Shown in pieces: positions 1 to 64,000 of a DNA stretch of 64,000 nucleotides. The notes under the pieces are model-generated. The model was not told the DNA's origin and did not search any database. It saw only the letters and a list, made by a program, of their open reading frames with translations. Location: NCBI GenBank assembly GCA_963674785.1, contig OY771555.1:1280001-1344000 (forward strand), read 5' to 3'. Each line of letters starts with the position of its first letter. Positions within the stretch are counted from its first letter, which is position 1. The stretch comes from Caldisericia bacterium. GTDB taxonomy: Bacteria > Caldisericota > Caldisericia > JAAYUI01. The position numbers and the translations under genes were made by a program.

Positions 1-29
1 TCGCTATATCAAAAATTCTTACTTAAAAA

Positions 30-3000
30 CTACTTTTCTGACGGATAAACAATCTCGATTGCTTGTTCGTCGGCAATCCAGTTGACATCTGCTTTGAGTG
101 CTTCGCAGGCAAACCTGAGTGGGAGCATTGTTCTTCCACCAACGATTGTTGGATAAAGAACTGTTGTCCCGTCAGCACCAAGAATCTTTACCTCGCTACC
201 ACTGATCTTTGCGGTTGAGTTGTCAATCCAGAGCTGAAGGACAGTGCTTCCAAGAGTTGCATCAACTCTTCTTTCGTCCCCATCCCAACCAACTGTTGCT
301 CCAAGTGCTTCAAAGATTGCACGAACTGGCATATATGTGTTTCCTGCAAGTGCTGCTGGAAGTGGTGGTGACTGTGTTGTTGGCATTGGGTCAAGGTCGT
401 CAACCTGTTTGTCGTTGATAACAAATTTTGCTGTATTTACCCAAAGCTTGAGTCTTGTTCTTGTGACGGCACCCTGAGTGTATGTGATTTTGTAGTTGCT
501 TGTTCTGCAATTATTGTAGCTGTCGCAGGTCTTGACTTCGATTTCGTTCAAGCCGCTATTAAGGGCAATAGTTTTTGTGAAGAACCATGTTTCATCAACA
601 TTTTCTGCAAACGGGTCTTCTTGAATTTTTACTGTTTCACCATTGATTGTGAGTTTTGCATTCTCTTCAGTGAAGCCCATAAATTCGATTGCACTTTCAC
701 CTGTTATCATGGAATTATCCAATGAAAGAAGGTTTTCGCTTGGTTTTGTAACAGTCAAAAATGGTGGTTCATTATCAAGATAAACAACTAGAGTAATTGC
801 GTCACTTTCGCCTGTGAAGTTTCTTGCGATAATAACGATGTTGTTGAATCCAGCTTTAAGGTCATATGGGTATTTGAATGAGCCATCGTTGTTGATTTTG
901 ATAACATTTCCATCGATGAAGAGAGTAACTTGTGAAAGACCTTCATCTGATTTTATTTTTCCTGAGAGCTCGATGTTTGATTCATTTGTTTTGATGTCTG
1001 AATAATTGTAGTCTTGCTCTTCTCTTCTTCTCTGTGCTTCTTCAATTGTTGGCCAAGGAGATGTGTGTTTGATTGGTGCTGAGAGTTCAACTACAGGTGG
1101 TTCTGCATTCTGTCTGATTGCAAGAGTGGTATCGTGTGCAATTGCAATGATATTATTTCCGCTTGCATCCATGAGACTTACATTCTCGATACCGATTCTG
1201 ATTCCATCCTTTTGAATCTTGTCACCTTTTGCTTTAAGGGTAAATGTCACAACGATGTTTTCATCGCGGTCTGCATAAACACCAGACTGCTCTCTGCTAA
1301 TGCTTACTGAGATTCTTCCTGGAGTGTGATCGTAATCCCATGATGGCTGCTCTCCGCCTCTTGTGAGGAATCCTCCAAGTGAGATATGTGTTACATCGAG
1401 GTACTGGTCATCATAAACAAAATCAAGCATTGCACCCATAACCTCGAGACCGCCCTTAAGATTAACCTTTACTTCAGTCTGTTTACATATGTCGTTGATT
1501 GCACAAGATGTAATGATGTGTCTTTCGGGGATAAGTTCGACATCAAGCTTTTTTGCTTTTGCCTTTATTTCAAGAACCTTATCAAATGGTTCGCCACGTG
1601 AATTTGAGCCTGTTCCTTTGATGGATACTTTGTATCCATCTTCAATATAAGCCATGTCCTGATTTGCTTTGAGTGAAACAATGCTTTCAAATGGTGGAAC
1701 TCCAAATGCTGGGTTGAATGTTGCTGTGAAAAACTCTGATGACTCTTCACCAAGTACGAGGTTTACTGGGTTATCGTATTCGTTGATTGAATCAACCGAA
1801 AGCTTGAAGTCAGTTACCTGCCCAGGGGCAACATCAATGATCGCTTTGCCTATTGGCTCCATTTCAAATGATGGTGGCTTGGCTGGTTCGATAAGCATAC
1901 TAAGGTCAAACTTCTCAACAGTTCCTGAAGCAGTTTCTGAGACCTTAAGTAGATAGTTACTTTCCGTTCCTTCTGGGCTTTCAACAGGGACATCCATTGA
2001 CACACCAATAACGACTGATTCCATTGGGTGGAGGCTTAATTCTGCACCACTTGCCGTTGGCACGGAGTCGATCATTATCATTGTTTCCCATGCTTCGCCT
2101 GAGACGTGATTCATGTCTACAGTGAAATCTAATGGGATGTTGCCAAGATTTGTAAGCACGTATGACTGTTCAGGTCTTGAGCCAGCCTGGACGCTGAAAT
2201 CTGATTCTGACTGTGTGAGGCTGTATTTTCTAAAGAGTGGCTGCTTGAGATCGCACATTGTTGACTGAAGGATTTCTTTTGTGGTGTTATCCTGAATCCA
2301 AGCAACGATGAAACAGTTTTTGTAGAGAGTTGTCCAATCGTATTCGGTACCAGTTGTTGGAAGTTTGAATTTCATGTCGTAGTATGTTGTTCCGACAGGA
2401 AGTGAGATTGGATCACCAAGGTGACCCTTGTCTTCAGCTGGTTCTTCTCCGTAGTGATGGAGCATCTTCATGACTGTGAGTGAGTGTTCTTCCTCACCAT
2501 TATCGGCTGAGAATTCAACATTGTTTTCAACGAGAGTGAAGTACACATTGAGATCTCTATAGCTGCTTACATCCTGATATGTTTTGATTTCAAGGTTTGC
2601 AAAACCAACTGATTTTCCAATTGTTCCCTGGAGGAACAGTTTGATTGGAGAGCGCTGCTCTTTGTAATCAACAACTCTCTGGTAGAATCTCCAGTAACTA
2701 TAGGAGCTACCAGACATTTTTCTGTCGGGGAGAATATCAGGAGCTTTGTCCTGTCTTTCGTGAGGTCCGTCACCTTCTGAGAAGTTCTGAAGCCCATTAT
2801 ACATCGTGGTTGGAAGACCTTCTTTTGTGTACCATCTGTATCTGTAATGGTGTTCTTCCTGCGTCATACCTGAGTTATCTTTTGGGGCGTCAGCATAGTA
2901 AGCAATAGGGATAATTTCTGCATACCCGTATTCTTCCGCCATTCTGTATTGTGATTCTCTGTGATATGGACAATACTGACACCAAACGGCTGTGAAAGTC

Positions 3001-5663
3001 TCAGTTAGAAGTGTTCTTGGAACATATCCAGTGCTTTCCGTTGGTGGATTGACAAGGAGGGCAACTGTGAATGCGACCTCTTTGTTCTGGGCAGTCGATG
3101 ACTTCATTACAATTTCGATTTCGTAGATACCCGGAATGAGTTCGCCTCTGGATTTGAAAGTTACGGTTGTTTTTGTTGCGCCATCTTTAACTCTGATTGT
3201 GCTTGGATCAAAGCTTATATTTAGTGCGGTAAGAGCAAATCCTGAGCAGTCGACATTTTTAACATCAAGGTGAGGATGTTTGTTTTCCGATCCATTTGGA
3301 ACAACACAGAGTTTTGCAGGTTTTTTGTATGTCAAGCTAACATTTCCATCAAAACCATTCTGAGGAAGAACCTCAAGTTCAAGTGTTCCGGGTGTGTCGC
3401 TATCAAGTTCTACAAAAAGAACTGTGTCTGGGCTTAAAGTAAATCCATAGCTATCTGAAACAAGAACTTTTACGGGAACCTTTATGGTGCCTTTGTTTGT
3501 TTTGATATTGAGAACTGCTTCAATTGTTTCACCTGCAGCCATACCTGTTGTGTCAACTTTGACATTGACCATGATGGTGTCACCGACGAAATTCTTTGGT
3601 TCAACTGAAACAAAATTAAGATCCTGCTCGATATCGATACTTCCTGAAAGCATTCCACCAGACCAGTTTCTGATCTCTATTCTTTTCTGAAGTGTCTGAC
3701 CAACACCCATTACACCGAAGTCAAGAATATTTGGTGCAACAGTAAAATATACATTGTAATCTGGTTGTGAAACAAATGTTGCAGTATCGATTCTTGGAAG
3801 ATTAAAGACGGTGCTGTATGGGATAACCTGAAGTCTGTGGTTTCTTGTATCAGCAACAACTATTCCTTGGTCATTGCATGCGATTGCCTCAGGATACATG
3901 AAAAAGCCTTTTGCCTCTTTATATTCATCGCCTTCCTGCATTGCGTTTTCCCAGCCAGCTTTTGAGAAGAATATTGCTCTTCCTGGACCACCAGTTTTAC
4001 CATAATCCCAGGATCTTGTTGAGTTGTTGTCAAAAACAACAAGTCTGTCGTTGAATGTATCTGCGGCAAAAATCATACCTGATTCATCATATGAACAATC
4101 GGATGGGAAGAAGAGCATTCCTTCACCTCTACCTTTGTGCCCATACTGTCTGATTGGGTTGCCGTCCATGTCAAACTCTTGAAGTCTGCAGTTTGCTGCG
4201 TCGGCTACAAGGAGTTTTCTGCCATCTGTTGTAATGCTTTTTGGAAGATTAAACTGTCCAGGTGATGAGCCAAATCCGCCAAACTGACCAAGGAATTCGC
4301 CACCAATTGAGAAAGTCTGAACAAGGTTGTTTCCGGTGTCTGCAACAAATATCTTTCCAAGTGATGAGGAAACTGCAATATCTGATGGTGAGTTAAGTTT
4401 GCCATTTCCGTAACCAAATGAGCCTATTGTGTTCTGGTATTTGCCGTTTCCTGAGAAAACTTTAACACAATGGTTTCCGCTGTCTGCGACATATATGTTT
4501 CCATCTTTGTCAAAATCAAGCCCTTCAGGTGTGAGAAGTTCGTTTGTGCCTGTACCTTTTTTCCCGAATTCAGATGAAAATCCATTTTCGTTGAAAAGAA
4601 GGATTTTTGAACGAGCTGAGTCTGCAACGGCATATGTGCCGTTTGAGATTGAAAGACCAACAGGGAGTCCAAATGAACCAGAACATGCATTATCATCCTC
4701 AGGAAGAGAAGAAACATATTTGCCATCTGGGTTGAAAATGTCTACTCTGTTGTTTTTGTAAGAGGAGACGTAGATTTTTCCGTCTAGAACTGTGATTCCC
4801 ATTGGACCATTGATCTGTCCTCTGCCATTTCCAGGGGATCCGAACGAATTTATTGTTGTACCATCAAGAGAATAAACGAGGATTGAGTTTTCTGAATAGT
4901 CTGTGACATAAACTCTGTTGTCAAAAATAGTTATTCCGTATGGAGCTTTTGCTTCGCCAAAAGCATTAATGAAGCTTCCGTCGATTCCAAATATAAATAT
5001 TTTTCCAGCTGATGGGTCAGTGACAAAGATTTTTCCTTCAGTGACAGCAATTCCTGTTGGTTTTTCGAGTGTATAGTTTTCGCCGTCTGTTGTTGGAATT
5101 GTGAGTGCAAGATTGTCTTTAAGGTCAACTGCGATGATGTTTTTTGCACCAGTATTTGCGATATATAAGAGACCGTTGAATGCAAAAATATCACTTGGAT
5201 GAACCATGTATGATTCACCTGTTTGTGGATTTATAGCGTGAAGCTCTTTTTCTATTTCGTCGTCTGATCTGTTTCCGCGAACGAGGATTTTTCCATAAAA
5301 TCTATCCAACCAGTAAATCTTGTTTTGGAAACATGTGATTCCACCTGGATCTGAGTTAAGGAATTCATGGCTACCTAGAAGTCCGTATGCGTACTGAGGT
5401 GTCCCATCTTTCAAGATGGCTTGAACTCTGGTGTTGATACTGTCAACAATGTAGACTCTGTTACCTTCATTAGCGAGCCATGTGGGGCCAACAAAAGAGC
5501 CAATAGCACATTCATTTCCGACGAGTTTTACCCCGAAATCAGATAAACGATTTTTATGCTCTTCGTTTGCTAAAACACTTCCAATGACTGGTAGATAAGA
5601 TAGTACCAATAACAATCCTAGTGCCAATGAGATGGCTTTCTTTTGTAAACTTGCGAAACTCAT
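30..5663 (-). CDS. Large secreted surface protein: NHL-repeat beta-propellers, Ig-like domains, Omp28/thioredoxin-like CxxC domain, cohesin-like domain, C-terminal copper amine oxidase N-terminal (stalk) domain
   Basis: Signal peptide; repeated P-x-GIAV...IYVAD-x-GNH-x-V NHL motifs; ETFTAVWCQYCP; cohesin-like GAMLDFVYDDQYLDV...VVTFTLKAK; stalk motifs TYMPVRAIFEALGATVGWD and GRTMLPLRFACEAL. Confidence 0.85.
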   Translation of the reverse strand: MSFASLQKKAISLALGLLLVLSYLPVIGSVLANEEHKNRLSDFGVKLVGNECAIGSFVGPTWLANEGNRVYIVDSINTRVQAILKDGTPQYAYGLLGSHEFLNSDPGGITCFQNKIYWLDRFYGKILVRGNRSDDEIEKELHAINPQTGESYMVHPSDIFAFNGLLYIANTGAKNIIAVDLKDNLALTIPTTDGENYTLEKPTGIAVTEGKIFVTDPSAGKIFIFGIDGSFINAFGEAKAPYGITIFDNRVYVTDYSENSILVYSLDGTTINSFGSPGNGRGQINGPMGITVLDGKIYVSSYKNNRVDIFNPDGKYVSSLPEDDNACSGSFGLPVGLSISNGTYAVADSARSKILLFNENGFSSEFGKKGTGTNELLTPEGLDFDKDGNIYVADSGNHCVKVFSGNGKYQNTIGSFGYGNGKLNSPSDIAVSSSLGKIFVADTGNNLVQTFSIGGEFLGQFGGFGSSPGQFNLPKSITTDGRKLLVADAANCRLQEFDMDGNPIRQYGHKGRGEGMLFFPSDCSYDESGMIFAADTFNDRLVVFDNNSTRSWDYGKTGGPGRAIFFSKAGWENAMQEGDEYKEAKGFFMYPEAIACNDQGIVVADTRNHRLQVIPYSTVFNLPRIDTATFVSQPDYNVYFTVAPNILDFGVMGVGQTLQKRIEIRNWSGGMLSGSIDIEQDLNFVSVEPKNFVGDTIMVNVKVDTTGMAAGETIEAVLNIKTNKGTIKVPVKVLVSDSYGFTLSPDTVLFVELDSDTPGTLELEVLPQNGFDGNVSLTYKKPAKLCVVPNGSENKHPHLDVKNVDCSGFALTALNISFDPSTIRVKDGATKTTVTFKSRGELIPGIYEIEIVMKSSTAQNKEVAFTVALLVNPPTESTGYVPRTLLTETFTAVWCQYCPYHRESQYRMAEEYGYAEIIPIAYYADAPKDNSGMTQEEHHYRYRWYTKEGLPTTMYNGLQNFSEGDGPHERQDKAPDILPDRKMSGSSYSYWRFYQRVVDYKEQRSPIKLFLQGTIGKSVGFANLEIKTYQDVSSYRDLNVYFTLVENNVEFSADNGEEEHSLTVMKMLHHYGEEPAEDKGHLGDPISLPVGTTYYDMKFKLPTTGTEYDWTTLYKNCFIVAWIQDNTTKEILQSTMCDLKQPLFRKYSLTQSESDFSVQAGSRPEQSYVLTNLGNIPLDFTVDMNHVSGEAWETMIMIDSVPTASGAELSLHPMESVVIGVSMDVPVESPEGTESNYLLKVSETASGTVEKFDLSMLIEPAKPPSFEMEPIGKAIIDVAPGQVTDFKLSVDSINEYDNPVNLVLGEESSEFFTATFNPAFGVPPFESIVSLKANQDMAYIEDGYKVSIKGTGSNSRGEPFDKVLEIKAKAKKLDVELIPERHIITSCAINDICKQTEVKVNLKGGLEVMGAMLDFVYDDQYLDVTHISLGGFLTRGGEQPSWDYDHTPGRISVSISREQSGVYADRDENIVVTFTLKAKGDKIQKDGIRIGIENVSLMDASGNNIIAIAHDTTLAIRQNAEPPVVELSAPIKHTSPWPTIEEAQRRREEQDYNYSDIKTNESNIELSGKIKSDEGLSQVTLFIDGNVIKINNDGSFKYPYDLKAGFNNIVIIARNFTGESDAITLVVYLDNEPPFLTVTKPSENLLSLDNSMITGESAIEFMGFTEENAKLTINGETVKIQEDPFAENVDETWFFTKTIALNSGLNEIEVKTCDSYNNCRTSNYKITYTQGAVTRTRLKLWVNTAKFVINDKQVDDLDPMPTTQSPPLPAALAGNTYMPVRAIFEALGATVGWDGDERRVDATLGSTVLQLWIDNSTAKISGSEVKILGADGTTVLYPTIVGGRTMLPLRFACEALKADVNWIADEQAIEIVYPSEK

Positions 5664-5696
5664 GCAAGCCCCCTTCCTAAGCTTTAAGTCGATAGC

Positions 5697-5724
5697 ATTA
5701 TAGGGAGGCTTGGATTAAACTCAA
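5697..5724 (-). promoter_or_regulatory. Putative sigma70 promoter of the 1877-aa gene
   Basis: Minus strand TTGAGT-N16-TATAAT, followed by SD-like AGGAAGGGGG before ATG 5663. Confidence 0.5.
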
Positions 5725-5850
5725 CACAAAACAGACAATATTTGATTTAAATATTGGTGTAGTCAAAATTTTGCAATAAGAATACTTATACTGAATTCCT
5801 TTTGTAAGTTTAGAATTAATTGGTATATTTTGGTCAAATGTTAAAAACAT

Positions 5851-6150
5851 TTATTTATGGTAAATACAAGGAAATTCGCTGCATGAAGCGCAGTTTTTTA
5901 TCTGTTTTTTTGCAACACACATTCTGATTCTACATTCTTGACAATATGTAAACAGAACCTCTGAATCTGATTGACACCCATCACAACTAATGCCATCAAT
6001 GTCAGACGAGCACTTTATTTCCAATCCCCATTTCTTGGAAACCCTTATTTTGTCAGAATATGTTTTCGCGTTAAAGACATCACATTTAGAACAGTCAAAT
6101 CCGCAACAAGCGGTATGAGGATTACGGCTTTGATTTTCTGAATTTTTCAA
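5851..6150 (-). CDS. DUF3795-like Cys-rich protein (second copy, start uncertain)
   Basis: CCGFDCSKC...CDGC...CQECRIRMC...NCASCSEFPC pattern matches the upstream paralog; nearest start is TTG 6150, overlapping the upstream gene. Confidence 0.6.
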   Translation of the reverse strand: MKNSENQSRNPHTACCGFDCSKCDVFNAKTYSDKIRVSKKWGLEIKCSSDIDGISCDGCQSDSEVLFTYCQECRIRMCVAKKQIKNCASCSEFPCIYHK

Positions 6151-6472
6151 GGTTTTCTTTTGCTTCAGGGGGAAGGTATTTGAAGAAGTTGTTGATTCTC
6201 TCACAGAGATATTCATCACAATTCGCACAAGAAACTGTTTTCTTCTCAATTCCGCATGCTCTTACTTCACACTGAGAACAATGACCAATTTTCGGTTCGC
6301 CTTCTTCCATGCATCCAATGCAGTTGATGCTTTCTGGTTTAATATCTGCTGAGTACCATTCTGACCATAGTTTGGCAGTTTTTATTCTCAACTCTCCATC
6401 ATCAGTCTTGTGGGCGATAAACGCTGGACACTCTGAACATTTCAGGCCACACACTCCAAAAATCTCTTCCAT
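6122..6472 (-). CDS. DUF3795-like Cys-rich protein
   Basis: CGLKCSECPAF...CIGC...CSQCEVRAC...SCANCDEYLC; SD GAAGGTG. Confidence 0.8.
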   Translation of the reverse strand: MEEIFGVCGLKCSECPAFIAHKTDDGELRIKTAKLWSEWYSADIKPESINCIGCMEEGEPKIGHCSQCEVRACGIEKKTVSCANCDEYLCERINNFFKYLPPEAKENLEKFRKSKP

Positions 6473-6555
6473 GGGTTCACCTTCCTTTTGTTTAACTACA
6501 TTGTATGATTTTTTGCATCTTTGACAAATTCGATTTCAGATATATAACTAGGATT

Positions 6556-7302
6556 ATGGATTTAAAAGAAATAGCTGGTATTAGCGCTGTTTTGGATATT
6601 GATGGTTCGCTGTCGTTTCCTGATGTTCCCGAAGGTGTAAAAGCTACTGAAAGACTTTTTTCAGCAGCCAAGGATTATTACTATGATGAAACGAGCAATA
6701 ATAACAAGGTTCTATATAGGGTTTATAGAGATGTATGTTTACCTGAACATAAAGAACTGATTTCATCAAACAATCTTCGGTATGACATGGTTTCAATCTC
6801 ACCTGGAAAAATTGGTAGGGAGTTTATAAAAACAATTGGTCACTACCATCCAAAGGCTGATGGGAATGAAGCTTATCCTGAGATATATGAGGTACTTCAT
6901 GGTTCTGCTATTCTTTTACTTCAAGATGAGAATATTGCAGATGCGATTGTGGTACATGCAGAGGTAGGAGCAAAAGTACTTATCCCTCCTGGATATGGTC
7001 ACATAACAATCAACCCTGGAAATGAATACCTGGTTTTTTCAAACATCATTTCGAATACATTCACATCTGTTTATGGTCTTGTTGAGAAAAATCATGGCGG
7101 AGTTTATTACTATATTGAAGAAAATGGCGTGAAGAGATGGATGAAAAATCCATTCTATATCAAACATCCGGAACTCAAAACACTTGAACCTGGGCAGATG
7201 CCAATGATTGTTGGGCTTTCTGGTCCGCTTTATCAAAATCTGATTGAGGATCCCTTCAGATTTGTGTGTATGAACAATCCTCAGCTTTGTCCAAGCTTTT
7301 AG
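6556..7302 (+). CDS. Cupin-type (archaeal-like) glucose-6-phosphate isomerase
   Basis: KTIGHYH...YPEIYEVLHG...IPPGYGHITINPG; start placed at MDLKEIAG. Confidence 0.85.
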   Translation: MDLKEIAGISAVLDIDGSLSFPDVPEGVKATERLFSAAKDYYYDETSNNNKVLYRVYRDVCLPEHKELISSNNLRYDMVSISPGKIGREFIKTIGHYHPKADGNEAYPEIYEVLHGSAILLLQDENIADAIVVHAEVGAKVLIPPGYGHITINPGNEYLVFSNIISNTFTSVYGLVEKNHGGVYYYIEENGVKRWMKNPFYIKHPELKTLEPGQMPMIVGLSGPLYQNLIEDPFRFVCMNNPQLCPSF

Positions 7303-8321
7303 AAATCTGATGTTTTTGGTATCTGGAATGAGAAACTACATCTTTCAGCTCCACTGATGATCGTTTCGTCTACGTTCACGTGAATGCTTTTCTGAAAGAT
7401 TCCTTCCCATAATTGCCTGACCCATCCCGCACTACAATTGCAGAATGAGTGAGGAATCTCCTCTGGGTTGTGTTTGACAATTGGACAGAAACAATATGCC
7501 ATGATCTTTTCTTCTTTGGTTTTTGCAGCAGTATACAATTTCGGGTTGGCTGGGTTTTTCCAGGTTATAATTTTATCCCCTTCTCTTTTGATATTTCCGT
7601 ACCAGCCAGATTGCTTTTTCATGAAAGAGATAAGATCATCAATATCAGGATTCGATTCAAACTGTTTTCGTGCCTTTTTTGTAAGGTCAACAGGAAATAC
7701 GTGGGCGCATTTTGAGACAACTTCATAACGGCATTTTTCATCAGTTATTTTTTCAAGTTTTGATGTAGCCTCTTTTATCCATTTAAATCGATCTATTATA
7801 GACGAAAACACATCGACTGATTTCAAGTTTGAGATAATTTTTTCTGTTTTGGATTTGTCAACATTGCTTTCGAGGTTTGTCAAAAACAAATGATGCCAGT
7901 TGTGAAGAGGAATCTGGATTTCGATATCACCATTCTCGTGCCATACTTCAATATAATATTCATCAACAATGAATTTATTCTCCGATGTATATTTATATGT
8001 TTCTCGAATAGAGGTGATTAATGATTCAAGTCCATTTATGTGGATGTGCGAGATGACATTGATTTCTGGAATTATCCTTGTTTGCAACGTTTCTGATTCA
8101 AACCCTTTTGGTGCTGGAAACCCTATTTCAACATCAAGCCCCTCATTCATTGTTCCATATCTGTAGATACAAATAACATCTTCAGTTGTTTCAGAACCAA
8201 ACAAATCTTTTACTTCATTGATTTTCTTTTTGATCTCTGATTTTTCTGAAAGATGAAATCTCTTGCTTACAAATTGTACGGGTTTAATAGTTTTATGACC
8301 ATATCTAGTGCCTTTTTCCAT
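7299..8321 (-). CDS. GyrI-like effector domain fused to a Cys-containing DUF6144/V4R-like domain
   Basis: N-terminal DVEIGFP...YIEVWH; C-terminal YCFCP...FCNCSAGW...GAERCSF. Confidence 0.6.
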   Translation of the reverse strand: MEKGTRYGHKTIKPVQFVSKRFHLSEKSEIKKKINEVKDLFGSETTEDVICIYRYGTMNEGLDVEIGFPAPKGFESETLQTRIIPEINVISHIHINGLESLITSIRETYKYTSENKFIVDEYYIEVWHENGDIEIQIPLHNWHHLFLTNLESNVDKSKTEKIISNLKSVDVFSSIIDRFKWIKEATSKLEKITDEKCRYEVVSKCAHVFPVDLTKKARKQFESNPDIDDLISFMKKQSGWYGNIKREGDKIITWKNPANPKLYTAAKTKEEKIMAYCFCPIVKHNPEEIPHSFCNCSAGWVRQLWEGIFQKSIHVNVDETIISGAERCSFSFQIPKTSDF

Positions 8322-8327
8322 GCGGGT

Positions 8328-8356
8328 ATAATAGTTGAAAAGCTTTGGGTGGTCAA
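8328..8356 (-). promoter_or_regulatory. Leaderless-type sigma70 promoter
   Basis: TTGACC-N17-TATTAT-N6-ATG(8321); no SD. Confidence 0.6.
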
Positions 8357-8369
8357 TTCTGTGGGGGAT

Positions 8370-9329
8370 CTATCTCAGAAGCCACTTTTTGTTTTTTGCT
8401 TTTACGAGTATCCCTGTTATTACTATCATAACTGCAACAGTTATCCCGTAAGTGAAAGGAGAAATAAAAGTTTTTTCGTTTGAGAGTGCTGCAACAGGGT
8501 ATAGACCAATGTGTGCAAAAATGAAATTCATGAATGCATGGGTAATTGTTGTGACGATTACTGAGCCTGTCGTCTCAAAAAGCAATCCCATGAAAATTCC
8601 AAAGAGGAAAGTAAAGAAGATGTATCCTGCAAAATCAAAAAGTGATCCATTGTATCCGATGATATAATTGATGTGGTACAGACCAAATAGAGTTGCTTGA
8701 ATCATCAAAGCTCTGAAAAAACCAAATCTTTTAAGTTTTGTTTGAATGTATCCTCTGAAAATAATCTCTTCTGCAAAGTTGCCAAGTAAAAAGAAAACCA
8801 AAGCGATTATCGATGAGGATCCAAAAGGAGTTATGTTTAATGTGTATGATTCAACAGAAAGACTTAAAAAGACCGGGATGAGGATTGCCAAAAGTGCATA
8901 GATACCCCAAACACTTAATACTGAGATGAGTGACCACAATAACTGACTACCAAGATATTTTATTGAAAGACCGTAGTCTACTAGTTTGTTTCTGTCGATG
9001 TATGATACCAACATAAAGAAAAGTATTATCATGCCAGCTTTTTCCCACACACCTCTTGTGATTGCATAGATTGGTAGCCTTAAGGCTATTATGAGTCCAA
9101 AAACAATTAATGATTTTATAAGTTCTGATTTAAAAGTGCTCTCCACAAAAGAGACCAAACTCACTTTCAAAGAAGTATGAAAGGAGAAAACAATAGAGAT
9201 TATTAGTGTGAGGAGGATGAAGGTAACACCGATTATATCACTTCTTGAAAATGAAATAATTGTTGCGGTTACACATACAAGTAAGTATATTCCGATTGTG
9301 AATAGGTATCGAATGTGTTCGGATTTCAT
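8370..9329 (-). CDS. CPBP/CAAX (Abi) family intramembrane glutamic endopeptidase
   Basis: AEEIIFRG, FGLYH and HAFMN motifs; multiple TM helices. Confidence 0.9.
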   Translation of the reverse strand: MKSEHIRYLFTIGIYLLVCVTATIISFSRSDIIGVTFILLTLIISIVFSFHTSLKVSLVSFVESTFKSELIKSLIVFGLIIALRLPIYAITRGVWEKAGMIILFFMLVSYIDRNKLVDYGLSIKYLGSQLLWSLISVLSVWGIYALLAILIPVFLSLSVESYTLNITPFGSSSIIALVFFLLGNFAEEIIFRGYIQTKLKRFGFFRALMIQATLFGLYHINYIIGYNGSLFDFAGYIFFTFLFGIFMGLLFETTGSVIVTTITHAFMNFIFAHIGLYPVAALSNEKTFISPFTYGITVAVMIVITGILVKAKNKKWLLR

Positions 9330-10399
9330 TTTTTCTTCCCTACAGGAATCTGCTTAAACCGTATCCCATAAACAATACTAAAAAACAATAAGACAATTAA
9401 TGAGAAAACAGATGCAAGCAAAATCAGCCAAGTTTTTCTATTGTTTGAGTTTTTCCAGGAATAATAATCATCGATCACAGCCAGGGTTGACTCAATCTGA
9501 TTTTTGTCATGTTCTTTTGCAATTTGGAAAATTGCCTGATAAAGAGTCATGTTTGGTCTCATTCTTATTTGGAAATCATAATCTGAGGAGAATTGTGGGA
9601 GGTCTTTCCAAAGCCCCAATCTTTGCTCTTCAATTTTTTGAAGAAGTATTTTTGTTTGTTCAGTTGGCTCTGTTTTTACCATAACTTCATCTTTTTCAAC
9701 CTCGTATCTGAGGCTTCTGATGAATGTCGAAAACTCTATCCCAAAATATCTTTTGATAGAATTGTCAATCCCAAACCTGCAAGAATATAGAAAGTTTTTG
9801 AAAAGCTCTGGTTCGGTTTCGTTTTCAAACTGGTAGATTCTTGATGCAGCAAGTAGTATCGTGTTTGTGTTTGATGAGCTGAGCGTATGGTTTTTATCTG
9901 GGTCTTTTGTTAGAGGTATTTCTGAATATGCATATCTGATTTCTGTCGCAAGCTGAATTGGGTCAATTTCCAAGTATTTTGTGGCAAGGTAGAATGAGAG
10001 AATATCGATTGTCGACAGAGGACAATTTGGCCAGATATGTAAAAGAATAGAACTGAAAATTGGGTTTATATGTCCGATTGAACCTTCAAAGTTTTTTGAA
10101 ATAATTAAATTTAGTGTCCCATTGCCTTTTCTTTTGTTAGCAAGGTATGATTGGTTTTCACAAGGGAAAATTCTGAATTTGGTATTATTTTCTAGTTCGA
10201 TGTCAAATGTTTTTTCAAAAATCTCAATCTGAGACAAGATATCGACTTCTACTTTGCTTCTAAAAACTAAATCTTCTGAGAAATTATCCAAAAAAACAAA
10301 CTCAAATCCTAAGTGATCAGGATTTGAGTTTGCAAAAACACCCATCATTGGGTGTAATAAAATCAAAGTTGTTATTACATAAACTACAAGTTTTTTCAC
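9326..10399 (-). CDS. Hypothetical exported protein with C-terminal membrane anchor
   Basis: Signal peptide; C-terminal hydrophobic helix with basic tail; overlaps both neighbours by 4 nt. Confidence 0.7.
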   Translation of the reverse strand: MKKLVVYVITTLILLHPMMGVFANSNPDHLGFEFVFLDNFSEDLVFRSKVEVDILSQIEIFEKTFDIELENNTKFRIFPCENQSYLANKRKGNGTLNLIISKNFEGSIGHINPIFSSILLHIWPNCPLSTIDILSFYLATKYLEIDPIQLATEIRYAYSEIPLTKDPDKNHTLSSSNTNTILLAASRIYQFENETEPELFKNFLYSCRFGIDNSIKRYFGIEFSTFIRSLRYEVEKDEVMVKTEPTEQTKILLQKIEEQRLGLWKDLPQFSSDYDFQIRMRPNMTLYQAIFQIAKEHDKNQIESTLAVIDDYYSWKNSNNRKTWLILLASVFSLIVLLFFSIVYGIRFKQIPVGKKK

Positions 10400-11502
10400 T
10401 GACTACCAATTTTTGTAACTAGATTTATCATCCAGTTAGCAGTTTGTTCTAGATGTTCAATTTTAATATACTCGTCAAGTCCGTGAGGATTGGTCATTCC
10501 GGTGCTCACAACAACAGCGGTTTTTCCTCCAGCATTGAAGACATTTCCAACTGATCCACCACCGCTTATATCGAATCTAGTCTCGATTCCCGCATCCTTT
10601 GCTGCAGATGCGACAAGTGATGGGAGTCTGTCTTCAGGCTTGAATCTAAAGCCCTTCAGATAATTCACGGTTTCAAGTTCAAATGATGCACCGACTTCAT
10701 TGCAGGCTCTTTCTATTTCTGAGATAATGTGTTCTCGGTGTGAGATAAAGGTTTCCTCAGAAATTGATCTTACCTCAAATTGGAATGAGCAGAAATCTGG
10801 AACGATGTTGAATGACTTTCCGCCCTCAATTGTACCAACGTTTGATGTAGTTTCTTTGTCGATCCTTCCAAGCCTCATGTTTGAAATTGCTTTTGATGCT
10901 GCAATAATTGCAGATACACCTTTTTCAGGAGCAATCCCTGCATGAGATGCTTTTCCCATGATATTTACTCTTGTAACCTTCATGTGTGGTGCTGCAAGAA
11001 TAACGATTCCGGGTGCACCATTTGTATCAAGTACTATTGTGTAGTCACTCTCGAGTTTGCTTGTATCAAACTGGGATGCACCTCTTAGTCCGACTTCTTC
11101 TTGAACATCAAATACGACTTCAATCTGTGGTCTTGGTTTGTCTTTAAAGTATTCAAGGGTTTCAAGGATTGCAGCCACACCGGATTTATCATCTGCACCA
11201 AGGATGGTTGTCCCATCGCTGGTTATGATACCATCTTTTATCTGAGGTTTTACACCTTTTCCTGGAACAACAGTATCCATGTGGGCAGAAAGTGCTATCG
11301 ATCCGGGAAGAGTACCCTTCATTTTAGCGGATAGATTTCCAACATCTGAACCAATCTTTGCTCCGGTATCGTCAATTTCATACTCCATGCCCAGATTTGA
11401 AAGACGGGTCACGAGGTAATCAGCTACCGCCTTTTCGTGACCCGATTCAGAATCTATCTGGACTAGCTGGAGAAAAGTCTCAAGCAGTCTCTCTTTGTTC
11501 AT
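10396..11502 (-). CDS. M20 family peptidase T-like metallopeptidase
   Basis: SAHMDTV, LGADDKSG, QEEVGLRGA, HAG motifs. Confidence 0.9.
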   Translation of the reverse strand: MNKERLLETFLQLVQIDSESGHEKAVADYLVTRLSNLGMEYEIDDTGAKIGSDVGNLSAKMKGTLPGSIALSAHMDTVVPGKGVKPQIKDGIITSDGTTILGADDKSGVAAILETLEYFKDKPRPQIEVVFDVQEEVGLRGASQFDTSKLESDYTIVLDTNGAPGIVILAAPHMKVTRVNIMGKASHAGIAPEKGVSAIIAASKAISNMRLGRIDKETTSNVGTIEGGKSFNIVPDFCSFQFEVRSISEETFISHREHIISEIERACNEVGASFELETVNYLKGFRFKPEDRLPSLVASAAKDAGIETRFDISGGGSVGNVFNAGGKTAVVVSTGMTNPHGLDEYIKIEHLEQTANWMINLVTKIGSQ

Positions 11503-12042
11503 TTATCCCTCGAAGTTATATCCGGCCTCTAATGCTTTTATGTTGACATCAAAGAATTTGGCTTTTTTCTCGCCAAGATAATCTTTAATCGCCTGTTTTG
11601 TCGATTCAAGTGTTGCAGCTTTTGATTTTGCCATGAGTGCACCGAGAAGAACAACATTTGTTGCTTTTGACATAGCTACTTCTTCTGCTATCTCACTTGC
11701 ATTGATATAGACAACGTTGATGTCTGTTCGGTTACTCTTCTCTTTGATGAGTGATGAGTTGATAATGAGTGTTCCACCTGGCTTTACGAGTGGCTCGAAC
11801 ATTGAGTATGATGGGGCATTGAAAACAACAACATTTTCTGGATTAGGTAAAACTGGGGATCCGATTTCTTCATCAGAGGTAATGACTGTACAGTTTGCGG
11901 TACCACCACGCATAGCAGGACCGTATGATGGAAGGAATGTCGCGTATTTTCCTTCGATTACACCACTGTCTGCGAAGAGTTTACCAAGCATCATGACACC
12001 CTGTCCGCCGAAACCAGCAGCAATAAGTTCACTTTTTGCCAT
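11503..12042 (-). CDS. 2-oxoacid:acceptor oxidoreductase gamma subunit
   Basis: AGFGGQGV...PSYGPAMRGGTANC. Confidence 0.92.
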   Translation of the reverse strand: MAKSELIAAGFGGQGVMMLGKLFADSGVIEGKYATFLPSYGPAMRGGTANCTVITSDEEIGSPVLPNPENVVVFNAPSYSMFEPLVKPGGTLIINSSLIKEKSNRTDINVVYINASEIAEEVAMSKATNVVLLGALMAKSKAATLESTKQAIKDYLGEKKAKFFDVNIKALEAGYNFEG

Positions 12043-12794
12043 TATTCCAATCCCTCCACGACCTTAAACTCACCTGTTGGGTAATACTTGATTGTTTCTT
12101 CTTTTACTCTCTTGATTGAGTCGACCGGAGTCATACCCCAGTTTGTTGGACAAGTAGAAAGAACTTCAACGAGTGAGTATCCAAGCCCATTCATCTGAGC
12201 AGTGAAAGCCTTCTTGATAGCTTTCTTTGTCTTTTTGATTCCTGGGATTGTGGTTGCATCTGTTCTTGCGATGTATGCAGGACCATTGAGTTGTGAAAGC
12301 ATCTCACAAACTTTAAGAGGGAAACCGTGGGTATCTGCGTTTCTTCCAAATGGTGATGTTGTTGCTTTGTGACCCATGAGAGTACATGGAGACATCTGAC
12401 CACCGGTCATTCCGTAGATTCCATTGTTGACCATAATTGAGGTGATTTTCTCGCCTCTGGCAGCAGCATGAACCATCTCGGCAGCACCGATTGATGCAAA
12501 GTCACCATCACCCTGATATGTGAAGACAACTCTATCTGGGAGAGCTCTTTTTGCACCAGTTGCAACTGCACATGCTCTTCCATGGGCAGCCTGCATTGTG
12601 TCAAAGTTGAAAGTATTGTTCGTTGCGAGAGTTGAGCATCCTACTGGAAGAACGATGATCGATTTTTCCATGATGTCCATCTCTTCAATAACCTCAGAAA
12701 CGAGTCTATGGATAATTCCGTGTGGACAACCAGGGCAGTATGGGATTGGATTTTCGCTAAGTGGTTTTGGGTAATGTGTTATCTGTTCCATCAT
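12042..12794 (-). CDS. 2-oxoacid:acceptor oxidoreductase beta (TPP-binding) subunit
   Basis: YCPGCPHG, YQGDGD, NNGIYGMTGGQ, CPTNW. Confidence 0.92.
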   Translation of the reverse strand: MMEQITHYPKPLSENPIPYCPGCPHGIIHRLVSEVIEEMDIMEKSIIVLPVGCSTLATNNTFNFDTMQAAHGRACAVATGAKRALPDRVVFTYQGDGDFASIGAAEMVHAAARGEKITSIMVNNGIYGMTGGQMSPCTLMGHKATTSPFGRNADTHGFPLKVCEMLSQLNGPAYIARTDATTIPGIKKTKKAIKKAFTAQMNGLGYSLVEVLSTCPTNWGMTPVDSIKRVKEETIKYYPTGEFKVVEGLE

Positions 12795-13879
12795 ACACCT
12801 CCTGTTGGAACATCTTCACCGTTAATGTGTCTGGTCATGATGTCTTCAAGCTCATCTGATGATGGGACAACTCCACCCTGTCTTCCGTAGAATTTGACTG
12901 GTTTTTTGCAACTTGTTGAAAGCTTGACATCTTCAAGCATCTGACCAAATGAGAGCTCAACATCTAGGAAGAACTTCACTGAGTCCTTGTTTGCAAGATC
13001 TGAAAGAACCTTTGTTGGGAATGGCCAAAGTGTGATTGGTCTTACGAGTCCGACTTTGTGTCCTTTTTCTCTCATGGATTTCATTACGGTCTTGATGATT
13101 CTGGCAACTGTTCCGTATGCAACAAAAATGTATTCTGCATCTTCAGTACCAATTTCTTCAACCATGACTTCTTTATCAATGTCCACAAATTTGTCCATCA
13201 TCCTGTGGTTCATCTTCTCAAGTTCTTCTGGAAGAATCTCAAATGAATTGATGACGTTCTTTTTCCTCTTGCCCATCATTCCGTTTGCAGCCCATGGTTT
13301 CTCTGGGAGACTTGCTGGATCGATCATTTCTGGAAGTTCGATTGCTTCCATCATTTGACCAAGAAGCCCGTCTGAAAGAACGATTACAGGGTTTCTGTAT
13401 TTGTCAGCAAGATCAAATGCATTCTTCATGACATCAACATTTTCCTGGATTGTGGATGGTGCAAGAACTATGGTCTTGTAATCACCATGACCACCACCTT
13501 TTACTGCCTGGAAATAGTCACCCTGTGCTGGTGCAATGTCGCCAAGTCCTGGTCCTCCACGGACAACGTTGACGATGACGCATGGGAGTTCTGCTCCTGC
13601 GATGTAGGAAATTGCTTCGGTCATAAGTGAAATACCCGGTGATGAAGAGGTAGTGATAACTCTTTTACCAGCACCTGCGCATCCATAAAGCATGTTACTT
13701 GCGGCTACTTCTGACTCAGCTTGTGTAAATGAACCACCAACTTCTGGCAACCTTCTTGCCATGTATTCTGGTGCTTCGTTCTGGGGTGTGATTGGGTAAC
13801 CGAAGAAATGACGACACCCTGCTCTGATAGCAGCTTCAGCAATCGCCTCGGCTCCCTTCATAAGTACCTTTTCGCCCAT
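12791..13879 (-). CDS. vorB: 3-methyl-2-oxobutanoate (2-oxoisovalerate) oxidoreductase alpha-type subunit
   Basis: FFGYPITPQNE, QAESEVAA, TSSSPGISL, GGGHGDY. Confidence 0.88.
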   Translation of the reverse strand: MGEKVLMKGAEAIAEAAIRAGCRHFFGYPITPQNEAPEYMARRLPEVGGSFTQAESEVAASNMLYGCAGAGKRVITTSSSPGISLMTEAISYIAGAELPCVIVNVVRGGPGLGDIAPAQGDYFQAVKGGGHGDYKTIVLAPSTIQENVDVMKNAFDLADKYRNPVIVLSDGLLGQMMEAIELPEMIDPASLPEKPWAANGMMGKRKKNVINSFEILPEELEKMNHRMMDKFVDIDKEVMVEEIGTEDAEYIFVAYGTVARIIKTVMKSMREKGHKVGLVRPITLWPFPTKVLSDLANKDSVKFFLDVELSFGQMLEDVKLSTSCKKPVKFYGRQGGVVPSSDELEDIMTRHINGEDVPTGGV

Positions 13880-13891
13880 TATTACTCCTCT

Positions 13892-14941
13892 CTATTTTCC
13901 AGCAAATTCAAGTGTTGCTGGTTTCTCAGTGTATATATGCCCCTCACCCATCTGGTTATCAAATACTGACAGATGGAAGAGATAGTATGCATCTTCTTTT
14001 GGGTCATGAGCGAACTGTACCTGTCTTGCATCATTTGTGACAAGAGCTCTGCTCATTTCAACTGTCCACATCTTTGTGTCTTCATCGTAGGTTGCCATAC
14101 ATTTGATGTCTGGTGTTCCTTCAAGCTGAATGTAATATGGTGCAGTTGTTTCCACTGGCAATGAATTTAAGTTCTCTGGAACTGGCTTCATTGTTTCAAA
14201 TGTTCCAACCTGCTGAGGAACTGCCAATGGGATGTAAAGTGGGGATGCTACGTCTTTTTTGTTTGGAAGAAGTGAACCTGGAAGATAGATTATTGCAGAC
14301 TTAGTATCAAAAGTGTCTGCCTGATCATCAATTCCTGATCCAAGTGGACCAACGATGTGGTTTGTTGCAGCACCTGTGATAAATGTCTCGTGAGCATACC
14401 ATGTCCAGACATCAAGAAGCTCGCCCATATTTACGGAAGCCATGTAGTTTGGGCCACTGTGGCAAAGATTGTTGCAGCCTTCAGCATCGAATCCTTCGAT
14501 TGGAGTAACTTCAAATCCGATGGAGAGCATGTCCTGTCTTGGAAGTTTTGAACCGAATTTCCAGCTCTTGTTACCGTCTCGCTCTCTCATTTCCCACATT
14601 GTTCCAGCGAGATCCATTTTCTCGTCAGTCCATGTGAAAAGGAAGTATGCGTTGAAATCATCATATCCTGCTTTTGCAGTTATGACCATCTCTTCGTCCT
14701 CACTTGCAGCAGTTAATTCAATTGGGACTGCATCTAACCAGATGTCCTCAAGCTCTGAGGCGATTCCATCAATCTGGGGGGCAAGTGGTGCATAGTCTGC
14801 TGTTAATAACTCGGATGTTGGGGGTGCATCAAGTCTAGATGGAACATAGGAGCGAGAAGCTGGGAGTTTTACTCCACCACATCCAGCAATCAAACCCACA
14901 ACCACAACAATAGAGACAAAAGTAAGCAACGTTTTTTTCAT
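13892..14941 (-). CDS. Lipoprotein with ethylbenzene dehydrogenase gamma-like (DOMON heme-binding) domain
   Basis: Lipobox LIAGC; APQIDG...W...YFLFTWTD; CNNLCH; WTVEMSRAL; distal His in GEGH; SD AGGAGAG before ATG 14941. Confidence 0.65.
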   Translation of the reverse strand: MKKTLLTFVSIVVVVGLIAGCGGVKLPASRSYVPSRLDAPPTSELLTADYAPLAPQIDGIASELEDIWLDAVPIELTAASEDEEMVITAKAGYDDFNAYFLFTWTDEKMDLAGTMWEMRERDGNKSWKFGSKLPRQDMLSIGFEVTPIEGFDAEGCNNLCHSGPNYMASVNMGELLDVWTWYAHETFITGAATNHIVGPLGSGIDDQADTFDTKSAIIYLPGSLLPNKKDVASPLYIPLAVPQQVGTFETMKPVPENLNSLPVETTAPYYIQLEGTPDIKCMATYDEDTKMWTVEMSRALVTNDARQVQFAHDPKEDAYYLFHLSVFDNQMGEGHIYTEKPATLEFAGK

Positions 14942-15154
14942 TTTCTCTCCTTCTCTAGTCATATGAATTTTTATTATTTTCTGCCAAATTAAATCTCAGA
15001 TTGACGTTATTTATGCTTGAAAGGCTCACAGAGAGAATGTAACACTTGCTGTTTTTCTAGTCAAGGAATTTCGTTGCTTGATATTGTTAATAAAAAATTG
15101 TAGAAATCTAATTTTTATCCTGTTAAACTTACAGCTATTATGGAGGTTAAACAT

Positions 15155-16375
15155 ATGAGAAAAACAGTTCTTGTTCTTTTAGTTTTGTTTTTAGGTGTAT
15201 CCTTTTTTGGATGCGGAGAAGAAAAACAAATCACAACAACAGAAAGCAGTATTTGGAGTTTTGCTGGAAAAGACTCACTCAGATCAGGAAGAGCTGTTGG
15301 TGAGATTTTACCTCCTTTTGGAGCATTGTGGACAAAAAGGTTGGATGGATTGGGAATATCTTCATCATCAATATTAAAAGTAAAGATTGATGAGAGTGAA
15401 AGTGCAAGAAGAGAAGTTGTTTTTGTTTCAGGAGGAGAAAAAACAACTGCTGCGATGGTTGTTGAAACGGGCGAAACCCTTTGGCAGATAAATCTCCCTT
15501 CAAGGCCGCTTGCCCCTGTTGCCTCCGAAAACTCTGTTGTTTTTGTGACGATGGATGGTGTCATTCAGTGTGTCGATGCTGAAACGGGAAATCAGAATTG
15601 GGCGTTAAGGTATACAACCGAAGGAGAAAAGATTTCCTATGAGGTTGCTCAACCTGTTATATCTGGTGACAACGTTTTTTTTGGGTTTGGAAATGGATTG
15701 GTGCTTGGTCTAAACATCTCTGATGGAAAAGAGGTATGGAGAAAAAATCTAGGCGACAGGATTAACTCCTCACCAATTGTTGTTTCTGGAAAACTTATCG
15801 TCGCTGACTACTCAAAGGAAGTTGCAGCTTTCAGGTCATACAACGGTGAAGAAGTTTGGAAAACTGAGCTTTCAGAACCAGTCATTGCTCAGCTAGCATC
15901 TGATGGAAAAACTGTTTTTGTATCGGGAGTTTTTGGGACAATCTATGCAGTTGACGTTGAAATTGGAACAATTGTTTGGCAATCAAATATAGAAGATTCC
16001 GTTGTTAATGGATCGTGTCTTGTGGGAGATAGTCTTTTTGTTCCAACAACTTCTGGAAAAATTGTAAACGTAAATAAGCTGACAGGTGAAGTTATAAACA
16101 GTGTTCAATCTGATGTCCCATCAACAGGGGTTGTGAGTGCTGGAGACAATCTCCTTTTTGCTACAGAGACTGGAAAGCTGATGGTTGTAGACATCAAAGG
16201 TAACCAAATTTCAGAAGCATACAAGTTTGAAACATGGAAAGAAAATGTTTCTGGTCAGAGTTTTGGAGATATTTCTATATCTTCAGGAAAGGTGTTTGTC
16301 TCAGATGGGCAGAGCAAATTCTTCTGTTTGGTTCCAAAGGACATTGCAATAAACGCTCATTCTGTTGATAAATAG
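15155..16375 (+). CDS. PQQ-like (BamB-type) beta-propeller lipoprotein
   Basis: Lipobox FFGC; repeated D-x-x-TG-x-x-x-W motifs; SD GGAGG. Confidence 0.85.
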   Translation: MRKTVLVLLVLFLGVSFFGCGEEKQITTTESSIWSFAGKDSLRSGRAVGEILPPFGALWTKRLDGLGISSSSILKVKIDESESARREVVFVSGGEKTTAAMVVETGETLWQINLPSRPLAPVASENSVVFVTMDGVIQCVDAETGNQNWALRYTTEGEKISYEVAQPVISGDNVFFGFGNGLVLGLNISDGKEVWRKNLGDRINSSPIVVSGKLIVADYSKEVAAFRSYNGEEVWKTELSEPVIAQLASDGKTVFVSGVFGTIYAVDVEIGTIVWQSNIEDSVVNGSCLVGDSLFVPTTSGKIVNVNKLTGEVINSVQSDVPSTGVVSAGDNLLFATETGKLMVVDIKGNQISEAYKFETWKENVSGQSFGDISISSGKVFVSDGQSKFFCLVPKDIAINAHSVDK

Positions 16376-16388
16376 ACAGCTTTAAGAT

Positions 16389-17045
16389 TTACTCTCTAAG
16401 TTTAGTCAACTGTTCGATTTTCTGTCTATCTCCCATTGCGATAAGCAGGTCTTCATCCCGAAGGGGTTCGTATGGGTCAGGAGGGACGATTACCTCTCCA
16501 TCTCTTCTGATTGCCAGAATCTGGATTTGATGAATCTTTCTAAGGTCTAGTTCAGAGATACTTTTCCCTTTGAATTCACCTGGTATGATGAATTCAGAAA
16601 TGGCATATTCATCTGATATTTCAATATATTCAAGGAATCCTGAGCCAGTAATTCGCCCAGCAATTCTTGTTGCCATATCTTCCTCTGGAGAAAAAATATC
16701 ATTTGCTCCAAGTTTTTCTAAAACTCTTGCATGAACAGCGTTTTCAGCCCTTGAGATTATGTGAGAAATCCCCATTTCTCCAAGCATCTGGGTGATGAGA
16801 ATGTTTGCCTCAAGGTTTCTTGCAAAACCCACAACAGCGACCTCACATTGTCCAACAAGGGTATCCCTAAGTCCTGTTTCATCAAGTGATCTCTGAAGTG
16901 AAACCTGTGTGGCAACTCCCTCCATCGCTTTTACTTTTGCAGGATCAGTGTCTATTGCAAGAACAGAATAACCTTCCGCTTCGAGCTCTTCGCACAAAGC
17001 TCTCCCAAATCTTCCCAATCCAAACACTGCAACATCAAGACTCAT
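16389..17045 (-). CDS. ktrA: TrkA/KtrA potassium uptake NAD-binding subunit
   Basis: GLGRFG Rossmann motif; TrkA-C domain ILAIRR...PPDP. Confidence 0.88.
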   Translation of the reverse strand: MSLDVAVFGLGRFGRALCEELEAEGYSVLAIDTDPAKVKAMEGVATQVSLQRSLDETGLRDTLVGQCEVAVVGFARNLEANILITQMLGEMGISHIISRAENAVHARVLEKLGANDIFSPEEDMATRIAGRITGSGFLEYIEISDEYAISEFIIPGEFKGKSISELDLRKIHQIQILAIRRDGEVIVPPDPYEPLRDEDLLIAMGDRQKIEQLTKLRE

Positions 17046-17121
17046 CTTATTCTCCTCCTTGACTGTTTACATCATCCATCTAAGATAATGACTCAATGAA
17101 TCTAATTTTCAAGGAGAAACC

Positions 17122-17280
17122 ATGATTAGAGTAGTTATTAAAAAACCTAGAAAATGCGAAATCGATGATGAAAAGTGTCGTGAATGTCAGACACCATGCA
17201 AGTCTGCTGCAAAAACTGCAAACACAATTGGCAACCAATCCTGTGAAGAAAAACAGGAAGAAACACGCTGGATATTATAA
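17122..17280 (+). CDS. SCIFF-like ranthipeptide precursor, 52 aa, not in ORF track
   Basis: Hand translation MIRVVIKKPRKCEIDDEKCRECQTPCKSAAKTANTIGNQSCEEKQEETRWIL; SD AAGGAG; aligns to the SCIFF core CGECQTSCQSACKTSCTVxNQxC; directly upstream of a SPASM radical SAM. Confidence 0.85.
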   Translation: MIRVVIKKPRKCEIDDEKCRECQTPCKSAAKTANTIGNQSCEEKQEETRWIL

Positions 17281-18590
17281 ACTTTAAAAGACCTGGTATC
17301 ATTCATGTTTTTACCGTGAATGATACCAGTTTACTCTATGATACCTCAACTGGCTCACTTTTAGAGCTGGATGAGCATACAGCGATATCTGCAGAAAATA
17401 TTAGAAGTAGCACGGATTTAGCAAAAATTAATAACCCAAACATTCAAGCAGATTTTAAGTTGTTGTTTGATGATGGGGTTATTCTGTCGGATATTATTTT
17501 TCCAAAACCTCAAAAACTGAGACCAAAATCCCTTTGCTTAATTGTTTCACATGCCTGTGATATGAACTGTACATACTGCAGTTTGGCGGGAATTACAGGT
17601 GAAGACAAACTGATGAAACCTGAGGTCGCAAAAAAGGCTTTATCCTGGCTTGTTGATGCTTCACCTGGAAGAAAAATCGATATTGATTTCTTTGGGGGAG
17701 AACCCTTGCTTGCATGGGAAACCGTTGAACAAACAGTTTTGTTTGGTGAAAAACTCATGCAAGATAATGACAAACTCATCAGATGGTCACTTTCTACAAA
17801 CTGTCTTGGTCTTGATGATGAAAAGATAAAGTTTTGCAAAGACCATTATGTTTCATTGATCATGAGTCTTGATGGCACAAAAGAAAATCATGATAAGTAT
17901 CGAAAGCTGAAAAATGGGGATGGCTCGTTTGACAAGATTTTTCCTACAATAAAAAAGATCACAGAAAACTGGAATCAGGGATTTTATGTGCGCGGCACTT
18001 ATACAAAGGAAACCATTAATTTCTCAGATACGATCGTCGCTCTTCATAAGTTGGGGATAAAAAACCTCGCTTTTGAGCCGGTTGTCACTGGTGATAAAGA
18101 AATCGGATTTACATTAGATGATTTGCCAAGAATCCGTAATGAATATGAAAAACTCGCAAAATACTATGTCTCATGCAAGAGGAACAGCATTCCAATAAGG
18201 TTTTATCATTTTGAACTTAATCTCGATGGAGGGGTTTGTTCAAGAAAAAGTGCCGGTGGGTGTGGTGCTGGATGTGAATACATCTCAATTTCTCCAGAGG
18301 GTTCAATGTGGGTTTGTCATCAACTTGATGGAATTGATGAATATAAAATAGGCAGCCTTGATAATCCTCCGACAGAAAAGGTTTTTGATAGACTAAGTGA
18401 GATTAATCACATCACGAATAAGAATGAGTGTCCCGATTGTTGGGCAAGTTATTTGTGTGCGGGTGGGTGTATTGCAAGCAATGTTTTGTATGAAGGTGAT
18501 TTCGCAAGCCCATACAGAATTGGTTGCGAGATTCAAAAAATAAGACTCGAAACCGCTTTGTGGATTCAGTCGGAGTTATCAAAGGAATAG
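17268..18590 (+). CDS. SCIFF-type thioether-forming radical SAM/SPASM maturase
   Basis: CDMNCTYC, FFGGEPL, SLDG, YVRGT, GCGAG-x-EY, CPDCWASYLCAGGC; RRE-like N-terminus extends upstream of GTG 17316, start inferred at CTG 17268. Confidence 0.88.
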   Translation: MDIINFKRPGIIHVFTVNDTSLLYDTSTGSLLELDEHTAISAENIRSSTDLAKINNPNIQADFKLLFDDGVILSDIIFPKPQKLRPKSLCLIVSHACDMNCTYCSLAGITGEDKLMKPEVAKKALSWLVDASPGRKIDIDFFGGEPLLAWETVEQTVLFGEKLMQDNDKLIRWSLSTNCLGLDDEKIKFCKDHYVSLIMSLDGTKENHDKYRKLKNGDGSFDKIFPTIKKITENWNQGFYVRGTYTKETINFSDTIVALHKLGIKNLAFEPVVTGDKEIGFTLDDLPRIRNEYEKLAKYYVSCKRNSIPIRFYHFELNLDGGVCSRKSAGGCGAGCEYISISPEGSMWVCHQLDGIDEYKIGSLDNPPTEKVFDRLSEINHITNKNECPDCWASYLCAGGCIASNVLYEGDFASPYRIGCEIQKIRLETALWIQSELSKE

Positions 18591-18606
18591 TTTTTGGAGG
18601 TAATCG

Positions 18607-18957
18607 ATGGCGGTTTATCCGACTGATGATGAGATTATTCAAAAGTATTCTAAGGATTTATGTTTTGAGGACAGGAAATTGTTTATCGCTGAGTTTGAGT
18701 TACTAAAAAAATCAAATATTGTATACCTTGTTCTGATACTTTTTTTGGGAGGTCTTGGGATACATAAGTTTTACCTTGAACAAACTGGACTTGGAGTCCT
18801 TTATTTGCTGACAGGAGGAGTCTTAGGTTTTGGAACATTGTTTGACCTGTTTACATTTCTTTCTGCGACATATCACCATAATGATGCTCTTGCTTACAAG
18901 ATTTCACAGAAGTATACAGCAACTCTTCCATCTTCTGAGTATTCTCCCTGGGTTTAA
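18607..18957 (+). CDS. TM2 domain membrane protein
   Basis: LFLGGLGIHKFYL...GVLYLLTGG; SD GGAGG. Confidence 0.85.
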   Translation: MAVYPTDDEIIQKYSKDLCFEDRKLFIAEFELLKKSNIVYLVLILFLGGLGIHKFYLEQTGLGVLYLLTGGVLGFGTLFDLFTFLSATYHHNDALAYKISQKYTATLPSSEYSPWV

Positions 18958-18967
18958 AACTATTTGT

Positions 18968-19501
18968 CTATTGCCACTTAAAATAGAATTCTGAGTATGG
19001 GCTCTCCGGTCTTTTTTTTGTTCTTTCTGATTTTGTTGGCCAGTGTCCGTATCCTGCGATTATAGATTCGATGACACCCATCACATAAAAATCATTCATA
19101 AGATTTGTTGATCGGATAATAATCTCGTTGTTTTCAGATTTGATAAGCTCAACTTTACCATGGGATTCTTCGTTTGGGTTTCCAGAGTTTCCAAACATAT
19201 GTTCGACTACTCCTATACCCTTTTCAAGACTCTTATCATACCCCTTCACAAGATCAATTGCGTTTCCTTCGCCTTGCCAGCTTCGTTGCCATACTTTTCT
19301 GCCAAGTACCTTAATTCCAATCTCTCCAACGAAGCTTTCTAGTTTGTCGATATACGGAGTCATGCTTGTTTTGACAAATACTTCTTCGTCGTCTCTAAGT
19401 GTTTCGAAATCAAGACCCGATGCCTCTCTGCAAGCTTTCCTGTACCTATTTGCAACCATTGCATCTATCTCTTTCAAAAACTTTCCTCTTGTCTTTTCCA
19501 T
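18968..19501 (-). CDS. Hypothetical protein
   Basis: 177-aa ORF with its own consensus promoter; no recognised motif. Confidence 0.6.
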   Translation of the reverse strand: MEKTRGKFLKEIDAMVANRYRKACREASGLDFETLRDDEEVFVKTSMTPYIDKLESFVGEIGIKVLGRKVWQRSWQGEGNAIDLVKGYDKSLEKGIGVVEHMFGNSGNPNEESHGKVELIKSENNEIIIRSTNLMNDFYVMGVIESIIAGYGHWPTKSERTKKRPESPYSEFYFKWQ

Positions 19502-19507
19502 GTTAAG

Positions 19508-19536
19508 ATATTACTAAATTGGGTCTCTTTAGTCAA
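19508..19536 (-). promoter_or_regulatory. Leaderless-type sigma70 promoter
   Basis: TTGACT-N17-TAATAT-N6-ATG(19501); no SD. Confidence 0.6.
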
Positions 19537-19848
19537 ATCGATAAGATATAAAAATTTCAATTTTAGGGGAAGGTTGATTATTAATCTATAGAAATCATAC
19601 AATTATCATGTTCAAATCATTTTTTGTTATACTTTTGTTGAGTGGTAACTATCTTGCTCATGAATAAAAAGGTTGTCTAGCACTTGATTGGTTTTTGTGC
19701 AATTTAACTGTTCTGAATCTTACTCACAGTTGTTCTTTTTTTGGAAAACATCTCATTACGTTTTGACTTAAAAACGACATATTTTATTTTTTGTTAAATG
19801 TACAAAAAACGTAAATAAATCTTGTGTTTGTGGTATTTTTCTTGGCAT

Positions 19849-19878
19849 TTGACAGTTTTATTAATATCCAATTATAGT
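19849..19878 (+). promoter_or_regulatory. Putative sigma70 promoter of the second TM2 gene
   Basis: TTGACA-N18-TATAGT. Confidence 0.5.
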
Positions 19879-19951
19879 TCTTATTTGTGAAGTAACAGAG
19901 TTTTTTAGTTTTCTTCATAAAAATAAAATGCGTTGAAAAAGGAGAGATTAT

Positions 19952-20266
19952 ATGGCAGTTTATTTAAGTGATTCAGAGTTAATTGCTCAAAACTCGAGAG
20001 GTATGTATGAACAGAAGAAGCTTGTCTTTATTACTGAGTACAATGGTTCTAAGAAATCTGATACAATCAATTTCTTGCTCGTTTTTTTTCTAGGTTTTTT
20101 GGGTATTCATAAATTCTATTTGGGAAATGCTGGAATGGGTGTGCTTTACTTTTTAACATTTGGAATATTTGGATTTGGATCATTGTATGATTTGTTCACA
20201 TATAAGGCCGCAGTTTTTCATCACAATAAGGACTTAGCATCCAAGATTGCTTCAAAGTATCAGTAA
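19952..20266 (+). CDS. TM2 domain membrane protein (paralog of 18607..18957)
   Basis: FFLGFLGIHKFYLG...GVLYFLTFG; shared MAVY start; SD AGGAGAG. Confidence 0.85.
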   Translation: MAVYLSDSELIAQNSRGMYEQKKLVFITEYNGSKKSDTINFLLVFFLGFLGIHKFYLGNAGMGVLYFLTFGIFGFGSLYDLFTYKAAVFHHNKDLASKIASKYQ

Positions 20267-20276
20267 GTGGGAAATT

Positions 20277-20606
20277 ATGAACAAAGAAGGATATTCTAAT
20301 CTAAGTAAAAATCTCGGTTTTATATCGATTATTTTGTATGTGCTTCCGGTTCTGTTTATGGTTATAAACCGCTTTGTTAGTATTTTCTACTGGATTCCAT
20401 ATGTTGTATGGACAATTATAATGTGGTTACAGTTGGTAGCAGCTATAGCAGCACTAATTATCGGGCTTATTGTGATTCTCGGTGGTCAAAGAGATAACCA
20501 AGTCGCTATTCTTGGAATCATTTTTGGAGGAATTGGAGTTGTTCTCTGGGCACTCAGTTTCTTCTGGCATGTTGGTCTCGGTCGACTGATGTACTTTCTA
20601 CTTTAG
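20277..20606 (+). CDS. Small multi-pass membrane protein
   Basis: Three hydrophobic helices; ATG 20277 lies 10 nt after the TM2 stop. Confidence 0.7.
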   Translation: MNKEGYSNLSKNLGFISIILYVLPVLFMVINRFVSIFYWIPYVVWTIIMWLQLVAAIAALIIGLIVILGGQRDNQVAILGIIFGGIGVVLWALSFFWHVGLGRLMYFLL

Positions 20607-20615
20607 TATGATACT

Positions 20616-20648
20616 GCTAGGGGCACACTCCCTGTGTGTCCCCCTAGC
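20616..20648. terminator. GC-rich hairpin between convergent genes
   Basis: GCTAGGGG-CACAC...GTGTG...CCCCTAGC stem with a small bulge; no clear U tract. Confidence 0.55.
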
Positions 20649-20651
20649 TCT

Positions 20652-22427
20652 CTATTCCTGATTCTTAAACTGAAGCTCGTAAAGTCTTTTGTAAACTCCG
20701 TCTTTTTCAAGAAGCTCATCATGTTTGCCTGACTCAATTATTTTTCCCTTACTAATTACCAGAACCTGGTCAGCATCTTTGATTGTTGAAAGTCTGTGGG
20801 CGATGACAATTGATGTCCTTCCAACCATCATCTTTTGCATTGCTTTTTGAATGAGCTCCTCTGATGCGGTATCGATTGAGCTTGTTGCCTCATCAAGAAT
20901 CAAGATGCTTGGGTCATGAGCAATTGCCCTTGCAAATGATAAAAGCTGTCTCTGACCAACTGAAAGGGTGGCACCACGCTCTGTGAGGATTGTATCATAT
21001 CCATCATCAAGTTTCATGATAAAGTCATCAGCACCAACAATCCTCGCTGCTTCTTTAGCTTTTTCACGAGTTATCCCTGAGAGTAATGTGATGTTTTCAA
21101 TGAGGGGGCCAGAGAAAATGAATGGATGCTGAAGCACAACTGAAATCTGTCTTCTCAAAGAATTAAAAGTGAGGTCATAGATTGATCTTCCGTCAATCTT
21201 GATGTCGCCATCCTGAATATCATATAGTCTTGACAAGAGACTTATGATGCTTGATTTTCCAGCTCCCGTTGGGCCAACAAGTGCAATCTTTTCTCCTGGT
21301 TTTACAGAAAATGAGACATCTTTCAGGACTGGTGTTCCGGGATTATAGGCAAACTGGACGTGTTCAAAATCAACTCTTCCTTCAGCTTTTCCTTCAAATA
21401 CTTCTGCATCTTCCTTTTCGGTGATTGTCACAGGTTCATCAAGCAGTCTGAAAATTCTTTCCGATGACGCCATCGCTGATTGAAGAATGTTGAATTTGTT
21501 TGAAAGCTCGTGGACAGAATTGTAGAGGTCTCTGACGTATTGCACAAACACCAATACAGTACCAACCATGATAAACTCCCCGAGAATCATGATGCTTCCA
21601 TACCACACAACCAAACCCATTGCAACAGTTGTCAGAAGGTCTGTTGCCTGGAAAAAGAATGAAAAATTCAGAACCGCTTTAACTTGTGATGCAAGAAGCT
21701 CCCCGCTGATACTTTTAAACATTCTTCTGTTTACTTTTTGTCTGTTGGCAATTTGAATTGCCATAACACCAGAAATACTCTCCTGAAGGAAGGCATTAAC
21801 TTTTGCCATCTTCACTCTCACTTCCCTGTAGAATTTTTGGGCAAAGTGAGCAAAGATTGTTGTGACAACAGCTACAAATGGTACAACTGAAACTGCAACA
21901 AGTGCAAGTCTGGAATCGATCAGAAACAACATCACGATTGTACCAATGGAGATAAATGTCCCTGCTAAAAGCTCCGGTACACAATCCACCAAGAAGTCAA
22001 GAATCGCATCAACATCTGATGTAACTCTTGTCATGAGCCTTCCAACTGGGTTCTTATCATAATATGACATCTGCAGGTCTTGGAGCTTTTTGAAAATGTT
22101 GTTCCTCATATCACGGAGGATAAACTGACCGGTATCCAAGATGATGATTGATTCAAAGTAATTTACAACTGACCTTACGATAACCATCCCCAGTATTGCT
22201 AGAGATATCCATGTCAGTCCGTAGAAGTCATACTTTGCAATATAATTATCAACTGCTATTTTTATGAGGTATGGAGTAACAACATACATTGCATTCCAGA
22301 AAAGGAGTGCTGCGATTCCAAATGTAAGTCTCCATTTATAAGGCTTAAGATAAAAGAGCATCCTTTTGATAAGTCTTGAATCTAACGCTTTTCCTATTAT
22401 TTCTTCTTCATGTCTATATTCAGGCAT
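20652..22427 (-). CDS. Heterodimeric ABC exporter half, consensus Walker B subunit
   Basis: TMD+NBD; GPTGAGKS, LSVGQRQ, ILDEATS, IAHR. Confidence 0.92.
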   Translation of the reverse strand: MPEYRHEEEIIGKALDSRLIKRMLFYLKPYKWRLTFGIAALLFWNAMYVVTPYLIKIAVDNYIAKYDFYGLTWISLAILGMVIVRSVVNYFESIIILDTGQFILRDMRNNIFKKLQDLQMSYYDKNPVGRLMTRVTSDVDAILDFLVDCVPELLAGTFISIGTIVMLFLIDSRLALVAVSVVPFVAVVTTIFAHFAQKFYREVRVKMAKVNAFLQESISGVMAIQIANRQKVNRRMFKSISGELLASQVKAVLNFSFFFQATDLLTTVAMGLVVWYGSIMILGEFIMVGTVLVFVQYVRDLYNSVHELSNKFNILQSAMASSERIFRLLDEPVTITEKEDAEVFEGKAEGRVDFEHVQFAYNPGTPVLKDVSFSVKPGEKIALVGPTGAGKSSIISLLSRLYDIQDGDIKIDGRSIYDLTFNSLRRQISVVLQHPFIFSGPLIENITLLSGITREKAKEAARIVGADDFIMKLDDGYDTILTERGATLSVGQRQLLSFARAIAHDPSILILDEATSSIDTASEELIQKAMQKMMVGRTSIVIAHRLSTIKDADQVLVISKGKIIESGKHDELLEKDGVYKRLYELQFKNQE

Positions 22428-24222
22428 TGTTTATACCTTTCCTGTTTGATTGGTTATTTATCTCGCTGTGAAGCCTCTGCTTCTCTACAAGCTCAGCATA
22501 ATAACCATTCTTTGCAATCAATTCTTCATGTGTTCCATCTTCAGTAATACATCCACCCCTAATAACAATTATTCTATCACAAAGAGTCATAATACTTACT
22601 CTATGGGCAATAATAACCGCTGTCTTACCCTCTAAGGTTGGAGCAATAGACTCAATAATTGCAGACTCAGTATGTGTATCAACTGCTGATAGTGGATCAT
22701 CAAATATCATAATTGGTGGATCAGCAAGAACAGCCCTTGAAATAGCAACCCTCTGTCTTTGTCCACCAGAAAGAGTAACTCCTCTTTCCCCAATTACAGT
22801 TTCATATCCTTCATCAAACCCCATTATCTCATCATGAAGTTGAATCTTTTTTGCAACTTCTTCAATCTCTCCTCTTGTTGCCTCTGGTTTAATAAATGAT
22901 ATATTCTCAGCAATAGTTGAACTAAATAAGAACGCATCCTGTGGAACATATCCAATCGATGATCTTAGTTTTCCAAGATCCCAATCTCTCACATCAACAC
23001 CATCAATCTTTACAGAACCAGAAGCTACATCCCATGTCCTAAGTAACATCTTAGTAAATGAACTCTTACCAGCACCAACGGGACCAACAATACCAATCAC
23101 CTGACCTTTTGGTACCTTCAAACTCAAACCCTCAACTGAAATCGAAGAATCATCATACCTCAATGTAGCATCTGTTATCTCAATATCTCCTCTAACTGTT
23201 TCTGGGGTGTAGGGGTTTTCTCCTGTTTTGATTGTTGGTTTTGACTGGAGTATCTCTTCAATCCTGCCAGTTGAGACTTTGGCTCTCTGGAATGCCTCGA
23301 TTATGTGACCAAAACTCATTATTGGCCATATGAGCATCACGATGTAAACAATTGAGCTTGAAAGTTGTCCAATTGTTAATGCATCTTGCATAAACAGATA
23401 ACCACCAAACCAAATGATTCCGATTATTGGTATCCATACCACAACAGACAGTAGTGGTCTGATGAATGATCTTGTTTTATTAAGTTTTTTGTTAACTTCC
23501 ACATACCCATCCATAAGCCCTGAAAATCTTTTGGTCTCATTATCACTTTGAGCGTACGACTTGATTGTTCTTGCTCCGGAGAAATTCTCCTGTATTCTGT
23601 TTGAGATTTTATCAAATGATTTTTGTACAGATTTGAATTGTCTGTGAATCACTTTGGCTATTGGTATCGGAACAAGCGTTATCAATGGTATAATAACCAT
23701 CATGCTTAGTGCCAATTGCCAAGATGCTCCAAAGATTACCGAGAATGCAACCGCGAGTCTGAACAGTGAGTTTGGAACCATTATTGTCCCAAAAGTCAAA
23801 AAACGCATAATCATTCTGGTGTCAGATGCTGCTCTGTTCATGATTTCTCCGGTTTTCATGCTGTTGAAGAAATCATTTGAGAGAACCATCAGTTGACCAT
23901 ATATCTCATTTCTGATTTTGAAGGATATTCTTCTTGCTATCACGTGAATTGTGTATCTGCTGAAGAAAAATACTACAACTTTCACCATTATGATTCCGAT
24001 TATCCAGAAGAATATCTGCAGAATCGACGTCCTGGCGTCGCTCATTTGAATTAAGCCTTTGTTGGTGTCAACTGCAATATCAATACTTTTTCCAATTAAC
24101 ATTGGAATTAGCATATCTATTGCAGACGCTAGTAATCCAACTGTGGCAGCAATATATTTTACAAGGTATGGTTTTAAAGCCCTGTAATAAAATTTGAAGA
24201 CATATATTTTTCTATTATCCAT
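22420..24222 (-). CDS. Heterodimeric ABC exporter half, degenerate Walker B subunit, paralog 2
   Basis: TMD+NBD; GPVGAGKS, LSGGQRQ, IFDDPLS (Asp in place of catalytic Glu). Confidence 0.92.
   Translation of the reverse strand: MDNRKIYVFKFYYRALKPYLVKYIAATVGLLASAIDMLIPMLIGKSIDIAVDTNKGLIQMSDARTSILQIFFWIIGIIMVKVVVFFFSRYTIHVIARRISFKIRNEIYGQLMVLSNDFFNSMKTGEIMNRAASDTRMIMRFLTFGTIMVPNSLFRLAVAFSVIFGASWQLALSMMVIIPLITLVPIPIAKVIHRQFKSVQKSFDKISNRIQENFSGARTIKSYAQSDNETKRFSGLMDGYVEVNKKLNKTRSFIRPLLSVVVWIPIIGIIWFGGYLFMQDALTIGQLSSSIVYIVMLIWPIMSFGHIIEAFQRAKVSTGRIEEILQSKPTIKTGENPYTPETVRGDIEITDATLRYDDSSISVEGLSLKVPKGQVIGIVGPVGAGKSSFTKMLLRTWDVASGSVKIDGVDVRDWDLGKLRSSIGYVPQDAFLFSSTIAENISFIKPEATRGEIEEVAKKIQLHDEIMGFDEGYETVIGERGVTLSGGQRQRVAISRAVLADPPIMIFDDPLSAVDTHTESAIIESIAPTLEGKTAVIIAHRVSIMTLCDRIIVIRGGCITEDGTHEELIAKNGYYAELVEKQRLHSEINNQSNRKGINNA
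22472..23214. repeat. Direct repeat copy 1 (NBD-coding tract)
   Basis: 22472-23088 identical to 24295-24911 in line-by-line comparison; 9 substitutions over the next ~126 bp. Confidence 0.95.
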
Positions 24223-24254
24223 AACAAAACCATTGGCAAAAAACCAATGCTTTA

Positions 24255-26030
24255 CTATTCTCCTCTTCTTGTTCTTTCCTCTATCTCTGATCTGAGCCTC
24301 TGCTTCTCTACAAGCTCAGCATAATAACCATTCTTTGCAATCAATTCTTCATGTGTTCCATCTTCAGTAATACATCCACCCCTAATAACAATTATTCTAT
24401 CACAAAGAGTCATAATACTTACTCTATGGGCAATAATAACCGCTGTCTTACCCTCTAAGGTTGGAGCAATAGACTCAATAATTGCAGACTCAGTATGTGT
24501 ATCAACTGCTGATAGTGGATCATCAAATATCATAATTGGTGGATCAGCAAGAACAGCCCTTGAAATAGCAACCCTCTGTCTTTGTCCACCAGAAAGAGTA
24601 ACTCCTCTTTCCCCAATTACAGTTTCATATCCTTCATCAAACCCCATTATCTCATCATGAAGTTGAATCTTTTTTGCAACTTCTTCAATCTCTCCTCTTG
24701 TTGCCTCTGGTTTAATAAATGATATATTCTCAGCAATAGTTGAACTAAATAAGAACGCATCCTGTGGAACATATCCAATCGATGATCTTAGTTTTCCAAG
24801 ATCCCAATCTCTCACATCAACACCATCAATCTTTACAGAACCAGAAGCTACATCCCATGTCCTAAGTAACATCTTAGTAAATGAACTCTTACCAGCACCA
24901 ACGGGACCAACTATACCAATTACCTGACCCTTAGGTACTTTCAAACTTAAATCCTCAACTGAAATCGAAGAATCATCATACCTCAATGTAGCATCTGTTA
25001 TCTCAATATCTCCCCTCACTGTTTCTGGGGTGTAGGGATCAGAAGGTGATGAAACATCGGGTTTGATTTTGAGGATATCCCATATTCTACCAATCGAGAC
25101 TTTCGACCTTTGGTAGAGATTTATGATCCATCCAAGTCCGATCATTGGCCATATCAACATAACAACATAAACGAGGAACCCAGAGAGCTGACCGATTGTT
25201 ATGAATTTTGACATAAAGAGGTATCCACCGAACCAGATCACGCCGATGATTGGGATCCAGATAGAAAGTGAAAGTAATGGCCACCAAATAGCCCATATCT
25301 TGTTTATTGGTTTTACGGTATCAACGTATCCATCCATGAGTTCAGAAAATCTTTTGGATTCTTTGTCTCCCTGAGCATATGACTTGATTGTTCTTGCTCC
25401 AGAGAGGTTTTCTTGAATCCTATTGGAAACTCCATCGAAGTAGTGCTGAATTCTTAGGAAATGTTTGTGAATTTTTTTCCCAAGTACGTTTTCTATCAGC
25501 AAAACAAATGGCAGGAACACTAAAATGCTAAGTGAAAGCTGCCATGATATTGTAAACATGAAAACGAACGCCACCATTGTTCTGAGAAACGAACTTGGCG
25601 CAATTACTGAACCAAATGAAATAAACCTCATAATTGTCATCACGTCGGATGACGCTCTGTTCATGATTTCTCCGGTTTTCATTTTCCCGAAGAAGCTATC
25701 TGGAAGAATCATTAGTTTTTCGTATATCTTATTTCTAAGGTCATCTGAAACTTTTCTTCCCACAATGTGAATTGTATATCTGCATACGAAAAATATACTT
25801 ACTTTTGCAACCAAGATAATGACAGTCCAGATTAGAACCCAAAGGATAATTTGATTTGCTTCACTCTGAGGAATTTCTCCCTTTAATCCCATGTTTGCAG
25901 CATCAATGCTTTTTGCAATAAGCATCGGTATAATCATGTCAATTGCAGAGACGAATAATCCAAAGATTGATAAAACAAAACGTCCAAGATAGGGTCTAAG
26001 TAATTCGTAATATTGTTTGTATAATGACAT
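24255..26030 (-). CDS. Heterodimeric ABC exporter half, degenerate Walker B subunit, paralog 1
   Basis: Essentially the same NBD as 22420..24222 with a diverged TMD. Confidence 0.92.
   Translation of the reverse strand: MSLYKQYYELLRPYLGRFVLSIFGLFVSAIDMIIPMLIAKSIDAANMGLKGEIPQSEANQIILWVLIWTVIILVAKVSIFFVCRYTIHIVGRKVSDDLRNKIYEKLMILPDSFFGKMKTGEIMNRASSDVMTIMRFISFGSVIAPSSFLRTMVAFVFMFTISWQLSLSILVFLPFVLLIENVLGKKIHKHFLRIQHYFDGVSNRIQENLSGARTIKSYAQGDKESKRFSELMDGYVDTVKPINKIWAIWWPLLSLSIWIPIIGVIWFGGYLFMSKFITIGQLSGFLVYVVMLIWPMIGLGWIINLYQRSKVSIGRIWDILKIKPDVSSPSDPYTPETVRGDIEITDATLRYDDSSISVEDLSLKVPKGQVIGIVGPVGAGKSSFTKMLLRTWDVASGSVKIDGVDVRDWDLGKLRSSIGYVPQDAFLFSSTIAENISFIKPEATRGEIEEVAKKIQLHDEIMGFDEGYETVIGERGVTLSGGQRQRVAISRAVLADPPIMIFDDPLSAVDTHTESAIIESIAPTLEGKTAVIIAHRVSIMTLCDRIIVIRGGCITEDGTHEELIAKNGYYAELVEKQRLRSEIEERTRRGE
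24295..25037. repeat. Direct repeat copy 2 (NBD-coding tract)
   Basis: Offset 1823 bp from copy 1. Confidence 0.95.
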
Positions 26031-26037
26031 GAACGGC

Positions 26038-26066
26038 AGTATACAGAAATGTTACCAATAAGTCAA
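26038..26066 (-). promoter_or_regulatory. Leaderless-type sigma70 promoter of the ABC operon
   Basis: TTGACT-N17-TATACT-N7-ATG(26030); no SD. Confidence 0.65.
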
Positions 26067-26131
26067 CCGATGACTATTGATAAAGATGTAAAAATGTGCT
26101 AACATGCACGGAGAAACTAGGAGGTTTAAAG

Positions 26132-26794
26132 ATGGCAAATATGTTCAAAAGAATCAAAGACATTTTAGCAAGCAATGTATCAGATTGGCTCTCAAACATG
26201 GAAGACCCAGAAAAAATGCTTCCATACAAGATTGACGAAATGAAAACTGAGCTTGTAAAGGCAACCGATGCAACAGCAGAGGCTATGGCAATCCAGAGAC
26301 AGACTGAGATGAGGCTTGCAGATATTCAGGCAGACATCAAGAAGTACAACTTTGCCGCAGAAAAAGCTGCACAGAAGGGTAATGATGATCTTGCCAGAAA
26401 ATGCCTTGGCAGAGTGATTACACTTGAAAAACAGGAAAGTGCAAATATCAACTCTCTTGAAACCCAGGAAACAACTACAGAGAAACTCAAAGAGATCATC
26501 GAAGCACTCAAGGCAAAAATTGAGGAAGCCGAGATTAGAATGGATGAGCTTGTAGCAAGAAACAAAGCTGCCAAGGCTCAGGAAAAAGTTACAAAAGTAA
26601 TGGGCAACATTAATGTTGGCGATCTCGGAACAACATTCGATGATCTTGAAAAGAAAGTTATCAAACGTGAGCAGAAGGCTGCCGCACTCGCCGAACTTGG
26701 TGGATCAAAAGCGGATTCTCTTGACGATGAGATTGCTGAATACTCAGAAGAAGACGAAATTACAAAAAGACTTAATTCACTCAAAGGTGCATAA
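26132..26794 (+). CDS. pspA: PspA/IM30 family protein
   Basis: MFKRIKDIL...MEDPEKML, long coiled coil; SD AGGAGG before ATG 26132. Confidence 0.88.
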   Translation: MANMFKRIKDILASNVSDWLSNMEDPEKMLPYKIDEMKTELVKATDATAEAMAIQRQTEMRLADIQADIKKYNFAAEKAAQKGNDDLARKCLGRVITLEKQESANINSLETQETTTEKLKEIIEALKAKIEEAEIRMDELVARNKAAKAQEKVTKVMGNINVGDLGTTFDDLEKKVIKREQKAAALAELGGSKADSLDDEIAEYSEEDEITKRLNSLKGA

Positions 26795-27189
26795 TGGGCG
26801 GTCTCTGGTATCTCCTGATTGCTGTTTTGGCTGGAATCGTCAGTGGTGTTATTATTGTCTTATTTAAGCGTGCAACAGCTGGAGTCTCAAAAAGTCAAAA
26901 CATTTCAAGATTGAAAATGGTTGAGAAACGCTGGTATAACTTCTCTGAAGACCTCAAACTTGTAAAAGACCTGGGAACAGATCTTGGAGATAAGTTTCCA
27001 AATGCAACCCCTGAAAGGGTTGAAAAAATAAAGGAACTTGCAAGAAAATTTGAGGGAGCTTGGTTCAGAGGAAAAGACGAATCAACCGGCGTTAAAACAA
27101 GTACCAACATGATGGAGACAATGACTACCTATGAGTATGAACGAATTCTAGAGAAACTTGAGGAAAATCTGGACAAGATATTCAAATAG
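26794..27189 (+). CDS. Single-TM hypothetical protein coupled to pspA
   Basis: TAATG stop/start overlap; N-terminal hydrophobic helix. Confidence 0.75.
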   Translation: MGGLWYLLIAVLAGIVSGVIIVLFKRATAGVSKSQNISRLKMVEKRWYNFSEDLKLVKDLGTDLGDKFPNATPERVEKIKELARKFEGAWFRGKDESTGVKTSTNMMETMTTYEYERILEKLEENLDKIFK

Positions 27190-27216
27190 ATTCCAATCAT
27201 ATTAATTGTGAAGCTG

Positions 27217-27251
27217 AAAAATGGCGTGTCGTAATGGCACGCCATTTTTTT
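27217..27251 (+). terminator. Intrinsic terminator
   Basis: AAAAATGGCGTGTC-GTAAT-GGCACGCCATTTTTTT. Confidence 0.85.
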
Positions 27252-27416
27252 ATTGGATAAGGTTTAGCTAGTGGTGTTTCCGAATTATTATTGGATTGAG
27301 ATTTTGGATAGAGAGAGGGAGAAAAAAAGGAACCAAAACAAGAAGATGGGACTTTCATTCTTACGTTATTGTGTGTGTTTGAAATGTGAAAGGAGTTACA
27401 CAGTATAAAACAAAAG

Positions 27417-27448
27417 AAAAACCCCGCCCAAGAAACAGACGGGGTTTT
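27417..27448 (-). terminator. Intrinsic terminator of 27478..28686
   Basis: AAAAACCCCG...CGGGGTTTT, preceded by an A-run on the + strand. Confidence 0.8.
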
Positions 27449-27477
27449 GGATATTAATTTAATAATGCAAACTACTA

Positions 27478-28686
27478 TTATCTATTGGTTTCCCAGACAA
27501 TACTTCCATCAGTGTCAATACAGATTGTTTTAAGCTCATCGTTTACTTTTCTTGCTGTGAAATAAAGCTTATCGCCATCAACAGCTGGTTTACATGAAAT
27601 ATAGTTAGGAGTTATGTTCTTCTTCCAAAGCTCACTAAGGTCTTCGTCAACGCAGATGATGTTTCCGGTATCTGTTCCGAAAATGATTTTTCCATCAACC
27701 TCAACTGGGCTGGAATTTACATATGCGTCTCTGCTTGAGAGAACATAGTGACCAAGTTGTTTGAATGTTCCATCTTCAAACTTATAAAGCCCATTTGTCT
27801 CAGTTTTGTCGCTCTGGCAACCAGCATAGATTGCACCATTAAAGGCTAGTGGTGTTGAGCGTGCCCATCTGACTTTATGAGACCATTCGGCATTATGTAT
27901 TTCAAAACCGTCTCCAGCCTTTGTTCCGTCGGCTGCATTTACTTTGTAAAGGTGGCTGTCATAGCTTCCGAAATAGATGTGTCCGTTATAGAGATTGAGG
28001 TTGCACTCGATTGCTGCACCATTTCTGTTTGCTGCTGAATCGGATTCATTCCATGGGTATGTGCCTGATCCCTCTGTCTGGAATGGCTTTTTCCATTTGC
28101 TGGATTTTTTTCCATTTTTGAGCTGGATGATTTCAACCTGACCAAAGAATGATGCTGCAAGGACACAATCATCAACGATAACTGGTCTGCTTACTGACCA
28201 TCCACCAAACCAATAGTTCCAAAGGAAAGTGCCATCGGTTTTGTAGGCTTCAATTGTCCCTTTACCAGCATTGATTCCGGTTGTTGGAACGATAACATAT
28301 CCGTCCTGGACGAGTGGCTGACCAAAAACACCCTTTGTGATTGGCATTCTCCATTCGATTGCACCTGTTTTTGCATCGATTTTGTGGAGGTGTCTGTATG
28401 GGAAGATTTCTGTTCCCAATACTGCATAAACTTTACCAGTTGATGCCTCAAGCTCTGGCGAAGCATAAACTCTATCTGTTGTTTCGATCTTCCAGACCTG
28501 TTTGCCATCGGATGCGTTGAGACCATAAAGTCCATCTGTGCCAATAGCGGTAATGACGATTCCGTCATAAATGGCTGGTGAAATTGACTGATAATATCCG
28601 CCTGCGAATGTTGGTGCACCTGTTGGTACAACTACAGAGATAGCGACGAGTGCAAGCAAAGTTACTGCAACTAGAAATTTCTTCAT
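27478..28686 (-). CDS. Secreted PQQ-like beta-propeller protein
   Basis: Signal peptide MKKFLVAV; SPAIYDG, SSPVEVDG, Trp-docking repeats; SD AAGGAGG. Confidence 0.85.
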   Translation of the reverse strand: MKKFLVAVTLLALVAISVVVPTGAPTFAGGYYQSISPAIYDGIVITAIGTDGLYGLNASDGKQVWKIETTDRVYASPELEASTGKVYAVLGTEIFPYRHLHKIDAKTGAIEWRMPITKGVFGQPLVQDGYVIVPTTGINAGKGTIEAYKTDGTFLWNYWFGGWSVSRPVIVDDCVLAASFFGQVEIIQLKNGKKSSKWKKPFQTEGSGTYPWNESDSAANRNGAAIECNLNLYNGHIYFGSYDSHLYKVNAADGTKAGDGFEIHNAEWSHKVRWARSTPLAFNGAIYAGCQSDKTETNGLYKFEDGTFKQLGHYVLSSRDAYVNSSPVEVDGKIIFGTDTGNIICVDEDLSELWKKNITPNYISCKPAVDGDKLYFTARKVNDELKTICIDTDGSIVWETNR

Positions 28687-28845
28687 AGTAGTCCTCCTTA
28701 ACATGAAAGAGATTTTAGATTGTTACTGACTCCAGTCAAGGTAACTGGATGGTAAGAAATGAATAAAAATTGGTAAAATCGAAGCGTAACGATACTTGTG
28801 AATTTTTCCTTGTTTTTTCTTCCAAATTTGATGATAGTTTCCGAT

Positions 28846-30228
28846 ATGAGTGAACTACCAGGATACAAAGGAAAAGCGTTAGAGGTTTTATCAAGATTTT
28901 CAGCAAGAGTATGGGCGAAAGTCGAGATCGAAACTGATAGAGGAATATTTGTTGGAATTATTCTTCCAAGGGCTGAGCAGGCGGATGACCTTCATGTGGT
29001 CTTAAAGCTTATCACCGGATACAACATCGGAATTGCTGTCTCTAGCATCACGAATATCAAAGAGCTTGGTTATCGTGAAGCAAAATACAAAATCCCTGAA
29101 CAGGATTTCCCATTTGATGCTAAGAAACGAAATGTCACACTTCTTGGAACCGGTGGAACGATTGCGTCAAGACTTGATTATCGAACTGGTGCTGTTATTC
29201 CAGCTTTCAGTCCGGGTGAACTATATGGTGCTGTCCCAGAACTCGCAGATATTTGCAACCTGAAAACTGAAAAACTTTTTGGAGTTTTCTCAGAGAACAT
29301 GAGCTGGGAACAATACCGAATTCTGGCTGAAGCCATTGGTCGTGAAATTAACCAGGGTGCAGATGGAATCGTTATTGGTCATGGAACAGACACAATGCAC
29401 CACACAGCAGCTGCTCTTTCATATATGGTTCAGGATTCTCCAGTACCAATCGTCATGGTTGGTTCACAAAGATCATCTGATAGGCCATCATCTGATGCTG
29501 CATTCAACCTTCAGTGTGCTTGCAACACTGCAGCAAACGGTCAGATTGCAGAAACGCTTGTTTGCATGTTTGGGCCAACATCCGATTCATATAACCTTCT
29601 TCATCGTGGAACAAGAGTTCGCAAAATGCACAGTTCATATCGTTCAACCTTCAGAACCCTCAGTGATGTTCCAGTTGGAATGTGTACCCCTGACAAAGTC
29701 ACACCAATCAAAAAAGTTTTCAAACACAGAAGAAAAGACAGAAACGTAAAGATTGACACAGCATATGACGATCGTGTGACGATTGTTTATTATTACCCAG
29801 GAATGAAACCAGACATAATCGATTCACTTGTTAAGCGTGGTTATAAGGGTATCGTTATCGCTGGCACAGGTCTTGGTCATGTCAACAAGCCACTCTATGA
29901 GCCACTCACAAGAGCGGTCAATGCTGGTGTACATGTCTATATGACAGTCCAGACCCTTTGGGGATTTGCACAGATGTATGTCTATGATACCGGTCGCGAC
30001 CTTCTTGAGATGGGTGTTCAGTCAGCTGGCAACATGACCCCAGAGGCAGCATACATCAAGCTTGGTTGGGCATTGGGTCACTCACACGACAAAGACGAAG
30101 TACATAAGCTCATGGTAGAGGATATCATAAATGATGAGATCACGGAGCGTGAGCCACCTGATGGGTATCTCGTATTCCAAGGTGGACTTCCTGAAATTGA
30201 AGACTACTTGAGTAAGCATATCAGATAA
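28846..30228 (+). CDS. gatD: Glu-tRNA(Gln) amidotransferase subunit D (archaeal type)
   Basis: GatD N-domain HVVLKLITGYNIG; TGGTIASRLDYRTGAV, HGTDTM, GSQRSSDRPSSD, RVRKMHSS. Confidence 0.93.
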   Translation: MSELPGYKGKALEVLSRFSARVWAKVEIETDRGIFVGIILPRAEQADDLHVVLKLITGYNIGIAVSSITNIKELGYREAKYKIPEQDFPFDAKKRNVTLLGTGGTIASRLDYRTGAVIPAFSPGELYGAVPELADICNLKTEKLFGVFSENMSWEQYRILAEAIGREINQGADGIVIGHGTDTMHHTAAALSYMVQDSPVPIVMVGSQRSSDRPSSDAAFNLQCACNTAANGQIAETLVCMFGPTSDSYNLLHRGTRVRKMHSSYRSTFRTLSDVPVGMCTPDKVTPIKKVFKHRRKDRNVKIDTAYDDRVTIVYYYPGMKPDIIDSLVKRGYKGIVIAGTGLGHVNKPLYEPLTRAVNAGVHVYMTVQTLWGFAQMYVYDTGRDLLEMGVQSAGNMTPEAAYIKLGWALGHSHDKDEVHKLMVEDIINDEITEREPPDGYLVFQGGLPEIEDYLSKHIR

Positions 30229-30265
30229 CACCAAGACTCACTAAAACTAAATATTAGAAACTATA

Positions 30266-30301
30266 TAATGCCATAAGATTAGAAATAGTCTTGTGGCATT
30301 A
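30266..30301 (+). terminator. 15-bp hairpin downstream of gatD
   Basis: TAATGCCATAAGATT-agaaat-AGTCTTGTGGCATTA; both mismatches form G-U pairs in + strand RNA. Confidence 0.55.
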
Positions 30302-30500
30302 GTTGTATATTGGGATAATTATTTTCCTATGTATAGCAATATATTACATTAATTAAGACTATTAATACAAATAAAAATATTTAAGTAATATGTATACTTT
30401 TGATAATTAGTATTATCAAGATATTTGTATAAAAATAGACATTAAAAACGTTATTACACATCTAAAATATTTATTATGCGTAAATAGATTATATTACAGT

Positions 30501-31895
30501 CTATTGTTCTATTAGCATGCTGAAATATTTATTATGGTTTTCAAATAGCTCTATACTATTTGAGTTGTTTTCTCTAAGTTCTGCTAAGCGGGTATTGATA
30601 TTCTGTTCTTGGTAATTTCTTTCTCCGGTTACTGAGATTTTTGCTGCTCTACTAAAAAATTTAAGGTACTCAGTTACCATTATCGAATCTATTTTGTCAA
30701 GTTCGAGTCGTTTGAATGCTTCTTCTCCCCAATCTGAAATTATCAAGCCATTCCTGTTTGAAAAAAGTAAGCGTACATCCCTAAGTTCGGCAAAAACCTT
30801 CGGATAGTAATAATAAAGCCAGCATAAACCCCAGAATTCGTTCCAGTTTACTTTCTCTTCGAAGAGAGATGCTCCAAATCTAAAAATGTTTATCAAGTTT
30901 TTGGCTTCTCTAATAGTTTTTACAGTTTCGACTGATAATTCGAACTCCTTAGATTTCGAAAACTTTTTTGCTTCTTGCAGTTTTTCTGAAGTAGATATTG
31001 TGTTAAAAGAAGGCTTATGTTTAAACTGTAAGTTGACTATATGTCTAGTTAGGAGCTTAGATAGGTTGCTTGTCGTTACTTTTGGCATATATGTTGGAAA
31101 TGTGATCATTTTTCTAATATAGTCTAATCCATTTCCACCAACTTCTTTTTTTATATTATTTGCCGTTGTGATTTGGTCATATGCTACAACAGTGTTTATG
31201 TTAGGTAAATCAGTCACCAATCTTATAACCTTTAACATTGTGAGGATCTCTTTTGATTGTAGTCTGTCCATGTCATCAATCAGGATTACTACCTTTCGAC
31301 TGAAGCTTCTAAGATTTCTTTCAAGCCTGTTTTTAATATCAAAAAAATCTTCTGGCATCTTTCCATATAAAAATGATTGAACACAATCAATAACTAGTTC
31401 AGGTATCTTAAATACAGGGTTGATTGTTGAGATTGCACCCATTACTTTCCCAAGTTTAATCAAATCATCACTTATATTAGGATTGCTTGTACCAATGGAT
31501 TTTGCGATTCTGTTTAGAAATGCTTCAATAATTTCCTTTTCACTACCAAAAAACCAGGGATCAAATTCAATCACAATTGGCATTTGTTTTCTCAGATTCC
31601 TAATGTATTTCTTCTTTCCTTGGCAACCTAGCTTTTTGAATTTTTCTCTGTTGCGAAAAGAATAAAGGAAGAACTTTTCGCTTTTAAGATAGCTTTTTAC
31701 AAAACCTAACATGCTAGATTTTCCAGAACCCCAAGGACCTGCAATTCCAATTGAATAATTACCACTATCAGTTGGGTTACAAGCGATTTTTGTAATCCTC
31801 TTTGCGTGGTTTTTAAATTTAAACAAATCATTTTTTGGATCACTGATTGGTTTGTCATCCTCATAGCCTAACTTCATTTTTGCTTTTTCAGTCAT
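30501..31895 (-). CDS. KAP family P-loop NTPase
   Basis: IAGPWGSGKSS, IEFDPW, VVILIDDMDRL, DYIRKMI; SD GGAGGGTG; visibly more AT-rich than its flanks. Confidence 0.88.
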   Translation of the reverse strand: MTEKAKMKLGYEDDKPISDPKNDLFKFKNHAKRITKIACNPTDSGNYSIGIAGPWGSGKSSMLGFVKSYLKSEKFFLYSFRNREKFKKLGCQGKKKYIRNLRKQMPIVIEFDPWFFGSEKEIIEAFLNRIAKSIGTSNPNISDDLIKLGKVMGAISTINPVFKIPELVIDCVQSFLYGKMPEDFFDIKNRLERNLRSFSRKVVILIDDMDRLQSKEILTMLKVIRLVTDLPNINTVVAYDQITTANNIKKEVGGNGLDYIRKMITFPTYMPKVTTSNLSKLLTRHIVNLQFKHKPSFNTISTSEKLQEAKKFSKSKEFELSVETVKTIREAKNLINIFRFGASLFEEKVNWNEFWGLCWLYYYYPKVFAELRDVRLLFSNRNGLIISDWGEEAFKRLELDKIDSIMVTEYLKFFSRAAKISVTGERNYQEQNINTRLAELRENNSNSIELFENHNKYFSMLIEQ

Positions 31896-31987
31896 TTCAC
31901 CCTCCAGCAAATAAATGTACAATAACATGATTGCTCACGCAATATTGGTAACATTTTCACAATTTCTGTCGTACTATAAGAAAAAAC

Positions 31988-33178
31988 ATGGAGAAGTTTA
32001 GAAAAATGAAAAAACTAATAGTATTTTTTCTGGTATCTTCTTTGATAGTTGCCTTTGGGATTCCAGTGGCACAAAACACAAAAGCAGAGACAGTTTGGAA
32101 GATCGGAGACAGAGTCGTCCCTGGCCCACTTCCGCCAAATTTCAAATCCCCTGCGCCAGAGCTTGAAAGCAGGCTTGATCTCTCTTATGGTGACCATGAA
32201 CTTCAAAAAGTTGATTTTTATAGGCCAGTAGAGTGTGAGGGTCAAACTCTTCCTCTTGCTATCTACATCCATGGTGGTGGGTTCACCGGTGGTGACAAAG
32301 GAAGGGCATTTCAAAAAGCCGAATGCACTATGTTTTTTCAGATGGGTTTTGCTGTGGCGTCTGTCAATTACAGACTCGCACCAGATTTTGAAATGCATTA
32401 TCTGATTGAGGACTGCAAGCTTGCCATCAGATATTTAAAAGCAAATGCAAATGATTTGGGGATTGACCCTGAAAGAATCGCAATCTGGGGGACATCAGCG
32501 GGTGGTCACCTTGTAGGAATACTTGGAACAGCAGACGATGATGACGGACTTGAGGGAGAGGGACTTCTTGAGTATTCAAGCAGAGTAAATGCTGTTGTAA
32601 ACCAGTATGGAACGGCTGATTTTACAACGATGTTCAAACAGATTAACACAGAAAGAGCAAAAAAGAACATTCAGGATTTCTTTGGCAAAGAAACTTTTGA
32701 AGAGTGTAAAGATGAAGCAAAAAGAACATCAACTGTCACATATGCGAGCTCTGATGACCCACCAATGCTTATTCAACATGGTGATGCTGACCCTGTGGTT
32801 CCATATGCTCAATCAAGACAGCTCGCAAAGACACTCTTTGAAGCTGATGCTAGCTGTGCACTTGTGAAGGTGAGTAATGGTGGACATGGATTTGGTGCTG
32901 TAGATAAATCAAAGGATGTGGTTCCTGGAAGAGAAACAACAACTTTTCAGTGTGTGGCACATCTTGCAAGATATATTGAGCCAGAAGTGCTTGGTGATTT
33001 GAATCTGGATGGAAAGATTAATCTTGATGATATGTTTGAGCTTGCATCGTTGATTGGTTCCTTGGGAACAGATGAAAATGGAAATTCAGCACCTGAATAT
33101 TGGAATCCACTTGCAGACCTTGTTCCCGATGGGAAAATTGACATCAAAGATTGGGAATTATTTTGGGAGGTATATTAG
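31988..33178 (+). CDS. Secreted alpha/beta hydrolase (HSL/BD-FAE-like esterase) with C-terminal dockerin-like domain
   Basis: Signal peptide; HGGG, GTSAGG, HGDADPVVP, GGHGF; GDLNLDGKINLDD...ADLVPDGKIDIKD. Confidence 0.88.
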   Translation: MEKFRKMKKLIVFFLVSSLIVAFGIPVAQNTKAETVWKIGDRVVPGPLPPNFKSPAPELESRLDLSYGDHELQKVDFYRPVECEGQTLPLAIYIHGGGFTGGDKGRAFQKAECTMFFQMGFAVASVNYRLAPDFEMHYLIEDCKLAIRYLKANANDLGIDPERIAIWGTSAGGHLVGILGTADDDDGLEGEGLLEYSSRVNAVVNQYGTADFTTMFKQINTERAKKNIQDFFGKETFEECKDEAKRTSTVTYASSDDPPMLIQHGDADPVVPYAQSRQLAKTLFEADASCALVKVSNGGHGFGAVDKSKDVVPGRETTTFQCVAHLARYIEPEVLGDLNLDGKINLDDMFELASLIGSLGTDENGNSAPEYWNPLADLVPDGKIDIKDWELFWEVY

Positions 33179-33183
33179 AATTT

Positions 33184-34344
33184 ATGAAGAAATTGATTTC
33201 AATAGCCCTTGTTTTAGTTCTGATTTTTTCTGCAACGTCACTTTTTGCAAAAGAAGAGAAGACCTATAAACTCGGTGACAGAGTTATCCCTGGTCCACTG
33301 CCACCTGATTCCTATGCTGGCATACCAAGATCTGAAAGAAGATTAGATGTGAAGTATGGTGATAAATCTGAATGGCAGGTTTTCGATTTTGCACGTCCTG
33401 AAATATGTGAAGGACAGACAATACCTCTTGTGATATTTTTCCATGGTGATGGTTTTTCACACAAAGTCACAAAGGATGGTGGTTTAAGAAATCCTCCAGC
33501 GATTCAATTTTTGCAACTTGGGTTTGCTGTGGCCTCAGTTGACTATCGAGTTATCGATGATGAGGTGTTTCCAGCTTTGGTTCACGATTGCAAACTTGCT
33601 ATCAGATATTTCAGAAAAAATGCGGAAGAGTTTGGAATAGACCCTGACAGGATTGCTGTTTGGGGAAGCTCGATGGGTGGCTACCTTTCGGCTTTTTTGG
33701 GATACGTGAACGATGATGATGGTTTTGAAGGTGAGGGACTTGAGGATGTTTCAAGTTCCGTTTCGGTGATTGTTGATTATTTTGGCGTAAAAGCTGTTGG
33801 TCGAATTGATACAAAACAAGCGGTACCAAATAGACCTCGATTTGTTGGCGAAGAAGCAGGAACACCAGAGTTTAAGAAAAAAGCATATGAAGCATCACCC
33901 ATAAACTATGTTGATGAAAATGATCCACCGACTCTCATGATTCATGGCGATAAAGACACAAAAGTGAACTATGAACAAAGTGTTTTGTTTGCTCAGAAGA
34001 ATTATGAGTTCGGGAATAATATTGCATTAATTAAGGTAAAAAATGCTGAACATGGTTTTGACCCATCTCCTGCAGATGCTGTTATCTCCCCGGCAAATGA
34101 AGAAATCTGGTTTGCAACAGTTGCCCATATTGCAAGATATGTTGAACCTGAGGTTTTTGGTGACCTGAACCTTGATGGCAGTGTCAACCTCGATGACATG
34201 TTTGAGCTTGCATCATTGATTGGTTCATTGGGAACTGATGAAAATGGAAATTCAGCGCCAGAATATTGGAATCCACTTGCAGACCTTGTTCCTGATGGAA
34301 AAATTGACATCAAAGACTGGAACAAATTTTGGGAGGTTTACTGA
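33184..34344 (+). CDS. Secreted alpha/beta hydrolase paralog with C-terminal dockerin-like domain
   Basis: Signal peptide; HGDG, GSSMGG, HGDKD, AEHGF; nearly the same C-terminal module as the upstream gene. Confidence 0.88.
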   Translation: MKKLISIALVLVLIFSATSLFAKEEKTYKLGDRVIPGPLPPDSYAGIPRSERRLDVKYGDKSEWQVFDFARPEICEGQTIPLVIFFHGDGFSHKVTKDGGLRNPPAIQFLQLGFAVASVDYRVIDDEVFPALVHDCKLAIRYFRKNAEEFGIDPDRIAVWGSSMGGYLSAFLGYVNDDDGFEGEGLEDVSSSVSVIVDYFGVKAVGRIDTKQAVPNRPRFVGEEAGTPEFKKKAYEASPINYVDENDPPTLMIHGDKDTKVNYEQSVLFAQKNYEFGNNIALIKVKNAEHGFDPSPADAVISPANEEIWFATVAHIARYVEPEVFGDLNLDGSVNLDDMFELASLIGSLGTDENGNSAPEYWNPLADLVPDGKIDIKDWNKFWEVY

Positions 34345-34410
34345 AGTTAAAATAATTGAACGATTATCTTGATTGTTGTAACACAAACTCGAATATAGAA
34401 TCTCTTCGAT

Positions 34411-36363
34411 ATGAAAAAAGAGAAACAATTTGATGATATAAATTATTATTCAAGTATTGGGTTTAAGTCAGGTCTTGAAATCCACCAACAATTGGACACA
34501 AAGAAAAAGCTTTTCTGCAGATGTCCGGTGGGATACAGAACAGAAAGGCCTGATGCAAGAATTGTTAGACATATGAGACCAACTCTTTCTGAGATGGGTA
34601 CCTATGATGGTACTGCATTAATGGAGTTCAAAACAAAAAAAGAAGTAAACTATCTCTTATACAGAGATTTTGTTTGCACATATGAGATGGATGATACTCC
34701 ACCATTTCCAGTTAACCCAGAGGCATTGGATTATGCAATTGAAATCGCATTGATGCTCAATTGCCAGTTGGTCGATGAGGTTCATATCACAAGAAAGCAG
34801 TATCTCGATGGTTCAATCCCAACCGGTTTCCAGCGAACAGCCATTGTCGGTGTTGAAGGGTGGATTCCATACAAAGACAGAAAAATAAGAATTCAGCAAC
34901 TCGCAATTGAAGAGGACTCATGTCGTGAGGTCTCGGATATTGGTCACAAAATAACCTTTAAAACTGATAGATTGGGTATCCCTCTAGTGGAGATTGTCAC
35001 ATATCCGGATATGAGAACCCCACACGAGTGTGCTGAGGTTGGAGAGATTCTTGGAAGGCTTCTAAGGGCGTCTGGAAAAGTACGTCGCGGAATGGGTTCA
35101 GCAAGACAGGATGTTAATAGTTCTGTTACGGGTGGCCCACGAATCGAGATAAAGGGTGTACCAAAGACATGGTATATCCCAAGAATGCTCGACACTGAGT
35201 CAAAAAGACATCTGAAACTTCTTGAGATAAGAGACAGGCTCAATAAGAATGGTCTTAAGTACAATGAAAATCTGAATCCAACACTCAGGGAAGAGGAAAG
35301 ACTCAGGGAGTTGGAAAAACTCAAAAAGGGAATTGTTTCTGATGTTACACATCTTCTTGTGGATACATCATTTCCACCGATAAGAGAAGCCATTGGAAGA
35401 AATCAGAATGTTTGGGCGATTAAGCTTGAGCAGTTTGAGGATGTTTTATCAGAAAATGTTCAACCAGATAAAACCTTTGGTGAGGAGTTTGCTGGAAGAA
35501 TAAGGGTCATCGCTTGTCTTGATGGAAAACCAAATATGATTTGGAGATCAGCGGGGAAGCTTTATCCGGGTGATTGGGAAAGAATTACCTCTGAGCTATC
35601 GTCACGACCGAATGATGAGGTAGTTTTGGTTTGGGGTGAAAAGGGTGATCTTGAGGTTGCATCAAACGAGATTTTACTTCGAGCAAATGAAGCAACACTT
35701 GGAATTCCTGAAGAAACAAGACAACATATGCAGGATGGTTATAGAACAGATTTTGAAAGGATTCTTCCTGGACCAGACAGAATGTATCCAGATACTGACT
35801 CTCCACCCGTTAGAATTACTGAAGAGAGAAGAACACGAATTGCAAAGAACCGACCTGAAAGACCATGGGAGAGAGAAGAGAAGTATAACAGTCTAGGAAT
35901 CCATGAATCAGTCGGTTGGAAATTGGCAGCACACCCAAGGGCAACACTTTTTGAAAAACTGCTTGAAGTTGGGTTTGAGCCAAAACTTGCTGCAGAATTG
36001 ATAGTGAACTGGTTAACCCATCTGAGACGCCAAAATAAAGCCTGTCTTGAAAAAGTCCTTACAGATGAAGTGCTGGTTGATGTCATAAGAGTTGCTGTAG
36101 AGAAAAAACTTCCAAAAGAGGCTATCAAAAACGAATTGAATTCACTTGCCTCTGATTGTGATTATAAATTTCAATACCCCGAGCTTGCTGTTGACAAAGA
36201 TATTGAATTTATCATATCTGATGTGCTTGCAAGAGCTGAAAAAATCAAATTTGAATCAATTGATGCGAAAAAACGTTGGGTAAAAGGAAGATCTGTCAGA
36301 TCACTTTATGGAAGAGTGCATGGCAAGATGATTTCTGATTTGATTGATAATAAATTGAACTGA
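34411..36363 (+). CDS. gatE: Glu-tRNA(Gln) amidotransferase subunit E (archaeal type)
   Basis: GLEIHQQL...KLFCRCP, DGSIPTGFQRT, RQDVNSSV, AspRS-like insertion, PGPDRMYPDTD. Confidence 0.93.
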   Translation: MKKEKQFDDINYYSSIGFKSGLEIHQQLDTKKKLFCRCPVGYRTERPDARIVRHMRPTLSEMGTYDGTALMEFKTKKEVNYLLYRDFVCTYEMDDTPPFPVNPEALDYAIEIALMLNCQLVDEVHITRKQYLDGSIPTGFQRTAIVGVEGWIPYKDRKIRIQQLAIEEDSCREVSDIGHKITFKTDRLGIPLVEIVTYPDMRTPHECAEVGEILGRLLRASGKVRRGMGSARQDVNSSVTGGPRIEIKGVPKTWYIPRMLDTESKRHLKLLEIRDRLNKNGLKYNENLNPTLREEERLRELEKLKKGIVSDVTHLLVDTSFPPIREAIGRNQNVWAIKLEQFEDVLSENVQPDKTFGEEFAGRIRVIACLDGKPNMIWRSAGKLYPGDWERITSELSSRPNDEVVLVWGEKGDLEVASNEILLRANEATLGIPEETRQHMQDGYRTDFERILPGPDRMYPDTDSPPVRITEERRTRIAKNRPERPWEREEKYNSLGIHESVGWKLAAHPRATLFEKLLEVGFEPKLAAELIVNWLTHLRRQNKACLEKVLTDEVLVDVIRVAVEKKLPKEAIKNELNSLASDCDYKFQYPELAVDKDIEFIISDVLARAEKIKFESIDAKKRWVKGRSVRSLYGRVHGKMISDLIDNKLN

Positions 36364-37230
36364 TTAATCAAAGAGCCTTGTTTTTCTCACCGGTTTTGGC
36401 TTTGAATATGTGTCAAAGATTTGGTGTTTTTTCCTGAGCATCGATAGATATCCATATAATCCACTGCCATATTTTTTTGCAACATTACTAGATTTGTAAA
36501 GGATTCTGTACTTGGGAACGAGCTCAGGGAACTTCTTTTCTAGAAATCGGAAGAATTTGTTCTTTGTATTTCCCCTAAGGTGTAGTGCCGATGCAAACAT
36601 GTTGCTCACGTTGTATTTTTTGCAGAGCTTGAATATCTCTTCAAGATTATCTCTCTGATCTGTTATAAGAGGGATAATTGGCATGAGAAGAACAGTTGTT
36701 TTGATACCAATCTTACTGAACTCTCCGAGCATTTCTAACCGGTCTTTAGTAGGTGATGCACCAGGTTCAACAATTTTTCTTGTTTTCTCGTCGAGTGTTG
36801 AAACTGAAGTTCCGACATGAACTTCAGCAACTTTAGAAAGCTCCCTTATGAGTTCAAAGTCCCTTAAAATCAGTGTTGATTTTGTTGTAATTATTGTGGG
36901 ATTTTCGTGATTGATCATTGTCCTTAATACCTTGGGCATGAGTTTGTATTTTTTCTCAATAGGCTGATAAGAGTCAGATACTCCGCCAATTGTTACTGCG
37001 TGATTTTCCCAGCTTCTTTTTGATAGCTGGGTATCAAGAGCACCTGCGATATTTGTTTTTACAAAAATATCTGAAAAGAAGCAGTCTGTGTTGAGGTATC
37101 TGTGAGAGTATTGGGCGAAACAATAAGCACATCCATGACCACAACCTCTGTAAATATTCAAATCCCAATTGGACGCGAAGGTTTTCCCGTGGAAATGCAA
37201 CGCTGTTTTTGCTTCTATTTCATGAATCAC
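36364..37230 (-). CDS. Radical SAM protein, SPL/Rv2578c-like family
   Basis: NIYRGCGHGCAYCFA, SDSYQPIE, ITTKS, VEPGASP. Confidence 0.88.
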   Translation of the reverse strand: MIHEIEAKTALHFHGKTFASNWDLNIYRGCGHGCAYCFAQYSHRYLNTDCFFSDIFVKTNIAGALDTQLSKRSWENHAVTIGGVSDSYQPIEKKYKLMPKVLRTMINHENPTIITTKSTLILRDFELIRELSKVAEVHVGTSVSTLDEKTRKIVEPGASPTKDRLEMLGEFSKIGIKTTVLLMPIIPLITDQRDNLEEIFKLCKKYNVSNMFASALHLRGNTKNKFFRFLEKKFPELVPKYRILYKSSNVAKKYGSGLYGYLSMLRKKHQIFDTYSKPKPVRKTRLFD

Positions 37231-37308
37231 GACATTATTATCGGAGGCAAGGGTAATATTAGAAACTGAAACTAAGTAAAACGAAAAACTTTTGTTTTGA
37301 AAAAAGAA

Positions 37309-37431
37309 TTATGGTTGCTTGTACCTGAAACCAACTCCCTGATCTTCAGCAAAATCAAGACACTCTTCCTGACCGAAGAGACAACTTACCGTCCTGCTAA
37401 ACCACTGTGCAAATCTTTTAAAAACGCTCAC
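37309..37431 (-). CDS. Small 40-aa ORF, not in ORF track
   Basis: GTG start after AAAAGGGGGATACCAA; MSVFKRFAQWFSRTVSCLFGQEECLDFAEDQGVGFRYKQP. Confidence 0.55.
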   Translation of the reverse strand: MSVFKRFAQWFSRTVSCLFGQEECLDFAEDQGVGFRYKQP

Positions 37432-37528
37432 TTGGTATCCCCCTTTTGAGCTAACTTGCACGTAGTGGTAACAGAATCTATATCGAAATCAACAAAGACG
37501 GGTTAAGTAGATTTAATAAATGGGTTAT

Positions 37529-38179
37529 TTAGATTCTGACGAGGAAGAATATTCGGTAGTTTTTATCTACCTTAATATGTCGTATTGCCTTCATCTGTGA
37601 CTTGGCAAGTTCTGAGGCAAACTGGTCAAGTTCGGCAAAATATCGTGTGTTGTCTGAGTTTACTCTGGTTTGGAGATTTACATCATGTTTAAGAGAATCA
37701 GGGATTCCAAGCATGGTTGAAATGACAACCTTACCATCTTTTTTGAGATTTTCTCTAACTCTTTTCAGGAAAAATACTCTGTCACCACCTATGATTCCCT
37801 GGAAAAACTGGTCAGCAATAATCCAGTCATATGGAGGGTTCGGAAATCCTCTGTGTGTCATGGCGTTACCAATGAAGAATGTTAGATTAGATGGACACTC
37901 TCGTTCACCACAGATGTTGATAGCTGATTCTGCTAAGTCGCAGGCTTCAACGGTCACATCTTCATGTGATGCTAGTGCGAAAGCAAGATCTCCCGATCCA
38001 CAACCAAGTTCAAGAATCTTTGCACCAGGAGCAAATTTCTCTTCTTTCGCCCATTTGAGCATAAATTTCCTGGATTCCTCTGACTCAATAGGCCAGTTCT
38101 TGATTCCCTTCTCAGCCATCTCTCGATATGTCGGTTCCATATCGTAGTAGAATTTTCTAATATCTTTTCTTCTTGACAC
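37529..38179 (-). CDS. Class I SAM-dependent methyltransferase
   Basis: ILELGCGSG motif I; ACDLAESAI; LKKDGKVVI. Confidence 0.85.
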   Translation of the reverse strand: MSRRKDIRKFYYDMEPTYREMAEKGIKNWPIESEESRKFMLKWAKEEKFAPGAKILELGCGSGDLAFALASHEDVTVEACDLAESAINICGERECPSNLTFFIGNAMTHRGFPNPPYDWIIADQFFQGIIGGDRVFFLKRVRENLKKDGKVVISTMLGIPDSLKHDVNLQTRVNSDNTRYFAELDQFASELAKSQMKAIRHIKVDKNYRIFFLVRI

Positions 38180-38307
38180 GATCCTACAATATACTCCAAT
38201 CCTTAACGGGTTAATTTTAGCTTGAAATTATCAAATTGAAAGGGTGTTTTGAATAAGGGAATTGAAGGTTTGTTGATATTTAAATCCTTCATCATATTAT
38301 TTGAAGA

Positions 38308-39387
38308 ATGAATAACCTACTTCGATTGTTTAAGAAAATAAACAAGAGATTTTTGACCAAAAAGACAGTAATACTGACTGTTTTGATCCTTCTTGTCGGA
38401 TTATTTATCCTTGCATCATTTGTGACTTTTAATCTTGATGCTGTGACTAATTGGGACACTTTTGCAGGACATATTTGGTCAGAATTTTGGAATTTGATTA
38501 TTTATCTAATTGGTGGCGCGAAGGCTGCCTCAATAACATATGAGGGGTGGTTGAAGATTGGGATTGTTACGGTAATCTTCAAGACTATCCTTTCAGCTCT
38601 TGGTGTTTTGGTGACTGGTTTTACAGTTGCTGCGATTACAAGCTATCTTGTTGAAAAAGTTTTAAGGAGGCTTATGGGTATGGGTTTACCTGTTCTTTCA
38701 AATCATACAGTTGTTTGCGGTTGGAACGCAAGTGCAGATCTTATCGTCAAAAGGATTCATGATGAAGACCCTGATGAGTTGATTGTTTTGGTCTGTGAAA
38801 GAGGAGAGGCTCCAAAGACTGGTAAAAACCTTTATTGGGTGAAGGGTGATCATACGAAGACAGATATTCTAGACAAATCGTATGTAAAAAAAGCACATAC
38901 TGCAATTATCCTATCTGACTTAGAGGCAGCAGGAGGCTCAAGAGAGCTTGCGGATGCAAGAACGGTGCTTGCAGTTTTGGCAATTGAGAGTATGCATCCA
39001 GAAATCCACTCTGCGGCAGAGCTTCTTGACCCAAGCAACAAACCACATCTTGCCAGAGCAAATGTAGATGAGATTGTTATCTCTGGAGAGCTTTCTGGAA
39101 CAATTCTTTCAAGAGTTTCGGAAAATAAAGGTTTATCAAGGATTGTAAAATCACTCTTGCAGGTTGGCGAAGGTAGTGAGATATACAGAATTGGAATTGT
39201 TCCAGAAAAATTTAAACAAATGAAATTTGGTGACCTTTATCTTGAATTATACAAAACCAAGCATTATGTGTTGCTGGGTTTTGAAGATGATTCTGGAGAA
39301 TTCCATCTTTCCCCGCCCTATGATTCAAAGATTGATGTGGCAGAAGCTATGTATATTATCTCCGAAGATAAACCGATTTTTGCCTAA
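38308..39387 (+). CDS. Ion channel-like membrane protein with RCK/TrkA-N domain
   Basis: N-terminal TMs; HTVVCGWN, WVKGD, ADARTVLAVLAIE, ANVDEIV. Confidence 0.8.
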   Translation: MNNLLRLFKKINKRFLTKKTVILTVLILLVGLFILASFVTFNLDAVTNWDTFAGHIWSEFWNLIIYLIGGAKAASITYEGWLKIGIVTVIFKTILSALGVLVTGFTVAAITSYLVEKVLRRLMGMGLPVLSNHTVVCGWNASADLIVKRIHDEDPDELIVLVCERGEAPKTGKNLYWVKGDHTKTDILDKSYVKKAHTAIILSDLEAAGGSRELADARTVLAVLAIESMHPEIHSAAELLDPSNKPHLARANVDEIVISGELSGTILSRVSENKGLSRIVKSLLQVGEGSEIYRIGIVPEKFKQMKFGDLYLELYKTKHYVLLGFEDDSGEFHLSPPYDSKIDVAEAMYIISEDKPIFA

Positions 39388-39716
39388 TCTGAATTACCTT
39401 CCATAAAAGTTATACCGTTTCCGTCTGGGTCGGCTGTCACAAACATTGTGCAGCCCTCCCACTCGCTAACGAGTGATCTGTTTTCTCTGAGCTTCTCTTT
39501 TACCGAGTTGGGTTTTTTTGTTACCATTGTTATGCCGATTTTTTGTGCGTTTTTGTTGTCGGTTGCGTCCCAAAGGGCGAATTTGATTCCTGCAATCCTC
39601 ATAACGACAAAACCTTCTTCGTTACTCACGATTTGACCGCCAAGGATGTTTGAATAGAATTCCACCTGTTCTGTCAAATTCTTGCATCCAATTTCGAATC
39701 TTATTTCTTCAATCAT
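39384..39716 (-). CDS. VOC/glyoxalase family protein
   Basis: VEFYSNILG...ADPDGN. Confidence 0.8.
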   Translation of the reverse strand: MIEEIRFEIGCKNLTEQVEFYSNILGGQIVSNEEGFVVMRIAGIKFALWDATDNKNAQKIGITMVTKKPNSVKEKLRENRSLVSEWEGCTMFVTADPDGNGITFMEGNSD

Positions 39717-39782
39717 GGCACATCTCCAAAATTTGAGTTGACCAGCACTTTATAAATTCTACAATAGCTCATGGAGGTTTGA

Positions 39783-41636
39783 ATGTCAAAAAGGCTCTTT
39801 GTTATGAAGCCCTGGTTTTGGGTTGCTGTCAGCGCGTTGATTGTGTTTATGCTCTTCGGTTATTTTTATGCTTTGGTTGTTGAGGGCATAAGACCAATTG
39901 TTGTATTTGAAATAAACTCAGAGCCATCTGATGCATTTGTATACCTTAACGAAGATATAGTTGGGCGTACTCCTCATAGGTTTGAGGTTGAGTCTCGACT
40001 TTCAGGTGAGTTGAAGCTTGTTTCAGAAGGGTATAAAGACATCATCAGAACAATTGACATTGAGCCAGGTAAGAATGAATCAGTGATGTTTCATATGCGA
40101 AGAGATACAAAACTCACTGTGAATTCAAAACCTCAGGGAGCAAATCTTTATATTGACGGAAACTTGTGGGGATCAACACCTTGTGTTATTGAGGGCTTTA
40201 TTGATGCGGGTCACCATACAATAAGAGTTGAGATGCTCGACAGATGTTTTGGTGAGGTTGAAAAAGATATTGAATTAATGCTTGGCGAGGACATGGTTAT
40301 TAATAATGAGGAACTCATTCTTCCCGAATTAAACACAGTTACTATAAACTCACAACCACTTGGTGCAATTGTTTCCTCAGATGGTGAGGAATGGGGATTG
40401 ACACCTCTTACCAAGTGTTTGCCTTCCGGACAGTACACGATTTCATTTGAGAAGGAAAACTTTGCAACTGAGGAAAAACAGTTTGAGCTAAGCTCAGATG
40501 CGAGTGTTTATGTTAAGATGCTTGATCCTGAATCATATCTTAAACGTAACCACTTTGAAGTTGATGCAAATGTTGAAACAAAAGTGACGATGATACCAAA
40601 AAAAGCTGATAATTTCTCTCCAATTTTTGGTGTCCCCGTTGAGATAGGCACCTCTCTTACAAGCATTGATTCCGATGAGCTAATGGAGAAGGCTTCAATT
40701 GAGTCAAAGCCTTTTTCCTACATTGTTTTAGGAACAGCAAAGGGGTATGAACCAGGAATTACGGAAATGACTGGACCTGGAACAACATACTTCAATCTGA
40801 AAGAACTTCCCTCATCATCAAAGAGCTATCAGGGAAAATATAAATCTAGTTCAACATCAAGCTCGAAGCCAAGTGGGTTAACATCTCCCGATTCCAGCTT
40901 TGAAATCAAAGCTGATAAAAACTCTGCAGTTCTGACAGAGCTAAATGGAAAAACTCATAACCTGTATCTTCAGTCTGATTATAAACATAATGAATTCACT
41001 TGGTCGGATGACAGCAGATGGTTGTGGTATTTCAGAAATGATGAAGGGAAAAGGGAGCTTGTAAGGCTTGATACTGACACAATGGAGATTGAACCAATCG
41101 ATTCCTTTGATTTGTCTGAATTCAACGCATCTGAGATTATCCCCGATAATATTTTTGGCTGCATGACATCTGTTGATTATTCTGAAACTGCAACAAGAAT
41201 CTATTATCTTGTTCCCGGTTCTGTTAAAGACAAATTGACTCTTGTTTCGAATTCTCCTGCAGGTGGGAACAAAACCATCATTGCAAAAAATCTTGTTCCA
41301 GTTGTTGATAAATGGTCTGTTTGGCTTGAATCTTCAAATGTCTTGAAGTTAACCGGATACTTCCCTGGGTTAATTAAACATGATGGTTACTATCTTCTTG
41401 ATAATGAAGAGTCTGTACATTTTGAGATCACATCAAACCCAAATTCAAATATCAAAGTTGGACAACTAAAGCAAGTCAGTGGTTCAGATATTACCATGTT
41501 CCCTTCCGCAGCCTTTGTTAAGAGAAAGGGAAAAGATATCATAATCTCAGCCCAACTTTACAAGGGTATATCGATAGTTTTTGTCTACCACCCAACAAGC
41601 GATGAGTATGAGCTTTTAGATATCAAGATTGATTAG
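39783..41636 (+). CDS. PEGA domain membrane-anchored protein
   Basis: Three INS-x-P-x-GA-x-V...G-x-TP type repeats after an N-terminal TM; SD GGAGG. Confidence 0.85.
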   Translation: MSKRLFVMKPWFWVAVSALIVFMLFGYFYALVVEGIRPIVVFEINSEPSDAFVYLNEDIVGRTPHRFEVESRLSGELKLVSEGYKDIIRTIDIEPGKNESVMFHMRRDTKLTVNSKPQGANLYIDGNLWGSTPCVIEGFIDAGHHTIRVEMLDRCFGEVEKDIELMLGEDMVINNEELILPELNTVTINSQPLGAIVSSDGEEWGLTPLTKCLPSGQYTISFEKENFATEEKQFELSSDASVYVKMLDPESYLKRNHFEVDANVETKVTMIPKKADNFSPIFGVPVEIGTSLTSIDSDELMEKASIESKPFSYIVLGTAKGYEPGITEMTGPGTTYFNLKELPSSSKSYQGKYKSSSTSSSKPSGLTSPDSSFEIKADKNSAVLTELNGKTHNLYLQSDYKHNEFTWSDDSRWLWYFRNDEGKRELVRLDTDTMEIEPIDSFDLSEFNASEIIPDNIFGCMTSVDYSETATRIYYLVPGSVKDKLTLVSNSPAGGNKTIIAKNLVPVVDKWSVWLESSNVLKLTGYFPGLIKHDGYYLLDNEESVHFEITSNPNSNIKVGQLKQVSGSDITMFPSAAFVKRKGKDIIISAQLYKGISIVFVYHPTSDEYELLDIKID

Positions 41637-41642
41637 ATGATA

Positions 41643-45379
<3,737 letters not shown>

Positions 45380-45382
45380 CGA

Positions 45383-46222
45383 TCATGAACTCCAATCAAA
45401 TTTGCTTTTTAAAACCTGATAGAAATTTTTGTTGCTGAGTCTAACAAGTTTTGCAGTGTATTGAGATTTTGTGGCAACCACTAAATCGTGTGGGATTATT
45501 GTATCAATTATATCTCCATCAGCAAAAAGTGAAAAATTTCCTTCAGGACTGTTTACATCTAGGGAGATTCTTTTTGAGGATGGAACGATTATTGGTCTCT
45601 GGTTCAATTTGTGAGGACAGATTGCTACAATTTCAAAATCTGAGCATTCGTGATCAAGGATTGCGCCGCCTGCTGAAAGTGCGTATGCTGTAGATCCTGT
45701 TGCAGTGGAAACAATCAATCCATCGCTTCTTGTTTCGCCAACTCTTTCTGAGTCTATGTATATGGTGGCGTCAACGAGTGGAGCATGAAAATCCCTGTAG
45801 ATGTAAATGTCGTTTAAAACATGCACCTCTCTAATTTTTTTTCCAGACCTAAGGATCTGACCCTTTAACATCTCACGGGTCTCTAACTTATATTCTCCTC
45901 TTATTATTTTAAAAAGAGAATTGTAAAGCTCATTTTCCTCAACTTCTGTTAGGTACCCAAGCCTGCCCATATTGATTCCAAGTACAGGAATATCAAACTT
46001 GGACGCAAGTCTTACTGCTCGAAGTAGCGTTCCATCACCACCAAGGGAGACAACCATGTCACATCCCTTTGGGAATTCTGGATTTGTAGGATAGTTGATT
46101 TTATCCTTTAAATCAGGTGGAATCTCTATACCCACATTGTGTGAAGTAAACCAGTTCGCGGTATCCTCTGAAATTCGAATAACAGGGTTTTTGAATTTTC
46201 GGAAAAAGAGACCTATTTTCAT
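45383..46222 (-). CDS. nadK: NAD kinase
   Basis: GGDGT, DGLIVSTATGSTAYALSAGG. Confidence 0.95.
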   Translation of the reverse strand: MKIGLFFRKFKNPVIRISEDTANWFTSHNVGIEIPPDLKDKINYPTNPEFPKGCDMVVSLGGDGTLLRAVRLASKFDIPVLGINMGRLGYLTEVEENELYNSLFKIIRGEYKLETREMLKGQILRSGKKIREVHVLNDIYIYRDFHAPLVDATIYIDSERVGETRSDGLIVSTATGSTAYALSAGGAILDHECSDFEIVAICPHKLNQRPIIVPSSKRISLDVNSPEGNFSLFADGDIIDTIIPHDLVVATKSQYTAKLVRLSNKNFYQVLKSKFDWSS

Positions 46223-47067
46223 TTGCCAATCAGTTCGGCAGCTCTTATTGTATTTTCCATGAGCATTGTTATTGTCATTGGGCCAACTCCACCTGGGGAT
46301 GGTGAGATTGCATGAGCAATATCTTTTACTGCTTCAAAATCAACATCTCCACAGAGCGTTCCATCTTCAAGTCTGTTGGTTCCAACATCAACAACCCAGG
46401 CACCTTTTTTGACCCAATTCTCATTGATCATCTTGGGTCTACCAATTGCAACCACAAGAAGGTCAGCTGTTTTTGCGACACAGTCAATGTTTTTTGTTCG
46501 TGAATGGCAGATAGTAACAGTGCAGTTTTTCTGGAGAAGCATGAGTGATACGGGTTTTCCAACAATATTAGATCTTCCGATGACAACCGCATGTTTTCCG
46601 GAGAAATCATAATCATATCTCTCAAGAAGTCTTATTACTCCAGCAGGGGTTGCAGGTTCAAAAATTGGACTTCCAATTGTTAGTTTTCCAACAGAAGTTG
46701 GATGGAAACAATCGACATCTTTTTTTGGAGAGATGCTCTCAAGGATGGTCTCTTCGTTGATATGGTCTGGTAAAGGAAGTTGAGTGAGTATTCCTGACAC
46801 TGATTTATCATTGTTGAGTTTATCGATAAGTTGAAGTAGTTCTGCTTCTGTTGTTTCAGCTGGTAGGTTGATGGTTTCGGAGTCAATTCCAAGCTTTTTG
46901 CAGCGTTTGCCTTTCATGCGTACATACACCGCAGATGCAGGATCATCACCAACAAGAACCGCTGTTAGTTTTGGTGTGATTCCTTTTTCTTTTAGCTGTG
47001 CAACCTTCTCCTTTTGTTTGGTTGAAAACTCTTTTGCGAGATTTTTTCCATCTAATAAGATTTCCAT
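46219..47067 (-). CDS. folD: Methylenetetrahydrofolate dehydrogenase/cyclohydrolase
   Basis: YVRMK, KDVDCFHP, GRSNIVGKP, PGGVGPMT. Confidence 0.97.
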   Translation of the reverse strand: MEILLDGKNLAKEFSTKQKEKVAQLKEKGITPKLTAVLVGDDPASAVYVRMKGKRCKKLGIDSETINLPAETTEAELLQLIDKLNNDKSVSGILTQLPLPDHINEETILESISPKKDVDCFHPTSVGKLTIGSPIFEPATPAGVIRLLERYDYDFSGKHAVVIGRSNIVGKPVSLMLLQKNCTVTICHSRTKNIDCVAKTADLLVVAIGRPKMINENWVKKGAWVVDVGTNRLEDGTLCGDVDFEAVKDIAHAISPSPGGVGPMTITMLMENTIRAAELIGK

Positions 47068-47076
47068 CTTTTCCCT

Positions 47077-48705
47077 CTACATTCCTGTTATAATTCCATC
47101 GTTTGTTACATCGAGTTCTTCTGCTCTTGGAATTTTTGATAATCCTGGCATAAGCATAATATCTCCACAAACAGCCACAATAAATCCAGCACCAGCTGAG
47201 ACTTTGACTTCTCGAACGCGTATCTTGAATCCTGTTGGTGCACCCAAAAGCTTTTCATTATCGCTGAAGCTGTACTGGGTTTTTGCCATACAGATTGGAA
47301 GTCCTGAGTATCCGAGGCTTTCAATTCGTCTGATGTCTGACTTGGCGCGACTTGTGAATCTTACACCATCTGCTCTGTATATCTCTTTCGCAATAATCTC
47401 AATTTTATTTTCGATAGGCTGGTTGTAGTCATAGAGTTGTTTGTAGTTTGCAGTACCAGATGCAATTGATCCCACAACTTTTTGTGCAAGCTCGATTGCT
47501 CCTTCGCCACCTGCTTCAAAATTCGTGTTGATCGCGCATTCAACACCCTCTTCGCTCAGAAGGCTTCTTACGAGTTCAAGTTCTTCTTCGAGATCATTTG
47601 GGAATTTGTTGATGGCCACAACGGGCACAATGCCATATTTTTTGATGTTTTCTACATGTTGTTTGAGGTTAACAAAACCTTCTTTGATGGCGTCTTTATT
47701 TGGTTGAGATACGAATTTCTTTTTGACTCCACCGTTGTATTTTAGTGCTCTAACTGTTGCAACAATAACTAGCGCAGATGGCTCTAAGCCTTTGCTTGGT
47801 GCGACAATGTCTAAGAATTTCTCAGCACCGAGGTCAGCACCAAAACCGCATTCTGTGACAACATAATCACCAAGAGCAAGTGCAAGTTTTGTTGCAATAA
47901 TGGAGTTTGTACCATGAGCGATATTAGCAAATGGACCACCATGCATAAGGGTTGGCGTTCCCTCAAGTGTTTGAATGAGGTTTGGTTTAATGGCATCAGC
48001 AAGTAGAGTAGCCATTGCACCTGTTACATTGAGATCATCGGGAGTTACTGGTTTATCATCAGTTGTGTAGGCACAAATCATTCTTCCAAGGCGTTTTTTT
48101 AGGTCAGTAAGATCATCACTCATGCAAAGAACTGCCATTATTTCAGATGCTGCAGTTATCAGGAAGCCATCATCCCTTGTTGCACCATTTCCATCACCAA
48201 GACCGATGATGATTTCTCTTAGAGCTCTATCGTTCATATCCATGGCACGTTTCCATGGTACCTGTCTGATGTCAATTTTTGGGTCAAGACCAAATTTGAC
48301 TCTATTGTCTATACATGCAGATAAAAGGTTGTTAGCAGATGTGATTGCATGAAAATCACCTGTGAAATGTAGATTGATGTCAGTACTTGGAACAACAGTT
48401 GATTTTCCACCACCAACTGCTCCACCTTTCATCCCCATTACCGGACCAAGTGATGGTTCGCGAAGGGCGATAATTGGGTTTTTTCCAAGTCTATTCAACG
48501 CGTCTCCAAGACCGATCGATGTTGTGGTTTTTCCTTCACCAAAGGGAGTTGGATTGATTGCAGTTACAACAATAAGTTTTCCTTTGGAAGTTCCACAATG
48601 TTTTAAAAGTGTCGAGTTTGCGATCTTTGCTTTGTGTTTTCCAAATTCTTCAATTTCATCACGAGATAAGCCAATCTTTTTAGCGATTTCATGAATCTGC
48701 TTCAT
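47077..48705 (-). CDS. fhs: Formate--tetrahydrofolate ligase
   Basis: PTPFGEGKTTT, REPSLGP, HGGPFANIAHG, CMAKTQYS. Confidence 0.97.
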   Translation of the reverse strand: MKQIHEIAKKIGLSRDEIEEFGKHKAKIANSTLLKHCGTSKGKLIVVTAINPTPFGEGKTTTSIGLGDALNRLGKNPIIALREPSLGPVMGMKGGAVGGGKSTVVPSTDINLHFTGDFHAITSANNLLSACIDNRVKFGLDPKIDIRQVPWKRAMDMNDRALREIIIGLGDGNGATRDDGFLITAASEIMAVLCMSDDLTDLKKRLGRMICAYTTDDKPVTPDDLNVTGAMATLLADAIKPNLIQTLEGTPTLMHGGPFANIAHGTNSIIATKLALALGDYVVTECGFGADLGAEKFLDIVAPSKGLEPSALVIVATVRALKYNGGVKKKFVSQPNKDAIKEGFVNLKQHVENIKKYGIVPVVAINKFPNDLEEELELVRSLLSEEGVECAINTNFEAGGEGAIELAQKVVGSIASGTANYKQLYDYNQPIENKIEIIAKEIYRADGVRFTSRAKSDIRRIESLGYSGLPICMAKTQYSFSDNEKLLGAPTGFKIRVREVKVSAGAGFIVAVCGDIMLMPGLSKIPRAEELDVTNDGIITGM

Positions 48706-48717
48706 TTTTTCCTTTCT

Positions 48718-49071
48718 CTAGCTTACTAGTTTTATGATCCAATATAGAGCAAGACCTAGGATCGTATTAAACATCAAAAACATGATGTAGCAGTACACCT
48801 TTTTTGTCTTGTCCTCTGGTTCCCACCATAATGGTAGGATAAAGAAAAGTGCGATGTTGGTTGCAACAATAATGATAATAAACTGAAGATCACCGAAAAA
48901 TACTCGGTATCCAAGCTGTATAAATGCCGTGAAAACAGCACTATACCAGATTGATGTTGACGACATTTTTTCGCCAGTGACCATTCCTGAAATTGCTCCA
49001 GCGGCATAAGTGAGCAACAAAGAAGTAAGCGTCCAGATTGAGTCTCTAACAAGGTTGATTCTAATATACAT
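48718..49071 (-). CDS. Small membrane protein
   Basis: About four hydrophobic helices; SD GGAGG. Confidence 0.7.
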   Translation of the reverse strand: MYIRINLVRDSIWTLTSLLLTYAAGAISGMVTGEKMSSTSIWYSAVFTAFIQLGYRVFFGDLQFIIIIVATNIALFFILPLWWEPEDKTKKVYCYIMFLMFNTILGLALYWIIKLVS

Positions 49072-49083
49072 ATTTCCTCCAGA

Positions 49084-50664
49084 TTACTTTTTCATATCAT
49101 AGATTGTAACAGAACAAGTTTGGTCTGCCAGTGTGTTTATGTTTTCTCGTTTAAAGTAAATATAAACTGCTGCAATAATCATGATTATTGAGATGATAAT
49201 TGCCTGAGTTATCTGTGATCCGAATGGATATGCAATTGAGAAAAGAATCACAGACTGGGTTTGTGTGACTATCATGTTTATGTACGAAAACAAAACGTTT
49301 GTGAGAACAATACCTGCTATTCCAGCCAAAATAATAAGACCTTTGTTGATTTTCACAGTTTTTTGTCTGAGAGCCCATATGATAACCATTGTGAGTGCAA
49401 ATATGATTGTCATGAGACATACCCTTGTGATTATTGGGACACCAATTTGATATACGGCCTCACCAATGCTCGCGTATGTTCCGACTATCTTGTTTCCGTA
49501 GGGGAGAATCTGCTTACCAACTGTGTTGATGTTTGAGATTCCATTTAACCCTTCAAATATTGCTGGAGCAATTACGAATCCGACACCAAAACCAATCAGT
49601 TCCTTTGGTGTAGCGTTTTTAACATCGGCAACTATTCCAACCAAAAGAGGTGCGATACCCAGCATTAGTGAGGAAATGATTGAGATGATCGTCCAATAAT
49701 TCAGTATTGAATATGTACCCCAGAATGTTCCAGAAACTGGTGCAAGGAATTGGGTGATAATGAGGCCGATGAAGTATGCTCCAAGCCAGAATAATGCTCC
49801 CCAGATGATAAGTTTTCTGTTTCCTTTTTTGACCAAAATATATCCAATAATCCCCAGAAGCGTAATTAGGATTGGAAGCAAGAACGCAGTGTTTGGAATC
49901 TGTTTCTCTTCGGCAATTGTTGCTCTGACAATTCCTGTTGCTTCTTTTGCCTCGATGTATGCGGTATATGTTCCAGTCATCGTGGCTGGTTCGGTGTACA
50001 CAAATGAACTTTTTTCGTTTGTGAGTTCAGAGACTCTTATCTGATTCCCATCGGGATCAAAAATCCTTATAAAAAGACTTCCCTTGGATATATCACTTGA
50101 TTGGAAAAGGAGATTCAGGTTTTTCCCAACTTCGTCTATCTCATATTCCACTTCCTCGACGATACCTGTGAAATTGACAAGCGAAGGATTAAGTTTTTCA
50201 TATACAATCGCAGCGGTTAAATCTTCTGCGGAGAGTTCAAATCTATATTCTCCCTCTACCTCTGGAAGCCATTTGAATGTAAAAAATCCCCAGGACTCCT
50301 TTTGTTCTTCTGTAAGAGATTCTATTCTTTCGATTGCCTGCTCTTCGTTTGGTAATGGAAGGTCGTCTGCTGGTCTATTTGGGTAGACATATCCAGCTTT
50401 CATGGCATCAGAATAGATAGTTTTGCCATTTGGATCGTAAACCTTGATGTCTGCGTCTCCAGATTTTTTGTCGAAACCAATATAAAATCCGACAGGAACG
50501 TTATCTCCAACTGATTTAAAGGTTCTTTCAAGAATGATTCCGTTTGCGTTTTCGAATTCAATCGAGTTTTCCATTCTGTTCGTGACATCGACTTGAACAC
50601 TGCAACCAGCAAACATCAATGCTATAACAACAACCATCAACAAGGATATAATTTTTTTTCTCAT
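49084..50664 (-). CDS. Lipoprotein-like extracellular domain fused to a multi-pass membrane domain (possibly degenerate YhfC/PrsW-like)
   Basis: Lipobox MFAGC; soluble beta-rich region then about 7 TMs; start moved to MRKKII. Confidence 0.6.
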   Translation of the reverse strand: MRKKIISLLMVVVIALMFAGCSVQVDVTNRMENSIEFENANGIILERTFKSVGDNVPVGFYIGFDKKSGDADIKVYDPNGKTIYSDAMKAGYVYPNRPADDLPLPNEEQAIERIESLTEEQKESWGFFTFKWLPEVEGEYRFELSAEDLTAAIVYEKLNPSLVNFTGIVEEVEYEIDEVGKNLNLLFQSSDISKGSLFIRIFDPDGNQIRVSELTNEKSSFVYTEPATMTGTYTAYIEAKEATGIVRATIAEEKQIPNTAFLLPILITLLGIIGYILVKKGNRKLIIWGALFWLGAYFIGLIITQFLAPVSGTFWGTYSILNYWTIISIISSLMLGIAPLLVGIVADVKNATPKELIGFGVGFVIAPAIFEGLNGISNINTVGKQILPYGNKIVGTYASIGEAVYQIGVPIITRVCLMTIIFALTMVIIWALRQKTVKINKGLIILAGIAGIVLTNVLFSYINMIVTQTQSVILFSIAYPFGSQITQAIIISIIMIIAAVYIYFKRENINTLADQTCSVTIYDMKK

Positions 50665-50757
50665 CGGGCACATTTTATCATATTGGGTGAGTATGTAAAT
50701 TAGCAATCGAATTCAATGTTATTGTTAATCTAAAAAAAGTGATTAGAATTTTGTTTT

Positions 50758-51552
50758 ATGCTGAAGTTGGGTAAAAAAATCGGATATGGTTGGTCTGCTG
50801 AGGTCTTTGATTTGAATGAAGATCAGGTTTTAAAGCTATTTTTCAAAGATTATTCAAGAGATGAGATAGATAGTGAATTTGATATTTCAAAAAAGATTTT
50901 TAATGCAGGACTGCCGTCTCCAAAGACCTATGAAATGGTTGACGTTTCAGGAAGAATTGGGATTGTTTATGAAAAGATTGTTGGTAAATCCCTAATAAAG
51001 TTATTACCCGATAAGATTTTAGAGATGAATGCATATGCAAAGATTCTTGCAAGGATACATTTTGGTATACACAAGACCACGATTGATGGACTTAAAAGCC
51101 AGAATGAGCTTTATGAGGAATGGATTTCTGAAAATAAATACATTACACAATCTCAAAAAGCTAGAGTTCTCACAATTTTAAATGAGCTTCCAGAAGGAAG
51201 AACTCTTTGCCATAACGATTTACATCCCCCAAACGTTGTGATGACAAAAAATGGACCAATTGTTATCGATTGGGTTTCTGCTAGGTTTGGCGATCCATAT
51301 GCAGATGTTGCTTACTCAGAGATGATGATCAGAATGGGTGATTTAACGATGTTTCCTTATGGTAGAACAAGGATCAGGATGGGCAGGAATCTTTACAGTA
51401 AATTATACAGAAGACATTATCTCAATCTGAATCCTGGTGACTGGGACAGGGTAAAAAGATGGATGCCTGTACTTATTGCTGCTAGATTTCACTATCAATT
51501 CAAATCCGAGATTCCTGTTTTAAAGAGGATGCTTGGAAGCTACTTGAAATAA
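50758..51552 (+). CDS. Aminoglycoside phosphotransferase/choline kinase family protein
   Basis: IGYGWSAEVF, LCHNDLHPPNV, VIDW, GDPYADVA. Confidence 0.88.
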   Translation: MLKLGKKIGYGWSAEVFDLNEDQVLKLFFKDYSRDEIDSEFDISKKIFNAGLPSPKTYEMVDVSGRIGIVYEKIVGKSLIKLLPDKILEMNAYAKILARIHFGIHKTTIDGLKSQNELYEEWISENKYITQSQKARVLTILNELPEGRTLCHNDLHPPNVVMTKNGPIVIDWVSARFGDPYADVAYSEMMIRMGDLTMFPYGRTRIRMGRNLYSKLYRRHYLNLNPGDWDRVKRWMPVLIAARFHYQFKSEIPVLKRMLGSYLK

Positions 51553-51941
51553 CCGAAAATAAACCGAAAACCAAAAAAATACTATTACTCATCAAAACAT
51601 TATTTTTAGTTATATATATCCATATATTTAGTATTATTTATATATTAGACAATTTATGTACCTTTTCAGCAATAATTAGGTATTAATAATGACATTAGAT
51701 TACTATTAGTATATAACAGTAATTATTATATATATGATTGTATTGATTGATTATATTGCGGTATTTAGTAGCCCTTATATCGGCAATAATTCTGCAAAAA
51801 TGTGAATGGACGAAAATGCTATCATTTAATCAATCATAAAGCTATACTAACTAAAAGCTTTATTCATGAGATTTTTTGTAGTATTTTAAAGAAATCCTGC
51901 GTTGTCTTGTTTTTTTCGAGGTATATGCTAATATGTGTTTT

Positions 51942-54899
51942 ATGAGAAAAATAAAATTCGCGGTGGTTGTGTTTGTTTTGTTTGCCCTTTTGGTGATGCC
52001 AATTGTGAATGCAAATGGTTTTATCCCAGAAGATAATGATTTAAACAGGTATATTGTTGAACTCAACGACTATTCAAGATTCCCAAATTCATACTCTCTC
52101 ATGTTAATGTCTCATGCGAATTTTAAGGCTAACCTTGCTATGGTCTGCCCAGATGCCTACACACTGTTTGAGTACGATACAGGAATTTCTGGATTTTCGG
52201 TTTCTTGTTCAGATGAGTCGATCAAGAAGATTTCATGTTTTGAAGATGTGAGATCTGTAACCATGGTCAGATATGCCTATCCTCATCTCTTTAATTCTGT
52301 CGAAACAACGGGTGCTACTGAAGTGTGGCAGATGAGAGATGGTGTTGACAAAAACATAACTGGTGATGGAGCACTTGTTGGTATCATCGATACAGGAGTA
52401 CATTACTATCATCCATCTTTGGGCGGTGGATTTGGTGATGAATACAAAGTTTGTGTCGGATACAATTTTGTAGATTATTCACCAGATCCATATCCGATGG
52501 GAACTCATAGTCACGGAACTCATTGTGCGGGAATTGTTGCTGCAACTGGACTTCCAGGGGTTGCCTCGGGTGAGCCAACACCAACAGGTATTGCACCAGA
52601 TGCAAAACTTGGAGCATACAATGTTTTTGGTTCACGTGGTGGAGCACCGATGGATGCAGTTATGATGGCTCTTGAGCAAGCTTTTGAAGATGGTTGTGAT
52701 GTAGTAAACCTTAGTCTTGGAAGCGAATATGTCTGGGCTGATGAGCCGTATTGCAAATTGATTGATAATCTTGTTGATAAAGGCATGGTTGTTGTTGGTT
52801 CAGCTGGAAATGAGGGAAGAAACTCAAGAGAAGATTTACCGTTCCAGGTTAGTTCGCCTGGTGGAGCTGAGTATTCAATTTCAGTTGCTGCAATGAATGA
52901 TGCCGGTATAACTCTTTTTAGTTATGGCGACGAATCCTTTATTGTTCAGTATATGAGTTTTTCTGAAAAGGTTGAAGACAGAGTATCTGGCGAGCTTGTT
53001 TACTGCGAAAAAGCAACGGTTGAAGATGTTGAAGACCTTGACCTAAAGGGTGCTGTTGCTCTTGTGGAGCGTGGAGACCTGACATTTTTTGATAAAGCGA
53101 AAAATGTTGAAACACAGGGTGCCATTGCTTGTGTTGTCTTCAATAACAAACCTGGTGAGTTTGGTGGAACTTTAGGTTCAAAAGGTATATCAATCCCAGT
53201 TATTGCAGTATCTGATGAGGTAGGTGCAGAGCTTCAGGAATATCTTGGGGAAGAGGTCTCCTTCAAGTATGATGAGAGATTAGGTCTTATGGCTGAGTTT
53301 TCATCACCCGGTCCAACAAATGACTACAGACTTAAGCCGGATATGTCAGCACCTGGATTCCAGGTTTTGTCAACCGTTTATGATGAAAGTTATCAAAGAT
53401 ATAATGGTACAAGTATGTCTGCTCCAACTGTTGCTGGCGGAGCAGCACTTGTTATTCAAGCCCATCCAGAATGGACAGCACATGATGTAAGATCATCTCT
53501 CATCAATTATGCGGTTCCACAGGTTGACCTTAAGGGCGATTTACATCCCATTCTTTCTCAGGGAACCGGAAGAATGCACATTCCTTCCTCAGTAAATGCA
53601 ACTGCTCTATTCAAGCCAACTTCAATCTCTGGTGGGTGGGTAGAAGAACCATTTACAACCTCAATTGATATTAAGAATGTAAGCGGTTCAGATATGTCAT
53701 TATTTGTAGATCAACTTATTGAAGGTGAGGAAGCCTCACTTGAGTTTGGTAAACTAGATATTCCATCTGGTGAAACCTATAAGTATGAATTCACACTCGG
53801 CGATCAGGCAAAAAAAGGTGAAAATACTGGTTATTTGATTTTCACAGATGGTAAAAACACTGCAAGAGTAGCTTATCTTTACTATTATGGAAAAGAACCT
53901 GTCGTTGATACTGTATCACATATGAATGTTAAAACACCGGTATTCTCACCAAATGATGATGATGTGCTTGATTACTTCCAGGCTGATATAAGTTTCAATA
54001 AGCCGATTTCTGGTGTCGAGTACACCTTACTCGATGGCGACAGAGAAGTTGAAAAAATACTTGGCTACTATTACGAATACGTTTCCGGTGGAATGTGGAA
54101 TTTCAATTGGGACGGAAAAAGCGATTACGATGTAATCTCTGATGGTAAGCATTATCTGGAATTCTACACACTTGATTTTAATCTCGACCCAAAAATAAAA
54201 AACAACTGGGAAAAACAGGGCGAATACGAATTCTATTCCACAACACAACCGCCTGAGGTTGATATTGATGAGTATGAAGATTTTGTTGTTAATGATGATA
54301 GTATAACAATTACAGGTACAATATATGATTTCCTCCTCGACTCAGATCTTGGAAAAGATGCTATAAAAGATGCGTTGCTCTTCAGTGATGCAAATCCAAG
54401 AGAGCCTACACCAATCGACTTTGATTCCGATGGTGATTTTGAATTAGATCTCAACCTACACTCCGGAGATAATTATTTTGGAATATATCTTGTCAATGCT
54501 GGTGGTCTTGAGGGTGGTGCTGAGATTGTAATTACATCAGTTTCAATGATGGAAATTGAGATTTCAGACACACTTGTTATTGATGGTGAAGATACAGGCA
54601 TTGAGGTTGTTGATATTGATGGTGAGGATTTCATAAGGTTGGAGGAGATGATTGATATTCCAAACGGAATTGGTTATGAGATTGATGGAAAAGATATCTA
54701 TCTGTTTGTTGGTCAAAAATCTCTCTGGATGAAGGTTGGCGAACCATTAATGATAACAGATATGGGAATCTCTTTCTGCGAAGCCCCAGTTATTGTTGAT
54801 GATGAAGTCATGGTTCCAATTACTGATGTGCTTGATGGTTTTGGAGCTGAGTTTGACGAAAAGACTTCAATGTATACCCTTATGTGGATTGCAGAATAA
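51942..54899 (+). CDS. Secreted S8 (Vpr-like) serine protease with PA domain and C-terminal stalk-like domain
   Basis: IIDTG, HGTHCAG, NGTSMSAP triad; PA insert VALVERG; FSPNDD...WDG module. Confidence 0.92.
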   Translation: MRKIKFAVVVFVLFALLVMPIVNANGFIPEDNDLNRYIVELNDYSRFPNSYSLMLMSHANFKANLAMVCPDAYTLFEYDTGISGFSVSCSDESIKKISCFEDVRSVTMVRYAYPHLFNSVETTGATEVWQMRDGVDKNITGDGALVGIIDTGVHYYHPSLGGGFGDEYKVCVGYNFVDYSPDPYPMGTHSHGTHCAGIVAATGLPGVASGEPTPTGIAPDAKLGAYNVFGSRGGAPMDAVMMALEQAFEDGCDVVNLSLGSEYVWADEPYCKLIDNLVDKGMVVVGSAGNEGRNSREDLPFQVSSPGGAEYSISVAAMNDAGITLFSYGDESFIVQYMSFSEKVEDRVSGELVYCEKATVEDVEDLDLKGAVALVERGDLTFFDKAKNVETQGAIACVVFNNKPGEFGGTLGSKGISIPVIAVSDEVGAELQEYLGEEVSFKYDERLGLMAEFSSPGPTNDYRLKPDMSAPGFQVLSTVYDESYQRYNGTSMSAPTVAGGAALVIQAHPEWTAHDVRSSLINYAVPQVDLKGDLHPILSQGTGRMHIPSSVNATALFKPTSISGGWVEEPFTTSIDIKNVSGSDMSLFVDQLIEGEEASLEFGKLDIPSGETYKYEFTLGDQAKKGENTGYLIFTDGKNTARVAYLYYYGKEPVVDTVSHMNVKTPVFSPNDDDVLDYFQADISFNKPISGVEYTLLDGDREVEKILGYYYEYVSGGMWNFNWDGKSDYDVISDGKHYLEFYTLDFNLDPKIKNNWEKQGEYEFYSTTQPPEVDIDEYEDFVVNDDSITITGTIYDFLLDSDLGKDAIKDALLFSDANPREPTPIDFDSDGDFELDLNLHSGDNYFGIYLVNAGGLEGGAEIVITSVSMMEIEISDTLVIDGEDTGIEVVDIDGEDFIRLEEMIDIPNGIGYEIDGKDIYLFVGQKSLWMKVGEPLMITDMGISFCEAPVIVDDEVMVPITDVLDGFGAEFDEKTSMYTLMWIAE

Positions 54900-54914
54900 C
54901 GGAGAAAAGCTGTT

Positions 54915-55613
54915 TTGAATTGGATTGACTACATAATTCTTATTGTTGCAATTTGGATGGCCATAAAGGGCTATATGCTCGGATTATCTGGAGCATTATT
55001 GAATACCATTGCAACACTTATCGGCTGGGTTTCTGCATTACTCCTTGCTGCACCTGTTAAAAACCTTTTACAGGCATCATTTGGCTGGGTCTCAAGTCTT
55101 GCTGGATATATTGCACCAGCAATTCCTGGAAAACCAATTCCTGGTGGAACAGACCCGGCTTCTGTTCTTGCAAGCTCTGGTATACCAGAGTGGGGTAAGA
55201 GTGTTTTAGAAAGAATTATTGACCCCAGTTTTACAGTATCTACAACATCTGACCTGATTGCATACTGGATCGCAAACATCATTATCGTGATTGTCGTCTT
55301 CATTGTCCTTCTGGTTGTTTTTGGAATCCTTGCAAGATATTTGATGCGACAGGTAAAACTGGCGTTACCGAAGGAAGGATTCTTCCACGATTTTGATAAA
55401 CTGATTGGTGGTGCGGTGTATTTCCTTCTCACCCTGTTTGTAATGGTGGGGTTGCTTGTGATTTTTGTGGCACTATTCCCTCAGGAGGTTGCGGTTAATT
55501 CTCCAGTGGGAAGCTATGTTTTGGGGTCGTTTTTTGGTGGGCTTGTTTATTCTAATTTCCTGGGGGTTCAAACGGTTTATGGGTCGTTGCTCCGTCTTGT
55601 TGTTGGTTACTAG
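54915..55613 (+). CDS. CvpA family membrane protein
   Basis: MNWIDYIILIV...KGY...G; DKLIGG. Confidence 0.85.
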   Translation: MNWIDYIILIVAIWMAIKGYMLGLSGALLNTIATLIGWVSALLLAAPVKNLLQASFGWVSSLAGYIAPAIPGKPIPGGTDPASVLASSGIPEWGKSVLERIIDPSFTVSTTSDLIAYWIANIIIVIVVFIVLLVVFGILARYLMRQVKLALPKEGFFHDFDKLIGGAVYFLLTLFVMVGLLVIFVALFPQEVAVNSPVGSYVLGSFFGGLVYSNFLGVQTVYGSLLRLVVGY

Positions 55614-56973
55614 TTTATTGCTGGCTTTATCAGTAATAGTCGTACCTGCTGGGTATGTAACCCAGCAGGGCGAAGAACCATTAATTAGGGTAAAGCTTTC
55701 AAAAAATCCTAAAACATTTACCCTTGGTGCGACAGGAAAATTCAACATCAATGAGTACGCAAGTGGAAAAACGCTCTACACTGGTGAAGGTGTTTTGCAA
55801 TGTTCTTTTTCAGACTCTGAATCAATGAGTTTTTCAATCTTTGTTGATACCTTCTACACAAGGGAAGATGCAACAAATTTTGCAAAAGCAATGCAAACAA
55901 GATTCCCTGAAGAGGTAGAAGTTGCTATTCGAGCGGATGGCAATCTGTTCAGGCTCGAGATGGGAAAATACAAATCAGAAGAGGAAGCTCAGCAAGCCCT
56001 TGATACATATCTTTCGGATATTCCGAGTGCTGTTTTGGTTGGATCAATTGGTCTGGCAATTCGAATCGGTGACAAGCTGGTCTTCAGACCACCAACAAAC
56101 ATGGAGCTTCTAAATCTTGTAAGTATTGAAGCAATTGATGGACTTGTAAAATACAAGGACAAAAGATACAGAGGAACAATTACTCTCTGTATGAATGAAG
56201 AAACATTTTATGTAGTCAACAGATTACCTATGGAAGACTATGTAAAGGGTGTTACTCCTGCAGAGATGCCTGCAACCTGGGAGCTCGAAGCGGTAAAAGC
56301 TCAGGCAGTTTGTGCAAGAACATATGCAATAAGGTATGATAGTGACGTCCCAGCTTATGACATCTGTAATAATACTGATTGTCAGGTTTATATTGGGTAT
56401 GAACACGAACACAAAAATACCAATCTTGCGGTTGAACAAACTCGAGGAGAAGTTGCTGTGTATGATGGGCAGTTGATTGGAACATATTTCCATTCAACAT
56501 CTGGTGGAATGACAGAAAACTCTGAAAATGTCTGGGTTACTCCTCTTCCATATTGCAAAGCCGTTGATTCACCAGGTGAGGAAATCTCATCAAAACATAC
56601 ATGGATGAAAATCTATTCGATTGATGATTTTTCAGAACGTATTGCAAAAGCTTCTGGAAAAGATATTGGTAAGATATATTCCTGGAGGGTGCTCGAGCGA
56701 GGGGAATCACCAAGAATAAAGAAGTGTGAATTTACTGGAACGAATGGAAAAGTTACGGTTAGTGGTGGAAGTACTGAAAGAAAACTAGGGCTTTATGATA
56801 GATGGTTTGATGTTTTGTTTATTCCAGAAAAGGTTGTTGTAGTAGGTCATGGATGGGGTCATGGGGTTGGTATGCCACAATATGGGGCAAGAGCCAGAGC
56901 AAAAGAGGGAATGACCCATGAACAAATCCTTAAGCACTACTTCACTGGGATTGATGTGGTGAAGTGGTATTAA
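55579..56973 (+). CDS. SpoIID/LytB peptidoglycan lytic transglycosylase with SPOR-like domain
   Basis: EDYVKGVTPAEMP, EAVKAQAVCARTY, CQVY, GHGWGHGVGMPQYGA; start uncertain. Confidence 0.9.
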   Translation: MGRCSVLLLVTSLLLALSVIVVPAGYVTQQGEEPLIRVKLSKNPKTFTLGATGKFNINEYASGKTLYTGEGVLQCSFSDSESMSFSIFVDTFYTREDATNFAKAMQTRFPEEVEVAIRADGNLFRLEMGKYKSEEEAQQALDTYLSDIPSAVLVGSIGLAIRIGDKLVFRPPTNMELLNLVSIEAIDGLVKYKDKRYRGTITLCMNEETFYVVNRLPMEDYVKGVTPAEMPATWELEAVKAQAVCARTYAIRYDSDVPAYDICNNTDCQVYIGYEHEHKNTNLAVEQTRGEVAVYDGQLIGTYFHSTSGGMTENSENVWVTPLPYCKAVDSPGEEISSKHTWMKIYSIDDFSERIAKASGKDIGKIYSWRVLERGESPRIKKCEFTGTNGKVTVSGGSTERKLGLYDRWFDVLFIPEKVVVVGHGWGHGVGMPQYGARARAKEGMTHEQILKHYFTGIDVVKWY

Positions 56974-57019
56974 ACCGTATATACGTTTGTATGTATTTAT
57001 GATAATGAAAGGAGGCAAT

Positions 57020-58510
57020 ATGCGAAAATTCTCTATTTTGTTGTTGACTGCTGTTTTGATATTCGCATTTTTTGCACCAGCAAAACCGACAGAAGCGGTT
57101 GTTTTGAATCCGACACTTTGGATTTCTCCACAGAAACGATTGGTTGCCACGGGTTCAAGTGTTATTGTTGAAGTAAAGATAACAGAGGCAACTTTTTCAT
57201 ATGGTCTGAATTGCCAAATTGAATACGACCCTCAGATGCTTGAGATTGATAAAGAAAGTGTTATTGAGGGAGAATTCTACAGGCAAGATGGGGCACCGAC
57301 ATACTTTTTAAGAAAGGTTGACAACGTAAAAGGCTTACTGATTGTTGGTGTGTCAAGATACAACGATAGAAACAATTCATATGGTCCTGTCGCCGGGGAT
57401 GGGTTGGTTTTCTATTTTGTTGCAAAGGCAAAATTTGTTGGTGAGGCTGCCCTTTCATTTAACAGTGTCGATATGGTTAACCTTAGGTATCAGCAGGGAG
57501 AAACCTTTATGGAAGAGGTCTCATTAAAGACTGAGGAATCATTTATCAACTGTGTTGCCAAAGATAATGTTGCACCTGTTGTTACAATTACAAAATCCCC
57601 AACTCCTGAGACAAATGAAAACATTGGAAAATTCAAGTGGAGCGGAACCGATGACAGTACTCCTCCTGATAGAATCCAGTTTTCATACAAACTCGAAGAC
57701 CCGGTTGCAGGTGGGAGATGGTCGGATTGGGAATACCGAACAGATGCTGCTGTCACATTCCTTCGTGAAGGCAAAAATTGTTTTTTTGTGAAAGCAAGGG
57801 ATGAAAGAGGAAATGAATCAACCCCGGTCTCTTTGTGTATTGAGTACGATATGACCGGACCAACACTCGAACTTCAGCCATTGCCACCAGAGGTTTACGA
57901 TCCTACGCTTGAGGTTTGTGGGATAACTGATCTTCCTGAAACTGGTGTATCACTGCTTGTCAATGGAGCAAGAGTACCAATCAACAGCAAAGGTGAATTC
58001 TGTCAAACCTTGAGGTTGTTTATGGGCACAAACACGGTTCACGTTTCAGCAATTGATAAAGCAGGAAATATGGAACAGCAGTACTTCACAATCAACTACA
58101 TCACAAAAACAAAGGTCGAAATGTGGATCAATAATCCTAACGTTTTGATTGATGGAAAGTCTACAATCTGCGATCCTGCTCCATTGATTGTTGCGGGAAG
58201 AACAATGGTTCCTCTAAGGTTCCTAAGCGATGCATTTGGTATGGATATTGAGTGGATTGCAAGTAGCAGACAGATTGATATTACATGGTCTGAGGTAATT
58301 TCCGGTCAAAGAATAAGCCACAAGATGATGATGTGGATTGATAAAACCACCTATAATCTTGATGGTAAAACACAGGTCATGGATTCTCCTCCAACAATCA
58401 TCAATGACAGAACTGTTGTGCCATTCAGATTTATCGCTACAGCGTTTGGAGCCGAGGTTGAATGGGATGGTAATGAACGCAAAGTTACCATTGAGTATGT
58501 GAGAAGATAG
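57020..58510 (+). CDS. Secreted cohesin-like + Ig-like + stalk domain protein
   Basis: Signal peptide; VEVKI...IEYDPQMLEI...VAGDGLVFYFVAKAK; GRTMVPLRF and RTVVPFRF stalk motifs; SD AAGGAGG. Confidence 0.85.
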   Translation: MRKFSILLLTAVLIFAFFAPAKPTEAVVLNPTLWISPQKRLVATGSSVIVEVKITEATFSYGLNCQIEYDPQMLEIDKESVIEGEFYRQDGAPTYFLRKVDNVKGLLIVGVSRYNDRNNSYGPVAGDGLVFYFVAKAKFVGEAALSFNSVDMVNLRYQQGETFMEEVSLKTEESFINCVAKDNVAPVVTITKSPTPETNENIGKFKWSGTDDSTPPDRIQFSYKLEDPVAGGRWSDWEYRTDAAVTFLREGKNCFFVKARDERGNESTPVSLCIEYDMTGPTLELQPLPPEVYDPTLEVCGITDLPETGVSLLVNGARVPINSKGEFCQTLRLFMGTNTVHVSAIDKAGNMEQQYFTINYITKTKVEMWINNPNVLIDGKSTICDPAPLIVAGRTMVPLRFLSDAFGMDIEWIASSRQIDITWSEVISGQRISHKMMMWIDKTTYNLDGKTQVMDSPPTIINDRTVVPFRFIATAFGAEVEWDGNERKVTIEYVRR

Positions 58511-58525
58511 AAAGGTAATGATATA

Positions 58526-61500
58526 ATGAGAAAAATTCTATCATTTGTTTTGACATTTTTGCTTATTTTTACAAGTTTTGTAATTTATCCAGCAGCAAAC
58601 GCTGGTAATGCTGTTTCAGGAAGTGATTGCTTTCCAACATACAAGGCGAATAACTTTCGTGATGGAGTTTATGGTGGCACACAGATAAATGCGCCAGAGC
58701 TCATACAGACATGGGAGTACAAAGGTAAAGCAAACCTTACAAATGCCCCGGCTGTTTGTGGAAACAGAATCTATCTTGCAGAAAACAGCAGGATGATGAC
58801 CTGTATTGAGTATCTTACAGGTAAAGTCCTTTGGCAGGTTGAAGACCTTGTCAACTTCCCTGTTTCAACCCCTACTGTTTGGCTTGGCAGTGATAATCAG
58901 TTTGTTTATGTTTCAACAGGTGGACAGATTGAAAGGGAATCCGTTCTTTATTGTTTCGATGCAAACACAGGAACTGAAATATGGAAATGGGAACCTAATA
59001 GAACAGGAACTGCAGGACAGATTTGCTCAGGTCCAACACTTGTCACATATGAAGATGGGCTTGAGGCTGGACAAGTCTGGTTGATTGTTGGAGTAAATGT
59101 AAGTGGAGGAACGGCACTTTTCGCACTTGATGCAAAAACTGGTGTTTTGATGTGGGGTGGTTCTGGAATTGGACTTGGTGCGATTTCTCGATCTGATCCT
59201 GTTATTGCTGAAGGAAAAATTTTTCAGCTCACAGAGGATGGAACACTTTTTACTCTTGATCTAAAAACAAAAGCTGTTATTGGTCAGACTCTTCTTAATG
59301 AATCTGATTTGTATGAATTCCACAATACACCTGCATATCACAATGGTGTTCTCTATTGTGCATCTCGTGGCAAAACAAATACTGATGAAAAAGGCAAGAT
59401 ATACATGGTCGAAACCGCCACAGGCGGTGTTTTGGGTAAGACCTATGGAATTGATCAATTCAATAAAGCTGGTCCAACCATATATGATAACGGAGAAAAA
59501 GTAACTGTTATTATTGGTTCAGATACCGGAAGAATCTATTCCTTTGATGGGAATGATCTCCATATGGTCTATAGTGTCAATATCAAAAAACCTGTCACAA
59601 CAGACATTGTTTTGAGTGGGAAATATGGTTTCTTGGGAGCGTCAAACAATTTCCTGGCAATAAATATCGAAACGGGTGGAACAGTTTTCTCACAGACTCT
59701 GGGTAACTCAATCACAATGCATCCAGTCATGACTGCAGGAATGGTATATGTTGCATGTAATGATGCGAAACTCTATGCGTTTTCTGATCATGATGACTTT
59801 GTAGTTGATGTGCTGCCTCGAACCGACACAATTTTCTCTGGTAACAAAAAATCATACACGATAGTTGTCACCGCGACAATGGACTTTGATTCTCCGATGG
59901 TTTTGAGAGCTAGCGGACTTCCAACAACAATCACAGCAACGTTCAGTAAACCATTTGTCTACCCTGGAATCGACGAGCAGGAAGTTGAGCTCACAATTGA
60001 GGCCGATGAAGATGCCTCACCTGGTAACTATATCTGCAATATAATCGGTGTTCTTCTTGGTCGCGAGAGAAATACAATTCTCCAAATCCAGGTTGTTCCA
60101 CCTCTCACCGGTGATTTCAAGATGTCAATCAGCCAAGATCAGCTTACCCCAATGAGAGAGATCGAGGCTGGTGATTCAATCTCATATCAGATAAAAGTTG
60201 AGGCAATTGGCGGATTCAACGCTGAGGTTGCATTCTTTGTAAATGATGAGAGTCTTCCATCATCAATTGATGTCATGTTTATGCCTGATAGACTCACACC
60301 AGATGGATATATAACAGCAATTGTCAGCACTGATACATCAACTCCTGCCGATAAATACAACATTGAAATTCAAGGACATGCTGGAGGAAAGGTTCGAACA
60401 ACTGCACTTTGGTTCACAGTTGGCGGATTTGATACAGATGACTGGCCGATGTTCCAGCATGATTACAACAGAACTGGTCAAGTTGAAGAACCATTCCCAG
60501 AAAATCCTGAACTTAGATACTCTGCTTATCTTCCATCCCTTTTTGATTTAGATATTGAAGAGGGTGAGATGAAGATCAGAACTCAGCCAATCGTTGCACT
60601 TGGTATGGTTTATGTTGTTGCTGAGTGGGAAGCTGATGAGGGAAGCGGAGATATTCACGAATCAGCAATCTTTGCTCTTGATGTTTCAACTGGTGAACCA
60701 AAATGGATGTATCAGTTTAACAAATCTGTTTCTGTTCCAAAATTTGGAAGCGATGATGATGAAAAATGGCCGGTTTTGAGTACTCCTGCAGTTGATGTTG
60801 AAAATGGAAAACTCTATGTCGGATCAATTGATGGTGCGTTCTATTGTTTTGATGGTGAAACTGGCTCAAAAATCTGGAGTAGAAACACAAATCCACTCAT
60901 TGATATCAGGGGATCAGTTTTAATTATTTATCCTGATAATGAAGGCATTAACTCAAAAAAAGTGCTTTTCCCAACAAGAACCGGGCATGTTTATTGCTTC
61001 TCTGGTGAAGACAACGATAAAAAACTTTGGGACAGAACACTTCCATCATATGTCTACAGTGGTCTGACATATGGCTACAATAAGGTATCAAAACAGGGAA
61101 TGATCCTTGCGCCATGTCATGATGGAAATGTTTACGCAATGAATGTTGAAAATGGCGACGATGTTTGGTCGTCTCCTGCAGGTGTTTACGAGTTTAACGG
61201 TGCCAGTACAATTGCTGTTGACTCTGATAAAAATGATTTCTATGTTGCAGGCATGATGGGGCCAAGAGGTGAATGTTTTGGTAATTCGCAGGTACAACGA
61301 AGATATCTTAGTAACGGGGATATGGGGCCATGGAGAGCAACATTTGGCCCAGTTTCGGGATCCCCCGCATTGTTCATCAATACAGCAGGTAAAACAGTAT
61401 GTCATGTGACCTCAAACCACGGTAAAACAAACAAGATTCTAACTCGAACCGTCAGATTATGGAGACTTGAACACGAGAATTTCTTAAATCTTCTTGACAA

Positions 61501-63721
61501 TGATGGAAGAGTGATTGGAAATTGGGGATGTGATAGTGATGAGCTTGATATAAACCACAGTTCAACAATTGTTGATTCTGAAGCCGGTTCTGTTGTTCCC
61601 TATAAAGATGGAACACTTTACGGATTTGACAAAAACGGAAAACAGACATTTAAGCTTGAAACAGAGCATCCTACAAAAGCTCATCCAACAATGGCAAGAA
61701 GAATGCTCTTCCTGCCAACAGAAGATGGGTACCTCTTTGCATGGGCAGAAAAATGGGGATTTGGACTTGCCCCTGAAACAGGAAGTCCTGTGCTTTGTCA
61801 GGGTACACCGATTTCTTTGAACATCCATTTCAGATCAGAGATTCCACTGCCAAGTGGTGTAAAATTCAAAGTAATTCAGGCACCACCAGATACAGTTTAC
61901 AGTTTTACACCAGAGACCCTTGGTTCATCTGGTGTAACTTCATTGTTTTTAAATGCTGGTCCGGGTTGCCCAGAGGGAACTCATACCATTATTATCCAGG
62001 CGGAAGGGGCAGGATTTAGAAGGGCAACAACATTTACTGTAACTGTCAGAAAAGAATCAGCGGGAGATTTCACATTCATCGCAGAACCCGCAAAAATCCA
62101 GATTTATGCTGGTGAACCCGCAGAGGTAGATTTTACAATCGATGCGATTGGCGGATTTGTAGGCGTTGTCCAGCTTTCAGTTGATGGGCTTCCAACAGGA
62201 GTTCTCGGTTCGTTCTCACCAATCATCACAACTGTTCCGGGTAGATCGAAGTATTCGATGAAGGTTGCAAAAAACCTCACGCCTGGAACCTATAACCTTG
62301 TATTTAAGGCAGAGGGTGGATGTAAAACAAAAACATTCCCAGTTGTCCTTGAGGTTGAAGCACCTGTCCCTGGAGATTACAAAGCCTATCTTGCAGACAA
62401 TAATGACAAAGATCAGATTGTGTGGCTCGGGGAAGAAATTGTCATCCCAATCTCAATTGAATTCCTTGACGGATACAACCTTCCTGTTAATTTTGAGGTC
62501 TTGAATATTGACGACTTCTCAACAACCCAGACCACCTTCAGGTTTGAACCTTCTGTAGCAACAGGTACAACAACAGTTAACCTGATAATTAAAACAGAGT
62601 TTACAGGTAGAGAAATTGATGGAAAACGTGTAATAATAAGAACAACATCAGGAAGGAAAGCACCAAAAACCCAAGTTCAATTCTTCCTTACTGTCAAAAA
62701 GACAGAAGGTGGATTTACAATAAAACCTGTAAATACGGCAAGCACAATCCAGCTTACGGCAGGTCAGTATGGTCTTCTCGTATTTGAATACAAAAACACA
62801 ACAAAGTTCTACACAACAACAAAATTCCATCTTGAGTTTGATGGCTCTGAGAGTGAAATTATCGAGTCCTGGTTCTATCCAGAACAACTTTCACCATCCG
62901 TTCATCAGCAGAATGTCGTTGCACTCTTCAAAACACCAAGGACATTCCTTGATAATGACCCTGAGGCTTTGGCAGCAGGATATAAGGAGTGCCAGATAAA
63001 TTGTTTTGGAATTGGTGGGGGACTTAGGGTTGGAAGCAGACCAATAACAGCAAGGATTTATGAACCAGGTCAAACAATGCAGAGGGCATATTTCTTCCCA
63101 GACTTTAAGGGGTTGAAGAATAAATCTGTTGATGAAATAGAAATACACATTGCAAATCTTGATAATGCAAATGTTGTTTCATTTGATGTCCTCTATGATC
63201 CACTTGAAATCGAAATTATTGGTGAAGCTATTGAGGGACCTCTAATGGAGAATGATGGATTAACCGCAACATTTAAGGGTCCTCCAGATGCTTCCATTGG
63301 GGTATGTACTATTTCTAGTATCAGAGACCAGGGTAATGGACCGGTTTCTGGCTCAGGTAAATTCTGCACTCTCAAAGTTAGAGGAACGATTGTAACTCAA
63401 GAAACCACAATGAAGATATGTAATCTTCGAGTTCTTGATGAGTTTAATGGTTATAAACCAATAACGGGACCGCTTCCAGATGTCCCGCCAACTCTCAGGC
63501 TTACAATAGCTGGTCACCTTCCAGGAGATGTCAATGGTGATGGAAAAGTTGACGATGCTGACCTTGCTCTCCTAAAAGAGGCATTTGGTTCAAAACCGGG
63601 CGAAAATAATTGGAATGGTGCAGCTGACTTCAATGAGGATGGTATAATTGACGGAATGGATTTGATTATCCTTTGTATGAACTGGGGTGCATCTCTTGGA
63701 GATGAGGGACCAGTTCCCTGA
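58526..63721 (+). CDS. Large secreted protein: two PQQ-like propellers, Ig-like repeats, cohesin-like and C-terminal dockerin-like domains
   Basis: FPTYKAN and WPMFQHD propeller starts; SFDVLYDPLEIEI...VSGSGKFCTL; PGDVNGDGKVDDADL...ADFNEDGIIDGMDL. Confidence 0.88.
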   Translation: MRKILSFVLTFLLIFTSFVIYPAANAGNAVSGSDCFPTYKANNFRDGVYGGTQINAPELIQTWEYKGKANLTNAPAVCGNRIYLAENSRMMTCIEYLTGKVLWQVEDLVNFPVSTPTVWLGSDNQFVYVSTGGQIERESVLYCFDANTGTEIWKWEPNRTGTAGQICSGPTLVTYEDGLEAGQVWLIVGVNVSGGTALFALDAKTGVLMWGGSGIGLGAISRSDPVIAEGKIFQLTEDGTLFTLDLKTKAVIGQTLLNESDLYEFHNTPAYHNGVLYCASRGKTNTDEKGKIYMVETATGGVLGKTYGIDQFNKAGPTIYDNGEKVTVIIGSDTGRIYSFDGNDLHMVYSVNIKKPVTTDIVLSGKYGFLGASNNFLAINIETGGTVFSQTLGNSITMHPVMTAGMVYVACNDAKLYAFSDHDDFVVDVLPRTDTIFSGNKKSYTIVVTATMDFDSPMVLRASGLPTTITATFSKPFVYPGIDEQEVELTIEADEDASPGNYICNIIGVLLGRERNTILQIQVVPPLTGDFKMSISQDQLTPMREIEAGDSISYQIKVEAIGGFNAEVAFFVNDESLPSSIDVMFMPDRLTPDGYITAIVSTDTSTPADKYNIEIQGHAGGKVRTTALWFTVGGFDTDDWPMFQHDYNRTGQVEEPFPENPELRYSAYLPSLFDLDIEEGEMKIRTQPIVALGMVYVVAEWEADEGSGDIHESAIFALDVSTGEPKWMYQFNKSVSVPKFGSDDDEKWPVLSTPAVDVENGKLYVGSIDGAFYCFDGETGSKIWSRNTNPLIDIRGSVLIIYPDNEGINSKKVLFPTRTGHVYCFSGEDNDKKLWDRTLPSYVYSGLTYGYNKVSKQGMILAPCHDGNVYAMNVENGDDVWSSPAGVYEFNGASTIAVDSDKNDFYVAGMMGPRGECFGNSQVQRRYLSNGDMGPWRATFGPVSGSPALFINTAGKTVCHVTSNHGKTNKILTRTVRLWRLEHENFLNLLDNDGRVIGNWGCDSDELDINHSSTIVDSEAGSVVPYKDGTLYGFDKNGKQTFKLETEHPTKAHPTMARRMLFLPTEDGYLFAWAEKWGFGLAPETGSPVLCQGTPISLNIHFRSEIPLPSGVKFKVIQAPPDTVYSFTPETLGSSGVTSLFLNAGPGCPEGTHTIIIQAEGAGFRRATTFTVTVRKESAGDFTFIAEPAKIQIYAGEPAEVDFTIDAIGGFVGVVQLSVDGLPTGVLGSFSPIITTVPGRSKYSMKVAKNLTPGTYNLVFKAEGGCKTKTFPVVLEVEAPVPGDYKAYLADNNDKDQIVWLGEEIVIPISIEFLDGYNLPVNFEVLNIDDFSTTQTTFRFEPSVATGTTTVNLIIKTEFTGREIDGKRVIIRTTSGRKAPKTQVQFFLTVKKTEGGFTIKPVNTASTIQLTAGQYGLLVFEYKNTTKFYTTTKFHLEFDGSESEIIESWFYPEQLSPSVHQQNVVALFKTPRTFLDNDPEALAAGYKECQINCFGIGGGLRVGSRPITARIYEPGQTMQRAYFFPDFKGLKNKSVDEIEIHIANLDNANVVSFDVLYDPLEIEIIGEAIEGPLMENDGLTATFKGPPDASIGVCTISSIRDQGNGPVSGSGKFCTLKVRGTIVTQETTMKICNLRVLDEFNGYKPITGPLPDVPPTLRLTIAGHLPGDVNGDGKVDDADLALLKEAFGSKPGENNWNGAADFNEDGIIDGMDLIILCMNWGASLGDEGPVP

Positions 63722-63738
63722 TTCAAATCTATAAACAT

Positions 63739-63768
63739 AAGGGCTTCCAAATATGGAAGCCCTTTTTT
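63739..63768 (+). terminator. Intrinsic terminator
   Basis: AAGGGCTTCCA-aata-TGGAAGCCCTTTTTT. Confidence 0.9.
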
Positions 63769-63842
63769 ATTGGATAAATATATAAAAACTTGCCAGTTTG
63801 CAGATAAGTAGTAAAATGAAATGTAAACAAGGAGGATCTGAA

Positions 63843-64000
63843 ATGAGAATCAAAAGTATTGCGTTATTGCTGGTTTTATTGTTAATTATGTCTCTTGTCC
63901 CACAGGTCATTGCCGTCGAAAAACCCTACAAGATTGACTCTTCAACAACCTGGACGGGAACGATCTCGGCACCCGATTTAGGATTCTTTCTTGATAAGGA
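63843..64000 (+). CDS. 5' part of a secreted protein, truncated by the window edge
   Basis: SD AGGAGG; MRIKSIALLLVLLLIMSLVPQVIA signal peptide; upstream TTGCCA-N16-TAAAAT. Confidence 0.75.
   Translation, partial: MRIKSIALLLVLLLIMSLVPQVIAVEKPYKIDSSTTWTGTISAPDLGFFLDK

Follow-up and report, generated by a model that had tools for sequence, protein, structure and literature searches.

The window analysed here, a 64,000-nucleotide stretch of the chromosome of a Caldisericia bacterium, encodes full-length homologues of both subunits of the GatDE tRNA-dependent amidotransferase, and by its sequence the pair belongs to a lineage separate from canonical archaeal GatDE, which we refer to as type II. 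On balance we consider it probable that the pair is a working, distinct type II enzyme, passed on vertically within one Caldisericia family after having been acquired earlier from other bacteria. The most likely role of type II GatDE would be that of a second amidotransferase for Glu-tRNA(Gln), active and able to use bacterial tRNA-Gln.

Textbooks present GatDE as a hallmark enzyme of the archaea. Reviews up to 2022, in passages such as that in PMC9499178, still call it archaea-only, and part of the same source invokes co-evolution of GatDE with the archaeal A1-U72 tRNA-Gln to account for archaea never having adopted GlnRS. Our literature searches, with subscription journals and supplements outside their reach, found no paper on bacterial GatDE, although those sources may hold one, and no paper on archaeal GlnRS. 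Public databases already name these bacterial proteins, with the predicted function "Glu-tRNA(Gln) amidotransferase".

The gatD and gatE genes and their products

The Caldisericia chromosome is a single contig of 2,233,174 bases (2.23 Mb), and its 16S rRNA is bacterial, scoring 1492.6 bits with the bacterial model versus 1002.8 bits with the archaeal model. The gatD and gatE genes are not adjacent, with a KAP-family NTPase gene and two BD-FAE esterase genes lying between them (Table 1). The GC content of both is in line with that of the genome, and there is no compositional anomaly. Independent Logan contigs (runs X1 and X2, possibly the source sample) connect gatD with its bacterial flanks, and gatE with a contig of at least 52 kb that lies mostly outside the compared stretch: one 8141-base piece spans positions 24984-33124 with 0 differences, and pieces of 68.5 and 52 kb continue from 34263 onward. 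Contig depth is flat (10.6-12.4) and the breaks are confined to the tandem esterase paralogues.

Table 1. Positions of gatD, gatE and the genes between them in the window.
Feature	Coordinates	Strand	Description
gatD, type II	28846..30228	+	Predicted GatDE subunit with glutaminase/asparaginase function in tRNA-dependent amidation; 460 aa when started at ATG 28846
KAP-family NTPase	30501-31928	-	Between gatD and gatE
BD-FAE esterase	31988-33178		Between gatD and gatE
BD-FAE esterase	33151-34344		Between gatD and gatE
gatE, type II	34411..36363	+	Predicted tRNA-binding kinase/amidotransferase subunit, 650 aa; cradle, AspRS-like insertion, helical domain, tail

The gatD open reading frame extends over 28798-30228 and encodes 476 aa if the GTG at 28798 is used, but the ATG at 28846 is the likelier start, because the alignment to solved GatD begins there and the frames of relatives encode 459-470 aa. 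The protein scores 485.3 bits with NCBIfam NF003217 (cut-off 310) and 481.9 bits with TIGR02153 (cut-off 324), and contains a Pfam GatD_N domain (46.9 bits; cut-off 25.7) followed by Asparaginase N and C domains; phmmer matches it to 1zq1_A (1.5e-108) and 2d6f_A (7.6e-108). The catalytic residues T121, T197, D198 and K276 (476-aa numbering), whose equivalents in M. thermautotrophicus GatD we take to be T101, T177, D178 and K254, are aligned with the GTGGT, HGTDT and VRKMH motifs of 2d6f_A, and are conserved in 103/103 aligned type II GatDs. A Thr-Asp-Lys triad is described for the canonical enzyme in part of PMC2330236.

GatE scores 518.5 bits with NF003107 (cut-off 456) and 442.6 bits with TIGR00134 (cut-off 319.55), whereas all GatB models fall below cut-off, the best at only 160.9 bits (cut-off 338); phmmer matches it to 2d6f_C (2.4e-98) and 1zq1_C (2.9e-97). 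The Mg ligands H25, E167 and E194 are present and invariant in 86/86 type II rows; those of M. thermautotrophicus GatE are given in a passage of PMC2330236 as His15, Glu157 and Glu184. At the first base pair the protein has a loop of the GatE type, short and basic and with two residues fewer than in GatB, in which, according to part of PMC2811023, the longer 3-10 turn region reads U1-A72; GatE is without this turn but has an insertion domain, which is said in parts of PMC2330236 and PMC2811023 to clash with AspRS. The Pfam GatB_N match covers residues 20-472 for a 277-position model, indicating an insertion of the expected size and place. The structure model is moderate (mean pLDDT 65.1, pTM 0.54, 9-row alignment) and was therefore used solely for the identity of the fold and of the insertion domain; its top Foldseek matches are 2d6f_D and 1zq1_C, with 32-35% identity to solved GatE chains, and local matches to the bacterial AspRS chains 7ap4_A, 1efw_A and 4ah6_A extend over 132-138 columns (pLDDT 72-92 in region 270-430). 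The tail aligns with GatE tails and has G626, G634, R635 and G638, with a sub-cut-off match to Pfam GatB_Yqey (20.2 bits; cut-off 27).

As to the genes themselves, the original prediction was borne out: it had described full-length GatD and GatE, with an AspRS-like insertion in GatE, in a clearly bacterial window, and the flat depth of the Logan contigs speaks against the chimera that it wished to see excluded by coverage. The alternative it had named, of a GatB and an ordinary asparaginase, is contradicted by the sub-cut-off GatB scores, and by the GatD_N domain together with the GatD scores.

The type II lineage and its inheritance

In three trees rooted with GatB, type II forms a clade apart from canonical GatDE (support of 93-99 for type II and 94-95 for canonical), and the type of GatD varies with that of GatE; the trees place the window's pair outside the canonical archaeal clade. 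Type II is common to many bacterial phyla, as the caution that other bacteria may carry GatDE had anticipated, and occurs in 23/151 sampled Thermoplasmatota. The Caldisericia family carrying the pair (f1) groups with WOR-3 and Stahlbacteria (98) inside a bacterial group, with Zixibacteria and Ignavibacteria as the next relatives; 78 of the best 80 GatE loci bear bacterial titles, and the nearest archaeal relatives are Thermoplasmatota, at 46-50% identity. At face value the GatB-rooted trees suggest that type II may be the bacterial counterpart of archaeal GatDE, with an ancestor older than both domains. A common origin of type II with canonical Thermoplasmatota GatE is not rejected by an AU test (p 0.286), and within type II the tree leaves the branching order of three Thermoplasmatota groups and the bacteria unseparated. 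Canonical archaeal sequences were fetched by the motif GTIRQDLN, and type II sequences by motifs of their own, such that intermediates outside Thermoplasmatota were possibly missed; the Thermoplasmatota sample is the only one drawn without motif bias.

Canonical archaeal GatDE, as in M. thermautotrophicus (2D6F) and Pyrococcus abyssi (1ZQ1), is the best match of the window's pair in both sequence and fold. The two types share the two-subunit composition and domain order, the GatD Thr/Thr-Asp-Lys residues, the GatE His/Glu/Glu Mg site, the AspRS-like insertion, and the short basic loop that replaces the 3-10 turn of GatB. They differ in forming separate clades, in the modest Foldseek identity noted above, and at nine GatE positions that are at least 90% conserved within each type yet different between them (T68/A, Y91/V, D95/E, T96/E, I136/N, P137/T, V235/L, N375/G and D461/E). 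The hosts also differ, with type II mostly found in bacteria with U1-A72 tRNA-Gln and canonical GatDE in hosts with A1-U72, the pair that it recognises according to part of PMC2330236; where the canonical system is expected to be the only amidotransferase for Glu-tRNA(Gln) in its host, the window's host has GatCAB besides.

The type II pairs of Thermoplasmatota (e.g. G046, G168 and G061) share the clade of the window's pair and likewise stand alongside another route. Their GatEs score 480-619 bits (phmmer), with the closest four at 1004-1088 bits against the A1 profile, and their GatDs are 59-69% identical to that of the window. Unlike the window's host, these archaeal hosts have A1-U72 tRNA-Gln; their gatD lies next to gatE in divergent orientation, whereas the two genes are unlinked in most Caldisericia relatives. 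At strict thresholds no position splits bacterial from Thermoplasmatota type II GatE as a specificity-switch residue would; relaxed thresholds add no more than weak candidates at four positions (41, 43, 201 and 208), and at position 43 the window's GatE itself differs from the bacterial majority. Sequence comparison gives no clear residue change that would account for a switch from A1-U72 to U1-A72 in type II GatE; the altered GatE specificity named in the original prediction, or a tolerance of U1-A72, may still apply.

Both genes are present in 11/11 genomes of family f1 and in 0/30 genomes from the four other families of the same class. They are under strong purifying selection in the family, with dN/dS of 0.032-0.065 for GatE (6 pairs) and 0.006-0.042 for GatD (9 pairs), all at dS <1. 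Full-length frames are found in 10/11 members; the gatE match of one relative, G001, falls into two pieces and contains a TAG, and a single stop lies within the matched stretch of two further relatives.

Host tRNA-Gln and companion routes

Both host tRNA-Gln genes have U1-A72 and G73, and among the host's 47 tRNAs A1-U72 occurs only in Trp(cca) and Ser(tga); U1-A72 is also seen in the tRNA-Gln genes that could be recovered from further bacteria with GatDE (3/3). If it acts on Glu-tRNA(Gln), GatDE must therefore accept U1-A72. GatC, GatA and GatB are all present, each above its own cut-off, and AsnRS is present too. The only GluRS is bacterial in type (563 bits), and a genome search found neither GlnRS nor a second class-Ic enzyme besides GluRS; GluRS therefore has to load Glu on tRNA-Gln, and the substrate must exist. 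The sole AspRS, at 563 bits, is an archaeal-type aspartate--tRNA(Asn) ligase. The genome search found neither AsnA nor an AsnB that scores above cut-off. The genes that the original prediction had listed for a search were thus found in part (gatCAB and asnS, but not glnS), with the GluRS proving bacterial. Overall, its identification of the genes and of their setting as bacterial holds, as does its caution about occurrence elsewhere, while an archaeal-like tRNA-Gln acceptor stem, a replacement of the bacterial route and a recent cross-domain import are not supported.

That import, in which a canonical archaeal system moved directly and fairly recently from an archaeon to this bacterium, and there either takes over from the bacterial route or depends on a tRNA-Gln of archaeal kind, accords with the textbook assignment of GatDE to archaea (in parts of PMC2330236, PMC2811023 and PMC9499178) and with Thermoplasmatota being nearest among archaea. 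We regard it as highly improbable, since the closest relatives are the bacterial WOR-3 and Stahlbacteria, the genes are inherited family-wide and match the genome in composition, the host tRNA-Gln is U1-A72, and GatCAB is kept. Nor are the genes likely to be decaying or functionless remnants of an old transfer: this would fit the apparent redundancy with GatCAB and the interrupted frames in three relatives, but is made very improbable by the full-length frames in nearly all family members, the invariant catalytic residues and dN/dS values no higher than 0.065. Archaeal DNA put into a bacterial contig by assembly or binning is a negligible prospect, and nothing was found in its favour, although mislabelling can happen, as in an unrelated MAG labelled Limnocylindrales that has a Bathyarchaeota-like canonical GatE. 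Against it stand the one-contig chromosome, the even-depth Logan contigs across both genes with breaks only at the esterase paralogues, the presence of gatD and gatE in ten relatives, and gatDE in the closed bacterial chromosomes CP070718.1, OY762428.1, OY820579.1 and OY782497.1 as well as in one single-cell genome.

Type II is nearly always found beside another route to Gln-tRNA(Gln), be it GatCAB, GlnRS or canonical GatDE, and in no genome examined is it clearly the sole one. GatB is present in 31/55 other bacterial carriers, and among the 24 without it GlnRS scores above cut-off in 19 and is a fragment in one; neither was detected in 4/55, assemblies that may be incomplete. AsnRS is present in 22/24 of the GatB-less carriers. 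Canonical GatDE also occurs in 9/23 Thermoplasmatota carriers, and in some archaea the canonical and type II pairs are held together, each GatD adjoining its own GatE; GlnRS was found in 2/2 classified Thermoplasmatota carriers and a second class-Ic enzyme in 5/5. An accessory or different role therefore fits better than that of a plain Glu-tRNA(Gln) amidotransferase.

The neighbours of gatE vary by locus (NadE, AsnA, gatD, an efflux pump and others), with no conserved partner across the loci compared. A link to Asp-tRNA(Asn) amidation was considered and rejected, as type II shows no association with a missing asparagine synthetase (AsnB-type domain in 39/55 carriers), with archaeal-type AspRS (2/30 bacterial carriers) or with the absence of AsnRS (present in 28/30).

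Proposed role of type II GatDE

The chemistry of GatDE is known from the canonical enzyme; for type II we infer it from the conserved residues. The GatD dimer, with its Thr nucleophile and Thr-Asp-Lys triad, would hydrolyse Gln or Asn, and the ammonia would be channelled to GatE, whose His/Glu/Glu Mg site would serve to phosphorylate the Glu of Glu-tRNA(Gln) at its side-chain carboxyl; amidation by GatE would then give Gln-tRNA(Gln). The overall reaction of bacterial GatCAB on U1-A72 Glu-tRNA(Gln) is identical to the one proposed here. GatB and GatE are paralogues with the cradle domain and Mg ligands in common, and the two systems coexist in the host, but the glutaminase of GatCAB is the amidase GatA, whereas that of GatDE is the asparaginase-family GatD, without GatC. 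An archaeal-like division of labour is plausible, in which GatDE would serve Gln and GatCAB mainly Asp-tRNA(Asn) and asparagine synthesis, because GatCAB is present, no AsnA or AsnB was found, and the host has the archaeal-type aspartate--tRNA(Asn) ligase as its sole AspRS.

A serious rival to the Glu-tRNA(Gln) reading, although we think it the less likely, is that type II GatDE is an active amidotransferase with a different physiological substrate, candidates being Asp-tRNA(Asn), in a tRNA-dependent route to asparagine, some other acylated tRNA, or a carboxylate not borne by tRNA. A different substrate would explain retention beside complete routes to Gln-tRNA(Gln), and is consistent with the almost invariably accessory pattern in bacteria and archaea, the coexistence of both pairs in some archaea, the nine type-distinguishing GatE positions, neighbours in amide metabolism (NadE at L012 and L013, AsnA at L014) and the host's lack of AsnA and AsnB. 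However, the GatE-specific tRNA elements are retained (short basic loop, insertion domain, and the G/R/G pattern in a tail that scores below the Pfam cut-off), carriers show no tie to a lack of asparagine synthetase, few have archaeal-type AspRS and nearly all have AsnRS, and the host's GatCAB could already serve Asn. More tentatively still than the amidation of Glu-tRNA(Gln), type II may be a new class of tRNA-dependent amidotransferase whose job is not essential Gln-tRNA(Gln) synthesis but a second substrate, or a conditional, regulatory or quality-control role; this is possible rather than probable, and would explain the strong selection beside GatCAB, GlnRS or canonical GatDE.

Set against the archaea-only picture are a whole, intact and selected GatDE lineage in bacteria with U1-A72 tRNA-Gln, and the occurrence of type II beside canonical GatDE in some archaea and beside bona fide GlnRS in others. 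Type II GatDE thereby makes testable how strictly GatDE reads the first base pair, how indirect pathways persist beside direct ones, and the ancestry of both amidotransferases.

Identity and setting of gatD and gatE

The original prediction placed a GatD and a GatE between 28846 and 36363, a span that runs exactly from the likely gatD start to the gatE stop, and both identities are borne out. The gatD product scores 485.3 bits on NF003217 (cut-off 310) and 481.9 bits on TIGR02153 (cut-off 324), with GatD_N followed by both asparaginase domains; the alignment to solved GatD begins at the ATG chosen as start, and the resulting length fits the 459–470 aa frames of its relatives. The gatE product scores 518.5 bits on NF003107 (cut-off 456) and 442.6 bits on TIGR00134, and the best model for its paralogue GatB, a subunit of the bacterial GatCAB, gives 160.9 bits (cut-off 338), so that placing the two proteins with GatB and with plain asparaginases is refuted by the NCBIfam and domain scores. 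The two genes are not adjacent, being separated by a KAP-family P-loop NTPase gene and two esterase genes.

Features of the gatD–gatE region, in window coordinates
Feature	Position	Strand	Basis or remark
gatD	open frame 28798-30228; ATG at 28846 the likely start, 460 aa	+	NCBIfam, Pfam domains
KAP-family P-loop NTPase	30501-31928	-	between gatD and gatE
Two tandem BD-FAE esterase paralogues	31988-33178, 33151-34344	+	28-base overlap
gatE	34411-36363, 650 aa	+	NCBIfam

Catalytic residues are kept in both proteins. The GatE Mg ligands H25, E167 and E194 correspond to His15, Glu157 and Glu184 of M. thermautotrophicus, which mutation showed to be essential (PMC2330236). GatD retains the Thr nucleophile along with the Thr-Asp-Lys triad (T121, T197, D198 and K276 in 476-aa numbering), and the catalytic residues are present in 103/103 GatDs of the separate lineage that holds these genes, here called type II as opposed to the canonical archaeal GatDE (2D6F, 1ZQ1). 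An AlphaFold2 model of GatE has a moderate mean pLDDT of 65.1, with 72–92 across the inserted domain; its top PDB matches are the GatE chains of 2d6f (E 1.6e-29) and 1zq1 (1.0e-28), followed by GatB chains at E 6e-14 and weaker. Local matches of this predicted structure to bacterial AspRS (132–138 columns) confirm the AspRS-like insertion.

The host is bacterial, and the contig is not a chimera. The window occupies bases 1,280,001–1,344,000 of one 2,233,174-base contig (39.1% GC), the 16S rRNA fits the bacterial model (1492.6 bits) better than the archaeal one (1002.8), and close relatives have contigs titled Caldisericia. Contigs independently assembled from public runs X1 and X2, possibly of the source sample, cover 24984–33124 in one 8141-base piece with 0 differences and continue from 34263 as 68.5- and 52-kb pieces, at an even depth of 10.6–12.4; they break only at the tandem esterase paralogues (33095–33126 and 34263–34290). 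In a minor variant in X1/X2, at a depth of 2.7–5.9 versus about 12, some 640 bases at 26371–27011 (where pspA ends and the following frame starts) are swapped for 13 other letters. GC at gatD and gatE is 0.40–0.43, like the remaining window, and is low only at 30001–32000 (0.328), the site of most of the gene for the KAP NTPase, which may be a small inserted island. The match of the NTPase to the defence ATPase QatA is weak and N-terminal only (40 bits, cut-off 600).

A second type of GatDE

Three earlier papers describe GatDE as an archaeal signature protein (PMC2330236, NAR 2008), as exclusive to archaea (PMC2811023, NAR 2010) and as now found only in archaea, all of which are said to lack GlnRS (PMC9499178, a 2022 review). 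Our search, with subscription journals and supplementary files outside it, found no paper describing bacterial GatDE. The proteins are already named in public databases: GatE relatives from Caldisericia, WOR-3, Zixibacteria, Deltaproteobacteria and Eisenbacteria MAGs carry the title "Glu-tRNA(Gln) amidotransferase subunit GatE". Scanning one genome per species with a nine-sequence alignment, we found a GatE relative encoded in at least 594 of 600 candidates, and 78 of the best 80 bear bacterial titles, some of which may be unreliable MAG labels. Groups among the 78 include Ignavibacteria, Kapabacteria, Bacteroidota, Chlorobiota, Phycisphaerae and other Planctomycetota, Zixibacteria, WOR-3, Stahlbacteria, Aminicenantes, Acidobacteriota, Fermentibacteria, Krumholzibacteria, KSB1, Calditrichota and Myxococcota, with three loci in closed chromosomes. 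GatD relatives at 61–91% identity were present in 154 of 189 candidates; the best 80 are all bacterial, among them a closed chromosome of a Myxococcota member and a single-cell genome of Elusimicrobiota. The lineage occurs in 13/301 evenly sampled genomes from the phylum of one Ignavibacteriales carrier.

A FastTree phylogeny of 170 rows was rooted on GatB from six bacteria and included canonical archaeal GatE drawn from 120 loci in many archaeal phyla, fetched with a motif from the solved structures; the rows exclude duplicates, surplus family members, three long frames that are fused, and any frame outside 590–720 aa or below 150 bits. The canonical archaeal clade (77 rows, support 94) is separate from a second clade (86 rows, support 99) that holds all remaining bacterial rows and three Thermoplasmatota. 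The canonical GatE of one MAG labelled Limnocylindrales (Chloroflexota; DATHCJ010000022.1) falls within the Bathyarchaeota, the result of either mis-binning or an independent recent transfer. Because both GatE sets had been fetched with clade-specific motifs, Thermoplasmatota were sampled evenly (151 genomes). GatE is present in 140 of these with discontinuous scores, 23 genomes at 645–1088 bits and the rest at or below 496, and 9 of the 23 hold a canonical-range copy too (G168, G056, G098, G095, G107, G078, G152, G172 and G157; e.g. loci L395/L416 and L400/L415). With these rows added (197 in all), the second clade (106 rows, support 99) is made up of three Thermoplasmatota groups and the 83 bacterial rows.

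The GatDs follow the same division, with bimodal scores (at least 593 versus at most 367 bits): 12/12 Thermoplasmatota with type II GatE have a GatD 59–69% identical to that of the window, and 8/8 canonical-only genomes have one at 36–45%. All five dual-type genomes checked carry two GatDs, each adjoining its own GatE; these five of the nine thus hold two complete GatDE systems. In an IQ-TREE analysis of 61 rows (LG+C20+F+G4) the canonical rows group at 95 and the type II rows at 93; the bacteria are monophyletic (81) and the family of the window is sister to WOR-3 plus Stahlbacteria (98), the order within type II being otherwise not resolved. A tree that unites type II with canonical Thermoplasmatota GatE was not rejected by an AU test (p 0.286), and type II may accordingly be an ancient Thermoplasmatota paralogue that reached bacteria in a single transfer, the product of the reverse transfer, or older.

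In a class sample of 41 genomes, own genome included, all of which keep GatB-like matches, GatE is above the cut-off in 11/11 genomes of the family to which the window belongs, spanning three genera, and in 0/30 from four other families; GatD is likewise found in 11/11. The GatE match of one relative (G001) is split in two and contains a TAG. In most relatives gatD and gatE lie far apart (for example, 1.449 Mb and 1.741 Mb in G002, whose genome is closed). For pairs with dS below 1, dN/dS is 0.032–0.065 for gatE (6 pairs) and 0.006–0.042 for gatD (9 pairs), most remaining pairs being saturated and giving no estimate.

tRNA charging in the host genome

Two proteins of this genome have a GatB_N domain, a true GatB (612 bits) and GatE; GatA scores 536 bits (cut-off 481), with GatC immediately upstream (66.7 bits, cut-off 47.1). 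Its one class-Ic synthetase is a GluRS of bacterial type (563 bits on gltX_bact), and no GlnRS was found among the class-Ic enzymes of the genome, which is an estimated 92% complete; that GluRS must therefore charge tRNA-Gln too, and the cell needs an amidotransferase for Gln-tRNA(Gln), for which GatCAB and GatDE are the two candidates. The class-IIb enzymes are LysRS, AsnRS and only one AspRS, which is an aspartate--tRNA(Asn) ligase of archaeal type, 430 aa long (563 bits versus 353) and encoded outside the window at C1:2184092-2185384. At the same estimated completeness AsnA was not found and the only AsnB domain match, at 19.7 bits, is below the cut-off; given its AsnRS and GatCAB, the cell probably forms asparagine on tRNA, the way Thermus and Deinococcus do, and an amidotransferase is probably needed for this as well.

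The original prediction, taken as a solitary archaeal system inside a bacterium, was thus wrong in its details, since the genes belong to a bacterial lineage and stand beside a complete GatCAB and a bacterial tRNA-Gln. An archaeal-like acceptor stem, one of its two proposed requirements, is excluded: both tRNA-Gln genes (CUG and UUG) have U1-A72 and G73, and A1-U72 occurs among the 47 tRNA genes only in Trp(cca) and Ser(tga). U1-A72 is the pair read by bacterial GatB through a 3-10 turn, in place of which GatE has a short basic loop, together with a different tail motif (PMC2811023). In both tRNA-Glu genes, which lie beyond the window at C1:1170192-1170266 and C1:2125330-2125404, the first acceptor pair is a G1-U72 wobble and not the G1-C72 described as the antideterminant for amidotransferases.

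U1-A72 is also found in tRNA-Gln(UUG) of three GatDE bacteria (Ignavibacteria, Zixibacteria and Caldithrix), BLAST finding no tRNA-Gln in two further GatDE genomes, and both tRNA-Gln genes of one Thermoplasmatota genome with type II GatDE have A1-U72; enzymes of the type II lineage therefore live with both forms. The type II loop is GatE-type, two residues shorter than that of GatB, with the consensus [ST]GKVR[RT]G.G..R[QE]DVN, and the G/R/G tail pattern is kept. Nine positions are conserved within both GatE types yet differ between them, one lying inside the sampling motif, and no position in the alignment was seen to separate bacterial from archaeal type II sequences cleanly. Type II GatE would then either tolerate both A-U and U-A at 1-72 or be diffusely adapted.

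Accompanying routes and likely function

Another route nearly always stands beside type II GatDE. Among other bacterial carriers GatB is present in 31/55 (4/5 in one set and 27/50 in another). The 24 without it include 19 with GlnRS above the cut-off and one with a fragment at a contig end, and four, whose completeness is not established, have neither GatB nor GlnRS detected; AsnRS is present in 22/24. Five type II-only Thermoplasmatota have two class-Ic synthetases each, and in the two classified these are a GlnRS (716 and 745 bits, cut-off 425.8) and an archaeal GluRS; AsnRS and an archaeal AspRS were identified too in G046, the one genome typed for those two enzymes. A bona fide GlnRS (TIGR00440) is encoded in Thermoplasmatota MAGs with type II only (L421 at G046:C60:1531-5457, with L376 and L379; L419 in G061), a finding at odds with the statement in the 2022 review that all archaea lack it (PMC9499178). 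The glnS of G046 is directly flanked by tRNA-Gln(CUG) and tRNA-Gln(UUG), both A1-U72.

Type II GatDE is clearly the sole route to Gln-tRNA(Gln) in no genome examined, yet it is strongly conserved. We found no association supporting a role as an Asp-tRNA(Asn) amidotransferase that serves asparagine synthesis; an AsnB-type domain is present in 39/55 carriers, and archaeal-type AspRS in only 2/30 bacterial carriers. Gene neighbours of type II loci vary. Elsewhere gatE adjoins genes of amide metabolism, AsnA in a Phycisphaerales MAG (L014:10050-11198) and glutamine-dependent NAD synthase in Ignavibacteria and Zixibacteria MAGs (L012/L013:6151-7899), and in Caldithrix (L017) gatE and gatD overlap as an operon.

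That type II GatDE acts on a different substrate or in a different role is less likely, though a serious alternative. The leading reading, held with modest confidence, is that in this bacterium it would serve as a second Glu-tRNA(Gln) amidotransferase, working on a bacterial tRNA-Gln beside GatCAB. An archaeal-like division of labour with GatCAB is plausible because asparagine synthetases are missing and the AspRS is of archaeal type.
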